Notes: generated by a model not told the origin, from the letters alone. A stretch of DNA of 64,000 nucleotides from Eubacteriales bacterium (GCA_045588675.1 JAZNER010000019.1:2003-66002); one strand, 5' to 3'. Counted from the first letter of the stretch, positions 1-64,000 are shown. Numbers and translations are program-made.

Positions 1-519
1 AGGAAATACCAGCATCTTAGTTTTATCTGTAATGGCAGCCCTTAACTGATCAGCTGTAAGTCGGAATTCATTTTCCGCTTTAAGCTCAAGGGTCACGGGT
101 GTTCCCCCTGCAAGTCTTACAATAGGCTCGTAGCAAACAAAGCTTGGCTGTGGGATAATAACCTCGTCACCACATCCAACAAGCGCGCGGATTGCACAGT
201 CAATACCCTCGCTTCCTCCTACTGTTATAAGAGCTTCGGTTTCGGGATCATAGCTAAGAGAATATTTTCGGGACAGAAAATTACAAACCTCCCCGCGAAG
301 CTCCGAAAGCCCCGAATTTGATGTATATCTTGTTTTGCTTTCCTCAAGCGATTTAATTCCCGCTCTGCGAATATGCCAAGGCGTAGGAAAATCAGGCTCG
401 CCAACTCCAAGAGAAATAACATCCTGCATATTAGCGGCAATATCAAAGAATTTTCTGATGCCTGACGGCTTGATATCGTTGAGGACGGTTGGGTTTAGTA
501 AGCGCTCGTAATCAATCAT
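1..519 (-). CDS. PLP-dependent aminotransferase, class I/II (N-terminal ~173 codons; gene runs off the window start)
   Basis: My own minus-strand translation from the ATG at 519 gives MIDYERLLNPTVLNDIKPSGIRKFFDIAANMQDVISLGVGEPDFPTPWHIRRAGIKSLEE...TVGGSEGIDCAIRAL...IIPQPSFVCYEPIV. The frame stays open to position 1. It is missing from the ORF track because there is no stop in the window. Its ATG overlaps the stop of the upstream AsnC-type gene. Confidence 0.8.
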   Translation of the reverse strand, partial: MIDYERLLNPTVLNDIKPSGIRKFFDIAANMQDVISLGVGEPDFPTPWHIRRAGIKSLEESKTRYTSNSGLSELRGEVCNFLSRKYSLSYDPETEALITVGGSEGIDCAIRALVGCGDEVIIPQPSFVCYEPIVRLAGGTPVTLELKAENEFRLTADQLRAAITDKTKMLVFP

Positions 520-998
520 AGTGAATACGCACCCCTGTCGTCTTTCTCGCTATCAACAAGCTCAACATCAAGCTCCTTATATCTACGAAGTACAAAGTGT
601 GTTGCGGTAGATGTAATTTCAGGCATAGTTGCAAGCTCCTTAGCCACAAACATAGCAACCTCCTGAAATGTCTTGCCCTTTACTATAACGCACAGGTCAT
701 ATGAGCCCGACATAAGATAAACTGTTTCAACTGCCTTATATTTCATAATCGTTTCGGCAATCTTTTCAAAGCCAAACTTATCCTGAGGTATTACTTTGAG
801 CTCGATCAAAGCCGAAACAAAAGCATCATCAAGCTTTTCCCAGTCGATTACAGCCTTATACCCGCGTATAAGTCCGGCAACCTCAAGCTCCTTGATTTCA
901 GTTTCGACCTCAGACTTGGAAAGTCCCGACATAATTGCAATATCCTCTATTGGACAACGGGCATCATTAGCAAGAATTTTTAAAATTTTAGTATTCAT
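516..998 (-). CDS. Lrp/AsnC family transcriptional regulator
   Basis: The sequence MNTKILKILANDARCPIEDIAIMSGLSKSEVETEIKELEVAGLIRGY has an HTH followed by a ligand-binding fold. I moved the start to the internal ATG at 998, which is preceded by GGAGGAATGTAAA. The gene is coupled by a 4-nt overlap to the downstream aminotransferase. Confidence 0.85.
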   Translation of the reverse strand: MNTKILKILANDARCPIEDIAIMSGLSKSEVETEIKELEVAGLIRGYKAVIDWEKLDDAFVSALIELKVIPQDKFGFEKIAETIMKYKAVETVYLMSGSYDLCVIVKGKTFQEVAMFVAKELATMPEITSTATHFVLRRYKELDVELVDSEKDDRGAYSL

Positions 999-1116
999 TT
1001 TACATTCCTCCGTCGTTAAATTCAAAAATAAACTTTTGGGTGCAAACAATAATTGCTTGCACCCAATTTTTTATTGGCACAACGGTTGTTTATACTGCCA
1101 ATTATGTTAAAGCGAA

Positions 1117-1524
1117 TTAAAGATACTTCTTTACTGTGTCGCTTGCTTCCTCAGCGGGAATTGAAGATGTCATAACAACATTTACATCAAGCTTATTGGA
1201 GAGCTCATCAAGCTCCTTAACAAACACTTCAAATGCAACCATATCGTTATTTGCGATTTTAAGTCCTGAATCTATAAACACATCGGTAACATCGTGATTG
1301 CTCGCGAGAATTCCCGCAACAAATCCGTAAAGTGCCTCTGCGTCGAAAATAAGATACTCGTTTGTATTTACAAGACGAACAGAGTGCTTAACATCAAATC
1401 TGAGGCCTACACCCTTTTCGATACATACAACTGTACCCTGTGTTTTTTCTGCGGCGTCATTTACCAAGGAAATAAGAGTTTTGGTTTTGCCTGTGCCTTT
1501 AACACCGATAATCAACTTAAGCAT
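1117..1524 (-). CDS. Small stand-alone P-loop NTPase (135 aa), function unknown
   Basis: Walker A is GVKGTGKT at residues 7-14. A Walker-B-like motif hhhhD (DVFID) is present. An SD (GGAGC) lies upstream of the ATG. No other domain is recognisable. Confidence 0.6.
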   Translation of the reverse strand: MLKLIIGVKGTGKTKTLISLVNDAAEKTQGTVVCIEKGVGLRFDVKHSVRLVNTNEYLIFDAEALYGFVAGILASNHDVTDVFIDSGLKIANNDMVAFEVFVKELDELSNKLDVNVVMTSSIPAEEASDTVKKYL

Positions 1525-1653
1525 AAAATGCTCCTTCCTGCCGCCTATGCGGCCTGTTATATTTGTTTCCTTTTAAGGATAATTAAATTATCTTGATATT
1601 ATTATACCATAGATTTGATAATTTTGCAAGTGTCTTATACAAAATTTACAAAA

Positions 1654-2991
1654 TTATTTTAATTTTTCCTGCAATTCCGCTGCAAGCTCCTCATAACCGG
1701 GCTTGCCGAGAAGAGCAAACATATTTTTCTTGTAAGCCTCTACTCCGGGCTGATTGAAGGGATTTACGCCAAGCATATATCCCGAAACCGCGCAAGCAAG
1801 CTCAAAGAAGTAAAGAAGATAACCAAGCGAGTACTCGCTTCTGTCCTTCATTTCAATCAAAATATTCGGAACTCCGCCGTCAACGTGAGCCAGAAGTGTT
1901 CCCTGCATTGCAGTCTTTTTCACTACGCCGAGGTCAACGCCCGAAAGGAAATTAAGTCCGTCGATATTGTTCGGGTCATGAGGAATTTCGAAGCGAACTC
2001 CGTCATCCTCGACTGCAATTACGGTTTCAAACAGATTTCTTGTTCCCTCTTGGATAAACTGACCAAGTGAATGCAGGTCTGTTGAAAAAATTACAGATGC
2101 GGGGAAAATACCTCTGTTGTCCTTACCCTCGCTCTCTCCGTAAAGCTGCTTCCACCATTCGTTGAGCATTTTTGCATATTGCTCATAGCCTACAAGTATT
2201 TCGGTATTCTTTCCCTTGCGGTAGAGAATATTTCTGATTGCCGCATATTTGTAAGCATCGTTTTTGTTCAAATCCTCGTCAGAGTATGCAAGCTTGGCAT
2301 CAGCCGCACCCTGCATAAGCTTATCAATATCAACGCCTGCAACCGCTACGGGCAAAAGTCCTACAGCTGTGAGAACAGAAAAGCGTCCGCCAACATCATC
2401 CGGAACTACAAAGGTTTCATATCCCGCCTTATCAGAGAAGCCTTTAAGTGTTCCCTTTGCCTTATCGGTCGTTACAAAAATACGCTCGCACGCTCCGTCC
2501 TTACCATACTTCTTTTCAAGCATTTCACGGAAAACTCTGAAAGCAACGGCAGGCTCGGTCGTTGTTCCCGACTTTGAAATTACATTAATGCAAACATCTC
2601 TGCCCTCGCAGACCTCAAGAATTTCTGCCATAGAAACCGCACTTATATCACAGCCGGCGAAGTAAATATCCGGAGTATCCTTTTTGAGATTATTGTAATT
2701 TGATGACTTTAAAAATTCAATAACCGCGCGCGCTCCGAGATATGAGCCTCCTATACCGATCACGACAAAAACATCACAGCTTTTTTTGATTTTTTCGGCA
2801 GCGGTCTTAATTCTTGCAAATTCCTCTTTGTCGTAATTTACAGGCAGATCCACCCAGCCGAGAAAATCACTTCCCGCGCCGTTTTTCTCGGTTATCTGCT
2901 TGTGTGCAACAGACAGTGCCGGTTGAATATTTGTATATTCGTGCTCAGAAATAAACTGGGCTAAATACTTATCATTTAGTTTGATTGACAT
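1654..2991 (-). CDS. pgi: Glucose-6-phosphate isomerase
   Basis: A ~445-aa Firmicute-type PGI with motifs [20 protein letters not shown] and [14 protein letters not shown]. The start was moved to ATG 2991 ([10 protein letters not shown]), preceded by GGAGGAAAACGC. Confidence 0.93.
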
Positions 2992-3123
2992 GCGTTTTCC
3001 TCCTGAAAGTTGACTTTTATTGACAAATGCTTGCATATTATACTCAAACACGATTTATCTATTGTATTATATCACATTGTTGCAAGTTTTGCAATAGTTT
3101 TTTTGAATAAAAACGCGTATTTT

Positions 3124-4290
3124 TTACTTCAACAAAAATTTAGCCAGCATACGGTACCACAGACCGAAAAATCCTATTTTAGCGACATCATTTATTGCAT
3201 AAATATCGGTTTTTCCGATTTCCTTACCGTCGCATTTGAAAATCACCTCGCCTATGACATCTCCCGTCTTTATCGGGGCAGGAACAGTTTGCGGCAAAAC
3301 CACCGAATGCTCGATTTTTGACATATTATTCTTCTCGGTGACATATGAAAAATCATCAAATTTTGCATTCACCCTATTTTCAACTCCGCCTATTACATTG
3401 ATGTCCTTGATTTTCTCTCCCGAAAGCTTATAAACACCGTAATTTGCAAATCCCCAATCAAGCAATGTGGTTGCCGCCGCATTTCTTATATCTCGGCTCT
3501 CCGAGCCCATAATTACACAAACAAGCGACATTCCATCTCTCTCGGCGGTTGCGCTGATGCAAAAGCCTGCCTTTGAGGTTGAGCCTGTTTTAAGACCTGT
3601 ACAGCCTCGATAAAACCTCACAAGACGGTTAGTATTTGTAAGTCCAAAAAGTCCGTCTCTGATTGTGTCCATCCAAATTGAGCTATACTCCAAAATTTTT
3701 TTGTGCTTGATTAATTCCCTTGACATAATTGCTATATCACGGGCACTTGTCAGGTGCTTTTGTGCTGTGTCATCAAGACCGTTAGTATTTTCAAAGCTTG
3801 TGTTTTTCATATCGAGCTCGCGCGCTCTTTCGTTCATTTGCTTGACAAAAGCTGCCTCACTTCCCGAAATGTGCTCTGCCAAAGCACAGGCAGCATCATT
3901 CGCCGAGGATATGACAACACTTTTCACCATATCCTCAACGCTCATCTGCTCGCCCTCCTTCAAATAAATTTGAGAGCCTCCCATTGATGCCGCGTGCGCG
4001 CTTGTCGTAACGATATCGTCAAGCTTGATTTTTCCCTCGTCAATAGCCTCCATTACAAGCAAAAGCGTCATAATTTTAGTGACCGATGCGGGCGGCAAAG
4101 CCTCATCTGCATTTTGCTCGTAAAGCACTCTCCCCGTGTCAGCCTCCATTAAAATTGCACTCTTGCAGTCAAGGTCAAGATTAACACTCTCTCCCTCTGC
4201 TTCGGCGCTTACAGGATATGCAAAGCAGGAAATTATGACCGACAACATAACGATTATTGCCGTTATTTTTTTTATAAACATAAAAATCAC
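3124..4290 (-). CDS. D-alanyl-D-alanine carboxypeptidase (serine-type, PBP5/DacB-DacF-like)
   Basis: An N-terminal signal peptide is present. Motifs are SxxK (SVTKIM), SxN (SANDAA) and KTG (LKTGST). A C-terminal PBP5_C-like beta domain follows. Confidence 0.88.
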   Translation of the reverse strand: MIFMFIKKITAIIVMLSVIISCFAYPVSAEAEGESVNLDLDCKSAILMEADTGRVLYEQNADEALPPASVTKIMTLLLVMEAIDEGKIKLDDIVTTSAHAASMGGSQIYLKEGEQMSVEDMVKSVVISSANDAACALAEHISGSEAAFVKQMNERARELDMKNTSFENTNGLDDTAQKHLTSARDIAIMSRELIKHKKILEYSSIWMDTIRDGLFGLTNTNRLVRFYRGCTGLKTGSTSKAGFCISATAERDGMSLVCVIMGSESRDIRNAAATTLLDWGFANYGVYKLSGEKIKDINVIGGVENRVNAKFDDFSYVTEKNNMSKIEHSVVLPQTVPAPIKTGDVIGEVIFKCDGKEIGKTDIYAINDVAKIGFFGLWYRMLAKFLLK

Positions 4291-4331
4291 CCCTTCACTT
4301 AAATTTATTAAGCAAAGGGGTGCGTTATGAA

Positions 4332-4883
4332 TTAATGTCTATTCTTTTTTCTTTTCTCGGCACGATTTAATTCTTTGATGTGGGCAAAGGTCTTTTTTTC
4401 GCCTTCGTCTGCAAGCATACAAAGCCATTCCTCAAGCAGGTCCGCCGTGCTCTCGTGCATCTTGGATCGTGCATTTCCCCACCTGTAATACTCCAGAGCC
4501 GAGCTGTCGGTATATTTATCTCCCTGATAGATTTTGCTTGCCGCCACTCTGTCGCAAAACATTTCGGTTACATATTTAAGCGGCATAGGAACAGGCTCAT
4601 ATCTCTTGGTTTGGGTATTCAAATCATTCCAATATTCAAAGTGATGGCGGTTTCTTCCCTTATGGTGCATCCACGCCAATGAATACCCAAAAAGCTCTCT
4701 TTCCTTTTCGTTTGGGCTTCTTGTGCCGAGATAATATTTCGCACCTTGAATAAACTCTGTCGGAGAGTATTTTGACAAATCGTGGAACAGCCCCTGAAAT
4801 CCAATGCCTGCCTTAAAGCAATGTATAATCACCTTGTGTCGATGCTTGGTTATTGTTCTGAAATGCTTTATCGGATGCGCCAT
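4332..4883 (-). CDS. Conserved hypothetical protein, DUF5662-like (HD-like histidine-rich)
   Basis: The N-terminus HFRTITKHRHKVIIHCFKAGIGFQGLFHDLSKYSPTEF and the later WMHHKGRNRHHFEYW match my memory of the DUF5662 family. This has not been verified by an HMM. Confidence 0.5.
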   Translation of the reverse strand: MAHPIKHFRTITKHRHKVIIHCFKAGIGFQGLFHDLSKYSPTEFIQGAKYYLGTRSPNEKERELFGYSLAWMHHKGRNRHHFEYWNDLNTQTKRYEPVPMPLKYVTEMFCDRVAASKIYQGDKYTDSSALEYYRWGNARSKMHESTADLLEEWLCMLADEGEKKTFAHIKELNRAEKRKKNRH

Positions 4884-4904
4884 AATACCTCCTTTCCAAT
4901 GCCT

Positions 4905-5705
4905 TTATTTTATAGGCTTTAAGCTTATGTTTTCAAGTAAATTCAAGTTTGGGAAGCTCTTAACTAAGCTTTCTGCAAAGCGCAGAGCTGTCGGGTCGCA
5001 GACGTTTTTCACGAAATGAGCATCACTGCCAAAAATTACATCACAGCCAATCTCATTTGCAATCTGCCAGAATTGAAGAGTAGGATAATTTCTCATCTGC
5101 TGCAAGCCGTAAAAGTTAATTTCAAGTGGCATTTTATGCTCGTTTGCGCAATTAATAAGCCGTCTTGCTTCTCTCTCATAAGCATCAAGCGGAGCTTGCC
5201 CGTAATTGATCAGGTCAGGGTGAGCAAGATAAGTAAACTTGCCCGTCCTAATTCCCTTTATCACCTGACTTACATATTCCTCAAGCACATCTGCTCTTGA
5301 TGTTTTGTCACCGTAATATTTGTGTTTCGTATCAAAATCCGAGAAATGCTGACCTAAAATTATATATTCGGTCGGATACTGCGAAAGATATTCAATAAGC
5401 TCGTCAAAAACAGGGGCAAAATATTCAACCTCAAAGCCTATATGGATATTTATATCTTTTTTGTATTCCTCTTTCAGCTTCAAAAGCGTATTGACATAAT
5501 CTTCTGTTTCGTCCATTGACATACGGATAGCCAAGAGTGTATTCTTTGTAATTATGTCGCAATCCCTTGGCATAGGCATCGGCGAATGGTCTGAAAAGCC
5601 CAAATCACGAATTCCAAGCTCAATTGCCTTTTCAATATACGCTCTCTCATCTATATTCTCCGCGTGTCCGCATCTATATGTATGGGTGTGGTAATTTGCT
5701 ATCAT
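4905..5705 (-). CDS. Histidinol-phosphatase, PHP family (HisJ/HisK type)
   Basis: The N-terminal HTHTYRCGHA metal-binding motif is present. FSDHSP and GSDAH motifs are typical of PHP histidinol phosphatases. Confidence 0.8.
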   Translation of the reverse strand: MIANYHTHTYRCGHAENIDERAYIEKAIELGIRDLGFSDHSPMPMPRDCDIITKNTLLAIRMSMDETEDYVNTLLKLKEEYKKDINIHIGFEVEYFAPVFDELIEYLSQYPTEYIILGQHFSDFDTKHKYYGDKTSRADVLEEYVSQVIKGIRTGKFTYLAHPDLINYGQAPLDAYEREARRLINCANEHKMPLEINFYGLQQMRNYPTLQFWQIANEIGCDVIFGSDAHFVKNVCDPTALRFAESLVKSFPNLNLLENISLKPIK

Positions 5706-5833
5706 AGATACTCCAAAATAATTCTTTTAACAAATAAATTATATCACTTTTTTATCTTTTGTCAATGATTTTGAGTAAATTTGCCTGTTTTTTTAAAAAT
5801 TGCTTTTCCGCAAGGCAGAAAAGCAATTTAGTA

Positions 5834-8671
5834 TTATTTATTAAGCCATTTCTTGAGATATTGTCCTGTATATGAGCCCTTGACATTGGCAACCTCCTCA
5901 GGAGTGCCCTCAGCGACTATTTGTCCACCGCCTTCTCCGCCCTCAGGACCAAGATCAATAATGTGGTCAGCGCACTTGATCACATCAAGATTATGCTCAA
6001 TGACAAGCACGCTGTTTCCCCCGTCGCAAATCATCTGCAAAACATCAAGAAGCTTTGCTACATCTGCGGTATGAAGTCCCGTCGTTGGCTCGTCAAGAAT
6101 ATAAATCGTCTTGCCCGTGCTTCTCTTTGAAAGCTCGGTCGCAAGCTTAACTCTTTGAGCCTCTCCGCCCGAAAGTGTGGTTGAGGATTGTCCGATTTTA
6201 ATATATCCAAGTCCTACATCATAAAGGGTTTTGAGCTTGCGGGTGATTTTGGGCAGTCCGTCAAAGAAATTAAGCCCCTCCTCAACTGTCATATCAAGCA
6301 CATCAAAAATGCTTTTACCCTTGTATTTGACCTCAAGCGTATCCGAATTATATCTTTTGCCCTTGCATACATCACAGGTCACATAAACATCGGGAAGAAA
6401 GTGCATTTCGATACATTTTACTCCGTCGCCCTCACAGGCTTCACAGCGTCCGCCCTTATTATTAAACGAAAATCTGCCTGCTGCATAGCCTCTCGCCTTT
6501 GCGTCCTTGGTTGATGCGAAAAGCTCTCTTATATCGGTAAACAAGCCCGTATAGGTCGCAGGGTTTGAGCGCGGTGTCCGTCCGATCGGACTTTGGTCTA
6601 TGCAAATCACCTTATCAAGATTTTCTATGCCCTCAATCCCCTCGCACTTGCCTGGATAGGAAATAGCGCGGTTCAGGTCGCGGGCAAGCTTTGGATACAA
6701 AATCCCATTCACCAACGAGGATTTTCCCGAACCCGAAACGCCTGTCACACAAACAAATTTACCAAGCGGGATTTTAACATCGATCTTCTTTAAATTGTGC
6801 TCCTCGGCACCCTTTACAGTTAAATAATTACCATTGCCTTCTCGGCGTTTGTGAGGTATTGCGATTTTCCTTCTGCCCGACAAATACTCGCCTGTTATTG
6901 AGCTTGTATTTTGTCTTATTTCATCGGGCGTTCCGACCGCAACGACCTGTCCGCCGTGAACTCCTGCGCCGGGTCCTATATCAACGATATAGTCAGCCTC
7001 CTCCATAGTTTCCTCGTCGTGCTCTACGACAATTACGGTATTGCCAAGGTCACGGAGCTTTTTGAGGGTTGAAATCAGCTTTGAATTGTCACGCTGATGC
7101 AAGCCTATGCTTGGCTCGTCAAGAATATATAACACGCCGACAAGAGATGAGCCGATTTGAGTTGCAAGTCTTATTCTTTGTGCCTCTCCTCCCGAAAGCG
7201 TTCCTGCTTTTCTTGCAAGAGTGAGATAGTCAAGACCAACGCTTACAAGAAAACCTAGTCGCGAGCGTATCTCCTTCAGAATTTCTTTTGCAATTTCATT
7301 TTCGGTTTCGCTCAATTCAAGCTTATTTACAAAATCAAGCGCATTTTTCACTGACAAAGCACAAAGCTCGTGTATGTTCATTCCGCCGACCGTTACCGCC
7401 AAGGACATAGGATTAAGCCTTTGCCCATTACAGTATTTACACGGCGCTTCTTCGATAAATTGCTCATAATATTCGGCGCTCATACCGTATTCAAGCCTTT
7501 GCTCGATCATACGCACAAGCCCCTCAAATTTAGCGCTCTTATCGTGAGCCTGTCCTCCAAAATATCTTGTAACCTGATAGCTTTGCTCTCCCGAACCGTT
7601 CATCAAAATATCATAGGCTTCGTCAGAAAAGTCCTTTATGGGAGTATCAAGGTCAAACCCAAATTTTTCACCGACCGCACGGAAAAGAGGTCCGTTCCAG
7701 CTCTCCTCTTCAAGAGTTTTAAAGCCGTTTACATTAATTGCTCCCTCGGAAAGCGAAAGCTTTTTGTCGGGGATAAGCCTATCTATTGCAATCCGTCTTG
7801 TTTCTCCAAGTCCCGAGCAATGAGGACACGCCCCTTGCGGATTGTTGAATGAGAACATTCTCGGCTCAAATTCACCGACAGAGATTCCGTGCTCCTCACA
7901 GGCGTAGGATTGGGAAAAAGTGAGTATTCCCTCTTCATTTTCTTCTCTGTTTTCAAGCAGAGGAACTATTATCAGGTGTCCGTCAGCAATGCTCAAGGCA
8001 TTTTCAACCGAATCTGATAATCTTGGGCGTATGCCCTCCCTCATAACAAGACGGTCAACAACGATTTCAATAGAGTGCTTTTTGTTCTTGTCAAGCTTAA
8101 TCTCCTCGGACAAATCATAGATTATACCGTCAACCCTGACTCTGACATATCCGCTCTTCTTCGCGTCTGCAAAAACCTTTTCGTGCATACCCTTTTGCGC
8201 GCGGACAACGGGAGCGACCACCAAAAATCTCTCTCCCTCGGGCAATTTCATTATTCTGTCAATAATCTGGTCAACGCTCTGCTGTCTTATTTCCTTGCCG
8301 CACACGGGGCAATGAGGAATACCTATTCTGGCGTACAAAAGACGCAGATAGTCATAAATTTCGGTTACCGTTCCCACCGTTGAGCGTGGATTTTTTGATG
8401 TCGTTTTCTGGTCAATTGAAATTGACGGAGAAAGTCCGTCTATTGAATCAACGTCAGGCTTATCAAGCTGACCAAGAAACATTCTCGCATAGCTTGATAG
8501 CGACTCTACAAATCTTCTGTGCCCCTCTGCGTAGATTGTATCAAACGCAAGTGAGGATTTTCCTGAACCCGAAAGCCCCGAGAGAACAACCAGCTTGTCC
8601 CTCGGTATCGTGACATCTATATTTTTCAGATTGTGGACGCGCGCGCCCTTAATTACTATATTTTGTTCCAT
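5834..8671 (-). CDS. uvrA: Excinuclease ABC subunit A
   Basis: The protein is 945 aa. It has two ABC ATPase modules ([18 protein letters not shown]; LSGGEAQR twice) and Cys4 zinc fingers. Confidence 0.97.
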
Positions 8672-8770
8672 TACTTATGGGGCTTTGCCCCAACCCTACA
8701 AGAAAAACCTTTCAAAAAAGGAATTCCTTGACCTTTCAAAACTTTTAAATCAAATACTAAGATATACCGC

Positions 8771-10753
8771 TCAATTTCCCTCGCGAAGCTTTTTTATCTC
8801 GTCACGCAGATATGCCGCTTTTTCAAATTCAAGCGTTCTCGCGGCGTCCTTCATCTCGCGAGTTAGCTTTTCAATCAGCTTTTCGCGCTCGCCTGCGGTC
8901 AGCTTCCTTGTATTCTTTGACTTGCCTGCGCGGCTCTTGCCCTTATCGCTTGACGAAGCTCCCATATCAATAATATCACGGACACCCTTGATAATAGTTT
9001 TCGGCACGATTCCGTTTGCCTTGTTATATTCGTCCTGAATTTTACGGCGGCGGTTTGTTTCAGAAATCGCTCTTTGCATTGAGCCTGTAATGTTATCGGC
9101 ATACATTATTACCTTGCCCTCGGCATTTCTCGCCGCGCGCCCGATTGTCTGTATCAGCGACCTCTCTGCTCGCAAAAAGCCCTCTTTGTCGGCGTCAAGA
9201 ATTGCAACGAGCGACACCTCAGGAATATCAAGTCCTTCGCGCAAAAGATTAATTCCGACAAGTACATCAAAAACACCAAGACGAAGGTCGCGAATAATTT
9301 CCATACGCTCAATAGTATCAACATTAAAGTGAATATATCTCACCTTAATTCCGTTGCCCTCAAAATAATCGGTCAGATCCTCTGCCATTTTCTTGGTAAG
9401 AGTGGTAACCAGCACCCTCTCACCCTTATCTGCTCTCTTGCGGATCTCACCCATAAGATCGTCAACCTGACCTTCGATCGGTCTGACCTCAACCTCAGGG
9501 TCAAGAAGTCCTGTCGGGCGGATAATCTGCTCGACAGTCTGCTCCGAGTGATCGTTTTCATAGTCACCCGGCGTTGCACTTACAAATACCGCCTGATTAA
9601 TTCTCTCCTCAAATTCTTCAAAGAATAAAGGACGGTTGTCATAAGCAGATGGCAAACGGAAGCCGTAATCAATCAGGTTCTTTTTTCTCGCCGTATCTCC
9701 GCCGCTCATTCCCTTTACCTGCGGCAAGGTCACGTGCGACTCGTCAACGAAAAGCAAGAAATCCTTTGGAAAATAATCAAGCAAGGTATATGGCGTTGAG
9801 CCCTTCGGTCTGCCCGACAAAATTCGCGAATAGTTTTCAACTCCGGAGCAAAAGCCGATCTCAGAGAGCATTTCCATATCGTATTTTACCCGCTCTGTAA
9901 TTCTTTGAGCTTCAATCAGCTTGCCCTCAGCCTCGAAAAACCTTGCTCTTTCAACCATTTCGGCTAAGATCTCTTTAATTGCCGCCTCTCTTTTTTCGTC
10001 TGACACGGCATAGTGAGTTGCGGGATAGATCGGAGCATAGGAAAGCTCCCTGATAATCTCTCCCGTAACTATGTTGATCTCGCAAACGCGGTCAATTTCC
10101 TCGTCGAAAAATTCAACTCTGATCGCCTTTTCATTCATACTTGCGGGGATTATTTCAACAGTATCTCCGCGAACACGGAAGGAGTCACGGACAAGGCTCA
10201 AATCGTTTCTTGTATAGCTGATTGAAACAAGTCGGCGGATAAGCTCCTCGCGGGACATTAAGGTTCCGGGACGCACTGAAATTACCAAGTCCTTATATTC
10301 GTCGGGCTCACCTAATGAATATATACAAGACACACTCGCAACGATAATCACATCGCGTCTTTCAAAGAGCGAGCTTGTTGCCGAGTGGCGCAAGCGGTCA
10401 ATCTCGTCATTCACAAGAGCGTCCTTCTCAATGTACATATCCTTACCCGGAATATATGCCTCCGGCTGATAGTAATCATAGTAGGACACAAAATACTCAA
10501 CCGCATTATCAGGGAAAAACTCACGAAATTCCGAGCACAGCTGGGCGGCAAGAGTTTTATTATGAGCAAGAACAAGCGTTGGCTTGTTGATTTTCTCAAT
10601 AACATTAGCCATCGTAAAGGTTTTGCCCGAGCCTGTAACACCCAAAAGAGTTTGCATTCTCTGCCCTCTGCGCACGCCCTCTACGATTTTTTCAATAGCT
10701 TGAGGCTGGTCGCCTGTCGGCTTGTATTCACTTTTCAGTACAAATTTATCCAT
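8771..10753 (-). CDS. uvrB: Excinuclease ABC subunit B
   Basis: The helicase motif [13 protein letters not shown], and a C-terminal UVR domain ([15 protein letters not shown]) are present. The start was moved to ATG 10753 ([20 protein letters not shown]), preceded by GAGAGGAGAGG. Confidence 0.97.
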
Positions 10754-10905
10754 CGCGACCTCTCCTCTCTCAAATGAAACTTCCGTTCTAAATATCAAGA
10801 TTAATTATAACATATTTTTGTCGATATGTAAAGTGATTTTGCCGAATTTTTTGATTTTTTTAATTCCTTAAATTACTTATTCCGGCAAAATCCCTAAAAT
10901 ATTTC

Positions 10906-10944
10906 AAAAAGCAGCTGTCAAAAATTTTTACAGCTGCTTTTTTA
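10906..10944 (-). terminator. Rho-independent terminator after the membrane-protein gene
   Basis: The stem is GCAGCTGT/ACAGCTGC. It is flanked by an A-run and a T-run, so it could act in either direction. Confidence 0.7.
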
Positions 10945-10946
10945 TT

Positions 10947-11540
10947 TTAATCTTCGTGTTGCTCGGCACTAACCTCAATAAAATCGTCGCTTGAATTTTT
11001 CTTTTTAGATGCCATAATATAGGAAATCAACGAGAGCGTGAACGAGAGAACCGAAATTCCGATTACCGCCCAGCCCGAAACAAGAATAACTGTTTTACCG
11101 ACTATGTTTGCCACATCAAATATTGTGGGCAGAAATACAAGCAAAAGCACTCCTATAAGCAGTCTGAGCCATTCGCTCTTAATTCGGTCTTTCCAATCGC
11201 CCGAGAGCAAAATCCTGATAATCGGGAACGCAATCAGATAAACAGATACAATAGCCGTAATAACCGTTCCGTGATTGAATATCATCATTCCGCCGAGAAT
11301 TATTCCGAGAATTGCGAAAATAAGGTCAACAATTCCCGAAACTGAGCTAATATTCATAATTCCGTTGACAAGTGGCGGAATATTTGTAAAAATTACGATT
11401 ATTCCCGTAATAATCAATGCCCATTTCAGCAAAAATGAAATTTCAAAAAATGACGACATTAAAATTAACAAAACGCCGAAAATAACGCCTGTAACCAGCG
11501 AAACAATAATACTTGCAAGAATATTTTTCTTATTTGACAT
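10947..11540 (-). CDS. Integral membrane protein (about 6 TM), function unknown
   Basis: The protein is hydrophobic throughout. The start was moved to ATG 11540 (MSNKKNILASII), preceded by GGAG. I cannot name a family with confidence. Confidence 0.6.
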   Translation of the reverse strand: MSNKKNILASIIVSLVTGVIFGVLLILMSSFFEISFLLKWALIITGIIVIFTNIPPLVNGIMNISSVSGIVDLIFAILGIILGGMMIFNHGTVITAIVSVYLIAFPIIRILLSGDWKDRIKSEWLRLLIGVLLLVFLPTIFDVANIVGKTVILVSGWAVIGISVLSFTLSLISYIMASKKKNSSDDFIEVSAEQHED

Positions 11541-11690
11541 AATAATCTCCATTCCGCCGCCTTTGCGGCACAAATACAATCGTTGAATTTTGCCGAAAGG
11601 CAAAATTCGCGCGTGAAGCAGTTAATTTACCTATAAGTAGGAAGTAACTTTCACGCTGGCATTCCTTTCTTAAACGATTGACAAGCTCCA

Positions 11691-12194
11691 TCAATTCATA
11701 CCCTTTATATAATCTACCGCGTCGGCGTGGAGATAGTCCTGCAAAAGCTCAAAATTCTTTTCGGAAATCAATTCTCTTGCTGCCGTTGAGCTAACATATG
11801 CAAATTTCTCGTCACAGGGCATAAAAATCGTTTGCGCGCGGTTGTTGTGCTCACGGTTCCATTTTGCGTGTATCATTTCATAATGCAAATCGCTCTCGTC
11901 GCGAAGCCCTCTTATAATCGCGCTCGCGCCAAGCTCGTCACAAAGGTCAATAAGCCTACCGCTGCTGCTCACCGCCACCGCATTGGGTATATGAGCAATT
12001 GACCGCTTCACCATCTGGAGCCTTTGCTCCATTGTAAACAAGTATTCCTTTGACGAAAGACTGCTGTCGTACTTTGCCGAGTCATTATTCATTACCGCCA
12101 CAAAAAGCTTATCGAACATAGGCGAGCTACGCTCAATAATATTTATGTGACCTATGGTTATCGGGTCATAGCTACCCGGAATTATAGCATACAT
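11691..12194 (-). CDS. coaD: Phosphopantetheine adenylyltransferase
   Basis: MYAIIPGSYDPITIGHINIIERS carries the T/HxGH nucleotidyltransferase motif. The length is 167 aa. Confidence 0.93.
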   Translation of the reverse strand: MYAIIPGSYDPITIGHINIIERSSPMFDKLFVAVMNNDSAKYDSSLSSKEYLFTMEQRLQMVKRSIAHIPNAVAVSSSGRLIDLCDELGASAIIRGLRDESDLHYEMIHAKWNREHNNRAQTIFMPCDEKFAYVSSTAARELISEKNFELLQDYLHADAVDYIKGMN

Positions 12195-12217
12195 TATTTT
12201 TCTCCCAAATCAAGAAT

Positions 12218-12778
12218 TTATATCGGCTTGACTATTGTTATATGCGCAATGCCGTATTTTGCTTTTTTTATAATTTCGTATTTTGACAGCAATTCAGGCG
12301 TATTTTCGAAAATATTCTCTTCCTCGCTTTCGCATACGACAATTGACGAGGGCTTTAACAATTCCGCATTCAAGAGAGCCGACAGACACTCTGCCGTAGC
12401 TCGCAGAGCGTACGGCGGGTCGATAAACACAATATCAAACTTTTTTTTGCCTCTCATTGCTCTGATGTAATCAAAAGCATCTGAATTAAATGCGCGACAA
12501 TATTCACCAAGCTTGGTCTTTTCGATATTTTTGTTGATTATCGCAATTGCGTCCTTGGATTTATCAACCAAAACTGCTCCGTTAGCCCCTCCCGATACCG
12601 CTTCAAGTCCCATCTGTCCTGAGCCTGCAAAAAGGTCAAGCACCTCTCTGCCCTCAAGGTCAAAGCGAAGCATAGAAAAAACTGCTTCCTTTGCTCGCTC
12701 CGAGGTCGGTCTTGTATTCTCTCCCTCAAGCGTGGAAAGTCTTATTCCTCTTGCCCTTCCGCTTATTATTCGCATCAT
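12218..12778 (-). CDS. rsmD: 16S rRNA (guanine966-N2)-methyltransferase
   Basis: RIISGRARGIRL...TRPTSERAKEAVFSML...DLFAGSGQMGLEA...FIDPPY are the classic RsmD motifs. The gene sits next to coaD, as in Bacillus ylbH-ylbI. Confidence 0.9.
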   Translation of the reverse strand: MMRIISGRARGIRLSTLEGENTRPTSERAKEAVFSMLRFDLEGREVLDLFAGSGQMGLEAVSGGANGAVLVDKSKDAIAIINKNIEKTKLGEYCRAFNSDAFDYIRAMRGKKKFDIVFIDPPYALRATAECLSALLNAELLKPSSIVVCESEEENIFENTPELLSKYEIIKKAKYGIAHITIVKPI

Positions 12779-12792
12779 AATGTTAAATCCCT

Positions 12793-14628
12793 TTATTTAT
12801 CAAAATATTTTCTGATGTTTTTAGCATCTCTCTCGCTAATGCCCTTAACGCTTGCAAGCCTTTGGGCGCTTGCCTCGCGTATAGCTCCTATTCCTCCAAG
12901 CTCGCGCAAAAGAAGCTTCGCCTTGGCGTCGCCTATTCCCTTTATTTTTGTAAGAGAGGATTTCGTCAATGTTTTTCTCTTTGCGCTGTCCATCTTGGAA
13001 ACTGTAAAGCGGTGAACCTCCTCTTGTATCTTATAAATAAATACAAACAGGGCGTTCTCGTGCGCAATGCTTATTTCTTCATTTTCAGTACAAAGCGCGC
13101 GGGTCTTATGGTAATCGTCTTTTACCATACCAAATACGGGAACATCAATATTCATCTCGCGGAGCAATTCCTTTACGGTTGAAACATGACCCCGTCCTCC
13201 GTCAAGCAAAATAAGGTCGGGTAAATTAGCAAATGAGCCCTCAGCATCATCAAGGTGCGCAAGTCGGCGCGAAAGCGCCTCTCTCATGCTCGCATAATCA
13301 TCTGTTCCGTCCTTGACACTATTGATCCTGAAGCTTCGGTAATCCGACTTCTTGAATTTAGTGCCGTCACAGACAATCATTCCTGCTGTTATGTGCTCGT
13401 GACCAAGGTTTGATATATCATACGCCTCAATTCGCTCGGGATAGGTTTCAAGTCTTAACAGCTCGGCTAAACGAAGAAGAATTTTTTCGTCCTTTTCGGC
13501 TTCGTTTCTATATATTTTTGCCTTTTCGGCGGCATTATCTCTGACCATTTCGCAGAGTGTCTTGCCATCTCCCCTCTCGGGAGTTCTTACATTCACCCTT
13601 CTGCCCGCCTTCTCGGACAGATAAGCCGAAACGAGCTCTCTGTCCTCATCTTCAAGAGAAAATGACAACAGGATACTTTTAGGTATATATTCCCGCACTC
13701 TGTAAAGCTCACAAATAAATGCGCTAATATTGCTCTCGTCAATAATACGGTCTGCCCCGTAGAGATATTCATTTTTATCACTGACAGCGCCGTTTCTTAT
13801 AAAAAATACCGAAATGCAGGAGCACAAGTCATCATTATACAAGGCGATTACATCGTGCTCAACATCGGGAGCGGCAACCACCTTTTGCCTCTGCCCAAGT
13901 CTGTCAAGAGCCGCAAGAGTATCACGGCATCTTGCCGCCGCCTCGTATTTTTCGTTTTCGGCATACTTGTACATTTTCTCGGTCAATTCATTTTTAACTG
14001 ATGCAGTATGTCCCCGCAAAACATCAACGGCATATTTGATTTTTTCCGAATATTCGCTCTCATCGACATTTCCTGTGCAAACTCCGCAGCACTTTTTCAT
14101 TTGATAATAAAGGCAGGGGCGTTCCTTCCCTATATCCCTCGGAAATTTGCGCGTGCAGGTCGGTAACGCCAAAATAGCAGACAAGGTATTGATTACAGAA
14201 AAAACAATTGATGTTCCCGAATACGGTCCAAAATATCTTCCGCCGTCATTATCCCTTTTTCTTGTCATAACCAGTCTTGGATATGCTTCGTCTGTGATTT
14301 TTATATAAGGATAGGATTTTGCATCCTTTAATCTTATATTATACTTGGGATTATATTGCTTAATCAGGGTATTTTCAAGCGACAGTGCTTCAATCTCGGT
14401 GTCGCAGACATAATAATCAAAATCCTTAACCGCTCTCACCATTTCGGCAGTTTTAACATTTTTTTCGCTATTTTGAAAATACTGTGACACTCTGTTCTTA
14501 AGCTTTCTTGACTTCCCTACATATATGACCTTGCCTGCCGAATTCTTCATAATATAAACTCCGGGCCGCACAGGCAAGGTGTTCGCCTTTTCAAGCAAGA
14601 GCTTTATTTCACTTTCTTTAATTGGCAT
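12793..14628 (-). CDS. uvrC: Excinuclease ABC subunit C
   Basis: A GIY-YIG N-terminus (GVYIMKNSAGKVIYVGKS...LKNRV), a UVR domain and a C-terminal (HhH)2 are present. The start was moved to ATG 14628 (MPIKESEIK). Confidence 0.95.
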   Translation of the reverse strand: MPIKESEIKLLLEKANTLPVRPGVYIMKNSAGKVIYVGKSRKLKNRVSQYFQNSEKNVKTAEMVRAVKDFDYYVCDTEIEALSLENTLIKQYNPKYNIRLKDAKSYPYIKITDEAYPRLVMTRKRDNDGGRYFGPYSGTSIVFSVINTLSAILALPTCTRKFPRDIGKERPCLYYQMKKCCGVCTGNVDESEYSEKIKYAVDVLRGHTASVKNELTEKMYKYAENEKYEAAARCRDTLAALDRLGQRQKVVAAPDVEHDVIALYNDDLCSCISVFFIRNGAVSDKNEYLYGADRIIDESNISAFICELYRVREYIPKSILLSFSLEDEDRELVSAYLSEKAGRRVNVRTPERGDGKTLCEMVRDNAAEKAKIYRNEAEKDEKILLRLAELLRLETYPERIEAYDISNLGHEHITAGMIVCDGTKFKKSDYRSFRINSVKDGTDDYASMREALSRRLAHLDDAEGSFANLPDLILLDGGRGHVSTVKELLREMNIDVPVFGMVKDDYHKTRALCTENEEISIAHENALFVFIYKIQEEVHRFTVSKMDSAKRKTLTKSSLTKIKGIGDAKAKLLLRELGGIGAIREASAQRLASVKGISERDAKNIRKYFDK

Positions 14629-14718
14629 ATTTATCCTTTCCTTGTTTAAAAAACAAGCAAAAGGCGCGGCACAGTCCACCCTTTGACTGCTATCCGCGCC
14701 TTTTTTACAATTACGGTA

Positions 14719-14982
14719 TTATTCGTTAAATCCCGAGTTAATAAGGGATACCAAACCGCTAATTGCCATTTCTTCATCCTGACCGTCAGCTATAAGTGTA
14801 ATTGACATACCTTTAGCAATACCGAGAGAAAGAACTCCCAGAAGGCTCTTTGCATTTACCTTACGGTCATCCTTTTCTACAAGTATAGTGCTCTTGTAGC
14901 AGTTTGCCTTTTGAATGAAGAATGTTGCAGGTCTTGCGTGCAGACCGCTTGCGTTTGTTATAACAACCTCACGAGTTTTCAT
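14719..14982 (-). CDS. ptsH: Phosphocarrier protein HPr
   Basis: The protein is 87 aa. It has the His15 site (GLHARPA) and the Ser46 regulatory site (NAKSLLGVLSLG). Confidence 0.93.
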   Translation of the reverse strand: MKTREVVITNASGLHARPATFFIQKANCYKSTILVEKDDRKVNAKSLLGVLSLGIAKGMSITLIADGQDEEMAISGLVSLINSGFNE

Positions 14983-15207
14983 ATTTTAACCCCTATTTTA
15001 AGTATCAAAAAATTATATATGTGTTAAAGGCTTTATAGCCAAAATAAATCCAGATAAAACTTGGTTTATAATTAAGTATATCAAAAATTCAGCTTAAAAT
15101 CAAGGGGCAATATTATATATTTTTTGAGCTAATTTTAGCCATATTTATAGCATAATACACAATAACTATAAATTTTCGCCATATAAAGAGCAAAAATCGC
15201 TGTAAAA

Positions 15208-15816
15208 CTATTCTTCAACTATTGTGATATTTACGATTTTTAGTGTAAATTCAGCCTTATCGGTATAAACATTTATAACACTTCCCTCGGTTATATTCGT
15301 TTTCCCTATTGTATAATAGTCACCGCTCTTGTATCTTACAGTGTTCACATTCAGCTTGATCTGCCCGCACAGCTTAACTAAATTGTAGAAAACCTCAGGA
15401 TGTTCCTGAACATCGATATTGTCTGCATTGTTGAGGGTCTGCTGGTCCTCTGAGTTCTCGGCTTCAGAGCTCTCAGCCTCTGAGCTTTCAGCCTTTGAAG
15501 CATCTGCGAATGACGGAATATCATCAACTATTGTATATATTGCACCGTTCTCATAATCCTCGTTTGAATACATAAATCCAAGCAGTCCGCCGTTAGCAAA
15601 ATAAACCGCGTCGCCCTCTTTGACATAGCGAAGCAAGCTGTCATACTCCTCTTCACATTCAAACTCCATTATGTACTTTGCCTTGCTCTGTGAGTCAGCT
15701 TCTGAAACCGTAACAAACATTTGATACAAAACCGTAGCAACAAGGGCAACCAAAAGTAAAATCACCGCGATATCAAATGCGTTCAATTTATTCTTCGACC
15801 TATGACCTTTTGCCAT
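15208..15816 (-). CDS. Membrane-anchored protein, possibly DUF4330-like, with Ser/Glu repeat linker
   Basis: There is a single N-terminal TM (FDIAVILLLVALVATVLY) and a repeat SKAESSEAESSEAENSE. The C-terminal beta-rich domain shares a YKSGDYYTIGK motif with the upstream paralog. The start overlaps the upstream stop (TAATG). Confidence 0.6.
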   Translation of the reverse strand: MAKGHRSKNKLNAFDIAVILLLVALVATVLYQMFVTVSEADSQSKAKYIMEFECEEEYDSLLRYVKEGDAVYFANGGLLGFMYSNEDYENGAIYTIVDDIPSFADASKAESSEAESSEAENSEDQQTLNNADNIDVQEHPEVFYNLVKLCGQIKLNVNTVRYKSGDYYTIGKTNITEGSVINVYTDKAEFTLKIVNITIVEE

Positions 15817-16448
15817 TACTGCTCACCTCCGCTCAAATTCTCCTGCTCAAGCTCAACTATTGCACCGCTTACGACGGTAGCTTCACAACGAAGTGTATAT
15901 TCACTTCCCACAGCAATCTTATAATCTCCGCTGGAATATCCCTCGTCGGATTTGTATTTTGCATTGATCTTAACAGTCAATACCAGCTTGTTATTTGGGT
16001 CATTCTTGTCCTCAGGCTTATAAACGGAAACATTTTTGACCTTGCCGAAATAATATGTATTATCCTCGGTGTCAAGATAAAGATCTTCATTCTTCATTGT
16101 CCTGTAAACCGACAAATCTCCTTCACAAGGAGCAAGGAAGGTATATTCAATCGAGATGTTCTCATAATCGCTTGAATAATATCTCATAAGATAATACGCT
16201 CCCACAGCCAAACCGATAGCGATTACAAGAACTATAAGTCCTATAACAATATCAGTAAGCAGCGGTAAATTCTTTTTGCGTTTTTTACGAGAATTGGCTA
16301 TTCCGCTAAGCTCATTCATGCTTTGAAGCAGCTGCTCCGTGCTCCCCCGCTCTGCCTTTATTCCGTCAAAGCTATCTGATTTATGAGAGTCGGCAAGCTT
16401 TAAACTGCCTTTATTATTTTCAGCATCATAATTTTTTAAATCAGCCAT
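15816..16448 (-). CDS. Membrane-anchored protein, paralog of 15208-15816 (possibly DUF4330-like)
   Basis: There is a single TM (IVIGLIVLVIAIGLAVGAYYL). The C-terminal domain contains YSSGDYKIAVG. It is translationally coupled to the downstream paralog. Confidence 0.6.
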   Translation of the reverse strand: MADLKNYDAENNKGSLKLADSHKSDSFDGIKAERGSTEQLLQSMNELSGIANSRKKRKKNLPLLTDIVIGLIVLVIAIGLAVGAYYLMRYYSSDYENISIEYTFLAPCEGDLSVYRTMKNEDLYLDTEDNTYYFGKVKNVSVYKPEDKNDPNNKLVLTVKINAKYKSDEGYSSGDYKIAVGSEYTLRCEATVVSGAIVELEQENLSGGEQ

Positions 16449-16474
16449 AATATATCCCCTTTCAAATAAACGAT

Positions 16475-18448
16475 TTATTCGACTTTAAGCCTTATATCAG
16501 CAGAGCTTTCTGATTCATAAAGCTCGGATTTGATATTCCTTTGTCTATCCTTGCCCTCCTTGACATAGCCCGAAAGCAATCCAAGACAAGCCCAGAACAG
16601 ATAGAGCATTCTGGCGTCGTTCCAGATTGAATTGACAAATCCAAACAAAAGCAATCCTATAGCTCCGCAAAGCAGAGCCAAGCTCTTTCGCCTGATGTCT
16701 TTGTCCTTCGATATAGAAATATATCCCAAGCTGTTTCCAACTATAAGTATCATCAAAATAACAAAGGTAATCAATCCGCCTATTCCCGACCAGCAAATAA
16801 GCTGTAAATAGAAGCTTGTCGGCGAGGTCACGCCGCTTGAAATCGCATTTTGATAATCAGCAAACGCCGAGACAAACGCTCTCTCACCTGAGCCGATTCC
16901 CAAAAAGCGCGAGTCCTTCAACATTTCAAGCACGCCTCGCGAAACTTCAATATGAGCCGATGAATCCAAATCATTCATAGGTAAAATTCTGCTTACAATA
17001 TCGCCCACACCTTCAAATCCCCAATAAGCCTTTGCATAAGGGTAGATAACAGCAATTATTGCAACAGGTATTGAGGCAAATATAAGCGCCGACAGGGTTT
17101 TGTGACTGTGCAAGATCCAAAACGCGCAAAATTCAATGCCTATTATCACTACCGCCTCGTATGTTCCGTAAACAAACGTAGTTACAACACACAATGCAAC
17201 GGTCGTCAAGGATAGCATTGAGCCCTTAAAGCTTTTTTGTCCTGCCATGTATGCCAGCACAAATGGGAAAAGCATAACCGACATTACCCCGAAAACAGAG
17301 GCACTATCCGAAATATAGAGCACATTATACTCAAATATAGGTCTTACACTTTCACTGATTGAATAGGTTGCTCCATCGCCGATTGCATTATAAAAGACAT
17401 TCCACAATCCCGAAATGCAAATAAGCACAAACGACAAAAGCAAAATTCCCATACAGGTATCAAGTCTTTTTTGTCCCTTTACCAAATTGTACGTCAGGAA
17501 AAATCCGCCGAAAATTATTATAACCGAAATCAATCCGTCAAGAATTGACGCGCTTCCGCCCTTTGAAAAGATTGAGGTCACAAAAACAAAGGCGCAAAAA
17601 ATTAAAAATATTATACCGATTGCACCGAAGCTCGTTGTTCTCCGTCTTCTGATAAGCTTACATAGATATGAAAACATAACGAGTAAAATCATTCCTACGA
17701 GAATTATGCGAGAATACTCTGTATATTGCAAAAACGGAGCGAATGTAATAGTGAGCACCACGCCGCTTTCGGGAGTTGACAAGCAAAGACTTACAGTTAA
17801 AATAAGACCGCACGCCACCAGCAAATACGCGGGGTGAAGGAAATATGTAAAAATTCCAAACAAAATAGCAAGAATTCCCGAAAAAAATATAATTTCAATT
17901 CCGTCGATTTGCCCTTTTGCTTTCATTTTTTCTTCAGGAATACCAAGAAAGCTCAAAGCAAACGCGCGCACAAATCTGCTTTCCTCAACAGCCGCAACGA
18001 TTGATTTTGATGTTGCAAGGAGCGGCAAAGAGCAAAGAATAATGATAATTGAAGTTAATACCGCGTACTCGCCTACATAGTGCTTTGAGTATATAGCAAT
18101 TGAAACATAATACATCAAAACCGAGGTAAGTCCGTATATTGCAAAGAACGCTCCATAAACATTCAAGGAAAGAGATAACAAAAAGCCTTTAACTATATTC
18201 ATAATTCTGAACACAAAGCTTTTTTCTACCACGATTTCAGCAAAGCCTGCAGAATTTTTACTTTTTTTCTTCGTGCTCTTTTCAAGCAATTTCCCAAAAT
18301 AGCTTTTCTCATAAATGCTGGTTTCATTTGACATAGCACGGCAGGCTCTATTTCTTATAAAAAGCGAATAAATGAACGCCGTAAAGCGATTTACAGCACT
18401 TACGAAGACTGAATTTGTCTTTCTGCTTTTGGTCATTTTTTTAGCCAC
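16475..18448 (-). CDS. Large polytopic membrane protein (657 aa, more than 12 TM), O-antigen ligase/polymerase (Wzy_C)-like
   Basis: The protein is almost entirely hydrophobic helices with one larger loop. The family call rests on architecture and gene context only. Confidence 0.45.
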   Translation of the reverse strand: MAKKMTKSRKTNSVFVSAVNRFTAFIYSLFIRNRACRAMSNETSIYEKSYFGKLLEKSTKKKSKNSAGFAEIVVEKSFVFRIMNIVKGFLLSLSLNVYGAFFAIYGLTSVLMYYVSIAIYSKHYVGEYAVLTSIIIILCSLPLLATSKSIVAAVEESRFVRAFALSFLGIPEEKMKAKGQIDGIEIIFFSGILAILFGIFTYFLHPAYLLVACGLILTVSLCLSTPESGVVLTITFAPFLQYTEYSRIILVGMILLVMFSYLCKLIRRRRTTSFGAIGIIFLIFCAFVFVTSIFSKGGSASILDGLISVIIIFGGFFLTYNLVKGQKRLDTCMGILLLSFVLICISGLWNVFYNAIGDGATYSISESVRPIFEYNVLYISDSASVFGVMSVMLFPFVLAYMAGQKSFKGSMLSLTTVALCVVTTFVYGTYEAVVIIGIEFCAFWILHSHKTLSALIFASIPVAIIAVIYPYAKAYWGFEGVGDIVSRILPMNDLDSSAHIEVSRGVLEMLKDSRFLGIGSGERAFVSAFADYQNAISSGVTSPTSFYLQLICWSGIGGLITFVILMILIVGNSLGYISISKDKDIRRKSLALLCGAIGLLLFGFVNSIWNDARMLYLFWACLGLLSGYVKEGKDRQRNIKSELYESESSADIRLKVE

Positions 18449-18495
18449 AAAATCTCCTCCTTCCTAACTTTTTAACTTAAAATCCTAATTTGAAA

Positions 18496-19194
18496 TCATT
18501 TTTCAAGCAAATCGGGGCGATTAGCCTCTGTCAGCTCGCGGGCAGACTGGTCGCGCCACTTTTCAATATTGGCGTGATGTCCCGAGATCAGAACATCGGG
18601 AACCTTCACTCCGTGAAACTCATATGGTCTTGTATATTGCGGGTATTCAAGCATTCCCGACGAAATGCTTTCCTTTTCGTAGCATTCGGGGTCAGAAAGC
18701 ACGCCAGGAACAAGTCTTGCAACACAGTCAACAAGAATTGCCGACGGAATTTCTCCGCATGTAAGCACAAAATCTCCTATTGATATTTCTTCGTCAACTA
18801 TTTCGTCAACTATTCTTCTGTCAACACCCTCGTAGTGTCCGCAAAGAATTATAATGTTATCATAGCCCGCCAGCTCCTCGGCTTTTTTCTGATTTAGCAC
18901 CTTGCCTGTGGGCGACATATAAATAACTTTTCTTCTCTCGGCTGCAAAGCCGCTCTTCTCTTGTTCTTTAAGTATTGCCTCGTAGCAATTATATATAGGG
19001 GGAGCCATCATAAGCATTCCCTTGCCTCCGCCGTACGGAGTGTCGTCAACCCGACGGTGCTTGTCCTCTGAGTAATCTCTTATATTATAGAGATTAACCT
19101 CAATCGCGCCGCTTTTTCTCGCCCGCCCTATTATGCTCTCCCCGAGAATATAATCTACCATATCGGGAAAAAGCGTCATTATATCAAATCTCAT
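18496..19194 (-). CDS. trmD: tRNA (guanine37-N1)-methyltransferase
   Basis: MRFDIMTLFPDMV...YGGGKGMLM...LCGHYEGVDRR are present. The start was moved to ATG 19194. Confidence 0.95.
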   Translation of the reverse strand: MRFDIMTLFPDMVDYILGESIIGRARKSGAIEVNLYNIRDYSEDKHRRVDDTPYGGGKGMLMMAPPIYNCYEAILKEQEKSGFAAERRKVIYMSPTGKVLNQKKAEELAGYDNIIILCGHYEGVDRRIVDEIVDEEISIGDFVLTCGEIPSAILVDCVARLVPGVLSDPECYEKESISSGMLEYPQYTRPYEFHGVKVPDVLISGHHANIEKWRDQSARELTEANRPDLLEK

Positions 19195-19216
19195 TTTAAT
19201 CCTTTCAAGCGCAACC

Positions 19217-19732
19217 TTATTCGTCAGATAAAAGTCCCGGAATAGTTTCAACAAAGACACCTTTTTCAAGGTCTATTTTCTTGACAAACTCTTCAACAGC
19301 GGGCATCATTCGCTCTCCCGCAGGAGTTTTTACCACATAAATATCCGATGCGCCGCGATTGATTACATCACTTATTTTGCCGTAGAGCTTGCCGCTTATA
19401 CTGTCAATAACATCAAGTCCAATCAGGTCGGCAATAAAGAAATCGCCCTCTTCAAGCTCAAAATCCTCACGCGCGGCGTAGAGAGTAGTTCCCTTCAAAG
19501 CAATAGCCTTGTCCATATCGTCAACTCCCTCAAGCGCTGCAAGCACAAAGCTCTTGAAAATTGAGGTATGCAAAACTTTTATTTCTCGGTAAGCGCCAGC
19601 CTCTTTAATAAAAACTCTTTCAAGGCTTGCTAAAACCTCAGGGCTGTCACACAGTGACTCAAGCTTCACATCTCCGCGTACTCCGTGTGTATTTATAATA
19701 ATCGCGCATTCAAGATACTTTTTTCTTTCCAT
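19217..19732 (-). CDS. rimM: 16S rRNA processing protein RimM
   Basis: The protein is 171 aa with an N-terminal RimM domain (INTHGVRGDVKL) and a PRC barrel. It lies directly upstream of trmD. Confidence 0.9.
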   Translation of the reverse strand: MERKKYLECAIIINTHGVRGDVKLESLCDSPEVLASLERVFIKEAGAYREIKVLHTSIFKSFVLAALEGVDDMDKAIALKGTTLYAAREDFELEEGDFFIADLIGLDVIDSISGKLYGKISDVINRGASDIYVVKTPAGERMMPAVEEFVKKIDLEKGVFVETIPGLLSDE

Positions 19733-19926
19733 ATTTTCTCCAGATATACTAAATCCAACTTAAATATTACTATACAGAGTAATTATATCACACAAAGCTA
19801 AAAATTGCAAGTATCCGCGTAATTTTTTTATAATTATAAAAATTTACAAATAAGCAATTGATTTTTTTACCAAATACAAGTAAAATATATAAAGTATGAA
19901 AATATATTTTTGAAAGGATATACAAA

Positions 19927-20250
19927 ATGATTAATTTTGCAATGCTTTTAACAGGCGCAGGCGGAACAGGCGATATGCTTATTACTGTCGGCATGCTTAT
20001 AGTTGTTGTGGTCGTTTTCTATTTCTTTGGTATTCGTCCTCAGAAAAAGCAGGAAAAAGAAACTGCCGCTATGAGAAACAGCCTTCAGGTTGGTGATGAA
20101 ATCACAACTATCGGTGGTATTATCGGAAAAATCGTTAGCATCAAGGACGAAACCTGTGTTATCGAAACAAGCCACGACAGAACGAAAATTCGCATACTTA
20201 AATCTGCAATTAGCAAGGTTGATGTAAAGGCTGAGGACTCCATTGACTGA
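19927..20250 (+). CDS. yajC: Preprotein translocase subunit YajC
   Basis: There is a single TM followed by IRPQKKQEKE...LQVGDEITTIGGIIGKIVSI, which is the YajC signature. Confidence 0.9.
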   Translation: MINFAMLLTGAGGTGDMLITVGMLIVVVVVFYFFGIRPQKKQEKETAAMRNSLQVGDEITTIGGIIGKIVSIKDETCVIETSHDRTKIRILKSAISKVDVKAEDSID

Positions 20251-20332
20251 TGCTTAAATAGCACAAAGTAATAAAAACACCTCCCACATCATATATTTCG
20301 ATTGAAAATATATGTTACACGGAGGTGTTTTT

Positions 20333-20833
20333 ATGTTATACGGAAATAAATCAAAAAGCAGTATGCCGCAAATAAGAAAATCGACTGCAATCGTATCAAA
20401 ACAGAGCTCGGTGGAGCAAGCTCCCCTTCTTGCTTCTGTTCTTAAAAATTCAATGTACGCTCTTTTAGCTATGTTGCTTTCGGGCTTGGTGCTAATCAGT
20501 ATTTCAACGGCAATTGCTTATGCAAATCCAAACCCCGATTCTCTTGTTTTCCCGCTTTCACTGGCTTCCTTGCTTATGTCAATGTTTATAGGCGGATTTG
20601 TTTGTTCCAAAAGAACCTGCGAATCCCCCTTGCTTTGCGGGATCGTTTGCAGTGGAATAATTACCCTGTTTACAATTTTAATAGCTCTGTGTCTTAGGAA
20701 CGCGGCAAGCTCAGGCTATACTCTCGGCTTTGCATTCTTGTTGCACGGAATAGCTATGCTTTTTGCAATTCTCGGCGCATTCGCGGGCAATATCAAGAAA
20801 AAATACAAACCGCGCAAGCGCAAATATCGCTGA
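20333..20833 (+). CDS. Integral membrane protein (4 TM), possibly TIGR04086-like
   Basis: The start was moved to ATG 20333, after GGAGGTGTTTTT. There are four hydrophobic helices and a basic C-terminal tail. The family name is from memory only. Confidence 0.55.
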   Translation: MLYGNKSKSSMPQIRKSTAIVSKQSSVEQAPLLASVLKNSMYALLAMLLSGLVLISISTAIAYANPNPDSLVFPLSLASLLMSMFIGGFVCSKRTCESPLLCGIVCSGIITLFTILIALCLRNAASSGYTLGFAFLLHGIAMLFAILGAFAGNIKKKYKPRKRKYR

Positions 20834-20834
20834 A

Positions 20835-21629
20835 TTATCTTACCGACTTGTAAAAATCGAGAGAATCAAAGCTTCTGCCAAGATGATTGATTATGTAAGT
20901 TTCAGCTGTTCTTGAAAGGTCATTAAGCTCGCTGTCGTCATTGAGCTCAAATGAGAAGATTTTATTTTGCGGAGAGTTTAAAACAAATCTCACCGCTTGG
21001 AGCGTTGATGGCAGCATACCGCACAATATGCTCGCTTCGGGCATGTCCTCAAAGTCCTTTGAAATATGGGGCTTTGAGGAATTTTTTTTGGAAAGGCAAT
21101 CTGTGCAGATAAGTCGTCCGCCCATAACATCAAGATACATAAGCTCGGCATACGAGCGTCGGCAATAAGCACAGCAAGCAGTTTCGGGACAATATCCCGA
21201 AATTGAGGCAATTCTCAATTCAAATACTGCCTTAATAAGCCTTATATCCTTCTCCCCGCGTCCTACAAGATAGAGAGAATTCAAAAGCAAGCGCATTATT
21301 TCCTCGCAATTATCACCCTCGTCGGTAAGCTCGTTTGCCACATCACAAAAATATGAGGAAAGAGCAACCCGCACAATATCAATTGATAAGTCAAAAAAGG
21401 GATTGATTACCGAGCCGCCCTTGAGCCAATAGGTTGAATTTTTTTCATAAATTTCAAAATTACCGTATGTATAGAGCTGTGAAATCGGGGTGATTTTACT
21501 GCCCGATGAGCGTCCGCCCTTTACAATCACGCCAATTCTTCCGCGCTCGGGGGTTATAATATTCACAAGCTTATCACTCGTGCCAATATCGCAAACATTT
21601 GTAATTACACCGTCAGTTGCGAACAGCAT
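20835..21629 (-). CDS. recO: DNA repair protein RecO
   Basis: An OB-fold N-terminus plus the zinc motif CAYC...CTDC are present. The gene is directly downstream of era, as in Bacillus. Confidence 0.88.
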   Translation of the reverse strand: MLFATDGVITNVCDIGTSDKLVNIITPERGRIGVIVKGGRSSGSKITPISQLYTYGNFEIYEKNSTYWLKGGSVINPFFDLSIDIVRVALSSYFCDVANELTDEGDNCEEIMRLLLNSLYLVGRGEKDIRLIKAVFELRIASISGYCPETACCAYCRRSYAELMYLDVMGGRLICTDCLSKKNSSKPHISKDFEDMPEASILCGMLPSTLQAVRFVLNSPQNKIFSFELNDDSELNDLSRTAETYIINHLGRSFDSLDFYKSVR

Positions 21630-21667
21630 ATTCTCTTTTTCCCCCCTTGCCGTATCGTTTGAATAAG

Positions 21668-22552
21668 TTATTCCTCAGTATAGCCGAAATCGGTAATTCC
21701 TCTTTGGCTATCTCGCCAATTTTCCTTTACCTTAACCCAAAGATTGAGGTAAACCTTTGTGCCGAAAATAGCCTCAAGGTCGGCTCTGGCGTAAGAGCCT
21801 ACTCTCTTGAGCTCTTCTCCGCCCTTGCCTACGATAATTCCCTTGTGAGATGCCTTCTCGCAGAAAATCTCGGCTCTGATGCTCACAAGGCTTCCCTCGT
21901 CCTTAAATTCCTCAATAGCAACGGCTATCCCGTGAGGAATTTCCTTATTAAGTGTGCGCAAAAGCTTTTCTCTGATAATCTCAGCCGCTACCTGACGCTC
22001 GGACTGGTCGGTTACGATATCCTCCGGGAAGAAGAAATCCGACTCGGACAAAAACGGCTTACACTCTTCAAGCAAGGCGTCAACGCCCTTTCCGTTTTTG
22101 GCGCAGATCGGAACGACCGCGCTGAAATCGTGAAGAGCTGCATAAGATGCAATCGTTTGGGCAATTTCCTCTCTGCGATAAAGGTCAATTTTGTTAAGAG
22201 CCAAAATGCCTGGAGTCTGAGTGCTCTTCATATAGTTAATTACATTTTTTTCAATATCGCTTATCGGCTTGCCTGTGTCAACCACCAAAATAACCGCGTC
22301 GGAGTGCTGCATTGTTGAGTTTGCCGTCTTCACCATAAACGAGCCAAGCGTGTTTCTGGGCTTAAAAATACCCGGAGTATCAAGAAATACAAACTGATTT
22401 TCTCGGTCGGTATGTATTCCGATAATTCTGTTACGGGTGGTCTGCGGCTTAGAAGAAACTATTGCCACCTTTTCACCGAGCATAGTATTTAAAAGTGTTG
22501 ATTTTCCAACATTTGGCCGTCCTACGATTGCTATAAATCCTGTTTTTTTCAT
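21668..22552 (-). CDS. era: GTPase Era
   Basis: G1 is GRPNVGKST, G3 is DTPG and G4 is NKID. A C-terminal KH domain is present. Confidence 0.96.
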   Translation of the reverse strand: MKKTGFIAIVGRPNVGKSTLLNTMLGEKVAIVSSKPQTTRNRIIGIHTDRENQFVFLDTPGIFKPRNTLGSFMVKTANSTMQHSDAVILVVDTGKPISDIEKNVINYMKSTQTPGILALNKIDLYRREEIAQTIASYAALHDFSAVVPICAKNGKGVDALLEECKPFLSESDFFFPEDIVTDQSERQVAAEIIREKLLRTLNKEIPHGIAVAIEEFKDEGSLVSIRAEIFCEKASHKGIIVGKGGEELKRVGSYARADLEAIFGTKVYLNLWVKVKENWRDSQRGITDFGYTEE

Positions 22553-22569
22553 TGTCTTTGCCCCTTAGG

Positions 22570-23064
22570 TTATTTTACCGAAAGTCCCATAATATCCATA
22601 ATTTCGGTTTGCTTTTCTCTCATTTCCCTGTCGTCCTCTTCGCTGATTTCGTGGTCATAGCCAAGCAAATGAAGCATTGAATGAACACACAAGAATGCAG
22701 TTTCTCGCTCAAAGGAGTGTCCGTATTCGTCAGCCTGTGCCTTTGCTCTTTCAAGAGAAATTACAATATCTCCGAGATTATTTATAATCTCGTCTATTGC
22801 GGGCTCCTCGCTGTTTCCGTCAAAATCAAAAAGTGGGAAAGACAAAACGTCTGTCGGCTTATCAATCTGGCGGAATTTTTTATTAAGCTCCTGAATTCCC
22901 GCGTCATCGGTGAATGTAACCGAAACCTCGCATACGTTTCCATAATGCTCATAGTCAAGCGTTGCTTCTACAGCTTGTCTTACAAGCATCTTCATCTTAT
23001 AGGTTACTGGGAGCTTGTCCTGTTCATTTTCAAAATATATTTTGAGCGCCATTTTTCTGTTCAT
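22570..23064 (-). CDS. ybeY: rRNA maturation endoribonuclease YbeY
   Basis: The zinc motif HSMLHLLGYDH is present. The start ATG overlaps the phoH stop (ATGA). Confidence 0.92.
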   Translation of the reverse strand: MNRKMALKIYFENEQDKLPVTYKMKMLVRQAVEATLDYEHYGNVCEVSVTFTDDAGIQELNKKFRQIDKPTDVLSFPLFDFDGNSEEPAIDEIINNLGDIVISLERAKAQADEYGHSFERETAFLCVHSMLHLLGYDHEISEEDDREMREKQTEIMDIMGLSVK

Positions 23065-24146
23065 TTTCTTTTATCCTTCTCAAAGCCTGTCGCTTCTGCT
23101 TCCTTTCGTGCAAAATATTTTTTATTGTTTTCCCCGCTCTGGCGCGAAGATTGTTTTTCTCTTTTCTCTCTGTCAAACCTTTCGTAAGCCAATATAATCT
23201 TCTGCACAAGCTTATGTCTTACAACATCTCGCTCGCTAAAGGCGTGTATCGAGATATCCTCAATGCCTGCAAGGATTTTTACTGCCTCTCCAAGTCCGCT
23301 CTTTTGTCCTGCGGGCAGGTCGGTTTGTGTTAAATCTCCCGTAACGACCGCCTTTGAATTAAAGCCAAGACGGGTCAAGAACATCTTCATCTGCTCGGGT
23401 GTGCAGTTCTGTGCTTCGTCGAGAATTATAAAGCAATCGTCAAGAGTTCGTCCGCGCATATACGCGAGCGGAGCTACCTCAATTACTCCCTTTTCTACTT
23501 GTCTTTGATAATTTTCAGCTCCCATCATCTCATAAAGCGAGTCGTAAAGAGGGCGGAGATATGGGTCTATCTTGCTCTGCAGGTCACCCGGTAAAAAGCC
23601 TAATTTTTCTCCCGCCTCTATTGCCGGACGGGTTAAAATAATCCTCGACACCTGCTTATCTCGGAGAGCCTTTACCGCCATAGCAACCGCCAAGAAGGTC
23701 TTACCCGTTCCTGCAGGGCCAATTCCGAGCACTATCGTATTCTTTTTAATTGCGTTTACATATTGCTTCTGTCCTACCGTCTTTGCCTTGATAGGCTTGC
23801 CCTTCATAGTCACGCATATACAGTCGTCACCAAGCTCCTCAAGCTCACTCATATTGCCTGAGGACACCATATCACAAACATAAATTACACTTCCATCCGT
23901 AATATTCTCATTGTATTTCGCCATCTTGACAAGATACTGAACGGCAGCGGCTGCCTGCGACACAAAACCGTCATCCTCACCCGAAATTACAATTATATCA
24001 TCGCCGTTATCGTTCATACGGTTATGAGCCGCAACGCCGAATTTCTTTTCAATTATTCTGATATTCGCATCACAGCTTCCAAAAACCGAGGCCACAATAT
24101 CCGCGCTGTCCGCCTTTACAATTTTACTGCTCATAAAAATCTCCAT
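23061..24146 (-). CDS. phoH: PhoH-like ATPase (PhoH/YqfE family) with basic C-terminal tail
   Basis: Walker A is GPAGTGKTFLAVA. A KH-like N-domain is present. The C-terminal extension is REKREKQSSRQSGENNKKYFARKEAEATGFEKDKRK. The true start may be the ATG at 24134. Confidence 0.9.
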   Translation of the reverse strand: MEIFMSSKIVKADSADIVASVFGSCDANIRIIEKKFGVAAHNRMNDNGDDIIVISGEDDGFVSQAAAAVQYLVKMAKYNENITDGSVIYVCDMVSSGNMSELEELGDDCICVTMKGKPIKAKTVGQKQYVNAIKKNTIVLGIGPAGTGKTFLAVAMAVKALRDKQVSRIILTRPAIEAGEKLGFLPGDLQSKIDPYLRPLYDSLYEMMGAENYQRQVEKGVIEVAPLAYMRGRTLDDCFIILDEAQNCTPEQMKMFLTRLGFNSKAVVTGDLTQTDLPAGQKSGLGEAVKILAGIEDISIHAFSERDVVRHKLVQKIILAYERFDREKREKQSSRQSGENNKKYFARKEAEATGFEKDKRK

Positions 24147-24241
24147 AAATCTGCGCCGTAGCGCAGAAATTTTATTAATCCTTAATCTTAAATCTTAAGC
24201 CAATTTCGCTCAAAAACCAAACGGCTACTTGACATTTTAAG

Positions 24242-25444
24242 CTAATTTTTTTCTTCCCCGACTATACTCATATCGACATCAAACTCCGAAACCTTTGCAA
24301 TATTTTCAACCGCAACAACAACACAATAGAGAGAAAAGCTATTCTCTCTTATACTTGGCGTGATTGTTTTTCGTATTATTACCGAGTCCTCTGACAAAAG
24401 CGAAAGCTTTTCCGACAGCTCGAAATAGGCAAGAAGCTCCGCCTGCTCTTGTGAGCGCGTCTTCTCGACCCTCTCGTACTCCAAATACTTTACTGTGTGA
24501 AGCGCAAAGGGAGTATTTGTTCCGTCGGGCAAGGCATAATTCTCCACAATATCTATTTTATCATAAAAAGCACCCTCATTTCCACTGTTTTTTGAAATAT
24601 TAATTGAAAAATCAAAAAAATTTAAATATTGGTCACAATATTCGACACCTGTGTACTCAATTTCTTCATATTTATACGGAATTTCAATAAAAAATTCGGT
24701 CGTTGTCTTTGCATAAACCTCTCCTGCCGAGCGAGTATATCTGAATCCCACTCGCTCGCTGTCAAAAAGTCCGCTCACAAGAAGGTCCCCCTTCTCTACG
24801 ACCTGCCCCGACCTGACAACTACATTTCCTCGATAAATCCTTACCTCCTCAACAACTCCCGCCTTTGTTGCGACAAGATTTGCGGGCTTTGTCACTCCTT
24901 CAAATTTCTCTGCCAACGCTCTTTCCCTTATCTGCACCTCAGCAACAGTTCCCATTATGTTTATTGAGATCCAAGAAATATTTTCAGTGTCTATAAGTAT
25001 CTTATTTTCAATTTTATCGGTATTAATGCTTGGTATGTAGCTTCCTACCGAAAAATCGTATTTTTTTAATATTCCGCAAAGCTCCGACGAGGTTATTTTC
25101 TCATTTCCGACGATCTCAATATCCCAGATAAACTGTTGCGACAAAAAGATAAGAGCCACTGCAATCAGAATTCCTGCTAAAATACCGTATCTGTACTTAT
25201 ACCTCTCAAATAAAGCAGGCAAGCCCTTTGTTTTTTCAATCTCAAAGCATATCCCTCGCGCGCTTGCCTCTTTTTTTAATTTTTTGAGTGCAGACAGGCG
25301 AAATCTCAATTTCACACCATTTTCCACAGCCTCAAAGTTATCATACGGTATGCAATAATACATACATAAATTCAAGAGGGCGGCAACATTATCACTTGGA
25401 ACAACGACAACGGCGCTTCCGCACAAATAATAGGATATATTCAT
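24242..25444 (-). CDS. yqfD: Sporulation protein YqfD
   Basis: The protein is 400 aa with one central TM. It occupies the canonical position between yqfC and phoH. The sequence is consistent with the YqfD family. Confidence 0.8.
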   Translation of the reverse strand: MNISYYLCGSAVVVVPSDNVAALLNLCMYYCIPYDNFEAVENGVKLRFRLSALKKLKKEASARGICFEIEKTKGLPALFERYKYRYGILAGILIAVALIFLSQQFIWDIEIVGNEKITSSELCGILKKYDFSVGSYIPSINTDKIENKILIDTENISWISINIMGTVAEVQIRERALAEKFEGVTKPANLVATKAGVVEEVRIYRGNVVVRSGQVVEKGDLLVSGLFDSERVGFRYTRSAGEVYAKTTTEFFIEIPYKYEEIEYTGVEYCDQYLNFFDFSINISKNSGNEGAFYDKIDIVENYALPDGTNTPFALHTVKYLEYERVEKTRSQEQAELLAYFELSEKLSLLSEDSVIIRKTITPSIRENSFSLYCVVVAVENIAKVSEFDVDMSIVGEEKN

Positions 25445-25758
25445 TAGCTCCGCTCCCCCTTGTTTTCGTCAAACCTCACCCCGTTTATGTATCCATCAAT
25501 GCAAATCGCTCCGTCGAGATATGCTGAGCAAACAAGCCTCTCACCCTCTATATTGACCGAAAAGCCCTTGATTGACAAAACCATCTCGTCGGGAGAATAT
25601 TTTAAAATCCGCCTGCACCCGTGAACTATAACGTTATTTCTGCCTCTTATTTCAAGTCTGAAATCCCCCGTGAATATGTCAGACGGCAAAGATGCTTTGA
25701 CAGAAAGAAACTCTACAAATCCGCCCCTTTTTGTCTTTTTTTCGTTATTTTTACTCAT
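25444..25758 (-). CDS. yqfC: Sporulation protein YqfC (YabP/YqfC family)
   Basis: The protein is 104 aa with LPSDIFTGDFRLEIRGRNNVIVHGCRRILKYS. Its stop overlaps the yqfD start. Confidence 0.8.
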   Translation of the reverse strand: MSKNNEKKTKRGGFVEFLSVKASLPSDIFTGDFRLEIRGRNNVIVHGCRRILKYSPDEMVLSIKGFSVNIEGERLVCSAYLDGAICIDGYINGVRFDENKGERS

Positions 25759-25828
25759 ATTATAACCTCAATCAAAATATAAATTTTATGTCAGGCAAAT
25801 AAAAACCAACCATTAAGAGAGGCGCGGA

Positions 25829-26959
25829 ATGAATAGTTTAAAAAAGCAAAAAACCCGATTGAACATTTCTGTGGAATTGGCTTTTGGCGTGATTTCCGCG
25901 CTTTCGTTTATCCTTGTTCTTAATCGCTCCGATATTGCAATAGAGTATATGAAAAAAGGGCTAAAACTATGCGTAGCAAACGTGATCCCCTCGCTTTTTC
26001 CATTTATGGTCATTTCAGATTTAATTGTAAGCAGCGGCGTGGGAATAATTATCTCTAAGCTCTTTGAAAAGCCTATGAAATTTATATTCGGTGTCGGTGA
26101 GGCCGGTGCCTGCGCTTATATTTTAGGCTCGCTGTGCGGTTTTCCGATTGGCGCGAAAACCGCAATATCAATGTACGACAACGGCTCAATTTCAAAGAGA
26201 GAGCTTACCCGAATTATGACCTTTTGTAACAATCCGGGCTCCGCGTTTATCATATGTGCCGTAGGCGTGTCGCTTTTTTCCTCGCGGGAAATCGGGTTGG
26301 TTTTATACACTTGTATTCTGCTTTCCTCCGTGACCTTCGGTATTATCGGAAACATTCTGTTCCGCGAAAAATCAACAGAAAAACACAATGCGGTTGTCCT
26401 CAATAAAACGCGCTTGGGGATTAGTATGATTACCTCAGCGATTGAAAGCTCAGCATATTCAATGCTTATTGTCTGCTCTTATGTTGCTTTTTTTTCGGCT
26501 TTGGTTGGTTGCATAGGCTCTGTTTTGTCTGCGCTTGATATTCCAGAGCTATTCACGGCTTGTGTTTTTTCTTTTTTTGAGCTGTCGGGCGGTGCTGATG
26601 CAGCTTCTTTGCTTGAAAATAAAACTCTTGCAGTTATACTCTGCGCAATGGCAGGCAGTTGGTCGGGTCTTTCGGTGCATTTTCAAATTATGACTATTTG
26701 CCAGGGACGAGGAATATCCTTTAAGCCATATTTTATTGCAAAGGCAGTACAGTCAGTAATCTCTGCGGTTTATACCTTGATATCAATAAAATTTATTTTC
26801 CCAAGTGCTATTGACAGCATCAACTCTGCACCGTCATCAAATCAAGTGTTTTATAACATAAGCTATTCAAATCCGCTTTTGTTTGGATTAATCTTAGCTT
26901 TGATTGCTCCTTTTGCGATTAATTATGCAAAAAAGATATTGTCGCACTCAAAGGGGTAA
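25829..26959 (+). CDS. ylbJ: Sporulation integral membrane protein YlbJ-like (nucleoside-recognition/gate domains)
   Basis: The protein is 376 aa and polytopic. The motifs VIPSLFPFMVISDL and CGFPIGAK are typical of YlbJ as I recall it. Confidence 0.65.
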   Translation: MNSLKKQKTRLNISVELAFGVISALSFILVLNRSDIAIEYMKKGLKLCVANVIPSLFPFMVISDLIVSSGVGIIISKLFEKPMKFIFGVGEAGACAYILGSLCGFPIGAKTAISMYDNGSISKRELTRIMTFCNNPGSAFIICAVGVSLFSSREIGLVLYTCILLSSVTFGIIGNILFREKSTEKHNAVVLNKTRLGISMITSAIESSAYSMLIVCSYVAFFSALVGCIGSVLSALDIPELFTACVFSFFELSGGADAASLLENKTLAVILCAMAGSWSGLSVHFQIMTICQGRGISFKPYFIAKAVQSVISAVYTLISIKFIFPSAIDSINSAPSSNQVFYNISYSNPLLFGLILALIAPFAINYAKKILSHSKG

Positions 26960-26989
26960 AAAATCGACAAAAAATTTTGACAAAGGGAC

Positions 26990-27018
26990 TTGACAAACAT
27001 ACTTTTGTTTGATATAAT
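26990..27018 (+). promoter_or_regulatory. Sigma-A-type promoter for tRNA-Thr
   Basis: TTGACA (26990-26995), a 17-nt spacer and TATAAT (27013-27018). It lies about 27 nt upstream of the tRNA 5' end. Confidence 0.7.
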
Positions 27019-27045
27019 ATATAAGTCGTCGAAGAAGACGGCTAT

Positions 27046-27121
27046 GCTGCTATGGCTCAGTCGGTAGAGCACGTCATTGGTAATGACGAGGTCATCAGTT
27101 CGATTCTGATTAGCAGCTCCA
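27046..27121 (+). tRNA. tRNA-Thr (anticodon GGU)
   Basis: Folded by hand. The acceptor is GCTGCTA/TAGCAGC and the D-arm is GCTCAGTCGGTAGAGC. The anticodon arm is CGTCA-TTGGTAA-TGACG and the T-arm is ATCAG-TTCGATT-CTGAT. CCA is encoded. Confidence 0.93.
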
Positions 27122-27164
27122 AGCAAAAGCGGGTGGCATTTATGCCATCCGCTAATATAATCAA

Positions 27165-27445
27165 AAACACTGTGACCAAGAGAAGTATGTCATTTCCTTT
27201 TTTCAGAGAGCGAGCGGTTGGTGCGAGCTTGCACAGGAATGGCGGAAGGTAGCTTGCGAGTGGCGCTTATGAACTTGGAATGTTAAATTCCAAAATTAGT
27301 TTGCGACGGTAGCTTACGTTATAGCTTTGAGTGATATTTCCCTGCTCCTTGAGAGCTCACGGAAAATATAAGTCGGGTGGTACCGCGCTTTGTGCGTCCT
27401 GATGTTGCCTAATTGGCTGAACATCGGATGCGCTTTTTTATTTTG
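27165..27445 (+). promoter_or_regulatory. T-box leader (riboswitch) controlling valS
   Basis: The AG-bulge AGAGAG is at 27205-27210 and the distal-loop GGUGCGA at 27220-27226. The T-box sequence GGGTGGTACCGCG is at 27375-27387. A terminator hairpin (GCGTCCTGATGTT/AACATCGGATGC) plus T-run ends at about 27445. The 5' boundary is approximate. Confidence 0.88.
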
Positions 27446-27483
27446 TTTAAAATACGTAAAATTATATGAAAGGATTTTAAATT

Positions 27484-30132
27484 ATGAATTCCTACAATGA
27501 ATTGCCGAAAACATATTCTCCCTCCGAGTTTGAGAACAGAATATACGCCGAGTGGTGTGAAAAAGGTTATTTCACCCCTGACAAGAACAACGAAAATCCC
27601 TCTTTTTCAATAGTTATTCCCCCTCCAAACGTTACAGGTCAGCTCCATATGGGACACGCCCTTGACGAAACCTTGCAGGATATTCTTGTTCGCTACAAGA
27701 GAATGCAGGGCTTTAACACCTTGTGGGTTCCCGGAACCGACCACGCGGGTATCGCTACTCAAATCAAGGTTGAAGAAAGGCTCCGTGTTGACGAGGGTCT
27801 TTCAAGATATGACCTTGGAAGAGAAAAATTCCTTGAGCGTGTTTGGGGCTGGAAGGACACATATGAGAACAGAATTACAAGTCAGCTAAAAAAGCTTGGT
27901 GCTTCTTGTGACTGGACAAGACAGCGCTTTACAATGGACGAGGGCTGTTCAAAGGCTGTTCGCGAGGTTTTCGTTAACCTTTACAACAAGGGACTTATTT
28001 ATCGCGGCTATAGAATTATCAACTGGTGTCCCCGTTGTCTGACCGCTCTTTCCGACGCTGAGGTTGAATACAAGGATATGCCCGGTAGCTTCTGGCACAT
28101 CAAGTACCCAATCGTTGGCGAGGACGGATATGTTGAGGTTGCTACTACCCGTCCCGAAACTATGTTTGGTGATACTGCAGTCGCAGTTAACCCAGAGGAC
28201 GAAAAAACCAAGCACCTTATTGGCAAGAAGGTTATCCTTCCTATCGTAAACAGAGAAATTCCCGTGATTGCCGACGATTATGTTGAAATCGGCTTTGGTA
28301 CGGGTTGCGTTAAAATCACTCCTGCTCACGACCCTAACGACTTCCTTGTAGGCCAACGCCACGATCTTGAGCAAATCAAGGTTATGAACGACGACGCTAC
28401 AATGAACTCTTATGCAGGCAAGTACGAGGGCATGGACAGATACGCCTGCCGCAAAGCTCTTGTAGCTGACCTTGAAGCAGAGGGCTATCTTGTTAAGGTT
28501 GAGCCTCACGACCACAATGTCGGCGTTTGCTACCGTTGCGGTACAACAGTCGAGCCTCTTACAAGCGACCAATGGTTTGTTAAAATGAAGCCGCTTGCAA
28601 AGCCTGCTATCGAGGCAGTTGAAAATGGCTCAATCAACTTCGTTCCCGAAAGATTTTCCAAGAACTATTTTAACTGGATGAACAATATCCTTGACTGGTG
28701 TATTTCCCGTCAGCTCTGGTGGGGTCACCGTATTCCCGCATTCTACTGTGACGATTGCGGTGAGATGACAGTTTCAAAAACTGACATAGATGTATGTCCC
28801 AAGTGCGGTGGCAAGGTGCATCAGGACAGCGATGTGCTTGACACTTGGTTCTCGTCAGCTCTTTGGCCCTTCTCTACGCTCGGTTGGCCCGAAAGCACAG
28901 ACGATTTGAAGAAATACTATCCTACAAATGTTCTTGTAACAGGCTATGATATTATTACCTTCTGGGTTTCGCGAATGATTTTCTCGGGACTTGAGCATAT
29001 GGGTGAAAAGCCCTTCTCTACCGTATTTATTCACGGTCTTGTTCGTGATGCTCAGGGCAGAAAAATGTCCAAGTCACTCGGAAACGGTATTGACCCGCTT
29101 GAAATAATTGAAAAATACGGTGCGGATGCTCTCCGCTTTGCATTGGCAACAGGCAACTCACCAGGAAACGATATGAGATTTTCTGACGAGAAAATTGAAG
29201 CTGCCCGCAACTTTGCAAATAAGCTTTGGAATGCGTCAAGATTTGTTCGTATGAACCTTACCATTGACGAGATAAAGCTTCCCGAGCTCGACCGGCTTGC
29301 TCTTGAAGACAAATGGGTCCTTAATCAGTTCAACACTCTTTGCCACAATGTTGTAAACAACCTTGATAACTTTGAGGTTGGTGTTGCTCTCGGCGAAATT
29401 TACAGCTTTACCTGGGATATTTTCTGCGACTGGTACATCGAGCTCTGCAAAGCAAGACTTAACGAAAAGGACACAGAGGCAAATCTCATTTGTCAAAATG
29501 TAATTGCATATATTCTTGACGGAACGCTCAAGCTCTTGCACCCCTTTATGCCCTTTATTACCGAGGAAATTTATCAGAGCCTTCCCCACAATACAGAAAG
29601 CATTATGATTTCGGAATATCCTAAATTTAATTCTGCTCTCACATTCAAATCTGAAGCCGAAAAGATGACCAAAATCATTGATGCAATCAAGGCTATAAGA
29701 GCTCGCAGAAGCGAGATGAACGTTCCCCCGTCAAAGAAGGCAAAGGTTTATGTGCAAACAAAGTATTCCGATATTTTTGCAAAATCAAGTGAAGCATTCT
29801 TTGTAAGACTTGCATCAGCATCTGAAATGATCGTTGCAGACAAGTTCAGCGAGGGCGAGGTCAGCGCTGACAACTCTGTTCAGATTATTACAGACGCCGC
29901 AACAATCTATCTCCCTCTTGCAGATATTATAGACTTTGAAAAGGAAAAGGCTCGTCTTGAAGCCGAAAAGAAAAAGCTTGAAGGCGAAATTGACAGAATT
30001 GTTAAAAAGCTTGCAAACGAGGGCTTTGTTTCAAAGGCTCCTGCCGCAGTTATTGACGGTGAGAAAGCAAAAATGGCAAAGTACCAGGAAAATCTTGACG
30101 GAATTTTAGCGGCGATTGCAAAATTAGGTTAA
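27484..30132 (+). CDS. valS: Valine--tRNA ligase
   Basis: The protein is 882 aa. It has a HIGH-type motif ([12 protein letters not shown]), KMSKS, and a C-terminal coiled coil. Confidence 0.97.
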
Positions 30133-30147
30133 AATCATTTAGAAAAG

Positions 30148-30173
30148 CTGCCTTAACTTATAGGCAGTTTTTC
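30148..30173 (+). terminator. Rho-independent terminator after valS
   Basis: The stem is CTGCCT/AGGCAG, followed by TTTTTC. Confidence 0.7.
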
Positions 30174-30194
30174 TTCTCAAATGAAAGGTAAATT

Positions 30195-31022
30195 ATGAGT
30201 TCAAAATACATTTTTCTTGATATTGACGGCACTCTTGTAGGCTATGATGCCCAAATACCAAGCTCTGCACTCAAAGCTATAAAGCAAGCGAGAGCCAACG
30301 GACACAAGGTTTTTATCGCTTCGGGACGCTCCTGTTCAATGATTTATCCCGAGCTTTTAGAGGATAATCTCTTTGACGGTTATATTGCCGCAGGCGGTGC
30401 TTATGTTTCTTGCGGCAGTGAAATCATATTTCAGTCCTTCATTGAAGGTAAGTCGCTTCTTAATCTCGTCAACTATTTTCGCGCTTGGGGCATTAAGTGT
30501 ATCGCACACCGCGCAGACGGAATTTACTGCGAGCGTGAGTTTATTGACATAGTAATTCCCGAAATGCTTAGAACGGGATACAGTGAGGATTTAATCAAAA
30601 AGTCTTACGGGCGAATTGTTGTTGTTGACGACCTCTCAGAATTGAAGGGTATTGAAAAATTTTCATTCTATATGGCACCTAAAACCACAAAGCAAATATT
30701 TGATGATTTGGGCGGTGAGTTTTATGTGGTGGATTTCAGTGTGGGAGAAGTAAAGAGTGACACCTTTTTTGGCGAGATAAATATGTCAAATGTAAACAAG
30801 GGTACCGCCATTGATGCTCTTATAAAGCATTTCGGCGTATCTGTTTCGGATACGATTGCATTTGGAGATAGCGGAAACGACCTTGAAATGATTGAATTTG
30901 CCGGAATTGGTGTTGCTATGGGCAACGCGACCGACAAAATAAAAAAAGCCGCAGATTTTATCACGACCAATGTCAGCAATGACGGCATATACAATGCATT
31001 TGTAAAATTCGGGTTGATTTAA
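30195..31022 (+). CDS. Cof-type HAD-IIB family hydrolase
   Basis: FLDIDGTL (motif I), the SGR motif and GDSGNDLEM (motif IV) are present. Confidence 0.88.
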   Translation: MSSKYIFLDIDGTLVGYDAQIPSSALKAIKQARANGHKVFIASGRSCSMIYPELLEDNLFDGYIAAGGAYVSCGSEIIFQSFIEGKSLLNLVNYFRAWGIKCIAHRADGIYCEREFIDIVIPEMLRTGYSEDLIKKSYGRIVVVDDLSELKGIEKFSFYMAPKTTKQIFDDLGGEFYVVDFSVGEVKSDTFFGEINMSNVNKGTAIDALIKHFGVSVSDTIAFGDSGNDLEMIEFAGIGVAMGNATDKIKKAADFITTNVSNDGIYNAFVKFGLI

Positions 31023-31025
31023 CAC

Positions 31026-31058
31026 AAAAAGCGGATAGCTTAAAGCTATCCGCTTTTT
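31026..31058. terminator. Bidirectional terminator between convergent HAD and yloV genes
   Basis: The stem is GCGGATAGCT/AGCTATCCGC. An A-run lies 5' and a T-run 3'. Confidence 0.8.
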
Positions 31059-31068
31059 ATATTCATAA

Positions 31069-32721
31069 CTATTCAACAGATATTAAATAATCGTAGAGAG
31101 GCTGTCCTCCCCAAAGCATTGCGACCTCGCAACCGCCGCCTACCTTTTCGGAAATCATATTGCAAACTCGGTTTGCTTCGTCTTCGCTTACATTCTCACC
31201 ATAGAAAACTGTAATATATGAAGCGCTTGACATTCCCTTTGCAAGCTGCTTGACACAGCTGTAGCTGTCGTCTGCAACACAAGTGATTTTGTTCTCAACA
31301 AGACCTAAAAACTGTCCTTTTTTTATGTTGAGCTTATCAATTTGTGTATCTCTTACCGCAAATGTTACCGACATGGATTTTACAGCTGCCGCCGCCGAGT
31401 TCATTTCCTCTTCAATCTGCTCAGGCGTAGCATCGGGGTTGTAGGCAATCATAGCTGCCATTCCCTGCGGCACCGTATGAGTAGGAATAACAATTACTTT
31501 TCTCTCACTTACAATTTCAGATGCCTGCTTTGCAACCATACAGATATTTTTATTATTGGGAAGAATAAATACATACTCAGAGGGAGTTTTCATAACGGCA
31601 TCAATAATGTCCTGAGTGCTTGGGTTCATGGTCTGTCCGCCCGTGATGATGCTATCAACACCTATATCGGTGAACATTCCACTAACACCCTCCCCCATAC
31701 AAACACTTACGAAGCCGTACTTTTTTTCAATCACCACCCGCACATCCTCGCGCTTCTCGGCAACTGCCGCCTCTTTGGTAAGAGCAGTATGCTGATTTCT
31801 CATATTCTCGATTTTAACCGTAGCAAGGCTACCGAATTCAATCGCCTTTGTAAGAACTGCGCCTGGGTCATTTGTATGTATGTGGAGCTTAATAATGCTC
31901 TCGTCATCTACAAACACAGCACTGTCACCAATTGATTTTATAAACTCGTAAAGCTCGCCTGAGGTATCCTCACCCGCGTACTTTTCGTTTTTATCAACTA
32001 TACATTCTGTACAATATCCGAATTTAATATCCTCGGTATTGAAATCCGAGAAATCCGCGCCTGTATCGGCAGGGGCGCTATTCTCGTCTGCAGCTTCGGT
32101 CTGTGCTATATACGGCTTGCCTTCAAGTGCCGCCAGCATTCCCTGCAAAACACAAACAAATCCGTATCCGCCCGCATCAACAACTCCTGTCTGCTTGAGC
32201 ACGGGGAGCATTTCGGGTGTTTTAGCCAACGCGTCCTCTGCACCGGCCAATAAAACCTTGAAAAGTGCTTTAACGCTTATTCTCTTATTTTCAAGATAAG
32301 CCGCCTCAGCCGCCTCGCCGCTCATTCGCATAACTGTAAGGATAGTTCCCTCTGTAGGCTTCATTACTGCGCGGTAAGCCTCAACCGTTCCTCTCTTGAA
32401 CGCTTCAACAAGCTCTGCGGAGTTTGCCTCGTCAATGCCCTTAAGCGCCTTTGCAATTCCTCTGAAAAAGAGAGAAAGGATTGCGCCGGAGTTTCCTCTT
32501 GCCGAGCGAAGCATATATCCCGCGGTTTTTTCAGCGCACTCACCAATAGTCATACTGTCATCTGTTTTGCCTACAGTACTCATAGTAAGGCTCATATTAA
32601 TGCCCGTGTCGCCGTCAGGAACGGGAAAAACATTGAGGTTATTTATTTCATCTTTTTTATCGTTTAGCAAAGCGGCACCTGACAGTGCCATGCTGCGATA
32701 CATTTTTCCTGTAATTGCCAT
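31069..32721 (-). CDS. yloV: DAK2 domain fusion protein YloV
   Basis: LNVFPVPDGDTGINMSLTM marks the Dak2 phosphatase-like domain, followed by a C-terminal DegV-like/YloV domain. The start was moved to ATG 32721, after GGAGATTTTTG. Confidence 0.85.
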   Translation of the reverse strand: MAITGKMYRSMALSGAALLNDKKDEINNLNVFPVPDGDTGINMSLTMSTVGKTDDSMTIGECAEKTAGYMLRSARGNSGAILSLFFRGIAKALKGIDEANSAELVEAFKRGTVEAYRAVMKPTEGTILTVMRMSGEAAEAAYLENKRISVKALFKVLLAGAEDALAKTPEMLPVLKQTGVVDAGGYGFVCVLQGMLAALEGKPYIAQTEAADENSAPADTGADFSDFNTEDIKFGYCTECIVDKNEKYAGEDTSGELYEFIKSIGDSAVFVDDESIIKLHIHTNDPGAVLTKAIEFGSLATVKIENMRNQHTALTKEAAVAEKREDVRVVIEKKYGFVSVCMGEGVSGMFTDIGVDSIITGGQTMNPSTQDIIDAVMKTPSEYVFILPNNKNICMVAKQASEIVSERKVIVIPTHTVPQGMAAMIAYNPDATPEQIEEEMNSAAAAVKSMSVTFAVRDTQIDKLNIKKGQFLGLVENKITCVADDSYSCVKQLAKGMSSASYITVFYGENVSEDEANRVCNMISEKVGGGCEVAMLWGGQPLYDYLISVE

Positions 32722-32773
32722 CAAAAATCTCCATATCCGCCGTATCGGCACAAACTGATTTTAAACGTATTGT

Positions 32774-33637
32774 TTATCTTTCTCTTCCAAGGAAGAAGAG
32801 CGCAAGTGTTCCGGGTCCCGAATGTGCGCCTATTACCGGTCCTACCTCACTGATAAGAATATCTGTAATTCCAAATTCAGCAGTTACCATATCGGCAAGA
32901 GCCTTTGCATCGTCATAGCAGTCGCCGTGGCTGATATATACCGTCTGCTTTTCGGGCTCAATAGCAAGCTCCTTCATCTTTTCAAACACCGCTGTGATTG
33001 CTGCCGCTCTTCCGCGAGCCTTAGCAACGTTTATAAGGTGCCCCTCGTTATCCATATGCATAACGGGCTTGATTTGAAGAACAGTTCCAAGCACCGCTGT
33101 TGCAGGGGAAACACGTCCGCCTCTCTTCAAGAAGAACAAATCGTCAACTGTAAACCAGTGGCACATATTAATTTTGGTTTTTTCAACGAAGTCAGCACAC
33201 TCCTCAATAGTAGCGCCTTCATTCTTTTTGTCAACCGCAAGCTTTACAAGAAGTCCCTGACCAAGCGACGCGCAAAGAGAGTCAACTGCAACAATTTTTC
33301 TGTCAGGGTATTTTTCAGAAAGCTCCTCGACTGCATTTTTTGCCGCCATATAGGTAGCAGACAAGCCCGAAGAAAAGCCTATGTAAAGCAAATCCTTTCC
33401 CTCGGATACTACCTTCTCAAATGCCTCCGCAAATCTTTCCATATTGACAGCCGAGGTCTTTGCCGATTTTTTGGAACGAAGAAATTCATAAAACTCTTTA
33501 ATATCAATTTCATCATTCATTTTTGTTCCGACACCTTCAATATTAACCTCAAGCGGTAAAACAGAAACCTCTAATTGCTGTGCCACAGAAGCGGGCAAAT
33601 CACTCGAAGAGTCTGTGAAAATAACATACTCGCTCAT
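32774..33637 (-). CDS. DegV family fatty-acid-binding protein
   Basis: The N-terminus YVIFTDSSSDLP and the motifs GFSSGLSATY and VGPVIGAHSGPG are typical of DegV. Confidence 0.9.
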   Translation of the reverse strand: MSEYVIFTDSSSDLPASVAQQLEVSVLPLEVNIEGVGTKMNDEIDIKEFYEFLRSKKSAKTSAVNMERFAEAFEKVVSEGKDLLYIGFSSGLSATYMAAKNAVEELSEKYPDRKIVAVDSLCASLGQGLLVKLAVDKKNEGATIEECADFVEKTKINMCHWFTVDDLFFLKRGGRVSPATAVLGTVLQIKPVMHMDNEGHLINVAKARGRAAAITAVFEKMKELAIEPEKQTVYISHGDCYDDAKALADMVTAEFGITDILISEVGPVIGAHSGPGTLALFFLGRER

Positions 33638-33977
33638 AAAAATCCTTTCTTGCTTTGAAGCAGGTTTTCAAATATATCAAAAACTCACATATAATGCAAA
33701 CCTAAATTTAACGTTGCTTTCTTAGCAGTTAAAGAACTGCCTTTTACTGCCAAAAAATCAACATTATTCATTTTATTATACACTATTATAACCCGATTGT
33801 CAATGGTTTTTGCCCATTTTTTCTCTTTCTTACTTATTTTTAACTAAATATTTATAATTTAGTAATTTATATAGCAGCATCCAAATAAACGAACTCTTTA
33901 CGCTCTTCGCCTTGACAAAGCCCTCTGTTTGTGCTAAAATATTGATTGAAAATACAAATAATTATTCGGGGGAGATA

Positions 33978-36140
33978 ATGACAGTCATTATCGCAGAAAA
34001 GCCAAGCCTTGCGAGAAATATCGTTGCAGGTATAGAACAGATGTCGGGCGCAAGACTTCAAAAGAAAAGCTCATATTTTGAGGGTGGTGGATACCTTGTT
34101 ACCTGGGCATTCGGTCACCTTTTTTCGCTATGCGATATTGAGGATTACACGGGTGGAGAGAGCGGTGCTAAATGGACGCTTGACACTCTTCCCTGCTTTC
34201 CCGAAAAATTCAAGTTTAAGCTCCGCGTGGGTGCTGACAAAAAAGTTGACGCGGGTACTCAGCGCCAGTTTGAAACAATCAAATACCTTTGCTTGAGAAA
34301 TGATGTTGACACTATTGTAAACGCCGGCGACTCTGACCGTGAGGGTGAGATTATAATCCGCCTTTGCGTTATGAACACGGGTGCGCTTGATAACCCGCAA
34401 AAGAGTTTTATGAGGCTTTGGTTGCCCGACCAGACACCCGAAACTGTTGGCAAGGCGTTGAGAGAAATGAAGAGCGAGGACGAGTACGACAGCCTTGCAA
34501 ACGAAGGCTTTGCAAGAACCTATATTGATTGGCTTTACGGCGTCAATCTCACAAGATATGCCACACTCAAAACAGGTATGCTTTTGCGCGTTGGACGCGT
34601 AATAGTTCCGATTGTACGCGCGATTTACGAGAGAGATTTAGCCATTCGCAATTTCACTCCCGATGTATATTTTGCGCTTATTTCAAAGGAGCTGACCGCC
34701 GGCGAGGAAATTGAGCTTGTAAGCCGAGAAAAATTTGACAAGGATAAAAAGAACCTTGCCGATGCCTTATGTGCAAAGTACAACTCAAGCGAGGCACGCG
34801 TTTTATCCAAAAAAACAAAAAAGGAAACGATAAACCCTGGCAAGCTTTTCTCACTTTCAAAGCTTCAAAATCTCCTCAGTAAAAAATACAAAATGTCAAT
34901 GACCGACAGCCTTGATATTGTTCAAAGGCTTTATGAAAAAGGATATTTAACCTATCCCAGAACCGACTCTGAGTATCTTTCAACAAACGAAAAGGATAAA
35001 ATCAGGCAAATTATCGAGAACATCAAAAAAATCGGTTATCCTGTGACCTTCAAGGATAAAAAAACGATTTTTGATGACTCAAAAATAGAGAGCCATTCAG
35101 CGCTTACCCCTACATATAAAATTCCAAAAAAGGAACAGCTGACTGACCGTGAAATGCAGGTTTACCAAACTGTTTTCCGTCGTTTCGTTTCGGTTTTCTG
35201 TTCTGAGGAATGTCTTGCTCAAAAAACCGAAATCGTCATTGATGTCGGTGGCTACGAGCAATTCACTCTTAAGGGAATCACTATATTGCAAAAGGGCTTT
35301 ATGCGCTTTGACGACTCCGAGAAAAAGGATAAGTTTCTCCCGCCTCTTGAAAAAGGCGACATAGTAAATATAAACTTCTCACCTGTTGAGAAGCAAACCT
35401 CTCCACCAAAGCACTACACGGTAGAAACGCTTAACAATTACCTCAAAAACCCCTTTCGCGAGGACAAGGCAGCACTTGTCAAAAAGGCTCAGGAAAAATC
35501 TAATTCTGAAAATGAAATTGACGAAGAAGAGAACGACGAAGAGGATTACAAGGCAATTTTTGAGGGTCTTGAACTCGGAACTGAGGCAACCCGTACAGGC
35601 ATAATTGACAGGGCAAGGCAATCAGGCTATATCGACCTCAAAAAAGATGTTTACACCATTCTGCCGGGCGGTGAATATCTCATTGAACAGCTTACTCAAA
35701 TGCGAATTTCAATGGATAAATACAAAACGAGCATTATGGGACAAGCACTCAAAAAGGTATATCGCGGCAGTATGACGGTTGATGAGAGCGTAAAGCTCGC
35801 GTGTGATGAAATCTCAGAGGTGTTTAACAACAAGGTGGATAGCGCCGAGCTTGATACCGACACAGGCTTTTACGGCGACTATGTAGGAAAATGCCCAATA
35901 TGCCAAAAGGATGTAGTCAAGGGCAGATACGGATACGGCTGTACAGGATATAAGGATGGTTGCAAATTCCGACTGAGCAGCTTTATTTGCAAGCGTGTAA
36001 TATCAATTTCAAACGCTCGCCTTTTGCTTGAAAACGGTAAGACCGCCGAGATACAGGGCTTTATCTCAAAGACAGGAAAGCCTTTCAGCGCAAAGCTGAA
36101 GCTCGACGGTGACAAGGTTGTTTTTGACTTTGATAAATAA
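33978..36140 (+). CDS. topB: DNA topoisomerase III
   Basis: A TOPRIM N-terminus (VIIAEKPS...GHLF) is present. The active-site region is YLTYPRTDSEYLS. C-terminal Cys4 zinc-ribbon repeats follow. The start was moved to ATG 33978, after GGGGGAGATA. Confidence 0.92.
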   Translation: MTVIIAEKPSLARNIVAGIEQMSGARLQKKSSYFEGGGYLVTWAFGHLFSLCDIEDYTGGESGAKWTLDTLPCFPEKFKFKLRVGADKKVDAGTQRQFETIKYLCLRNDVDTIVNAGDSDREGEIIIRLCVMNTGALDNPQKSFMRLWLPDQTPETVGKALREMKSEDEYDSLANEGFARTYIDWLYGVNLTRYATLKTGMLLRVGRVIVPIVRAIYERDLAIRNFTPDVYFALISKELTAGEEIELVSREKFDKDKKNLADALCAKYNSSEARVLSKKTKKETINPGKLFSLSKLQNLLSKKYKMSMTDSLDIVQRLYEKGYLTYPRTDSEYLSTNEKDKIRQIIENIKKIGYPVTFKDKKTIFDDSKIESHSALTPTYKIPKKEQLTDREMQVYQTVFRRFVSVFCSEECLAQKTEIVIDVGGYEQFTLKGITILQKGFMRFDDSEKKDKFLPPLEKGDIVNINFSPVEKQTSPPKHYTVETLNNYLKNPFREDKAALVKKAQEKSNSENEIDEEENDEEDYKAIFEGLELGTEATRTGIIDRARQSGYIDLKKDVYTILPGGEYLIEQLTQMRISMDKYKTSIMGQALKKVYRGSMTVDESVKLACDEISEVFNNKVDSAELDTDTGFYGDYVGKCPICQKDVVKGRYGYGCTGYKDGCKFRLSSFICKRVISISNARLLLENGKTAEIQGFISKTGKPFSAKLKLDGDKVVFDFDK

Positions 36141-36177
36141 AAAAACAAGGTGATTTTAAAATCACCTTATTTTTTTA
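36141..36177. terminator. Bidirectional terminator between topB and the beta-helix gene
   Basis: The palindrome AAGGTGATTTTAAAATCACCTT is flanked by A and T runs. Confidence 0.8.
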
Positions 36178-37008
36178 TTGGATTTTACAGGTAGAGCTTG
36201 CTTTATGCTTTTCATCCCAGATAATTTCGCCGATTTTGTCTGCTTTTATGTAACCCGAATTTGGATTTTTTACACTTATGATTTCGCCCTTAACAGTTGC
36301 CTCGACCTCACTGTTTTCAAATGACAGGTCGGTGTCAACCATCTCGCAGTTTTCAAGAATCAAGCCCTTACAATAGCAGAGCGGCTGAGTGCCGACTATC
36401 TTACAGTTAACAAGCTTCAAATTCTCTGAATACCAGCCAAGATATTCTCCTTGAACAAGAGAATCATATACAGCTACATTTTTTGCGTGCCAGAAAGCGT
36501 CCTTTGTTTTAAGCTCGGCATTTCTGATAACCATATTTTCGACATACTGGAAGGAATACTTCCCTGTCATCTTGAAATTATTGATATTCACATCACGGCA
36601 TTCGAAAAACGCGTACTCAGAATTCAGAATACAGTTATCAATATCTATTTTGCGACATCTCCAGCCAAATTCGGCAGAATCAATATCACATCCGATAAGC
36701 TTTATTCTGTCACATTCACGCAGAGCCTTGATTCCGTGAAGCCTTGAGTTGCTGATAGCAATATTCATATCATACCAAAGCGCCGCACGGCAGGTTTCAC
36801 TCATAGAACAATTGTCAATAGAGGCATTGTCAACATGCCAGAAGGGATAGCGAAGATAGAAGCTACAATCCTTCACCTTGATATTGCGGCATTCCTTGAG
36901 CGCAGACTCGCCGTCTGCTTCACCCGCAAATATACAATTAATAACCTCAGCGTCCTCAATATCATAAAGGGCACGCTCCTCGTCATATTGTTTGTCTTTA
37001 AAAATCAT
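36175..37008 (-). CDS. Right-handed parallel beta-helix repeat protein (DUF3737-like)
   Basis: Periodic N/C-rich turns are visible (NCxF, DCSF, NCSM, IGCDI, NCIL, VNCKI, ENCEM). The N-terminus ERALYDIEDAEVINCIFAGEADGESALKE matches my memory of DUF3737. Confidence 0.55.
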   Translation of the reverse strand: MIFKDKQYDEERALYDIEDAEVINCIFAGEADGESALKECRNIKVKDCSFYLRYPFWHVDNASIDNCSMSETCRAALWYDMNIAISNSRLHGIKALRECDRIKLIGCDIDSAEFGWRCRKIDIDNCILNSEYAFFECRDVNINNFKMTGKYSFQYVENMVIRNAELKTKDAFWHAKNVAVYDSLVQGEYLGWYSENLKLVNCKIVGTQPLCYCKGLILENCEMVDTDLSFENSEVEATVKGEIISVKNPNSGYIKADKIGEIIWDEKHKASSTCKIQ

Positions 37009-37024
37009 TTTCAGTCCTTAGCCT

Positions 37025-37624
37025 TTATATTTCCTGTCTTCCCTCAAACGCGCGGAAGAGTGTTACTTCATCGGTGTATTCAATATCCGAGCCTACCGAT
37101 ATTCCGTATGCAAGTCGCGTGACCTTGACTCCAAGAGGTGTCAGCAGCTTTGAAAGATACATAGCGGTCGCATTACCCTCAACCGTTGGGTTGATTGCCA
37201 CGATAACCTCATCTATACCGTCGCTGTCAATTCTTGCAAGCAGCTCGCGGATTTTAAGCTTATCGGGGGTAATTCCGTTCATTGGAGATATTATTCCGTG
37301 CAAAACATGGTATCCGCCCTTGTATTCCTTTACCTTTTCAATAGAAAGAACAACTCTTGGGTCTGAAACTACGCAGACAGTTTTTCTTGAGCGAAGCGGG
37401 TCTGCGCAAATCTGGCATAATTCTCGGTCTGTAATATTCTGACACACGGGACACAGGTGAATTTTCTGCTTGGCATCAAGTATAGCCTTTGCAAACTCCT
37501 CGGCGTCCTCAAACGGCATATCAATCACCGAAAACGCCATTTTCATAGCACTTTTCTTTCCCACGCCACCAAGTCTTCCGAATTGCTCGGCAAGTCTTTG
37601 AAGCGACTCAATATATTCAGCCAT
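37025..37624 (-). CDS. recR: Recombination protein RecR
   Basis: An HhH N-terminus, the zinc finger CPVCQNITDRELCQIC, and a TOPRIM domain are present. Confidence 0.95.
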   Translation of the reverse strand: MAEYIESLQRLAEQFGRLGGVGKKSAMKMAFSVIDMPFEDAEEFAKAILDAKQKIHLCPVCQNITDRELCQICADPLRSRKTVCVVSDPRVVLSIEKVKEYKGGYHVLHGIISPMNGITPDKLKIRELLARIDSDGIDEVIVAINPTVEGNATAMYLSKLLTPLGVKVTRLAYGISVGSDIEYTDEVTLFRAFEGRQEI

Positions 37625-37625
37625 A

Positions 37626-37973
37626 TCAGAACATTGAGGGCATATTCATGCCCTTTGTAATCTTGTCCATTTCCTCGCTGTTAGTTGACTCGACTCTCTT
37701 TATTGCCTCGTTAACTGCGGCAACCAAAATATCAGAAAGCGTTTCAACATCATCAGGGTCAACTATCTCGGGCTCTATATCAATAGAAAGAATCTCCTTC
37801 TGTCCGTTTATTTTTACAGACACGACGCCGCCGCCCGCCTTTACTTCGTATTCACGGGAATTTAATTCTTCCTGCAAAGCCGCCATATCCTCTTGCATTT
37901 TTTGCGCTTGACGGAGCATTGCCTGCATATTCTGCGGGCCGCCGCCCATTCCCTTCGGTACATTTGCTCTCAT
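37626..37973 (-). CDS. ybaB: Nucleoid-associated protein YbaB/EbfC
   Basis: The protein is 115 aa. It occupies the canonical dnaX-ybaB-recR position and has MQAMLRQAQKMQEDM. Confidence 0.9.
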   Translation of the reverse strand: MRANVPKGMGGGPQNMQAMLRQAQKMQEDMAALQEELNSREYEVKAGGGVVSVKINGQKEILSIDIEPEIVDPDDVETLSDILVAAVNEAIKRVESTNSEEMDKITKGMNMPSMF

Positions 37974-38003
37974 TTTTATATTCTCCTTAATTTTTATTTA
38001 AAT

Positions 38004-39635
38004 TCAGTTATCCTCAGCAGCTTCAATGATTTTGTCAATAAGCTCGCCCGATTTTGTCTTTTTTTCGCATTCGCACAGCATATTGTCCTTTGTCAAGCTC
38101 CTGCCGACGACAGTCTGCATTATTTTAAGAAACAATTCCTCGCCGCCAAATCTTTTCATCTGGTCAATGTCGAACTCAGTTGCATATTTCAAAACAAAAT
38201 TGCCGTTTTCGTCTGTGTACCATTTTGCATTTTTCAAGAATGATGTCGTCATCTGATCAACGGTCATCATTTTTTCAAGTGCTTCCGCGCGACTTTTGAA
38301 CGGTCTTAAAATCCTGACATTTCCGTCCGCCTTTTCGCCTGTTTTTTGTATTGGCGCACTTACCTTTGCGCCCGGCGCATCAGAACGGAAAAATTCGTCG
38401 TCGTCAATCACCTTTGGAGCAGTCTTTTTCGACTTGCTCTCTTTCTTTTCGGGCTTGCCCGACGGCACTGTAACAGCTGTCGCGGTTGGAACAAATTCGG
38501 CATTTTCAAGCGCGGAAAGTCTTGACAAAATCGCCTCGTTTGACGTTGTAAGTCTTTCGTCGCACATACGCACGAGCGTCAGTTCAGCTAAAATTCTTTT
38601 AACGGCATTTGCCTTCTGCATAGCAAAAAGCGCGTCCTCAAGCATTCCGCAATGATAAGAAAGTCGTTCTATTGTAAATGCTTTGGCAAGACTATTAAGG
38701 CTCTCCGCCTCACTATCGGTCAGGTCAAGATAATCCCCTGCATTTTTTGAAGTTTTAATAACAAGCAAATCGCGGTACACCGAAATCAGATCCTGCCAAA
38801 AAACCGAAATATCTCTTGACGAGCGAACTACATCATCAACAGAGGCAAAAATCACATCATAATCTCTCTCGGCTATTGCCCGAACAACCTCGCAAATCTT
38901 TTCTCTTCCGCTTGAACCGACAACTCGGTTTACAAGCTCACTGTCAATTTTCTGCCTGTTACCCGCGCACAGATCAAGCAGGCTGATTGCATCTCGCATA
39001 CCGCCCTGTGCCGATTTCGCAAGCAAAAGCGCGGCGCTCTCGTCAATTTCGATATTTTCATTTTTCGCGATATACAAAAGGTGGTTTTTAAGCACCTCAG
39101 TTGAGATTCTTCTGAAATCAAATCTCTGACAACGAGAGATAATTGTTGCGGGCAGCTTTTGAAGCTCTGTTGTAGCCAAAATGAAAACCACGTGCTGAGG
39201 GGGCTCTTCGAGTGTTTTCAGCAAAGCGTTGAACGCACTCGTAGAGAGCATATGGACCTCATCGATTATATAAACTCTGTATTTCAAGCTTGACGGCGAA
39301 TACACGACCTCGTCGCGTATATCTCGAATATTGTCAACTCCGTTGTTTGACGCTGCGTCCATTTCAAGAATGTCTGTCGCGCTTCCGTTGTCAATAGAAA
39401 GACACGCGGCACATTCTCCGCAAGGATTTCCGTCAACTGAATTTAAGCAGTTTAACGCCTTTGAAAGTATTTTAGCGCAAGAGGTTTTTCCCGTTCCGCG
39501 AGAGCCGCAGAAAAGGTAAGCATGAGAAAATTTGGAATTTGCCACCTCATACTTCAAAATTGATGTTATATGCTCCTGACCGCAAACCTCGTCAAAATTA
39601 CGCGGACGCCACTTTCTATACAAAGCCTGATGCAT
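38004..39635 (-). CDS. dnaX: DNA polymerase III subunit gamma/tau
   Basis: MHQALYRKWRPRNFDEVCGQEHI..GSRGTGKTS..zinc module CGECAAC are present. The start was moved to ATG 39635 (after GGAGGGAG) because the longer ORF-track start runs into the SRP RNA gene. Confidence 0.93.
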   Translation of the reverse strand: MHQALYRKWRPRNFDEVCGQEHITSILKYEVANSKFSHAYLFCGSRGTGKTSCAKILSKALNCLNSVDGNPCGECAACLSIDNGSATDILEMDAASNNGVDNIRDIRDEVVYSPSSLKYRVYIIDEVHMLSTSAFNALLKTLEEPPQHVVFILATTELQKLPATIISRCQRFDFRRISTEVLKNHLLYIAKNENIEIDESAALLLAKSAQGGMRDAISLLDLCAGNRQKIDSELVNRVVGSSGREKICEVVRAIAERDYDVIFASVDDVVRSSRDISVFWQDLISVYRDLLVIKTSKNAGDYLDLTDSEAESLNSLAKAFTIERLSYHCGMLEDALFAMQKANAVKRILAELTLVRMCDERLTTSNEAILSRLSALENAEFVPTATAVTVPSGKPEKKESKSKKTAPKVIDDDEFFRSDAPGAKVSAPIQKTGEKADGNVRILRPFKSRAEALEKMMTVDQMTTSFLKNAKWYTDENGNFVLKYATEFDIDQMKRFGGEELFLKIMQTVVGRSLTKDNMLCECEKKTKSGELIDKIIEAAEDN

Positions 39636-39685
39636 AAAACTCCCTCCGTCACATAAAATCTCCAAATCATAATTACAAAACAAAA

Positions 39686-40000
39686 CACAGTCGGTGTTGC
39701 AAAACAAGACCATACACCGCTAAATCGAGCTTTACCTCCACGCGATTTTCATACCGTTTGCTCAAGGCAGGCTAACTCGCGGCACATCGGGTTCACCGCT
39801 TAATGCTGCTTGGTTCCCCATCTGACATGGTTCACAGCTCCCAATTGCGCAAGACCCGCCTATCAACACAAACGATAGGACTCAACTCGTAAAGGCGCAG
39901 CCCTCAAAAGCGGACTCCACCCCTGCTGTAGCGGATTTCAGGTACAGGGCTCCGCTAAATCCCCGGCTGGTATGGCCTTGTTTCACAGCACCAGGCTGTG
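39686..40000 (-). ncRNA. ffs: Signal recognition particle RNA, long Bacillus/Clostridium type with Alu domain
   Basis: The minus strand reads ...GCGGAGCCCUGUACCUGAAAUCCGCUACAGCAGGGGUGGAGUCC...UGCGCAAUUGGGAGCUGUGAACCAUGUCAGAUGGGGAACCAAGCAGCAUUAAGCGGUGAACCCGAUGUGCCGC... This closely parallels B. subtilis scRNA, including the domain IV GGAA/AGCAGC region. The 5' CACAGCCUGGUG...AAACAAGGCCAUACC pairs with the 3' GGUGUAUGGUCUUGUUU...CACC..CUGUG. A TATAAT lies just upstream, and the position upstream of dnaX is canonical. The ends are good to about +/-10 nt. Confidence 0.88.
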
Positions 40001-40102
40001 TCTTTATAATATTATATCTTTCAAGCAATATATATTATATCAGATTTTTTTCTTTTTTTCAATAGTTTTTGAAAAATTAACACTTTTTCTTTATTTACAG
40101 AC

Positions 40103-40693
40103 TTAAAGCTCTGTCACAGTATCCTCTATCTTTCTTTTGGGAACGATATAATTCAAACCGTCGTCAAGTGAGTACTTAAATCCGTCAACGCTCTCGCCCT
40201 CAACAACTCGGCTCTCGTGAACAGGATAGCCAAAGCCTATAACACAGCTTATATCAAGCGAGCTGTCAATGTTCAGAAGCTCGCGAAGCCTCTCGCAATT
40301 TACGCTTCCGAGAATACAGGAGCCAACTCCGTGAGAATATGCCGATAAAGTAAGATTGGACGCGGCAAGTCCTTCATCAAAAGCGGTATATTTGCTTTGC
40401 AGCTCCTTAACCGATAAGATTGCTACAAACATTGTCGGACGCTCACCGATTTTTGGTCTTCCAAGTCCGTTTGGCAACGCCCCGCCCCAGCTTGTTATTT
40501 CAAAAATCGAATTTACAAGCTCGGGAGTACGGATATAAATATATTTAAGCGGCTGGCGGTTCATAGCAGACGATGACAGCTGTGCCGCTCTTTGCATATC
40601 TTCTACTATTTCGTCGCCGATTTTTTTGCTTTCGTCAAACCGTCTGTAAGTCCTTCTGCCTTCAAGCAGCTTCATAAGCTCTTTACTCTTCAT
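40103..40693 (-). CDS. Nitroreductase family protein
   Basis: RRTYRRFDESKKI at the N-terminus and the overall ~196-aa NADH-nitroreductase fold pattern support the call. The promoter TTGACT-17-TATAAT lies upstream on the minus strand (about 40720-40750). Confidence 0.8.
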   Translation of the reverse strand: MKSKELMKLLEGRRTYRRFDESKKIGDEIVEDMQRAAQLSSSAMNRQPLKYIYIRTPELVNSIFEITSWGGALPNGLGRPKIGERPTMFVAILSVKELQSKYTAFDEGLAASNLTLSAYSHGVGSCILGSVNCERLRELLNIDSSLDISCVIGFGYPVHESRVVEGESVDGFKYSLDDGLNYIVPKRKIEDTVTEL

Positions 40694-40808
40694 ATCTTTC
40701 CCTCCTTTTATCTGCTAAAACAATTATATCAAATAGCTAACCATTAGTCAATAGACAAACAAAAAACTTTCGGCAGACGGTCTGAAAAATTAGCGGTAAA
40801 ATGAAATT

Positions 40809-40878
40809 AGCCACCACGTTTTTTCGTGGTGGCTTTTGATATGCAGAAAGCAAAGAAAAGCCCCGCGCGAGGCGGGGC
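40809..40878 (-). terminator. Two tandem GC-rich hairpins downstream of the orphan 400-aa gene
   Basis: GCCCCGC-GCGAG-GCGGGGC (40860-40878) is followed on the minus strand by a T-run. AGCCACCACG-TTTTTT-CGTGGTGGCT (40809-40834) has its T-run on the plus strand. Confidence 0.65.
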
Positions 40879-40965
40879 GAAAAAGTAAAGAGTTGCAACA
40901 TATTTCTTAATACCTATATATTTTAATGTGTTATTAAACGTTTACTCTTGTTAGTCAGTATCACT

Positions 40966-42168
40966 TTAAAATGGATTTTGTCCGGCATAATTCCATCCTG
41001 AAAGCACATATCTTTCTCCGTTTTTGGCAATAATCTCCCGTTTGATTACCTGATCTATAAACTCTGGACATTCTTCTTGTCTGTAGTACCATTGATTTCC
41101 TACACAGCATGGAATCATTCCATCTCCGCCTTTTATAGAATACTCACATAGATCATAAACGTATTTCTTATCGTTAACGGAAATCACGGTACGTATCGGT
41201 CCGATTCCATCGGCATAATAATTGGTTTCGATGATATCTCTAAAAATATTTTTCTCATGGCTCTCAACTCTTCGAATTGAAAAGACGTGACAAATATATT
41301 CCTTCCCATCCGCTTGACAGATTACCTTTTCATCCGGATACCGAACAAGTTCTTTTTCCTCGAATAGATCTTTTGAAGTATCGACAGACATTGTTTCGTC
41401 AACAAGCTCTTTATCATATCCCGAAGAATCGAACGAAGTCAGTGTTTTATACGATTCCATATTTCCTTTCAGTATAACAACGTTGTAGCATATTGATTTT
41501 TCTTTCTTGCGAAATGCATAGTTGGAAAATATCGGTGACAAAAAAACACTTTCACCTTTTCGGAAAATCGTTTCGCCAAAAGCAGAATAACGATAATACT
41601 CTTCATTTTTTTGATGCTCCATATGACAAAGCATTTCTCTCATCGCTAAGGCGCAGGCATATTCCTTTGGTGATGTTTCATCCAGAAATTCCAGTGCCTT
41701 TTCGCAGAATATCATTCGCTCTTTTACACGCCCATACACTCCCGCAAGATATATATATAACTCACCAACAGTCTGATTCATACCGCACGAAAGGAAATAT
41801 TGGATACCGCCTTGAAAAAAATCCCATTTCTGCGAATGATCCTGATCAGTCGGATAGAATGGTATAGACAAATAGATGGTTTTAACAAGCCGCGCATCGC
41901 CGAGTGACTTTGCTTCGGACACCAACCGTGCAAGCACGTCAAAATAATCCTTCCGCATAGGACTAACAGCCGGTGAACTGCAGCGCAACAGAAGAACAAA
42001 TTGATCGTATGTGATCGGCAAATCAGGATTTGCCATAATAAAATCGATTATTTCATCCTTTCTGCGCGCAAAATGATCGGGCTGCCACTCTTGAATAGCA
42101 GCTTGTATCATTTGGTCTAATTGTTCAGAACAGTAATTATCACTGCATTTTGTTGTATTTACATTCAT
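40966..42168 (-). CDS. Hypothetical protein (~400 aa), no recognisable family
   Basis: This is a long clean ORF. The ATG at 42168 (MNVNTTKC) is more likely than the TTG at 42183. An alpha-helical N-half is followed by a Cys/Tyr/Trp-rich C-half (..MIPCCVGNQWYYRQEECPEF..). I could identify no catalytic motif. Confidence 0.6.
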   Translation of the reverse strand: MNVNTTKCSDNYCSEQLDQMIQAAIQEWQPDHFARRKDEIIDFIMANPDLPITYDQFVLLLRCSSPAVSPMRKDYFDVLARLVSEAKSLGDARLVKTIYLSIPFYPTDQDHSQKWDFFQGGIQYFLSCGMNQTVGELYIYLAGVYGRVKERMIFCEKALEFLDETSPKEYACALAMREMLCHMEHQKNEEYYRYSAFGETIFRKGESVFLSPIFSNYAFRKKEKSICYNVVILKGNMESYKTLTSFDSSGYDKELVDETMSVDTSKDLFEEKELVRYPDEKVICQADGKEYICHVFSIRRVESHEKNIFRDIIETNYYADGIGPIRTVISVNDKKYVYDLCEYSIKGGDGMIPCCVGNQWYYRQEECPEFIDQVIKREIIAKNGERYVLSGWNYAGQNPF

Positions 42169-42321
42169 AACTCCGTACTCCAACCTCCGGTTATTGATAT
42201 CACTGGTGTGATTATATTATAGCACATATTTGTGAAAAAACAAGTATCAATTCCTTAGTTCAAATTCAAGTATTCTTGGATTACATTTTCTGCTTTCCCG
42301 ACGTTTGCGTCTGGGGCAAGC

Positions 42322-42347
42322 ATAGCGTGTGGATGTCCACACGCTAT
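42322..42347. repeat. Perfect 12-bp-arm palindrome (ATAGCGTGTGGA TG TCCACACGCTAT)
   Basis: Read directly from the sequence. It is immediately followed by the small hairpin CGGGC-AGAA-GCCCG. Confidence 0.85.
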
Positions 42348-42393
42348 CGGGCAGAAGCCCGAACCCACTATTACGAAAAGATAACGGCACATC

Positions 42394-42555
42394 GTAGGGC
42401 GGGGGCTTGCTCCCGCCGTTTTTGTTCTCAACACGTGTTACCGTAGGGGAGCATTCCATATGCTCCCGAAAAGGAAAAGGGCGAATATGGAATCCGCCCC
42501 TACGATATTGTGGAAATATATTTGTTCTTTCGGCGGGAGCAAGCCCCCGCCCTAC
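42394..42555. repeat. Nested cluster of four GTAG-headed REP-like palindromic elements (BIME-like)
   Basis: E1 is GTAGGGCGGGGGCTTGCTCCCGCC (42394-42417) and E2 is GTAGGGGAGCATTCCATATGCTCCC (42443-42467). E3 is GGGCGAATATGGAATCCGCCCCTAC (42479-42503) and E4 is GGCGGGAGCAAGCCCCCGCCCTAC (42532-42555). E4 is the exact reverse complement of E1. E3 is the reverse complement of an E2-like unit with stem-preserving changes. Confidence 0.85.
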
Positions 42556-42620
42556 ATTATGAAATTATTTTCTCCGCTAAGAATGCAGAGGCGAGCCGAA
42601 AGTTTTTTTATAATCTACAG

Positions 42621-43730
42621 TTATTCTGAAAGCAACATATCGTCCTTTTTGATCCAACCGACCTTTCTCATAATCTCGCTGAAAATAAGAGAAAGAATTG
42701 CGGGAAGAACTATACAGACAAGCACAAGACCTATCCACATCATAGCTGACGGCTCTGTTGAGTCGATCACGCCGATAGGACCTACAAGACCGCAGGTGCC
42801 CATACCCGCAGAAACGCCCTGACATTTGAGCTTGAAAATCATTGTTGAAATCGGGCCTGTAATTGCAGATGCAAGCGTAGGCGGAATCCAGATCTTCGGG
42901 TTCTTACAAATATTGCCCATCTGAAGCATTGATGTTCCAAGTCCTTGCGAAATAATACCGCCCCACTTGTTCTCTCTGAAGCTTGAAACTGCAAAGCCAA
43001 CCATTTGCGCGCAACAGCCTGCAACACAAGCACCGCCTGCAAGCAGGAAGCCCTCGCTTGTTCCGTTAGCGAGTGCAACCTCAAATGCAGATGCTGAGAA
43101 AATCATAGCGCAAATTGCCGCACTTGAAATTGGTAGCGTTAAAATGATACCCATAACGACCGACACAATGATACCCATAATCAAGGGCTGGAAAGTCGTT
43201 GCGGTAGATACAAACATACCAAGATAATACATTATGTAAGATACAATAGGACAAAGCGCAAAGCTTGCGAGAAATCCTACAAGCAAGGTCACAACGGGGG
43301 TTACCAGAATATCAACCTTTGTTTTCTTTGACACAAGCATACCTATTTCACATGCGATAATTACTGCAAAAAACGCGCCTGCGGGGCCTGCCGCATAGAA
43401 AACGCCCTCACCCGTAGCTCCTGTTGCCGCCCAAGAGGTTATGGCTCCGTCGCTCATAATTGCTCCCATCGCATTTGACATTGCACCAACAGCCGCGCAG
43501 GAGAACATTACAAGCGGATGCGCGCCCAGCTTGTGAGCGATCGCTACGCCTATTGCCATTCCCGTAGCAGCCTTAGCATAGTCTGCAATCGTGTTGAGGA
43601 AGGCAATGTTTGTGTACTTTGCAACTGTGCCGAAGATGGTTCCGATAAGCAATGAAGCAAAAAGTCCAAGCGCCATAGCGCCCATAGCTTCAATAAAATA
43701 ACGGTGTAAATACTTTTTTAAAGTGTTCAC
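42621..43730 (-). CDS. PTS EIIC_2-like polytopic membrane permease
   Basis: The protein is 369 aa with about 10 TM. The N-terminus YFIEAMGAMALGLFASLLIGTIF resembles the PTS_EIIC_2 family as I recall it. No EIIA/EIIB gene is adjacent. Confidence 0.55.
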   Translation of the reverse strand: MNTLKKYLHRYFIEAMGAMALGLFASLLIGTIFGTVAKYTNIAFLNTIADYAKAATGMAIGVAIAHKLGAHPLVMFSCAAVGAMSNAMGAIMSDGAITSWAATGATGEGVFYAAGPAGAFFAVIIACEIGMLVSKKTKVDILVTPVVTLLVGFLASFALCPIVSYIMYYLGMFVSTATTFQPLIMGIIVSVVMGIILTLPISSAAICAMIFSASAFEVALANGTSEGFLLAGGACVAGCCAQMVGFAVSSFRENKWGGIISQGLGTSMLQMGNICKNPKIWIPPTLASAITGPISTMIFKLKCQGVSAGMGTCGLVGPIGVIDSTEPSAMMWIGLVLVCIVLPAILSLIFSEIMRKVGWIKKDDMLLSE

Positions 43731-43879
43731 TTTTCATACCTCCGATTTTTATTATAACCTAATTATATCACAATACAATTAGCCGCACAAGATGAAATTT
43801 TAACAAAATCTGCATAAAATGACAAGCTTTTTTATGCGAGAGATATAAATAGCTCTCAAAATATCAAAATTATTGTTAA

Positions 43880-46387
43880 TCAATGACATTCAAGCCAATT
43901 ATCTCCGCTCTTTGCCTCGACCTTCAGCGGAACAGAAAGTCTTGTTGCGTTTTCCATTTCTTTAGTCAAAAGCAAAAGAACCTCTTCCTTATGCTCTCTT
44001 GGGCACTCAATAAGCAGCTCATCGTGCACCTGAAGCAAAAGCTTAGCTCCCGTGCCGCTCTCTCGGAGCTTTTTGTGAGTATTAATCATAGCTATTTTAA
44101 TTATATCTGCACTGCTGCCTTGAATTGGGCTGTTTTTTGCAACTCTTTCACCGAATTTCTGCAAGTTTTTATTTGATGCAGAAATCTCGGGAATATATCT
44201 TCTTCGTCCAAACATTGTGGTAACATAACCCTGCCTGTGAGCATCGCGTACAATATTCTCAAGATATTGCTCAATCGCAGGATAGCTGTTAAGATAGCTG
44301 TCTATATAATCCTTCGCCTCGTATCTTGGTATCTTCAAATCCTCAGCAAGCGAAAATTCACCCATTCCGTAAAGTATTCCAAAATTAATCGCCTTTGCCT
44401 TTTTTCTCATTTCAATACTGACATTCTCCGGAGAAACCCCGAAAACACGGCAAGCCGTTGCGGTGTGAATATCACTGTTTGACATAAAGGCTTCGCTCAT
44501 ATGCTCATCGCCCGAAATATGCGCAAACACACGGAGCTCGATCTGTGAATAGTCGGCATCAATCAAGACGTAATTCTGATTTTTGGCGACAAAGTATTTT
44601 CTGAATTGCCTGCCCGCCTCGGTTCTGATTGGGATATTCTGCAGATTGGGATTTATAGAGGAAAGTCTGCCCGTCGCGGTTCCCGTCTGCTTGAATTCGG
44701 TGTGAATTCTGCCGTCGTCCCCGACACATTTGAGAAGTCCGTCAACATAAGTTCCCTTTAGCTTTGACATCTGTCTGTATTCAAGAATATCCTCGATAAT
44801 CGGGTGATATTTGCTCAAGCCCTCAAGTACCTCGGCGCTTGTTGAGTAACCTGTTTTGGTCTTTTTCCCACTTGGCAGCATAAGCTTTTCAAAAAGAACC
44901 TCACCAAGCTGCTTTGGAGAATTAATATTAAACTCTTCACCTGCAGATGTATAAATCCTCATTTCGAGTGCCGAGATGATCTCGTCAAGCACTATACCGT
45001 AATTTGCAATTCCCTCTTGGTCGATTTTGCAGCCTTCAAGCTCCATATCACAAAGAACTGCCGCAAGAGGCATTTCTATATTGTAAAGCAAGTCAAGCTG
45101 ACCGCTCTCGGACAGCTTGTCCTCGATTTTTTTCCACATTTGCGCGACATAATGCGCCTCGGGGATTTCAAGGCTCAGGCTCTCGCCTATATAGGTCGTT
45201 ACAAGCCGTTCAAGCGAGTAAGAGCTTTGCAGAGAGTCGTCAACATACGCGCCGAGCATTACATCAAAATAACAGTCACGCCAATAAAAGCCTTTTTCTT
45301 CAAGCAGCTTGTATATACTCTTGCAATCAAAGCATATTATTTTGTGCGACTTAATAAAGCTCCGGCTATCCTCATCAAAAACAGCCTTACAGAGCTTATT
45401 GCCGTCAGAAAAATATACATTTTCCCGATCGATAGACATAGCAAGAAATTCGCCGTCCAAATTCTGTAAATCAACACAGTCGGGACAATCTTGGCTTACA
45501 TCTGCCACTCTCGCCTCTTCCTTGTCAAGCCCAAGTCTTTTCATAGCTCCAAAGAGCTCGTACTTTGCAAACAAGGCTCTCGCACCTTCTCGGTCAATTC
45601 CGTGATTTTCGATGTCAGCAAGCTCTATGCCAATTGGAGAATCGCACTTGATCTGTGCCAAAGCCCTTGACATAAATGCACTATCCTTTCCGGATATAAG
45701 CTTATTTTTAACAGATGCCGTCACGCCTGCTTCTTCTAAGTTTTCATAGAGAGCATCAAGACTTTTCATCTCGGCTATCAGCTTGAATGCGGTCTTTTCT
45801 CCGATTCCCGCAACACCGGGAATATTGTCAGAGCTGTCCCCCATAAGAGCCTTTACATCTACATACTGACGCGCCCAAACACCGTACTTTTCAAAGAACG
45901 CCTTATCGTCAAATGTAACAGTATCACTGTTGGTCGCAAGAAGCACCTTGACATTTTCCGAAATAAGCTGCAAGGAGTCCTTATCTCCTGTCAGCACATA
46001 TCCCTCAACCTCTCCGCCTGAATTTTGTGCCATAGCGGCAAGAGTGCCGAGTATATCGTCTGCCTCATAACCCTCTTTTTCAAGCACGGTAAAGCCCATA
46101 GCTCTGCATATTTCCTTTGCGACGGGCATCTGTAGCGCCAAATCGTCGGGCATTGGCTTTCTGCCCGCCTTGTATGCATCATACATAGTGTGACGGAAGG
46201 TCGGCGCCTTCAGGTCAAACGCAACTGCAGTATAGTCCGGCTTTAATGCTTCAAGCTGCTTTAAAATAACATTGACAAAGCCAAAAATCGCATTGGTCGG
46301 GAAGCCCTCTTTATTTGATAAATATCTGATGCCGTAAAACTGTCTGTTGAGTATGCTGTTTCCGTCAATACAAAGTAATTTTTTCAT
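43880..46387 (-). CDS. polA: DNA polymerase I
   Basis: A 5'-3' exonuclease N-domain is present (LLCIDGNSILNRQFYG, GDSSDNIPGVAGIGEKTA). Polymerase motif A is DYSQIELR, motif B is RKKAKAINFGILYG and motif C is QVHDE. The central exonuclease domain lacks an obvious DxE, as in other Firmicutes. Confidence 0.96.
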   Translation of the reverse strand: MKKLLCIDGNSILNRQFYGIRYLSNKEGFPTNAIFGFVNVILKQLEALKPDYTAVAFDLKAPTFRHTMYDAYKAGRKPMPDDLALQMPVAKEICRAMGFTVLEKEGYEADDILGTLAAMAQNSGGEVEGYVLTGDKDSLQLISENVKVLLATNSDTVTFDDKAFFEKYGVWARQYVDVKALMGDSSDNIPGVAGIGEKTAFKLIAEMKSLDALYENLEEAGVTASVKNKLISGKDSAFMSRALAQIKCDSPIGIELADIENHGIDREGARALFAKYELFGAMKRLGLDKEEARVADVSQDCPDCVDLQNLDGEFLAMSIDRENVYFSDGNKLCKAVFDEDSRSFIKSHKIICFDCKSIYKLLEEKGFYWRDCYFDVMLGAYVDDSLQSSYSLERLVTTYIGESLSLEIPEAHYVAQMWKKIEDKLSESGQLDLLYNIEMPLAAVLCDMELEGCKIDQEGIANYGIVLDEIISALEMRIYTSAGEEFNINSPKQLGEVLFEKLMLPSGKKTKTGYSTSAEVLEGLSKYHPIIEDILEYRQMSKLKGTYVDGLLKCVGDDGRIHTEFKQTGTATGRLSSINPNLQNIPIRTEAGRQFRKYFVAKNQNYVLIDADYSQIELRVFAHISGDEHMSEAFMSNSDIHTATACRVFGVSPENVSIEMRKKAKAINFGILYGMGEFSLAEDLKIPRYEAKDYIDSYLNSYPAIEQYLENIVRDAHRQGYVTTMFGRRRYIPEISASNKNLQKFGERVAKNSPIQGSSADIIKIAMINTHKKLRESGTGAKLLLQVHDELLIECPREHKEEVLLLLTKEMENATRLSVPLKVEAKSGDNWLECH

Positions 46388-46671
46388 ATTTTAACCTCTT
46401 TGAGCTTATTCTCTGAGTCCTTATAATCCATCTTCGTAAATTATATCATATTATTACCGTTTTTGTCAAGGAAGGCTCGGCTTTTTATTCAAAATTTGAG
46501 ATGAAAACAGAAATTTTTACTGTATTCTTTATGATGCGGAGCGGAAGAAAAAATTTTTGAAATTTTGAATTTGATTATTGACATTGACATTTGTGTATGT
46601 TATAATATTTTATAGACACTAATATTGTATAAATTGTGACATAATATAACAGATTTCGGAGGTAAAAACAT

Positions 46672-47415
46672 ATGAACAGAAAATTTTGGACTATTTTTGT
46701 GGCGTTGCTTCTAACCGCTTCACTTTGCGCTTGCACAGGCGGCGGAGATGAGGAAACTACATCAGGTAACACTATTATTATTGATACCGAGGACACAACA
46801 GATTCCAATGTCGAATCGAATGAAACAACCGAACCCGATGCAAGCCAGACAACAGACGAAATAACAACAGAGCCCGAAGAGGCTTTGGCTGGCGAGCTTA
46901 CATATATTGAACAAAAGGACACTATTTATATTTACAACAGAAACGGCGCACTCAACATCCGCGACGGAGAAGAAAAGGTCGTAGTTTCCGTTCCTAACGG
47001 AACAGAGCTGCAGAGAATTGCTGTCAGCGAGGACGGCGTTTGGAGTAAGGTTATTTACGAGGATGCAGAGTGCTATGTAGTTTCTAACAGCGTTGTAAAC
47101 TTTGATATTAACGAGGGCTTCGTTGAGGTCAATAAAACATTGACATTAAAAGCCAGCCTCAAGGTTCGTATAGTTCCCTTCTTCAATGAGCTTTTGACAA
47201 GCGATAATCAGGTTGCGGGCTACTTAGCACCTGACGATACTGTTGAAATTATCGCTGAAAACACAGAAATCGGCTGGTACAAAATAAAGTATGAGTCTGA
47301 CTACACAGGCGATTGCTTCATCAAGGCAAATCCCGATTACTTTGTAGAGGAAACGACCGAAGCCGACAGTGAAACAACTGAGGCTGAAAGCGAAAGCTCT
47401 TCCGAAACCAACTAA
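46672..47415 (+). CDS. Putative lipoprotein with two SH3b-like domains and acidic Thr/Glu-rich linkers
   Basis: The signal peptide ends in LTASLCAC (lipobox-like). Two repeats resemble bacterial SH3 (..LNIRDGEEKVVVSVPNGTELQRI...WSKVIYEDAECYV.. and ..GYLAPDDTVEIIAENTEIGWYKIKYE..). The SD is GGAGGT. Confidence 0.6.
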   Translation: MNRKFWTIFVALLLTASLCACTGGGDEETTSGNTIIIDTEDTTDSNVESNETTEPDASQTTDEITTEPEEALAGELTYIEQKDTIYIYNRNGALNIRDGEEKVVVSVPNGTELQRIAVSEDGVWSKVIYEDAECYVVSNSVVNFDINEGFVEVNKTLTLKASLKVRIVPFFNELLTSDNQVAGYLAPDDTVEIIAENTEIGWYKIKYESDYTGDCFIKANPDYFVEETTEADSETTEAESESSSETN

Positions 47416-47426
47416 TTGAAAACTAT

Positions 47427-47459
47427 AAAAAGCTTGTCGAGATTCGACAAGCTTTTTTT
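47427..47459. terminator. Bidirectional terminator between convergent genes
   Basis: AAAAAGCTTGTCGA-GAT-TCGACAAGCTTTTT. Confidence 0.8.
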
Positions 47460-47460
47460 G

Positions 47461-48048
47461 TTATTTCTTTTTGGGATTTGGCTTTTTCTTCTTTTTTACT
47501 GCCGAGAAGCCGAACTTCCCTATTTTTTTGCCAAGCTCAAAATATTCGCCGTGGGCAAAGGCAGTAAGGTGGGCGCGCTCAAGACAAAGCTTACCGCCCT
47601 CGTCAATCAAATCTGGAGATACATCAACCGCCACAATATCGGCTAAAAACATATCGTGTGTGCCGAGAGAAATTACATCTGTAACACGGCATTCAAGAGA
47701 TAGCGGGCTTTCGGCAATCAATGGGCATTTGACCTCGCTCGCCTCCTCGCGCGTCAGCTTGCACTTTTCAAATTTGTCAACCTTAGCTCCTGTGTAAATC
47801 CCGCAATAGTCAGCAGCCTTCACAAGATTTGCAGGCGTCAGATTTATTACAAATTCGCCGCTTTCTTTGATAATATTATATGAATATCTTTGCGGTCGCA
47901 CAGAAATATATGTCTTTGGGGGAATAGTATTAATTATTCCCGTCCAAGCAACAGTTAAAATATTTGATTTTTCCATATCTCCAACGCTGACCATAACAGG
48001 CGGCACAGGTGCGATAAGAGCACCGCCGCGCCACTTTATCTTTGACAT
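47461..48048 (-). CDS. Flavin reductase-like (FMN-binding split-barrel) protein with polybasic C-terminal tail
   Basis: ILTVAWTGIINTIPPKTYISVRPQRYSYNIIKESGEFVINL is typical of flavoredoxin/flavin reductase-like proteins. The tail is SAVKKKKKPNPKKK. Confidence 0.8.
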   Translation of the reverse strand: MSKIKWRGGALIAPVPPVMVSVGDMEKSNILTVAWTGIINTIPPKTYISVRPQRYSYNIIKESGEFVINLTPANLVKAADYCGIYTGAKVDKFEKCKLTREEASEVKCPLIAESPLSLECRVTDVISLGTHDMFLADIVAVDVSPDLIDEGGKLCLERAHLTAFAHGEYFELGKKIGKFGFSAVKKKKKPNPKKK

Positions 48049-48185
48049 ATTTACCTCAAATATAAAATTAGTATTTTCTTTATTATTTTATCATAAAAAA
48101 CATAAAAAGTCAATAAAAGCACTTGAAATCAAGATGAAAAAGTGATATAATTTACTAAAATAAAGTTTTTGAGGCTAACAATCAT

Positions 48186-49394
48186 ATGAACTACATTTTT
48201 TCAAACAAAATTGCTTCCTTGAAGCCCTCTGCAATAAGGGAAATTCTCAAAGCACCCGCCACTCCCGACACGATTTCCTTTGCGGCGGGAAATCCTGCTC
48301 CGGAATCATTCCCAATTAAAGATATGGCGAGAATTTCAGATGAAATTTATCAGAGCTCTGCCATCATGGCTTTGCAATACGGAGCGACTGACGGATATTT
48401 ACCCTTGCGCGAGGCAATCGCCAAAAGACAATACGAAAAATTCAACATAGGCAAAAAAATCTCGCGCGGCGACAGCTTTGACGACACGACTATTATTGTT
48501 TCGGGCGGTCAGCAAGGCATTGAGCTCGCCTGTAAGGTCTTTTGCAATGAGGGGGACGCTGTAATCTGTGAAAACCCTACCTTTATCGGCGCACTTAACG
48601 CCTTTCGTTCAAACGGCGCTACACCTATCGGTGTTAAGCTCGAGGGTGACGGAATGAATATAGACGCGCTTGAAGAAACACTCAAAAAGACAAAAAATGC
48701 CAAGCTTATTTATACGATACCGAATTTTCACAACCCCGCAGGAATTACCACCTCTCTTTCAAAGCGTAAAAAAATCTATGAGCTTGCAAAAAAATACAAG
48801 GTTATGATTTTAGAGGATAATCCTTACGGCGAATTGCGTTTCTCGGGCGAGCATATTCCGTCAATCAAGAGCTTTGACGACGAGGGACTTGTTATCTACT
48901 CTTCAACCTTTTCAAAAATTCTTTCGGCGGGTATGAGAGTTGGATTTGTAATCGCACCCGATGCCGTTGCCTCAAAAATGGTGGTGTCCAAGCAGACAAG
49001 CGATGTCCACACAAATCTGTTCTTCCAGATGCTTTGTCACAAATATATGACCGAGTGCGAGCTTGATTCACATATTGAGAAAATTCAAGACATTTACAGG
49101 CACAAATGCGGCTTGATGCTAAGCTCGCTTGACAAGTATTTCCCAAAAGAAATCAGCTTCACTCGCCCTGAAGGTGGGCTCTTTATCTGGTGCACTCTGC
49201 CGCAAGAAATTGATCAAAAGACTTTTGTTAAGCTTGCGGTCGAGCGCGGCGTCAGAATTGTTCCCGGTGAAACCTTCAACTGCGATACAAGCGCCCCCTC
49301 ACAGTCCTTCAGGCTTAATTTCAGCACTCCGAGTGACGAGCAAATTGAATTGGGTATAAAAATTCTCGGTCAGCTTGCGCGAGAGCTTCTGTAA
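48186..49394 (+). CDS. PLP-dependent aminotransferase (class I/II, ARO8/LysN-like)
   Basis: IREILK...ISFAAGNPAPESFP at the N-terminus, and the PLP-lysine motif SSTFSKILSAGMRVGF, are present. Confidence 0.85.
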   Translation: MNYIFSNKIASLKPSAIREILKAPATPDTISFAAGNPAPESFPIKDMARISDEIYQSSAIMALQYGATDGYLPLREAIAKRQYEKFNIGKKISRGDSFDDTTIIVSGGQQGIELACKVFCNEGDAVICENPTFIGALNAFRSNGATPIGVKLEGDGMNIDALEETLKKTKNAKLIYTIPNFHNPAGITTSLSKRKKIYELAKKYKVMILEDNPYGELRFSGEHIPSIKSFDDEGLVIYSSTFSKILSAGMRVGFVIAPDAVASKMVVSKQTSDVHTNLFFQMLCHKYMTECELDSHIEKIQDIYRHKCGLMLSSLDKYFPKEISFTRPEGGLFIWCTLPQEIDQKTFVKLAVERGVRIVPGETFNCDTSAPSQSFRLNFSTPSDEQIELGIKILGQLARELL

Positions 49395-49456
49395 CTATTT
49401 TAATCGTTTTAACTGTTTAACTTATTTTTGCAAACCAAGAAAATTTACAAAAGCTA

Positions 49457-49806
49457 TTGACAAAATGTAACATTTCATTTATAATCTATAATATAAACCG
49501 ATGAGAAAGAATAGTAAAGCTATATTCCCTTTCCACAGAGAGCCGCAGACGGTGTAATTGCGGCGAAAGACTTAGCTTGAATGGACTTTTGAGGGCGAAC
49601 AGAAATGCTTTTTTAAAAGCAGATTATGAAAGACGGAGCTTGGCTCTCCGTAAACAACGGTCTGCATATTTTAAGATATGCGAAAGAGGACGGCTTCGCC
49701 GTCAAGCCGGGTGGCACCGCAGGAGCTTTTGGGAGAAATCTCTTATTTAAAGTATTAAAGAAGTCCTGTCCCAGCATTTTTACTGGGATAGGACTTTGTT
49801 TTTTCT
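49457..49806 (+). promoter_or_regulatory. Promoter plus Trp-specific T-box leader controlling trpS
   Basis: The promoter is TTGACA (49457)-17 nt-TATAAT (49480). In stem I the AG-bulge is AGAGAG and the distal loop is GGUGUAA. The specifier context is GAA-UGG-A, with UGG at 49582-49584. The T-box sequence GGGTGGCACCGC is at 49709-49720. The terminator is AGTCCTGTCCCAG/CTGGGATAGGACT plus a T-run (49762-49806). Confidence 0.9.
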
Positions 49807-49853
49807 GTCCCGACACTAATTTTTGGCTAAAGACACAAAGGAGGACAAACAAA

Positions 49854-50855
49854 ATGTTTCAAAATCAACCCGTTTCGTTTTCGGGAATTCAGCCGAGCGG
49901 AAATCTTACCATAGGCAACTATCTCGGAGCACTAAAGAACTTTTCTTCATATTCTGAAAAGTACAAATGCTTTTACTGTGTTGTTGACGAGCACGCGATA
50001 ACTGTCCGTCAAAATCCCGCAGAGCTTCGTCGCCGCACCTATGAAACCTTGGCACTTTATATGGCGGCCGGTCTTGACCCCGATAAAAACACTCTTTATG
50101 TTCAGTCACACGTGCACGAGCACGCCGAGCTTGGCTGGATTTTAAACTGCTTTACAATGTTCGGCGAGCTGTCAAGAATGACACAGTTCAAGGACAAAAG
50201 TGCAAAGCATTCTGACAATATCAATGCAGGACTTTTCACATACCCCACGCTTATGGCGGCTGACATTCTTCTCTATCAGACAGACGTAGTTCCCGTCGGA
50301 ATTGACCAAAAGCAGCACGTTGAGCTTTGCCGTGATATTGCGGAAAGAGTTAACCAGATTTATCCCGATATGTTTACGATTCCGGAGCCCATCATTTCAA
50401 CAACGGGCAGAAAGATAATGTCACTTGCCGACCCCACAAAAAAAATGAGCAAATCGGATGAAAATACAAACGCTGTTGTTTATATCCTTGACGACAAGGA
50501 TACGATTATCCGCAAGTTCAAGCGCGCGGTTACCGATTCTGACACCTGTGTGCGCTATGCCGAGGGCAAGGACGGAATCAATAACCTTATAAACATTTAC
50601 GCTTGCTTTACAGGTAAGACAAACGAGGAAATCGAGCGTGAATTTGAGGGCAAGGGCTACGGCGAATTCAAAATGGCAGTCGGTGAAGCCTGCGCAGATG
50701 CTCTCGCTCCCGTTCAGGCTAAATTCAACGAGATACTTGCAGATAAATCCGCGCTTGAAGCGCAAATGAAAAAGGGTGCGGAGGAAGCGTCCTATGTTGC
50801 CCGCAGAACCCTCTCAAAAATTCAGAAAAAGCTTGGATTCGTTCAGATAAGATAA
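49854..50855 (+). CDS. trpS: Tryptophan--tRNA ligase
   Basis: MFQNQPVSFSGIQPSGNLTIGNYLG has the HIGH-equivalent, and KMSKS is at KKMSKS. The start was moved to ATG 49854, after AAGGAGGA. The ORF-track N-terminal extension covers the T-box leader. Confidence 0.95.
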   Translation: MFQNQPVSFSGIQPSGNLTIGNYLGALKNFSSYSEKYKCFYCVVDEHAITVRQNPAELRRRTYETLALYMAAGLDPDKNTLYVQSHVHEHAELGWILNCFTMFGELSRMTQFKDKSAKHSDNINAGLFTYPTLMAADILLYQTDVVPVGIDQKQHVELCRDIAERVNQIYPDMFTIPEPIISTTGRKIMSLADPTKKMSKSDENTNAVVYILDDKDTIIRKFKRAVTDSDTCVRYAEGKDGINNLINIYACFTGKTNEEIEREFEGKGYGEFKMAVGEACADALAPVQAKFNEILADKSALEAQMKKGAEEASYVARRTLSKIQKKLGFVQIR

Positions 50856-50976
50856 AATTTAATATCGAAGCTCAGGGGATCGTCAAATTTCAGGCGAACC
50901 CCATTCTGAACAAGATTTGTATATATTAGACAAATTTAAATATTAACGTTTGTGCAATATTTTTATTAGAACACCA

Positions 50977-51005
50977 TTGACAATCACTTGACCGCATGAT
51001 ATAAT
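50977..51005 (+). promoter_or_regulatory. Sigma-A-type promoter upstream of the zinc-ribbon membrane protein gene
   Basis: TTGACA (50977-50982), a 17-nt spacer, and an extended -10 TGATATAAT (TATAAT at 51000-51005). Confidence 0.65.
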
Positions 51006-51079
51006 TATATTACGCAATACATAAGCTGTGTGTCTGGCTCAATGAAAGAACACTATATCAGGGGGGAGGTGCATTAAAT

Positions 51080-51739
51080 ATGTATATTTACAAGGATTTT
51101 GAAGTACCGCGCCTTAACCAAGACAATTTGGATATTATCAAAAAAATGCGCTTGATAAAAATAAAATATTTACTTATTATCATAGCCTTGCTGATTTTTG
51201 ATAGCTTTGTTTTCAGTTTTTATATTCTTAATAATAGCAATAGTTACGTCAAATTTGATTATTGGGACTATATTGTCTTTTGGATAATATTTTTTGTCTT
51301 ACCGTTTTGCCTCTTTAAATGCTATAAGCTTTTTACCGAAAAAAGCGAGGTAAAATACATTGAAGACTCCGATGTCAAAATTATGTGGCATGTTGACGGA
51401 CCTGTAATAAGACCCAGTAGCGTAAAGACAAAGCCGTTTCGCATTTATACTTTAAAGGATAAAAATGGCAAACGCTCAAAATATAGGATTGGAAACGAAA
51501 CATCTCACAATCTTTGTTTAAAGTCAAACGGATTCTTGGTAAAATATGCAGGACTTAAATTTGCCGTTGCCGTTAACAATGAATTACCAGAGGTCTTCAT
51601 TTGTGCAAATTGCGGCACTTTAAACAAGGTTGAAGCAAAAAAGTGTTATTGGTGTAATTCATCATTAATTAAGATTTTTACAAGGGAGTCTTACAACGAT
51701 GCTCTTGAAAAAACAAATAAAAAACTAAACAATTTTTAA
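51080..51739 (+). CDS. 2-TM membrane protein with C-terminal zinc ribbon, function unknown
   Basis: A strong SD (GGGGGGAGG) precedes the ATG. There are two hydrophobic helices (res ~28-50, 63-82). The C-terminus has CANCGTLNKVEAKKCYWCNS (CxxC-x11-CxxC). The sequence is visibly AT-rich compared with its neighbours. Confidence 0.65.
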   Translation: MYIYKDFEVPRLNQDNLDIIKKMRLIKIKYLLIIIALLIFDSFVFSFYILNNSNSYVKFDYWDYIVFWIIFFVLPFCLFKCYKLFTEKSEVKYIEDSDVKIMWHVDGPVIRPSSVKTKPFRIYTLKDKNGKRSKYRIGNETSHNLCLKSNGFLVKYAGLKFAVAVNNELPEVFICANCGTLNKVEAKKCYWCNSSLIKIFTRESYNDALEKTNKKLNNF

Positions 51740-51759
51740 TTAAAAAAGGAGATTTAATT

Positions 51760-52755
51760 ATGGCTTGGATTGGATTATCACTTATTGTTACAGTTGCCGC
51801 TTTCGTCTTTCTCGGCATCACAAAAACAGGTTGGCGCAAAAATCCGCGTCAGCTTATCTCGCTCTTTGGACTTTTACTGATTGGTTTCGGTATTGTTACC
51901 TCTGTACCCACCGGTCACACAGGTATCCTTACGACCTTTGGTAAGGTTGAGGACGTTACTCTCGAAGCAGGTGTTCAGTTCAAAGCACCCTGGCAGGAAA
52001 TAGTATGTATGGATAACCGTACACAAAAAGGAACTGTTTCTATGCAGGGCTTTTCGAAGGATATTCAAGAGGTATCAATTACATACTCGATAAACTATCA
52101 GATAAACAAGCAAAATGCTCAAAACATCTACAAGAGCATTGGTGTTGATTACTATGACAGAGTCATGTTCCCTCGTATTCAGGAAACAGTTAAAAATGTA
52201 ATTGCAAATTATGATGCAGAGCAGCTCATAAACTCCCGTGACACACTCTCAACCGAGATTACAAGCTTGCTCAAAAAAGAGCTTGCTACATACAACATTG
52301 ATGTTGTAAGCACTGCAATTGAGGACCTCGATTTCTCTGACGCATTTACAAATGCAGTTGAAGATAAGGCGGTAGCGGCTCAGGCTCTTCTCAAGGCTAA
52401 AACCGAGCAGGAGCAAAAGACAATGGAGGAGGAGCAGCAGGCCGAAAGACAAAAAATTCAAGCAGAAGCTAACGCCGCTGTTTCTAAAATCAAGGCGGAG
52501 GCTGAAAAAGAGGTTTTGAGAATTCAGGCAGACGCCGCTGAATACGCGGGAGAGAAGGATGCCGCTGTCAATAAAGCGATTGCGGAATCGCTCACAGAAA
52601 TACTTATAAAATACTATGAAATTCAACAATGGGACGGCAAGCTCCCCGAAACAGTTATTTCGGGCGGTGAGGCTGTTCTCCCGATTATCGGCTCAATAGG
52701 TACAACAGACCAGACTGCTGAAACCGATGCTACGGGCGGAGAGATCGTTGAGTAA
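51760..52755 (+). CDS. SPFH/Band 7 (prohibitin-like) domain protein
   Basis: N-terminal TMs are followed by GHTGILTTFGKVEDVTLEAGVQFKAPWQ (SPFH core). A long Ala/Glu/Gln/Lys coiled coil follows (AQALLKAKTEQEQKTMEEEQQAERQKIQAEANAA..). Confidence 0.85.
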   Translation: MAWIGLSLIVTVAAFVFLGITKTGWRKNPRQLISLFGLLLIGFGIVTSVPTGHTGILTTFGKVEDVTLEAGVQFKAPWQEIVCMDNRTQKGTVSMQGFSKDIQEVSITYSINYQINKQNAQNIYKSIGVDYYDRVMFPRIQETVKNVIANYDAEQLINSRDTLSTEITSLLKKELATYNIDVVSTAIEDLDFSDAFTNAVEDKAVAAQALLKAKTEQEQKTMEEEQQAERQKIQAEANAAVSKIKAEAEKEVLRIQADAAEYAGEKDAAVNKAIAESLTEILIKYYEIQQWDGKLPETVISGGEAVLPIIGSIGTTDQTAETDATGGEIVE

Positions 52756-52770
52756 TTACGAGGATTTTGA

Positions 52771-53550
52771 ATGAAAGAAATTATACAGGTACAAGGTTTG
52801 AACAAAAGCTTCAAGCTTTCGAGCAAGCAGCAGAAAATCGAAAAAACAAATGAAAAGGTTCGCCACGCTGTGAATGACTTGTCGTTTTCGGCTTACGAGG
52901 GTGAGATTTTCGGCTTGCTGGGTCCAAACGGCGCGGGCAAAACTACAACTCTGCGTATGCTATCCACTCTCATAAAGGCAGATTCCGGAGATGCTCTGAT
53001 TGACGGATGCTCAATTGTTAAAGAGCCGGACAAGGTCAGAGCCAAAATAGGATTTTTAACAAGCGAATTAAAGCTTGAAGAATTTTTCACACCGAATTAC
53101 CTTTTCGACTTTTTCTCTGCGCTGTACGGAGTAGAACCGACAGCTGCGGCAGGGAGAAAGAAAGCTCTCTTTTCCCGCTTCGGAATCGATAAATTTGCAG
53201 AGGTAAAGGTCGCAGACCTTTCCACAGGTATGAAGCAAAAGGCTTCCCTTGCAATCTCTCTCGTTCATAACCCCGATATTATAATATTTGACGAACCGAC
53301 AAACGGACTTGATGTTCTGACTGCAAAGGTTGTAACCGATTTTCTCATCTCGCTTCGCTCCGAAGGAAAAACAATAATCGTTTCAACTCATATTTTCAGT
53401 CTTATTGAGAAAATATGCGACAGAGTTGGAATAATCATTGACGGAAAAATGGTGATTTGCGATACTCTTGATGCGCTTCGGGGAGAGAAAACACTTGAAG
53501 ACAGATTTTTTGATATTTATTCTGACTATTGCGGAGGAAAAGAAATATGA
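52771..53550 (+). CDS. ABC transporter ATP-binding protein (NatA-like)
   Basis: Walker A is GPNGAGKTT, the signature is LSTGMKQK and Walker B is IIIFDEPTNGLD. Confidence 0.92.
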   Translation: MKEIIQVQGLNKSFKLSSKQQKIEKTNEKVRHAVNDLSFSAYEGEIFGLLGPNGAGKTTTLRMLSTLIKADSGDALIDGCSIVKEPDKVRAKIGFLTSELKLEEFFTPNYLFDFFSALYGVEPTAAAGRKKALFSRFGIDKFAEVKVADLSTGMKQKASLAISLVHNPDIIIFDEPTNGLDVLTAKVVTDFLISLRSEGKTIIVSTHIFSLIEKICDRVGIIIDGKMVICDTLDALRGEKTLEDRFFDIYSDYCGGKEI

Positions 53551-54704
53551 AATCATCTGCAATTTTCACTATATTCAAAAAAGAGCTTGCACGATTTTTT
53601 GGCGACAGGCGCACGCTTATTGCTATTCTCCTTCCGGGATTTTTGATTTATATCATTTACTCACTTATGGGCGGAGCTTTTGAGGGTGCTTTTGCGCCTG
53701 ATGATAAATATGTGCCTGTAATCTACTCACAAAATACCCCCGAATCCTTTGACGCTTTGTGCATTCAAGCGCAAATCCCGCTCAAAAATTCAACAGATAT
53801 TGAATATGAAAAGGATATGGTCAAAAATGAGCAAGCCGACCTGATTATTATCTTCCCTGCCGATTTTGATAAAAAGGTAGCTGAATATTCAATAACACAA
53901 GGAATTGCCGCGCCTAATATCGAAATATATTACAATGTAACGCAAACAAACTCCTCTATGGCGTATGAAACAGTTACCGCTATTCTTGATATGTATGAAT
54001 CCTCAATGGCAAACAAGTTTGACACAACTCAGTATGACTTAGCCAGCCAAGAGGATATGGCGAGTATGATATTCTCAATGATAATGCCTATGCTCCTCGT
54101 TATGCTTCTCTTCTCCGGCTGTATGGCGGTTGCCCCCGAGTCAATTTCGGGCGAAAAGGAAAGAGGAACGATTGCCTCTCTCCTCGTTACACCGGTCAAA
54201 AGAGGGCACATTGCAATCGGCAAAATTTTAGCGCTTTCTATAGTTGCCCTGCTCAGCGGTATTTCAAGTGCGCTTGGTGTAATTTTGTCGCTTCCAAAGC
54301 TTATGGGCGGAGCTATTTCGCTTGACGGAAGTGTTTACAAGCCTTCAGACTATATTATGCTCGGCATTGTAATTCTTTCAACCGTTCTATTGCTGATTAC
54401 GGTTATTTCAATCATTTCGGCGTTTGCAAAATCAGTTAAGGAAGCAAGCTCTTATGTAACTCCTCTTATGATTTTGTCAATGATAGTCGGCATTTCGGGA
54501 ATGCTCGGTGCGACTGCCGAAAACCCTGTATTCTACATTATTCCGCTTTACAACAGCGTTCAATGTATGATTGGTATTTTCTCGTTTGAGGCAAGCATTG
54601 TAAATATGGCTATAACTGTTGTGGCAAACCTGATTGTGACATCACTCGGCGTATTTATCCTTGCAAAAATGTTCAACAACGAAAAGATTATGTTCAACAA
54701 ATAA
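53547..54704 (+). CDS. ABC-2 type transporter permease (NatB-like)
   Basis: The ATG at 53547 overlaps the ATPase stop (ATGA), after GGAGGAAAAG. There is one N-terminal TM, a large extracytoplasmic loop and five C-terminal TMs, which is the NatB-like topology. Confidence 0.8.
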   Translation: MKSSAIFTIFKKELARFFGDRRTLIAILLPGFLIYIIYSLMGGAFEGAFAPDDKYVPVIYSQNTPESFDALCIQAQIPLKNSTDIEYEKDMVKNEQADLIIIFPADFDKKVAEYSITQGIAAPNIEIYYNVTQTNSSMAYETVTAILDMYESSMANKFDTTQYDLASQEDMASMIFSMIMPMLLVMLLFSGCMAVAPESISGEKERGTIASLLVTPVKRGHIAIGKILALSIVALLSGISSALGVILSLPKLMGGAISLDGSVYKPSDYIMLGIVILSTVLLLITVISIISAFAKSVKEASSYVTPLMILSMIVGISGMLGATAENPVFYIIPLYNSVQCMIGIFSFEASIVNMAITVVANLIVTSLGVFILAKMFNNEKIMFNK

Positions 54705-54753
54705 TACAACACAAAACAAGTCCCGAAGCGATGCTTCGGGACTTGTTTTTTAT

Positions 54754-56037
54754 TTATTCGGTTTTAACGCTTCTCTTCTCTGCTCTGACAATTTTATAAA
54801 GCTCCTCTGCGGCAAGTCTTGTTTTCGCCACAATATCACTGTCTGTTTTCGGGAAGCAATAATAAAGGATTTCTTTGTTGCCTATACAAATTATATCGCC
54901 CATCTTGTACCAATAATAATCAGCATAAAGACTATATGATGCAAGGGGCTTTTGACGGTATTCTAGCTCGCCGTCACAGCCTGTGAGCAGAAATCCCTCT
55001 CTGTCGTGAATAAGTCTGCCCTCGCCAATATTATAGATGCAATCAGTATCTACCATAGCGTAAATGTCAACAGGTGTATCAAGCCTATATTCACCCGACA
55101 AAATTTCATTCTTAACACATTCTCTCTCCCATGCATACCAATCGGGAATGTGCGAAAACTCAGTTTCGCCTTCGATTGCTTGCATAAATCCCTTTTCGTC
55201 AAGAAAATACTGCTTTCCACAGGCATGGCAGGTCAAGGTAGTTCCTTCTCCCTTTGTTTGTCCTTCGGAAAGGCAGGCTGGGCATTTGTAGAGTACACGG
55301 TTAAGCGAATCTGCTCTGAAATCCTCATCAATAATTATATTATTTTCTTGTTGCCAAGAGAAATTGTCAAACGAAAACTTTTCCTTGAGTATTGCGTTGA
55401 TTTCTCTCGGATTTTTCTCTTTGATTTCCTCAGGAGAGAGCAAATATTCAACAGTTGCGCTGACCTCTACCTTTCTCCTTTGAAGATTATTGTATAATGG
55501 GTCGCGTGCAAAGGCTCCGTATGTTTTTATGACTACCACAGGCAAATCAAGCATTTTGATACACCTGCCAAGACTTTCGGGCAACGGCGTTGCAGTTCCG
55601 TCAAAGCTGTAGCTTGCCTCGGGATACATCAAAATCGAGGACTTGTATCTCTTCACCGCGTAAAGCATATCGTGAATTAAGGAAACCTCAGAAACGAACT
55701 TCTTCGTAGGAATACAGCCAAGCTGACGCATAAGCCAATTTTTGCCTATAAAGCCGTCAGAGGTACAAACAATATTATATTTTCTCGGGTAAAGAATTTT
55801 GGACGCAATTTTAAGGTCAATAAAGCTTGAATGATTCATCAAAAACAAGCAAGGCTCGCGCCCCCCGAGCTTTTCCATACCGATTTTTTCATACTTGAAT
55901 TTTGTTGCAATCAAGTCGGGTGCAGATGCAACTCGCATAAGAGTTCTGAAAAAAATATTTGGATTTGCAGGGTGCTTTTCTTTCTTCTTGGGCTTTGCTA
56001 AAAGGTCTTTATAGCTTACACCGTTTTTTACTTTCAT
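54754..56037 (-). CDS. Lysophospholipid/1-acyl-glycerol-3-phosphate acyltransferase-like protein with C-terminal zinc-ribbon-containing extension
   Basis: The acyltransferase HX4D motif is NHSSFID, followed by a PEASYSFDG block. A CPACLSEGQ...CHACGKQ zinc ribbon lies in the C-terminal half. The start was moved to ATG 56037 (MKVKNGVSY). Confidence 0.7.
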   Translation of the reverse strand: MKVKNGVSYKDLLAKPKKKEKHPANPNIFFRTLMRVASAPDLIATKFKYEKIGMEKLGGREPCLFLMNHSSFIDLKIASKILYPRKYNIVCTSDGFIGKNWLMRQLGCIPTKKFVSEVSLIHDMLYAVKRYKSSILMYPEASYSFDGTATPLPESLGRCIKMLDLPVVVIKTYGAFARDPLYNNLQRRKVEVSATVEYLLSPEEIKEKNPREINAILKEKFSFDNFSWQQENNIIIDEDFRADSLNRVLYKCPACLSEGQTKGEGTTLTCHACGKQYFLDEKGFMQAIEGETEFSHIPDWYAWERECVKNEILSGEYRLDTPVDIYAMVDTDCIYNIGEGRLIHDREGFLLTGCDGELEYRQKPLASYSLYADYYWYKMGDIICIGNKEILYYCFPKTDSDIVAKTRLAAEELYKIVRAEKRSVKTE

Positions 56038-56188
56038 AAATATCCTTTCTTTAATCACTCTGTGACTGCAAAGTATTAATTTAGTCATATTAAAATAAAA
56101 AGCCTACATTATATATTGTCAAATAATAAGGATTTCTATTCTTTCGTCTTGAAATGTCAAATTTATAAACAAATAATTGTTTTTTCAA

Positions 56189-56923
56189 TTATTTGGTGTT
56201 TTTTCTGTATATTTCCCAAGGCAAGTATGCAACAAGCAGAACGGGAGCCAATATAATCGGTATTCCCCAAAGATGATTGCCAAGTGCTTGCTCAAACAAA
56301 TAAAGAGGATTTCCCTTATCTGCGCTCATCAGGAACATATAGTTGGTGTCAAAAATATAATTAAAAATATAAACAGGAATAGCCATTCCTACAAGGAGCA
56401 ATAAAACCTTGCCTATATATTTTACTTGCGGTTTTATTTCGCCTCCGACTGTCAACATAATAGGATACAAGGCAAGCAATATATGCACCGTAAAGGAGTG
56501 TATGTGCATAAAGTTGCCAAGCGGAAGTCTTGTCCAAGACGGAAAGAAAATAGCTAAAAGTGCAGCAGGCACACAAATTGAATACAGAAAGTTATCAAGC
56601 GTCTTACTTGGCTTGAAAACATGAATTACAATCAAAAATATGTTTATGCTACAAAGATGCAGAGGCAAATAATTAACCGTATATAAGCCGATTGACAACA
56701 GAGTTATTATCTTATACAGCTCATCAGCAACTATGAGCGCCGCCACTGCAAATCTCCATCTCCTTCTGCCAACCTCTCCACAGGAGCGGTAAAGCATACA
56801 GCAGGCTGCGAGCGTCACCGCAAAAATAAAGAGCCACAAAAAATGCGTAGCATCAAAATGCGAAAATCCTGCCTCTATGCCCTTGTCTTGCATTGAGCCT
56901 GAGGTTTCGAAAAAATACTTCAT
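56189..56923 (-). CDS. Polytopic membrane protein, YwaF/TIGR02206-like
   Basis: There are about 7 TM. The N-terminus FSHFDATHFLWLFIFAVTL resembles the TIGR02206 family from memory. Confidence 0.5.
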   Translation of the reverse strand: MKYFFETSGSMQDKGIEAGFSHFDATHFLWLFIFAVTLAACCMLYRSCGEVGRRRWRFAVAALIVADELYKIITLLSIGLYTVNYLPLHLCSINIFLIVIHVFKPSKTLDNFLYSICVPAALLAIFFPSWTRLPLGNFMHIHSFTVHILLALYPIMLTVGGEIKPQVKYIGKVLLLLVGMAIPVYIFNYIFDTNYMFLMSADKGNPLYLFEQALGNHLWGIPIILAPVLLVAYLPWEIYRKNTK

Positions 56924-57197
56924 TAGAACTCCTTTAGAACTCCTATCTCAAAAAGATATTTAAAAACGCTCTCAAAATTATTCTCTATATAATATAATGA
57001 GAGCAATAAGACATTTAATCCTAACAGATTAATTTTATCACAAAACTGCCTTAAAGTCAATTGATTTTTTTCAAATGCTCATTTTATGTTCTTTATATCT
57101 GCCCGTTGCAGTTCTATACACAAAAAATGCACTTTTTATCAAAAAGTAAAAAGAGTTTTTCGCCCAAAAAATTTTTTTGAAAAATTTAAAAAAGGTA

Positions 57198-57226
57198 TTG
57201 ACAAATACAAAATTGTGTGATATAAT
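57198..57226 (+). promoter_or_regulatory. Sigma-A-type promoter of the tRNA operon
   Basis: TTGACA (57198)-17 nt-TGATATAAT (TATAAT at 57221-57226), about 30 nt upstream of tRNA-Val. Confidence 0.75.
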
Positions 57227-57255
57227 CTATAAGTCGCGTAAGAAAACGCGCTTTT

Positions 57256-57331
57256 GGAAGCATAGCTCAGTTGGGAGAGCATCTGCCTTACAAGCAGAGG
57301 GTCATAGGTTCGAGCCCTATTGTTTCCACCA
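57256..57331 (+). tRNA. tRNA-Val (anticodon UAC)
   Basis: Folded by hand. The acceptor is GGAAGCA/TGTTTCC (one G-U). The anticodon arm is TCTGC-CTTACAA-GCAGA and the T-loop is GGTTCGAGCCC. CCA is encoded. Confidence 0.93.
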
Positions 57332-57452
57332 TTAAGTTTAGCTCCCAATAGGGTGATAAACCAAAAGGCAATTTGCACGAAGTGCAAATTAGTCTTGAGC
57401 CCATTTTGCGTAAGCAAAATGAGTGCAATCTGGCGCGGAAGCGACAGATTAA

Positions 57453-57529
57453 GGCCCGGTAGTTCAGTTGGTTAGAACGCTAGCCTGTCACGCTAGAGGT
57501 CAGGGGTTCGAGTCCCGTTCGGGTCGCCA
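57453..57529 (+). tRNA. tRNA-Asp (anticodon GUC)
   Basis: The acceptor is GGCCCGG/TCGGGTC. The anticodon arm is CTAGC-CTGTCAC-GCTAG and the T-loop is GGTTCGAGTCC. CCA is encoded. Confidence 0.93.
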
Positions 57530-57644
57530 CTTACTTTTCTTGAAAGAAAAGTAAGAAAAAGAACTTTCAAATATTGGTTTGCGGTATTTGAAAATGTTTA
57601 TTCATCACACGATGGTGAAAATCATATAATTTAATAGCCACTAC

Positions 57645-57720
57645 GCGGATTTAGCTCATTTGGTAGAGCGCGACCTTGCCAAGGTCGAGGTGGCGGGTTC
57701 GAGCCCCGTAATCCGCTCCA
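57645..57720 (+). tRNA. tRNA-Gly (anticodon GCC)
   Basis: The acceptor is GCGGATT/AATCCGC. The anticodon arm is CGACC-TTGCCAA-GGTCG and the T-loop is GGTTCGAGCCC. CCA is encoded. Confidence 0.93.
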
Positions 57721-57727
57721 TAAATTT

Positions 57728-57802
57728 GGTGACGTAGCCAAGTGGTAAGGCCCCGGTCTGCAACACCGTTATCCATCGGTTCAAATCCGATCGTCACCTC
57801 CA
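57728..57802 (+). tRNA. tRNA-Cys (anticodon GCA)
   Basis: The acceptor is GGTGACG/CGTCACC. The anticodon loop is CTGCAAC and the T-arm is ATCGG-TTCAAAT-CCGAT. CCA is encoded. Confidence 0.92.
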
Positions 57803-57810
57803 ACAAAAAA

Positions 57811-57836
57811 AGCAACCCTGTTGGGTTGCTTTTTTC
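57811..57836 (+). terminator. Terminator of the tRNA operon
   Basis: AGCAACCC-TGTT-GGGTTGCT followed by TTTTT. Nearly the same hairpin recurs at 60081-60100. Confidence 0.85.
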
Positions 57837-57837
57837 G

Positions 57838-57923
57838 TTGGAGGTAACGCTTGGTCACTTGAATTGATACAACTCGCCACAGGCGAGTTAAGGGTCGAAA
57901 TCCGATTGTCACATCGCCGCCGC
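57838..57923 (+). repeat. Repeat module copy 1 (tRNA-Cys-3'-half-like segment plus 7-N3-7 palindrome)
   Basis: TTGGAGGTAACGCTTGGTCACTTGAATTGATACAACTCGCCACAGGCGAGTTAAGGGTCGAAATCCGATTGTCACATCGCC... is about 88% identical by eye to 58550-58636. AAATCCGATTGTCAC (57898-57912) matches tRNA-Cys 57783-57797 at 14 of 15 positions. Confidence 0.85.
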
Positions 57924-57952
57924 TTGACACCTCATCGTTTTTATGCTATACT
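57924..57952 (+). promoter_or_regulatory. Cassette promoter copy 1
   Basis: TTGACACCTCATCGTTTTTATGCTATACT has the -35 TTGACA, a 17-nt spacer and an extended -10 TGCTATACT. The ATG lies 26 nt downstream of the -10. Confidence 0.75.
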
Positions 57953-57977
57953 AAAACCAAGAAAGGCGGTGGCAGAT

Positions 57978-58487
57978 ATGGAAAAACAAACCAAAAACAT
58001 AATCACACGAGAATGGATAGAAAAAGAACTCTATTTTTATAACACTGCGGACATCCGTTCAACACTTGTTTTGTGCGGCGCATTGTCCATCGTGTTTTTG
58101 CCGCTAACTATTATTTCGATTTATGGACTCTGTTATGTGATTGAAAATATGTTGCTCCAAATAGTATTATCCGTTATAATTGGAGGGTTTGCAAGCTCTC
58201 CGATCTGGATCAATCTTCTATCGCTTTGTAGCAGTTTAAATGAAAGAAAACTACTCAAAAATGGAGATTTTGATATTGTTATCCGCGACATACGATATAA
58301 AAGTGAAAAAATAGTCTATCGGTGTCACATAAAGAAGTATTTGTATTTTGATGATTTTAAGGAAAGATTGGTTTCACGCGCGATGTTTGATCTCACTTCA
58401 CAAGGCGATGAATTTTATTTAGTTCATTATAAAACGAAAAACTCAATAAAATTGCTTTACTCTGTCAAAATGTATGAATATAAGTGA
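57978..58487 (+). CDS. 2-TM membrane protein (169 aa), function unknown
   Basis: The start was moved to ATG 57978 (MEKQTKNIITREW). The ORF-track extension crosses the promoter and repeat. There are two hydrophobic helices followed by a ~85-aa beta-rich soluble domain. The gene is AT-rich (about 37% GC in a sampled line). Confidence 0.65.
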   Translation: MEKQTKNIITREWIEKELYFYNTADIRSTLVLCGALSIVFLPLTIISIYGLCYVIENMLLQIVLSVIIGGFASSPIWINLLSLCSSLNERKLLKNGDFDIVIRDIRYKSEKIVYRCHIKKYLYFDDFKERLVSRAMFDLTSQGDEFYLVHYKTKNSIKLLYSVKMYEYK

Positions 58488-58511
58488 TGGCATCTTTTTC
58501 GTCAAAGCGTA

Positions 58512-58553
58512 CCAAACAAAAGAGCACTGCTCTCGCAGTGCTCTTTTGTTTGG
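58512..58553 (+). terminator. Terminator with perfect 19-bp stem
   Basis: CCAAACAAAAGAGCACTGC-TCTC-GCAGTGCTCTTTTGTTTGG. The 3' arm runs into repeat module copy 2. Confidence 0.8.
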
Positions 58554-58636
58554 AGCGGCCGCTTGGTCACTTGAAGTGATACAACTCGCCAAAGGCGAGT
58601 TAAGGGTTCGAAATCCGATTGTCACATCGTAACTTC
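58550..58636 (+). repeat. Repeat module copy 2
   Basis: TTGGAGCGGCCGCTTGGTCACTTGAAGTGATACAACTCGCCAAAGGCGAGTTAAGGGTTCGAAATCCGATTGTCACATCG... The tRNA-Cys-like 15-mer is at 58611-58625. Confidence 0.85.
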
Positions 58637-58665
58637 TTGACACCTCACCGTTTTTATGCTATAAT
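58637..58665 (+). promoter_or_regulatory. Cassette promoter copy 2
   Basis: TTGACACCTCACCGTTTTTATGCTATAAT, with the same 17-nt spacing. The 5'-UTR/RBS (AAGAAAGGCGGTGG) is also shared with copy 1. Confidence 0.75.
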
Positions 58666-58689
58666 AAGGCAAAGAAAGGCGGTGGAACT

Positions 58690-59640
58690 ATGAAAATGAT
58701 ATCAATAAAGACGGCTGCACTTGTTTTGATGTTTTTGTGGATATTATCTTTTGCAATTTGTAACCATTTGGATCTTGTGTCCCAAAAATCAACTTCAAAG
58801 TCTCCACACGCCGAAACCGAGCTAAGTGAGGTATCGGGTACAAATAAATCGGATAAAAATTCTGATGAAACCGAAGAAAAAAATCAAAAAGATCCAGACA
58901 TTAACAAATATAGAGAAGATTATAATTTAGGAACATGCAAAAACCTAAGTGGGAATGTTTCTGTTGTTCTGTTTTATGTTGATGATTTCGAAAGCAGCTG
59001 GAAAAAAGAAGAAATAGATAGGTTTACTCAAAAAGAAGTTGTTCCGGGTTTGGCATTTTTGGAAAAAGCGGCGAAAGCGTACGGGATTGAATTGTCTTTA
59101 GATATTAAAGAAACATATTCATCTATATATTATGACGGTGAAGTTATTACAAGTATAAAAAACACAGGTCTTGCATCTACCAACATATTGTGGCAGGCCG
59201 CGCAGCAAATAAACTATTCCTCAACCGAAGAAATGATAAATTCATTCAGATCAATTTACGAAACTGAAGAAGTTGTATGCTTTACGATATTCAATAAAAA
59301 CGGCACATCTTATGCAATTAATCCAAAAAGGGATTATGATTACAAATTAGATGAGCACTGTATAATTTTTTCACGCGATTTCGATTCAAAAGGTAAAGAT
59401 CCCGATGGTTGGCATGCGTCGGTCATTGCACACGAAACGCTCCATCTTTTCGGCGCCGAAGACTTTTATACAAGTGCATCCCGTAAAATGTTGGCACAGC
59501 TCTATTATCCCAACGATATTATGTTGTCTTGCGCTTATAATATAAATAAGAATAATATCGGAAAGGCAACGGCGTTTTATATTGGATGGATCGAACAAAT
59601 GCCTGCCCTTCTCAGTAAAGAAGGCTGGCAAATAAATTAA
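58690..59640 (+). CDS. Secreted or membrane-anchored putative zinc metallopeptidase (HExxH)
   Basis: An N-terminal signal/anchor is present (AALVLMFLWILSFAIC), followed by a low-complexity acidic linker. A single HExxH lies in VIAHETLHLFGAEDFY near the C-terminus. The family is not identified. Confidence 0.6.
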   Translation: MKMISIKTAALVLMFLWILSFAICNHLDLVSQKSTSKSPHAETELSEVSGTNKSDKNSDETEEKNQKDPDINKYREDYNLGTCKNLSGNVSVVLFYVDDFESSWKKEEIDRFTQKEVVPGLAFLEKAAKAYGIELSLDIKETYSSIYYDGEVITSIKNTGLASTNILWQAAQQINYSSTEEMINSFRSIYETEEVVCFTIFNKNGTSYAINPKRDYDYKLDEHCIIFSRDFDSKGKDPDGWHASVIAHETLHLFGAEDFYTSASRKMLAQLYYPNDIMLSCAYNINKNNIGKATAFYIGWIEQMPALLSKEGWQIN

Positions 59641-59653
59641 TACAAAAAATGGT

Positions 59654-60043
59654 ATGAATATGATCCAAAGTACAAAAGAACTTTACAATAAAATGCTTGA
59701 AACTCCCGGCATTTGCGGCAAATTCGAATTAATTGATAATACTATATTTTGGAATCTTTTCGATGGATACGAGATTCAAATATCTATCGACCCTCCTGAT
59801 ACTTATTTTGGTATTGCAAAAAAGTTGTTTGGGAAAATTACTGATTCGATTATACATTGGCACCCCAATGAAGAAGATGTTTTTCAAGAAGTTTGTGCCA
59901 TTGGGTTGAAAGGACATGTTTTGGTAATTAGAAAAAACTTATTATGTTCCTCAGTAGTTTATATGGGTAAAGAAGGAAATTCACCATATTCCATTAAAAA
60001 GAAATTGTCTTGGGGAAAAATCTATTATCTTAAAGCAAAATAA
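59654..60043 (+). CDS. Small cytoplasmic hypothetical protein (129 aa)
   Basis: The ORF starts 13 nt after the previous stop and lies in the same transcription unit. It has no signal peptide and no recognisable motif. The SD is weak, so the start (59654 or 59660) is uncertain. Confidence 0.5.
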   Translation: MNMIQSTKELYNKMLETPGICGKFELIDNTIFWNLFDGYEIQISIDPPDTYFGIAKKLFGKITDSIIHWHPNEEDVFQEVCAIGLKGHVLVIRKNLLCSSVVYMGKEGNSPYSIKKKLSWGKIYYLKAK

Positions 60044-60076
60044 AGAGGCATCCTTCCTGTCAACTCATACCCAAAA

Positions 60077-60110
60077 AATAAGCAACCCCATTGGGTTGCT
60101 TATTTTTTAT
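60077..60110 (+). terminator. Terminator, near-duplicate of the tRNA operon terminator
   Basis: AATAAGCAACCC-CATT-GGGTTGCTTATT followed by TTTT. Compare AGCAACCC-TGTT-GGGTTGCT at 57811-57830. Confidence 0.85.
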
Positions 60111-60171
60111 TCAAGCTGTAGGCTTGGCATATCATCGACGCCAAAAATTTCGGGTGATAGGGCGCACGAGG

Positions 60172-60200
60172 TTGACACCTCGACATTTTTATGCTATAAT
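60172..60200 (+). promoter_or_regulatory. Cassette promoter copy 3
   Basis: TTGACACCTCGACATTTTTATGCTATAAT has the same -35, spacer length and extended -10 as copies 1 and 2. The upstream GCTTGG.. segment is only weakly related to the module. Confidence 0.75.
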
Positions 60201-60251
60201 CGACTTGGAAATATTTTCTCAATACAGTTACGTGTCAAGAAAGGATTGCTT

Positions 60252-62162
60252 ATGAAACAGATATTCCTGCGAATTATTACCGTATTTCTCACCCTTGTGA
60301 TGCTCCTCTCGCTTTGCGTTACCGCGCACGCTGAGGCAGGATCGGCAGATGAGATCACTATTCTTTTTACCCACGACCTACACTCCCACCTGCTTCCGTC
60401 TGCAGACGAGGACGGAGATGGCGAGTACGGCGGATATGCACGCCTGATGACCCTTATACAGGCGCAGAAGGCAATCGATCCCGACGCCATTCTGGTGGAC
60501 GGCGGAGATTTCTCTATGGGCTCATTGTTTCAAACGGCATACGCTACCTCTGCTATCGAGCTGCGTATGATGGGTGCGATGGGCTATGATGCTACCACCT
60601 TTGGCAATCACGAGTATGATTATCTACAGGATGGACTCAAATCTATGCTGAATGTTGCCGCGGATTGCGGTGACCCCGTCCCTCCGATCCTTTGTGCAAA
60701 TTATTGGCCACCCAAGGAAGGTCAGTCAGGCTATGACGCGGCTATGTGGGATGCGCTTAACAATTACGGTGTCAAGGACTATATGCTTTTGGAAAGAGGC
60801 GGAGTCCATTATGTTATCTTCGGTATTTTCGGTATTGATTCGGATGATTGCGCTCCAAATTCGGGAATGATACTGGAGGATCCCGCTACAATAGCTCAGG
60901 AAACCGTAAACGCCGCGGTAAAGGAATGCAAGGACAAATACGGCGCAGATCCTGTAGTCATATGTCTGTCGCATAGCGGAACTGAGGACGGTAAGGGCGA
61001 GGACTATGAGTTAGCGAAGTCAGTGAACGGTATCGACGTCATCATCTCGGGCCATACTCATACCACTCTTAAGGATCCTATCGTAGTGAACGACACTATC
61101 ATAGCCTCGGCAGGAGAGTACGGACGCTACCTTGGTGTGATCAAAATGACCAATCAGGGCGAGCTTAAGAGCTACGAGCTTATCTCGGTTGACGAGAATG
61201 TGCCTGAGGATCCCGCTGTTGCAGCTCTTGTGGAGAGCTATAAGACCTCTGTGGAGGAGGATTATCTTTCCAAGTACGGCTTTACATTTGATCAGGTACT
61301 ATTACATAACACATATAAATTCGACACGGTGGACGAGGTATATGCTACTCAGCACGAGTCCACTCTCGGTAATCTGTTTGCCGACGCTTACAAGGAAGCG
61401 GTGGAAAACACTACAGGTAAGCGAGTAGATGTGGCGTTGACTGCCGCAGGTGTTGTGCGCGCCACTATGCCTATCGGTAACGTAACCGTTTCTGATGTAT
61501 TCAATGCCGCATCACTGGGAGTCGGCACTGAGGGCGAGCTTATCGCGATCTACGTTACGGGAAAGGATCTGAAAAATGCTATCGAGCTGGATGCCTCGGT
61601 TCAGCCGCTTATGACCTCTGCCCAGCTGTTTATGTCGGGTGTGGAATATTCCTTCAACACTAATCGAATGATCTTCAACAAGGTGGACTATGCAATGCTT
61701 CGAAACGAGGACGGCACGCTTTGCGAGATCGAGGACGACAAGCTTTATCATATCGTGGCGGGTATGTATATGGGTCAGATGCTTGGCTCAGCAGAGCAAA
61801 CCTCAATGGGTATTCTTACGATCACTCCCCGTGACGAGCACGGAAACCCCATATCTGTAGATGAGCTTGTCAATTACGTGGTTAAGGACGAGCAAGGCAA
61901 TCCGCTCAAGGAGTGGTATGCCATAGCTACGTATCTCAATTCTATGGGCGGAGAGATGGATCCCGCGTATGAAAAGCCCGATGGACGTAAGGAGGTATAT
62001 TCCAGCCTTAATCCCGTGCACCTTCTGCGCAACGCCAATATGTTTACGTATATCGCTTTTGCTGTAGTTAATCTGCTTCTTGCGCTTATCGTATTTATAA
62101 TAGTAAAGATCGTCAAGCGTACAAGAGTGAAGAAACAGGCCTCGATACAAGTCCCAAATTAA
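60252..62162 (+). CDS. Bifunctional metallophosphatase/5'-nucleotidase, signal peptide plus C-terminal TM anchor
   Basis: The start was moved to ATG 60252 (MKQIFLRIITVFLTLVMLLSLCVTAHA). Metallophosphoesterase motifs are present: THDLHSH, DGGDF, GNHEYD and SGHTH. A 5'-nucleotidase C-domain follows, then a C-terminal hydrophobic helix and a basic tail. Confidence 0.88.
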   Translation: MKQIFLRIITVFLTLVMLLSLCVTAHAEAGSADEITILFTHDLHSHLLPSADEDGDGEYGGYARLMTLIQAQKAIDPDAILVDGGDFSMGSLFQTAYATSAIELRMMGAMGYDATTFGNHEYDYLQDGLKSMLNVAADCGDPVPPILCANYWPPKEGQSGYDAAMWDALNNYGVKDYMLLERGGVHYVIFGIFGIDSDDCAPNSGMILEDPATIAQETVNAAVKECKDKYGADPVVICLSHSGTEDGKGEDYELAKSVNGIDVIISGHTHTTLKDPIVVNDTIIASAGEYGRYLGVIKMTNQGELKSYELISVDENVPEDPAVAALVESYKTSVEEDYLSKYGFTFDQVLLHNTYKFDTVDEVYATQHESTLGNLFADAYKEAVENTTGKRVDVALTAAGVVRATMPIGNVTVSDVFNAASLGVGTEGELIAIYVTGKDLKNAIELDASVQPLMTSAQLFMSGVEYSFNTNRMIFNKVDYAMLRNEDGTLCEIEDDKLYHIVAGMYMGQMLGSAEQTSMGILTITPRDEHGNPISVDELVNYVVKDEQGNPLKEWYAIATYLNSMGGEMDPAYEKPDGRKEVYSSLNPVHLLRNANMFTYIAFAVVNLLLALIVFIIVKIVKRTRVKKQASIQVPN

Positions 62163-62286
62163 GAAGGTTTTGCTTTAACTCCGATTGTTATTTAAAAGTA
62201 TACGCCAAACTACAAAAGATGAATATATAAAGAACACAAAAAAATGAATTTTTAAGCAACATACTTTTTTCACAGACCAGTACGAC

Positions 62287-62320
62287 AAAAAAATCCGCAC
62301 ACGGCGTGTGCGGATTTTTT
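62287..62320 (+). terminator. Terminator after the 5'-nucleotidase gene
   Basis: AAAAAAATCCGCACAC-GGC-GTGTGCGGATTTTTT. Confidence 0.85.
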
Positions 62321-62329
62321 ATCTTTTTG

Positions 62330-62362
62330 CTTTTCACTTTTCACTTTTCACTTTTCACTTCA
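62330..62362. repeat. Heptanucleotide tandem repeat (CTTTTCA) x4 plus a partial unit
   Basis: Read directly: CTTTTCA CTTTTCA CTTTTCA CTTTTCA CTTCA. Confidence 0.9.
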
Positions 62363-62437
62363 ATTTTTAATTATTGCAATTTTGATTATACAATAGAATT
62401 ATAACATAAAAATATTTATTTATTTCTCTTTATTTTA

Positions 62438-62466
62438 TTGACAAATATAAAAAGTTGTGCTATACT
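62438..62466 (+). promoter_or_regulatory. Sigma-A-type promoter upstream of the GH28-like gene
   Basis: TTGACA (62438)-17 nt-TGCTATACT (TATACT at 62461-62466). Confidence 0.65.
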
Positions 62467-62511
62467 TGACTTATCATAAAAGCATTAAATCAGATAAGGA
62501 GATTTTTAGTT

Positions 62512-64000
62512 ATGTCTTGTAAAATTTACCCTAAGCAAAATGTTTACTATGCTGTTTCCAATTATAAAGTAAAAATCAACGGTGAGGCTGTTGAGGTTGA
62601 TACTGCAAGAGTATCGGCAGTTCCTATGAACCGCCGTTGGCCAGGACATCAGCGCCAAATTGAACAGTCAGAGCTGGTAAACTTTGTTTCTTTTGCTTGT
62701 GATGGCGAAAATGTTATCGAAATTACCCCGAAGGACGATTTTGAGAGCTTTGTTATCCGTCCTCGCTCCTTGAATTTCAAATCCGAAATTACAGATAATA
62801 AAACAATCAAAATCACTATAGACCACCCTGCATATTTTACTGTTGAACCCTACGGCAGACATAACGCGCTCCATATTTTTGCCGACCCGATGCCTTCTTA
62901 TCAGGTTGAGAAAAATGATAATGTTTTGTATTTCGGTAAAGGCGTGTATGATATTGGCGTGCTTGAGCTTAAGAGTAACCAAACCGTGTTTATTGACGAG
63001 GGTGCGCTTGTTTACGGTTGTATTCACGCTACAGACGCAGAAAATATCAAAATTTTGGGCAGAGGTATTTTAGACAACAGCCGAAACAAAGAAAAAATAC
63101 TCTTTGATGTAAACGCCGAAAACAACACTCAGGACGTTGGAAACTCCGAGAGAATACATACTATTCAGCTTGATTACTGCACAAATATTGAAATCGACGG
63201 AATTACTATCCGCGATTCGTTAGTTTACAATATTCGCCCTGTAGGATGCAGAAATCTCAAAATCAGAAACGTTAAAATAATAGGCTGCTGGAGATTTAAC
63301 TCTGACGGAATTGATATGCACAACTGCGAAAATGTTGATATTGATTCCTGCTTTATCCGCACCTTTGACGACTCTGTCTGCATAAAAGGCTTTGACTGCT
63401 TTATGGCCGAGGACCCCGCTAAAGCAACCGAAGAAGCAACCTACAGAAAAGGCCAGGTTTACGATTGCTTCAAAAATGCTCACGTTAAAAATTGCACTAT
63501 ATGGAATGACTGGGGTAAGTGCCTTGAAATCGGTGCTGAAACCCGCGCAAGAGAGATTTGCGATATTCATTTTCAAAATTGCAATATAATTCACGTAACT
63601 CATGATGTTTTGACCTGCTCAAACGGTGACAACGCCTTTGCTCACGACATAACATACGAAAACATCAGCATTGAATACGACGATCAAATTCCAACTCCTA
63701 TTATACAGAAGAATGATGCGGAGGTTTATCAGAACATCAATCCAAACTACACACCAAGACTTGTTGATGTCGGCGTATATTGCTTCCCCGAATATTCAAG
63801 AGGCGTGCTTGAAAGAGGCAAAAATCACAACATAATTTTCAAAAATATCAAGCTTTTTGCAAATGAAAATCAAAGAATTAAGGTCAGAGTTTTAGGCTTT
63901 GACGAAGGACACAAGAGCAGCAATGTAATTCTTGAAAATTTGCAGTTCAACGGAAGAAAAATTGCAGACACACAAGAAATCGACTTGGTTGTAAATGAAT
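62512..64000 (+). CDS. Glycoside hydrolase family 28-like parallel beta-helix protein (5' part; open to window end)
   Basis: My own translation from ATG 62512 (after AAGGAGA) gives MSCKIYPKQNVYYAVSNYKVKINGEAVEVDTARVSAVPMNRRWPGHQRQ...RFNSDGIDMHNCENVDIDSCFIRTFDDSVCIKG...GKCLEIGAE. The NxDG, DD and IK-type motifs are like polygalacturonase-family enzymes. It is not in the ORF track because there is no stop before the window end. Confidence 0.7.
   Translation, partial: MSCKIYPKQNVYYAVSNYKVKINGEAVEVDTARVSAVPMNRRWPGHQRQIEQSELVNFVSFACDGENVIEITPKDDFESFVIRPRSLNFKSEITDNKTIKITIDHPAYFTVEPYGRHNALHIFADPMPSYQVEKNDNVLYFGKGVYDIGVLELKSNQTVFIDEGALVYGCIHATDAENIKILGRGILDNSRNKEKILFDVNAENNTQDVGNSERIHTIQLDYCTNIEIDGITIRDSLVYNIRPVGCRNLKIRNVKIIGCWRFNSDGIDMHNCENVDIDSCFIRTFDDSVCIKGFDCFMAEDPAKATEEATYRKGQVYDCFKNAHVKNCTIWNDWGKCLEIGAETRAREICDIHFQNCNIIHVTHDVLTCSNGDNAFAHDITYENISIEYDDQIPTPIIQKNDAEVYQNINPNYTPRLVDVGVYCFPEYSRGVLERGKNHNIIFKNIKLFANENQRIKVRVLGFDEGHKSSNVILENLQFNGRKIADTQEIDLVVNE

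Follow-up and report, generated by a model that had tools for sequence, protein, structure and literature searches.

The interval at 57803-62320 of the window (the whole stretch of DNA analysed, 64 kb in length) consists of three autonomous, moron-like transcription units, each running from a sigma-A extended -10 promoter through a short leader and one or two open reading frames to an intrinsic terminator. It is a stack of such units with reiterated boundary modules, rather than an operon, and it looks like a small decayed islet made from re-used regulatory modules, rather than an active new cassette system. The explanation tentatively preferred, and given somewhat less than an even chance, is that a decayed tRNA-associated islet carrying ORF1-ORF3 was inserted before a resident 5′-nucleotidase unit, with the heads of the units duplicated or homogenised locally.

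Organization of the interval

The source is an uncultured gut Clostridia (Ruminococcaceae-like) bacterium, and the flanking chromosome segment is otherwise housekeeping. All seven descriptive points of the original prediction hold, among them the order promoter, short leader, open reading frame(s) and hairpin terminator, found three times 3′ of tRNA-Cys (57728-57802; Table 1). The absence of a recombinase is also borne out: a Pfam scan of the 64 kb found no integrase, resolvase or transposase domain among the 52 window open reading frames. No phage or plasmid relatives were found, and the interval has no phage genes, PHROG matches or phage-DNA matches.

Table 1. Features of the interval downstream of tRNA-Cys (window coordinates)
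Feature	Position	Strand	Description
tRNA-Cys (GCA)	57728-57802	+	ARAGORN; Rfam tRNA 64.4 bits; last gene of tRNA-Val/Asp/Gly/Cys operon
Terminator T1	57805-57836	+	A-tract, GCAACCC, TGTT, GGGTTGC, T-tract
Module B copy 1	57837-57923	+	inverted acceptor-like stretch, TCACTTGAATTGA, hairpin CTCGCC-ACA-GGCGAG, then tRNA-Cys 3′ fragment
Promoter P1	57924-57952	+	TTGACA, 17-nt spacer, TG-n-TATACT; predicted TSS ~57959
Unit 1 leader	57953-57977	+	short; extended RBS AGAAAGGCGGTGG at 57960-57972
ORF1	57978-58487	+	169 aa; two long TM helices and C-terminal small beta-barrel (DUF2500-like fold)
Motif A copy 1	58488-58519	+	GGCATCTTTTTCGTCAAAGCGTACCAAAC...; 2 nt past stop codon; 28.9 bits, E = 1.8e-07
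Terminator T′	58512-58553	+	perfect 19-nt arms; T1-like flanks, different stem sequence; z = -6.6
Module B copy 2	58554-58636	+	includes tRNA-Cys 3′ fragment 58605-58628
Promoter P2	58637-58665	+	12/12 consensus hexamer matches, TG extension; predicted TSS ~58672
ORF2	58690-59640	+	316 aa; signal/anchor helix, Cys24, disordered linker, metzincin-like domain (HETLHLFGAED)
ORF3	59654-60043	+	129 aa; small partner; starts 13 nt past ORF2; without own promoter
Motif A copy 2	60045-60077	+	25.1 bits, E = 2.9e-06; orthologous to L027:1000-1032
Terminator T2	60073-60108	+	near-copy of T1; same stem at orthologous L027 place
Spacer X	60109-60171	+	unique sequence; p = 0.17-0.71 vs module B
Promoter P3	60172-60200	+	predicted TSS ~60207; 45-51-nt leader to 60251
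ORF4	60252-62162	+	636 aa; signal peptide, Metallophos and 5′-nucleotidase C domains, C-terminal TM anchor
Terminator T3	62288-62320	+	then tandem repeat (CTTTTCA) x 4.4 at 62330-62360

Gene products and base composition

All four open reading frames have products predicted to be membrane, secreted or cell-envelope proteins. The family of ORF1 (predicted structure pLDDT 96.8) comprises 210 clusters and is uncharacterised. ORF2 displays the motif HExxHxxGxxD and a nearly invariant Cys24 (90% or more). The pLDDT of its predicted structure is 85, and its metzincin-like catalytic domain matches fragilysin/adamalysin (E about 1e-3, probability 0.99-1.0). No family is detectable for ORF3, an orphan. 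The cargo genes are as originally described, i.e. a 2-TM protein, an HExxH protein with a partner, and a 5′-nucleotidase, but ORF1 and ORF2 are not independent of each other: without being related in sequence, they form a conserved neighbour pair in genome L009. Units 1 and 2 are thus unlikely to represent separate accretion events.

The reported AT-richness of units 1 and 2 was confirmed, with GC contents of 0.31-0.355 for ORF1-ORF3 (z -1.8 to -3.0). The individual values are 0.331 for ORF1, 0.355 for ORF2 and 0.31 for ORF3, the last with a GC3 z of -3.2. The 5′-nucleotidase gene (ORF4) is the GC-richest of the window (0.492, z +1.9). These data support a foreign composition of the interval. 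Equivalent small genes are also AT-rich relative to their own neighbours in L003, L009, L010 and L027.

Comparison with related genomes

The related loci come from a handful of metagenome contigs. In keeping with the original prediction, interval content varies among them. In L008, units 1 and 2 are absent and tRNA-Cys lies directly upstream, by 250 bp, of a 5′-nucleotidase gene with 85% identity. The closest relative, L027 (5′-nucleotidase 88% identical), shares motif A, the terminator AAGCAACCC...GGGTTGCTT, the promoter and the leader in this order, and has a different gene upstream of the motif A/terminator junction. As the promoter, leader and upstream terminator of unit 3 are orthologous in L027, these elements are inherited rather than newly accreted. 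Homology upstream of the 5′-nucleotidase breaks exactly at motif A when the window is compared with L027 or L003. At 77-78% protein identity, synteny of the core is gone as well, so the differing 5′-nucleotidase contexts are weak evidence of mobility. No relatives above 95% identity were found, and an insertion in the window lineage is therefore indistinguishable from a deletion in L008.

Of the cassette accretion proposed initially, the autonomous units, the foreign composition, the variable content and the tRNA-Cys 3′ copies in the heads stand. The pairing of ORF1 with ORF2 and the inheritance of the unit 3 promoter, leader and terminator do not fit it, and an active cassette system is not supported.

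Duplicated heads and the tRNA-Cys fragment

Units 1 and 2 were reported to share an upstream module of ~85 bp. The repeat exists and is larger, encompassing the whole intergenic region (57800-57972 vs 58512-58685). It begins where the upstream gene ends and reaches the start codon, and the open reading frames on either side are non-homologous. Between the terminator tail and the ATG, 121 of 143 positions are identical (85%). Module B copy 1 gave no Rfam hit and no tRNA call. Spacer X, considered as a third copy of module B, was rejected (p = 0.17-0.71 for similarity).

The terminator of the tRNA operon, AGCAACCC-loop-GGGTTGCT, does recur after ORF3, at the end of unit 2 (57800-57835 vs 60070-60105, 83% over 36 nt), and T1 and T2 bracket the ORF1-ORF2-ORF3 block. 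Their similarity might also reflect a terminator type that is common in the lineage. T1 is the core of a palindrome with arms of ~38 nt, in which an inverted copy at 57837-57863 is the pairing partner of the tRNA-Cys 3′ end; a repeat search gives 32-nt arms with 88% complementarity. The fold of 57780-57923 has a free energy of -61.8 kcal/mol (z = -7.6).

The heads of units 1 and 2 each end with 21-23 nt that copy the T-loop/acceptor 3′ end of tRNA-Cys, the source being 57778-57800. Against a background of five tRNAs searched over both window strands, with p obtained from shuffles, copy 2 (58605-58628) has a score of 31 (p about 0.005), with a single indel and a single mismatch across 21 nt, and copy 1 (57893-57915) scores 26 where the background maximum is 25. 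Both lose identity ahead of the CCA end. Repeats of this type are left behind by tRNA-targeted integration, and the fragment supports the accretion reading; known tRNA/tmRNA att sites likewise start in the T-loop (PMC3146451, PMC2704930). The fragments are embedded in a larger, 173-bp duplication, which could be a purely local event. They are unsupported as attL/attR sites bracketing the units: copy 1 is only 92 bp from tRNA-Cys, copy 2 is situated between ORF1 and ORF2, and no tRNA-derived repeat is present at the distal edge of the block. There is a parallel in L003, where the 3′ end of tRNA-Gln recurs at 15/16 positions 1.2 kb downstream of this tRNA and brackets two small genes.

These features suggest the following history. 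The 5′-nucleotidase unit would be the older resident beside tRNA-Cys, and the AT-rich ORF1-ORF2-ORF3 block (about 57837-60108) would have been inserted between the two. Insertion may have left the duplicated "CCA plus terminator" (T1/T2) at both block edges, and the tRNA-Cys piece in the heads may be an att-like scar of tRNA-targeted integration. As a recombinase is now absent, the islet would be a decayed, CIME-like one. The whole head of units 1 and 2 (terminator flanks, module B, promoter, leader and RBS) was perhaps copied or gene-converted locally.

A purely local duplication, without a mobile element, is an unlikely but serious alternative. An ancestral promoter/intergenic region would have been copied by unequal or illegitimate recombination before genes that were already present, and the tRNA-like 23-mer would have come along when sequence beside tRNA-Cys was copied, with no site-specific recombination. 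The repeat does cover exactly the intergenic regions, the ORF1-ORF2 adjacency is kept in L009, and the window has no recombinase and no phage/plasmid relative. In addition, neither module B nor the exact promoter was found anywhere else. The proposal that they bracket other cargo genes was not borne out in collection scans that required exact matches (2 chance-like matches for the promoter in 596 Gb of species-representative genomes, 21 chance matches for module B in JGI metagenome contigs). But local duplication leaves unexplained the strong AT-richness of ORF1-ORF3, the absence of units 1 and 2 between tRNA-Cys and the 5′-nucleotidase in L008, the T1/T2 bracket, and the presence in four other genomes of the same AAGGCGGTG heads and motif A on AT-rich genes that are not homologous.

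Motif A in other genomes

Motif A is a conserved 3′-UTR/junction motif. It has 10 direct instances and one inverted instance in five genomes, all 2-34 nt past the stop codons of genes in accessory loci that are AT-rich, whereas about 170 kb of further sequence contained none. In related genomes, motif A and AAGGCGGTG heads also accompany small AT-rich genes, the genes behind similar heads are not homologous, and L003 has small-gene stacks downstream of tRNA-Gln.

This raises the question of whether an active, clade-specific system moves self-expressed single-gene cassettes that have a head (promoter and AAGGCGGTG RBS) and a tail (motif A and terminator), with a recombinase encoded elsewhere exchanging them at conserved junctions, preferentially 3′ of tRNA genes. 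The motif A instances, the like heads before unlike genes, the L003 stacks and the break in homology at motif A all point in this direction. The system is nevertheless improbable. No recombinase is linked to the modules in any module-carrying locus (the window, L003, L009, L010, L027), and L006, which has three serine recombinases, carries neither motif A nor a AAGGCGGTG head. Boxes of the attC R′′/R′ type are absent from motif A, the likeness of this motif to the tRNA end is not significant (p 0.08-0.39), and an identical cassette at two different loci was not seen in this handful of contigs. Conserved 3′-UTR/RBS motifs are equally explicable as the regulatory signals of one regulon.

Promoters and leaders

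The three 29-bp promoters are nearly identical, as reported, with 27, 26 and 25 of 29 positions shared pairwise, and all are consensus extended -10 promoters. The window has three matches to the sequence, vs none in 100 shuffles. Among the 190 pairs formed by 20 strong promoter-like sites in the window, those between P1, P2 and P3 rank as the top three; the next-best pair shares 23/29 and the mean is 16.8. Within the 64-kb window, no gene starts other than those of units 1 and 2 carry the unusual ribosome-binding head AAGGCGGTG.

The likeness of P3 to P1 and P2 ends precisely at the promoter edges. The L027 ortholog of P3 is TTGACACCGTAGCGTTTTTGTGCTATAAT. Since TTGACACC...TTTTTnTGCTATAAT is already present in this closest ortholog, the likeness of unit 3 would be partly inheritance and partly a few homogenising changes.

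The P2 spacer, CACCGTTTTT, is complementary to the downstream RBS (z = -3.1). A spacer-to-RBS stem is predicted in six related heads (z -2.1 to -3.4 in all but one), with 96.9% of cells paired vs 53-72% when the partners are slid. Folding of P1 is no better than that of shuffled sequence (z -0.1), P3 lacks the pairing (z +0.75), and covariation of the stem is not significant, as 198 of 500 shuffles reached the observed value. Transcription of every unit probably begins at its own promoter, with the terminator before it as insulation. Read-through RNA of units 1 and 2, with the promoter spacer paired to the RBS, may be translationally silent, and RNA begun at the unit's own promoter would stay open for translation.

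More doubtful still is convergence or co-regulation within one envelope-protein regulon, the shared spacer being a selected protein-binding or RNA-pairing site and not a mark of common descent: the four proteins are all predicted to be secreted or in the membrane, the window's strong promoters are alike anyway (up to 23/29), the P3 likeness stops at the promoter edges, and the spacer CACCG(Y)TTTT, also in L009 and L027 (GCCGCCG in L010), pairs with the RBS, but the roughly 143 bp shared by units 1 and 2, including non-promoter sequence, are explained only by duplication, P3 does not pair, and the orthologous 5′-nucleotidase promoters of L003 and L008 have unrelated spacers.

Relationship to known systems

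Tandem islands, islets and CIMEs are found at tRNA/tmRNA 3′ ends, e.g. the Dehalococcoides ssrA islands (PMC3146451); ICESt1-type accretion is a further example of tRNA-end islets (reviewed in PMC5704250). The interval resembles these in its position directly downstream of a tRNA gene, its ~20-nt repeats of the gene 3′ end that start in the T-loop, the conserved sequence adjoining each repeat and its atypical composition. Integrase-less elements are also known in this class. The units here differ in being only 0.7-2.3 kb, in having the repeats inside duplicated promoter heads instead of in attL/attR-like brackets, and in having no integrase within 64 kb.

Phage morons are autonomous promoter/ORF/terminator units added between phage genes (PMC3594210). 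The present units are similarly self-contained, with their own promoter and factor-independent terminator and a composition that differs from that of their neighbours. Unlike morons, they lie outside a prophage, with no phage genes or PHROG matches, and share regulatory sequences among themselves. Integron cassette arrays and CALINs also have unrelated single-gene units in an array, and reiterated hairpin-bearing junctions that begin right past the stop codon. Here, however, every unit carries a promoter of its own, attC R′′/R′ boxes are absent from the junctions, the junction hairpins are ordinary intrinsic terminators, and there is no IntI.

Module B of the window has no Rfam match to the Gut-1 RNA motif (RF01706; Weinberg et al. 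2010, PMC2864571). Terminator-promoter spacers in related loci are arrays of short hairpins with conserved 7-8-mers between them, and match Gut-1 at 40-44 bits, which is under the gathering score of 50. The first unit of these Gut-1-like arrays matches the central hairpin of module B (reverse complement) at 19/20 positions.

Organization of the locus

Downstream of the tRNA-Cys gene there are three consecutive units, each with its own promoter, open reading frame(s) and terminator, as was originally predicted (Table). The stack is flanked by the tRNA operon and by genes for TMEM164, an acyltransferase and GH28. Pfam scans show that the window is a housekeeping segment of the chromosome, with genes that include uvrABC, valS, tyrS/trpS-type synthetases, polA, dnaX, recR, recO, era, ybeY, trmD and rimM. 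The 52 open reading frames scanned display no recombinase-type domain, which bears out the statement that the window has no recombinase, and neither transposase nor conjugation domains are found among them. Named homologues of the acyltransferase and of the 5'-nucleotidase (ORF4) come from MAGs labelled Clostridia or Ruminococcaceae bacterium.

ORF1-ORF3 form the AT-richest gene cluster in the window (GC 0.31-0.355; z -1.8 to -3.0 relative to the 52 open reading frames), and only one gene outside the cluster, at 51080-51739, is equally AT-rich. This 219-aa open reading frame (GC 0.311, z -3.0, as AT-rich as ORF3) lies between genes for a class I (W/Y-type) aminoacyl-tRNA synthetase and an SPFH-domain protein, shows only a faint match to a double zinc ribbon, and may be another foreign gene. 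The 5'-nucleotidase gene is the GC-richest gene of the window (0.49). Its orthologs exceed their neighbours in GC content in four of five other genomes; thus the high GC content is probably a property of the gene and not a sign of recent transfer.

Table. Positions of the units and of recurring sequence elements in the window and in loci of related genomes (L003-L027). T', T2 and T3 are the terminators of units 1-3; P1-P3 are their promoters; (-), inverted instance.
Feature	Locus	Position	Remarks
tRNA-Val/Asp/Gly/Cys operon	window	57256-57802	own consensus promoter at 57198
tRNA-Cys	window	57728-57802	first unit begins 35 nt past the tRNA terminator
Unit 1	window	P1 57924; ORF1 57978-58487; T' 58512-58553	
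Unit 2	window	P2 58637; ORF2 58690-59640; ORF3 59654-60043; T2 60073-60108	
Unit 3	window	P3 60172; ORF4 60252-62162; T3 62288-62320	
Intergenic repeat	window	57800-57972; 58512-58685	
Copies of tRNA-Cys 3' strand	window	57893-57915; 58605-58628	GGGTCGAAATCCGATTGTCAC; GGTTCGAAATCCGATTGTCAC
Motif A	window	58488-58519; 60045-60077	
Motif A	L027	1000-1032	
Motif A	L003	7817-7847; 5855-5885	
Motif A	L009	4152-4183; 5737-5768; 5766-5789(-); 6969-7001	
Motif A	L010	455-487; 4312-4344	
Spacer-RBS stem	window	57932-57972; 58645-58685	
Spacer-RBS stem	L027	374-429	
Spacer-RBS stem	L009	4301-4352; 7210-7261	
Spacer-RBS stem	L010	5516-5570	
Hairpin array	L009	7032-7103	
Hairpin array	L003	3756-3909	
Hairpin array	L010	440-800; 5140-5520	
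Hairpin array	L027	1080-1290	
Hairpin array	L012	7850-7900	
~220-nt non-coding element	L003	5860-6085	
~220-nt non-coding element	L027	185-395	

Promoters and duplicated intergenic regions

The 29-bp promoters P1-P3 each match TTGACA-17-TATAAT at 11-12 of 12 positions and have a TG extension as well. That they are nearly identical is upheld, with three occurrences in the window and zero in shuffled sequences. Among all 190 pairings of 20 strong promoter-like sites taken from across the window, the identities between P1, P2 and P3 (27, 26 and 25 of 29) were the top three; the next best pair had 23 of 29 and the mean was 16.8. Thus the likeness is above that which consensus elements and AT-rich spacers would give. 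For P3 the excess amounts to 2-3 positions only.

A second promoter "flavour" is found within the same 5 kb: the promoters of the tRNA operon (57198-57226) and of GH28 (62438-62466) are also alike (23/29; TTGACAAATAnAAAA...TGTGnTATAnT). The -35 box of P3 is within a 6-bp hairpin, CGAGGT-TGAC-ACCTCG, followed by a T-run (window 60167-60182), a region that at best folds as well as shuffled sequence. TTGACAC of P3 is also complementary to GTGTCAA, immediately 5' of the ORF4 ribosome-binding site.

Units 1 and 2 were thought to share a module of ~85 bp (module B) in their heads, i.e. the control regions 5' of the open reading frames. The module is real, but its size was understated, as the repeat encompasses the entire intergenic region. 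Between the terminator tail and the ATG, 121 of 143 positions are identical, and the open reading frames that border the duplicated regions are unrelated. The two leaders are ~19 nt long and essentially AGAAAGGCGGTGG, a ribosome-binding site absent from all other gene starts in the window. A third copy of module B 5' of P3 was ruled out (p = 0.17-0.71). The terminator of the tRNA operon (T1) does recur at the end of unit 2: T2 equals T1 at 83% over 36 nt, and the 8-bp stems are identical.

Sequences related to tRNA-Cys

In units 1 and 2 a copy of the T-loop-to-acceptor 3' strand of tRNA-Cys closes the head, 9 nt 5' of the -35 box; the source sequence is GGTTCAAATCCGATCGTCAC. The fragments score 31 and 26, and the highest background score, obtained with the 3' ends of five tRNAs on both strands of the whole window, is 25 (shuffle p ~0.005). 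The tRNA-derived part is confined to the 3' 21-23 nt of module B, and its 5' 52 nt show no relation to tRNA-Cys (p ~0.9). Neither copy is at the distal edge of the ORF1-ORF3 block, whose edges carry a 36-nt CCA plus terminator repeat. A palindrome (arms ~38 nt, z = -7.6) is centred on T1, and in it an inverted copy directly 3' of the T-tract pairs with the tRNA-Cys 3' end.

Module B is not a full-length tRNA pseudogene; ARAGORN was negative even at an 80% threshold, and neither a tRNA nor any other Rfam family matched. It was also rejected as a stable RNA (z +0.25 to -2.7), the small central hairpin alone being robust. A putative fourth tRNA fragment after the 5'-nucleotidase stop codon (~62172) was discarded, as it is not among the significant matches. 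In another genome, L003, the T-loop/acceptor end of the tRNA-Gln gene (3644-3719) recurs as a direct copy (15/16) at ~4881-4900, 1.2 kb downstream of the gene. The gene and the copy enclose a 23S_rRNA_IVP gene and a gene for a 150-aa membrane protein, and this region is a second tiny tRNA-flanked islet.

Comparison with related genomes

Many homologues of the 5'-nucleotidase are found at 73-88% identity. Those of ORF2 reach at most 69%. The closest relatives are at 88% (5'-nucleotidase, L027) and at 95% (acyltransferase, on a 2.3-kb contig). In L027 the junction comprising motif A (a post-stop motif), the same terminator stem, promoter TTGACACCGTAGCGTTTTTGTGCTATAAT and leader is orthologous (~85%), and the terminator-promoter spacer is a 217-nt hairpin array compared with 66 nt in the window. 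L027 lacks ORF2 and ORF3. The upstream gene differs and encodes a 190-aa 2-TM protein; its head is much like P1, with TTGACACCCCACCGCATTTATGCTATACT followed by AAACCAAAGAAAGGCGGTGGGAATATG. In L008, a distant relative at a level of identity where core synteny is not conserved either, the 5'-nucleotidase gene (85% identical) is 250 bp 3' of tRNA-Cys with nothing in between. In L003 (82%) a GH39 gene precedes the 5'-nucleotidase gene, and the junction again consists of motif A and a terminator. L006:2469-6534 has an 84%-identical 5'-nucleotidase gene just 3' of genes for a PemK toxin, three large serine recombinases and an HTH protein, which puts this copy close to the border of a mobile element or right at it.

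A true ORF1-family gene (hhalign 97.4%, E = 1.4e-11) precedes an ORF2 homologue in L009, each with a separate promoter and motif A, and in L010 and L012 unrelated small membrane proteins come after the ORF2 homologue. The GH28 of L010 was rejected as an ortholog of that in the window (28% identity). Synteny anchored on the neighbouring acyltransferase was uninformative, as the best long contigs are 77-78% identical and their core genes are not syntenic. Since core gene order is lost at this identity, a differing context is weak evidence of mobility.

Motif A, spacers and recurrence of the heads

Motif A has the consensus GGCATCTTTTTTGTCAACACGnnTCAAAAA and is found 2-4 nt past the stop codons of ORF1 and ORF3, 5' of the terminators. 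A sequence model detects ten direct and one inverted instance, all within AT-rich accessory loci, and none in the ~170 kb of other sequence scanned. The motif is 2-34 nt past the stop codons of unrelated genes and directly before terminators; in L009 it forms a perfect palindrome with 18-nt arms. An origin from a decayed tRNA-Cys 3' end was rejected, local alignment of nine instances against shuffled sequences giving p = 0.08-0.39. Ten matches in IMG/VR were also set aside; they have no downstream terminator and appear to sit inside coding sequence.

The spacers between terminators and promoters in related loci are arrays of short GC hairpins; the hairpins are set apart by conserved 7-8-mers, ATATCACT or ACATCATT, after which come the reverse complements. 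Scores of these arrays against Gut-1 (RF01706) are 43.7, 39.9 and 32.4 bits, below the gathering score of 50, and Gut-1 has no match in the window at E <= 10. L003 and L027 have in common, at different loci, a conserved non-coding element of ~220 nt. It displays hairpins with compensatory changes (GTGAAAACGATTAAGTATCGTTTTCAC vs GCGAAAACGATTGAGTATCGTTTTCGC), a T-loop-like GGTTCnAATC and, in L003, also a tRNA-Cys-like end GGATCGTCGCCTCCA; no Rfam family matched.

Heads of a looser type, with the ribosome-binding site AAGGCGGTG, recur in L003, L009, L010 and L027 5' of non-homologous small genes. In every genome, the genes that have such heads and tails exceed those around them in AT content. The possibility that the 29-bp promoter and module B bracket other cargo was not borne out by collection scans, in which exact pattern matches were required. 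The strict promoter pattern occurs at two loci only in 185,579 species-representative genomes (GTDB), the tRNA-Trp promoter of a rabbit Ruminococcus MAG and a site in a Gammaproteobacteria MAG, both judged consensus-driven coincidences; the source species itself seems to be missing from this set. An 18-mer of module B has 21 matches in JGI metagenomes, all in sequence unrelated to module B, and 20 of these loci have 47-65% G+C.

Complementarity of promoter spacers and ribosome-binding sites

Six CACCG-type heads have a promoter spacer (C-A/C-CCG-Y-TTTT) complementary to their ribosome-binding site, AAAGGCGGTG. A stem of 8-11 bp is predicted, with the -10 box and the transcription start inside it. 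Folding is better than that of shuffled sequence in five of these heads (z -2.1 to -3.4), and 96.9% of cells pair compared with 53-72% when partners are slid. Covariation support is not significant, with one double-sided change and the shuffle control not exceeded. P3 has no such stem. Judging from the sequence, the stem could arise only in RNA started upstream, and would therefore silence translation of read-through transcripts. If the recurrence of these elements among gut Clostridia is real, silencing of the ribosome-binding site on read-through RNA only would be a testable design principle.

Encoded proteins

The predicted structure of ORF1 shows two long TM helices and a small beta-barrel that resembles DUF2500 structures (pLDDT 96.8); the family comprises 210 clusters and is without a Pfam model. 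ORF2 combines a signal/anchor helix, a Cys24 that is nearly invariant (90% or more), a disordered linker and an HExxHxxGxxD catalytic domain. Its model (pLDDT 85) best matches solved structures of fragilysin and of adamalysin/ADAM metzincins, with weak E-values (~1e-3) and a probability of 0.99-1.0. The "Peptidase_M6" gene of locus L052 was rejected as an ORF2 ortholog, the common part being HExxHxxGxxD only (E = 0.07). ORF3 has no relatives detectable in profile libraries or the PDB. ORF4 is a Metallophos/5'-nucleotidase with a signal peptide and a C-terminal anchor. P0207, an ORF2 homologue of 459 aa, has an N-terminal DUF3592 domain fused to it, which hints at joint action of the metzincin-like domain and a small membrane protein like ORF1.

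Possible origin of the units

The simplest history consistent with all the evidence is an insertion in three steps. The order of tRNA-Cys followed by the 5'-nucleotidase unit would be the older arrangement, because the adjacency recurs in L008 and the junction is orthologous in L027. The AT-rich ORF1-ORF2-ORF3 block would then have entered between the two, so that T1 and T2 now bracket it. The block may have brought, within a regulatory head, an att-like remnant derived from the 3' end of tRNA-Cys, and later duplication or gene conversion of this head would have made those of ORF1 and ORF2 near-identical.

Islands at tRNA and tmRNA genes, and the integrase-less CIMEs, have a conserved sequence beside each repeat and a crossover in the T-loop (PMC3146451; PMC5704250; PMC2704930). 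The insertion history matches the logic of these elements, yet departs from it in two features. As in islands and CIMEs, the units are 3' of a tRNA gene, and ORF1-ORF3 have an atypical composition. Islands and ICEs need integrase or mobility genes, and CIMEs by definition have none, as is the case for the 52 open reading frames here. In islands, direct repeats of the tRNA 3' end (16-20 bp or more) serve as attL and attR; here two significant copies exist, neither of them at the distal edge of the block, and the edges carry the CCA plus terminator repeat instead. Islands also show presence/absence polymorphism between close relatives, with an intact empty site; L008 is without the block, but at the distance of 85% protein identity. 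With no integrase and with repeats placed unlike attL/attR, a purely local duplication, which would involve no mobile element, is a serious rival to insertion.

An active cassette system is a minority possibility, for which the clade-wide head and tail modules are the sole suggestion. In a reading that seems improbable, AT-rich, self-expressed mini-cassettes made of standard parts would form a pool common to uncultured gut Clostridia and would be exchanged between loci at conserved junctions. The parts would be a promoter whose spacer pairs with the AAGGCGGTG ribosome-binding site, the post-stop motif A, a terminator and Gut-1-like spacer arrays. Exchange would often take place beside tRNA genes with no linked integrase needed, the stack in the window would be one array, and the junction elements of the system would include Gut-1, which has been an orphan motif since 2010.

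Integron and CALIN attC sites have R'' (RYYYAAC) and R' (GTTRRRY) around an imperfect palindrome, whereas motif A has TGTCAAC without a GTTRRRY partner (alignments inspected by eye) and the junction hairpins are A-tract/T-tract terminators. Integron cassettes are also promoterless and depend on a common Pc with an adjacent IntI; here each unit has its own promoter and there is no integrase. Phage morons are likewise autonomous units of promoter, open reading frame and terminator, but they sit in (pro)phage, and here neither phage DNA, phage proteins nor PHROGs gave a match. An origin from phage, plasmid or defence DNA is rejected, as blastn and tblastn found no similarity to phages or plasmids and the interval has no matches to IMG/VR loci, PHROGs or PADLOC.

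If the insertion history is true, the units provide a compact, datable case of decay of a tRNA-proximal islet, with regulatory heads copied between neighbours; this helps annotation and is unsurprising. The wider pattern would matter more, in which several uncultured gut Clostridia have these heads, the post-stop motif and Gut-1-like spacers on AT-rich genes that are unrelated to each other. Modular expression cassettes would then form a new class, and the orphan Gut-1 would gain a genomic context.

A tandem repeat 3' of terminators

A (CTTTTCA) x 4.4 tandem repeat is present 3' of the terminator at window 62330-62360. Repeats of (C)TTTTCA(CT) are also found 3' of terminators in L008:7140-7230, L009:4200-4300 and L010:3400-3520. 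In these relatives the repeat is paired with an inverted AGTGAA repeat, flanking a second hairpin; the window has the left half only.
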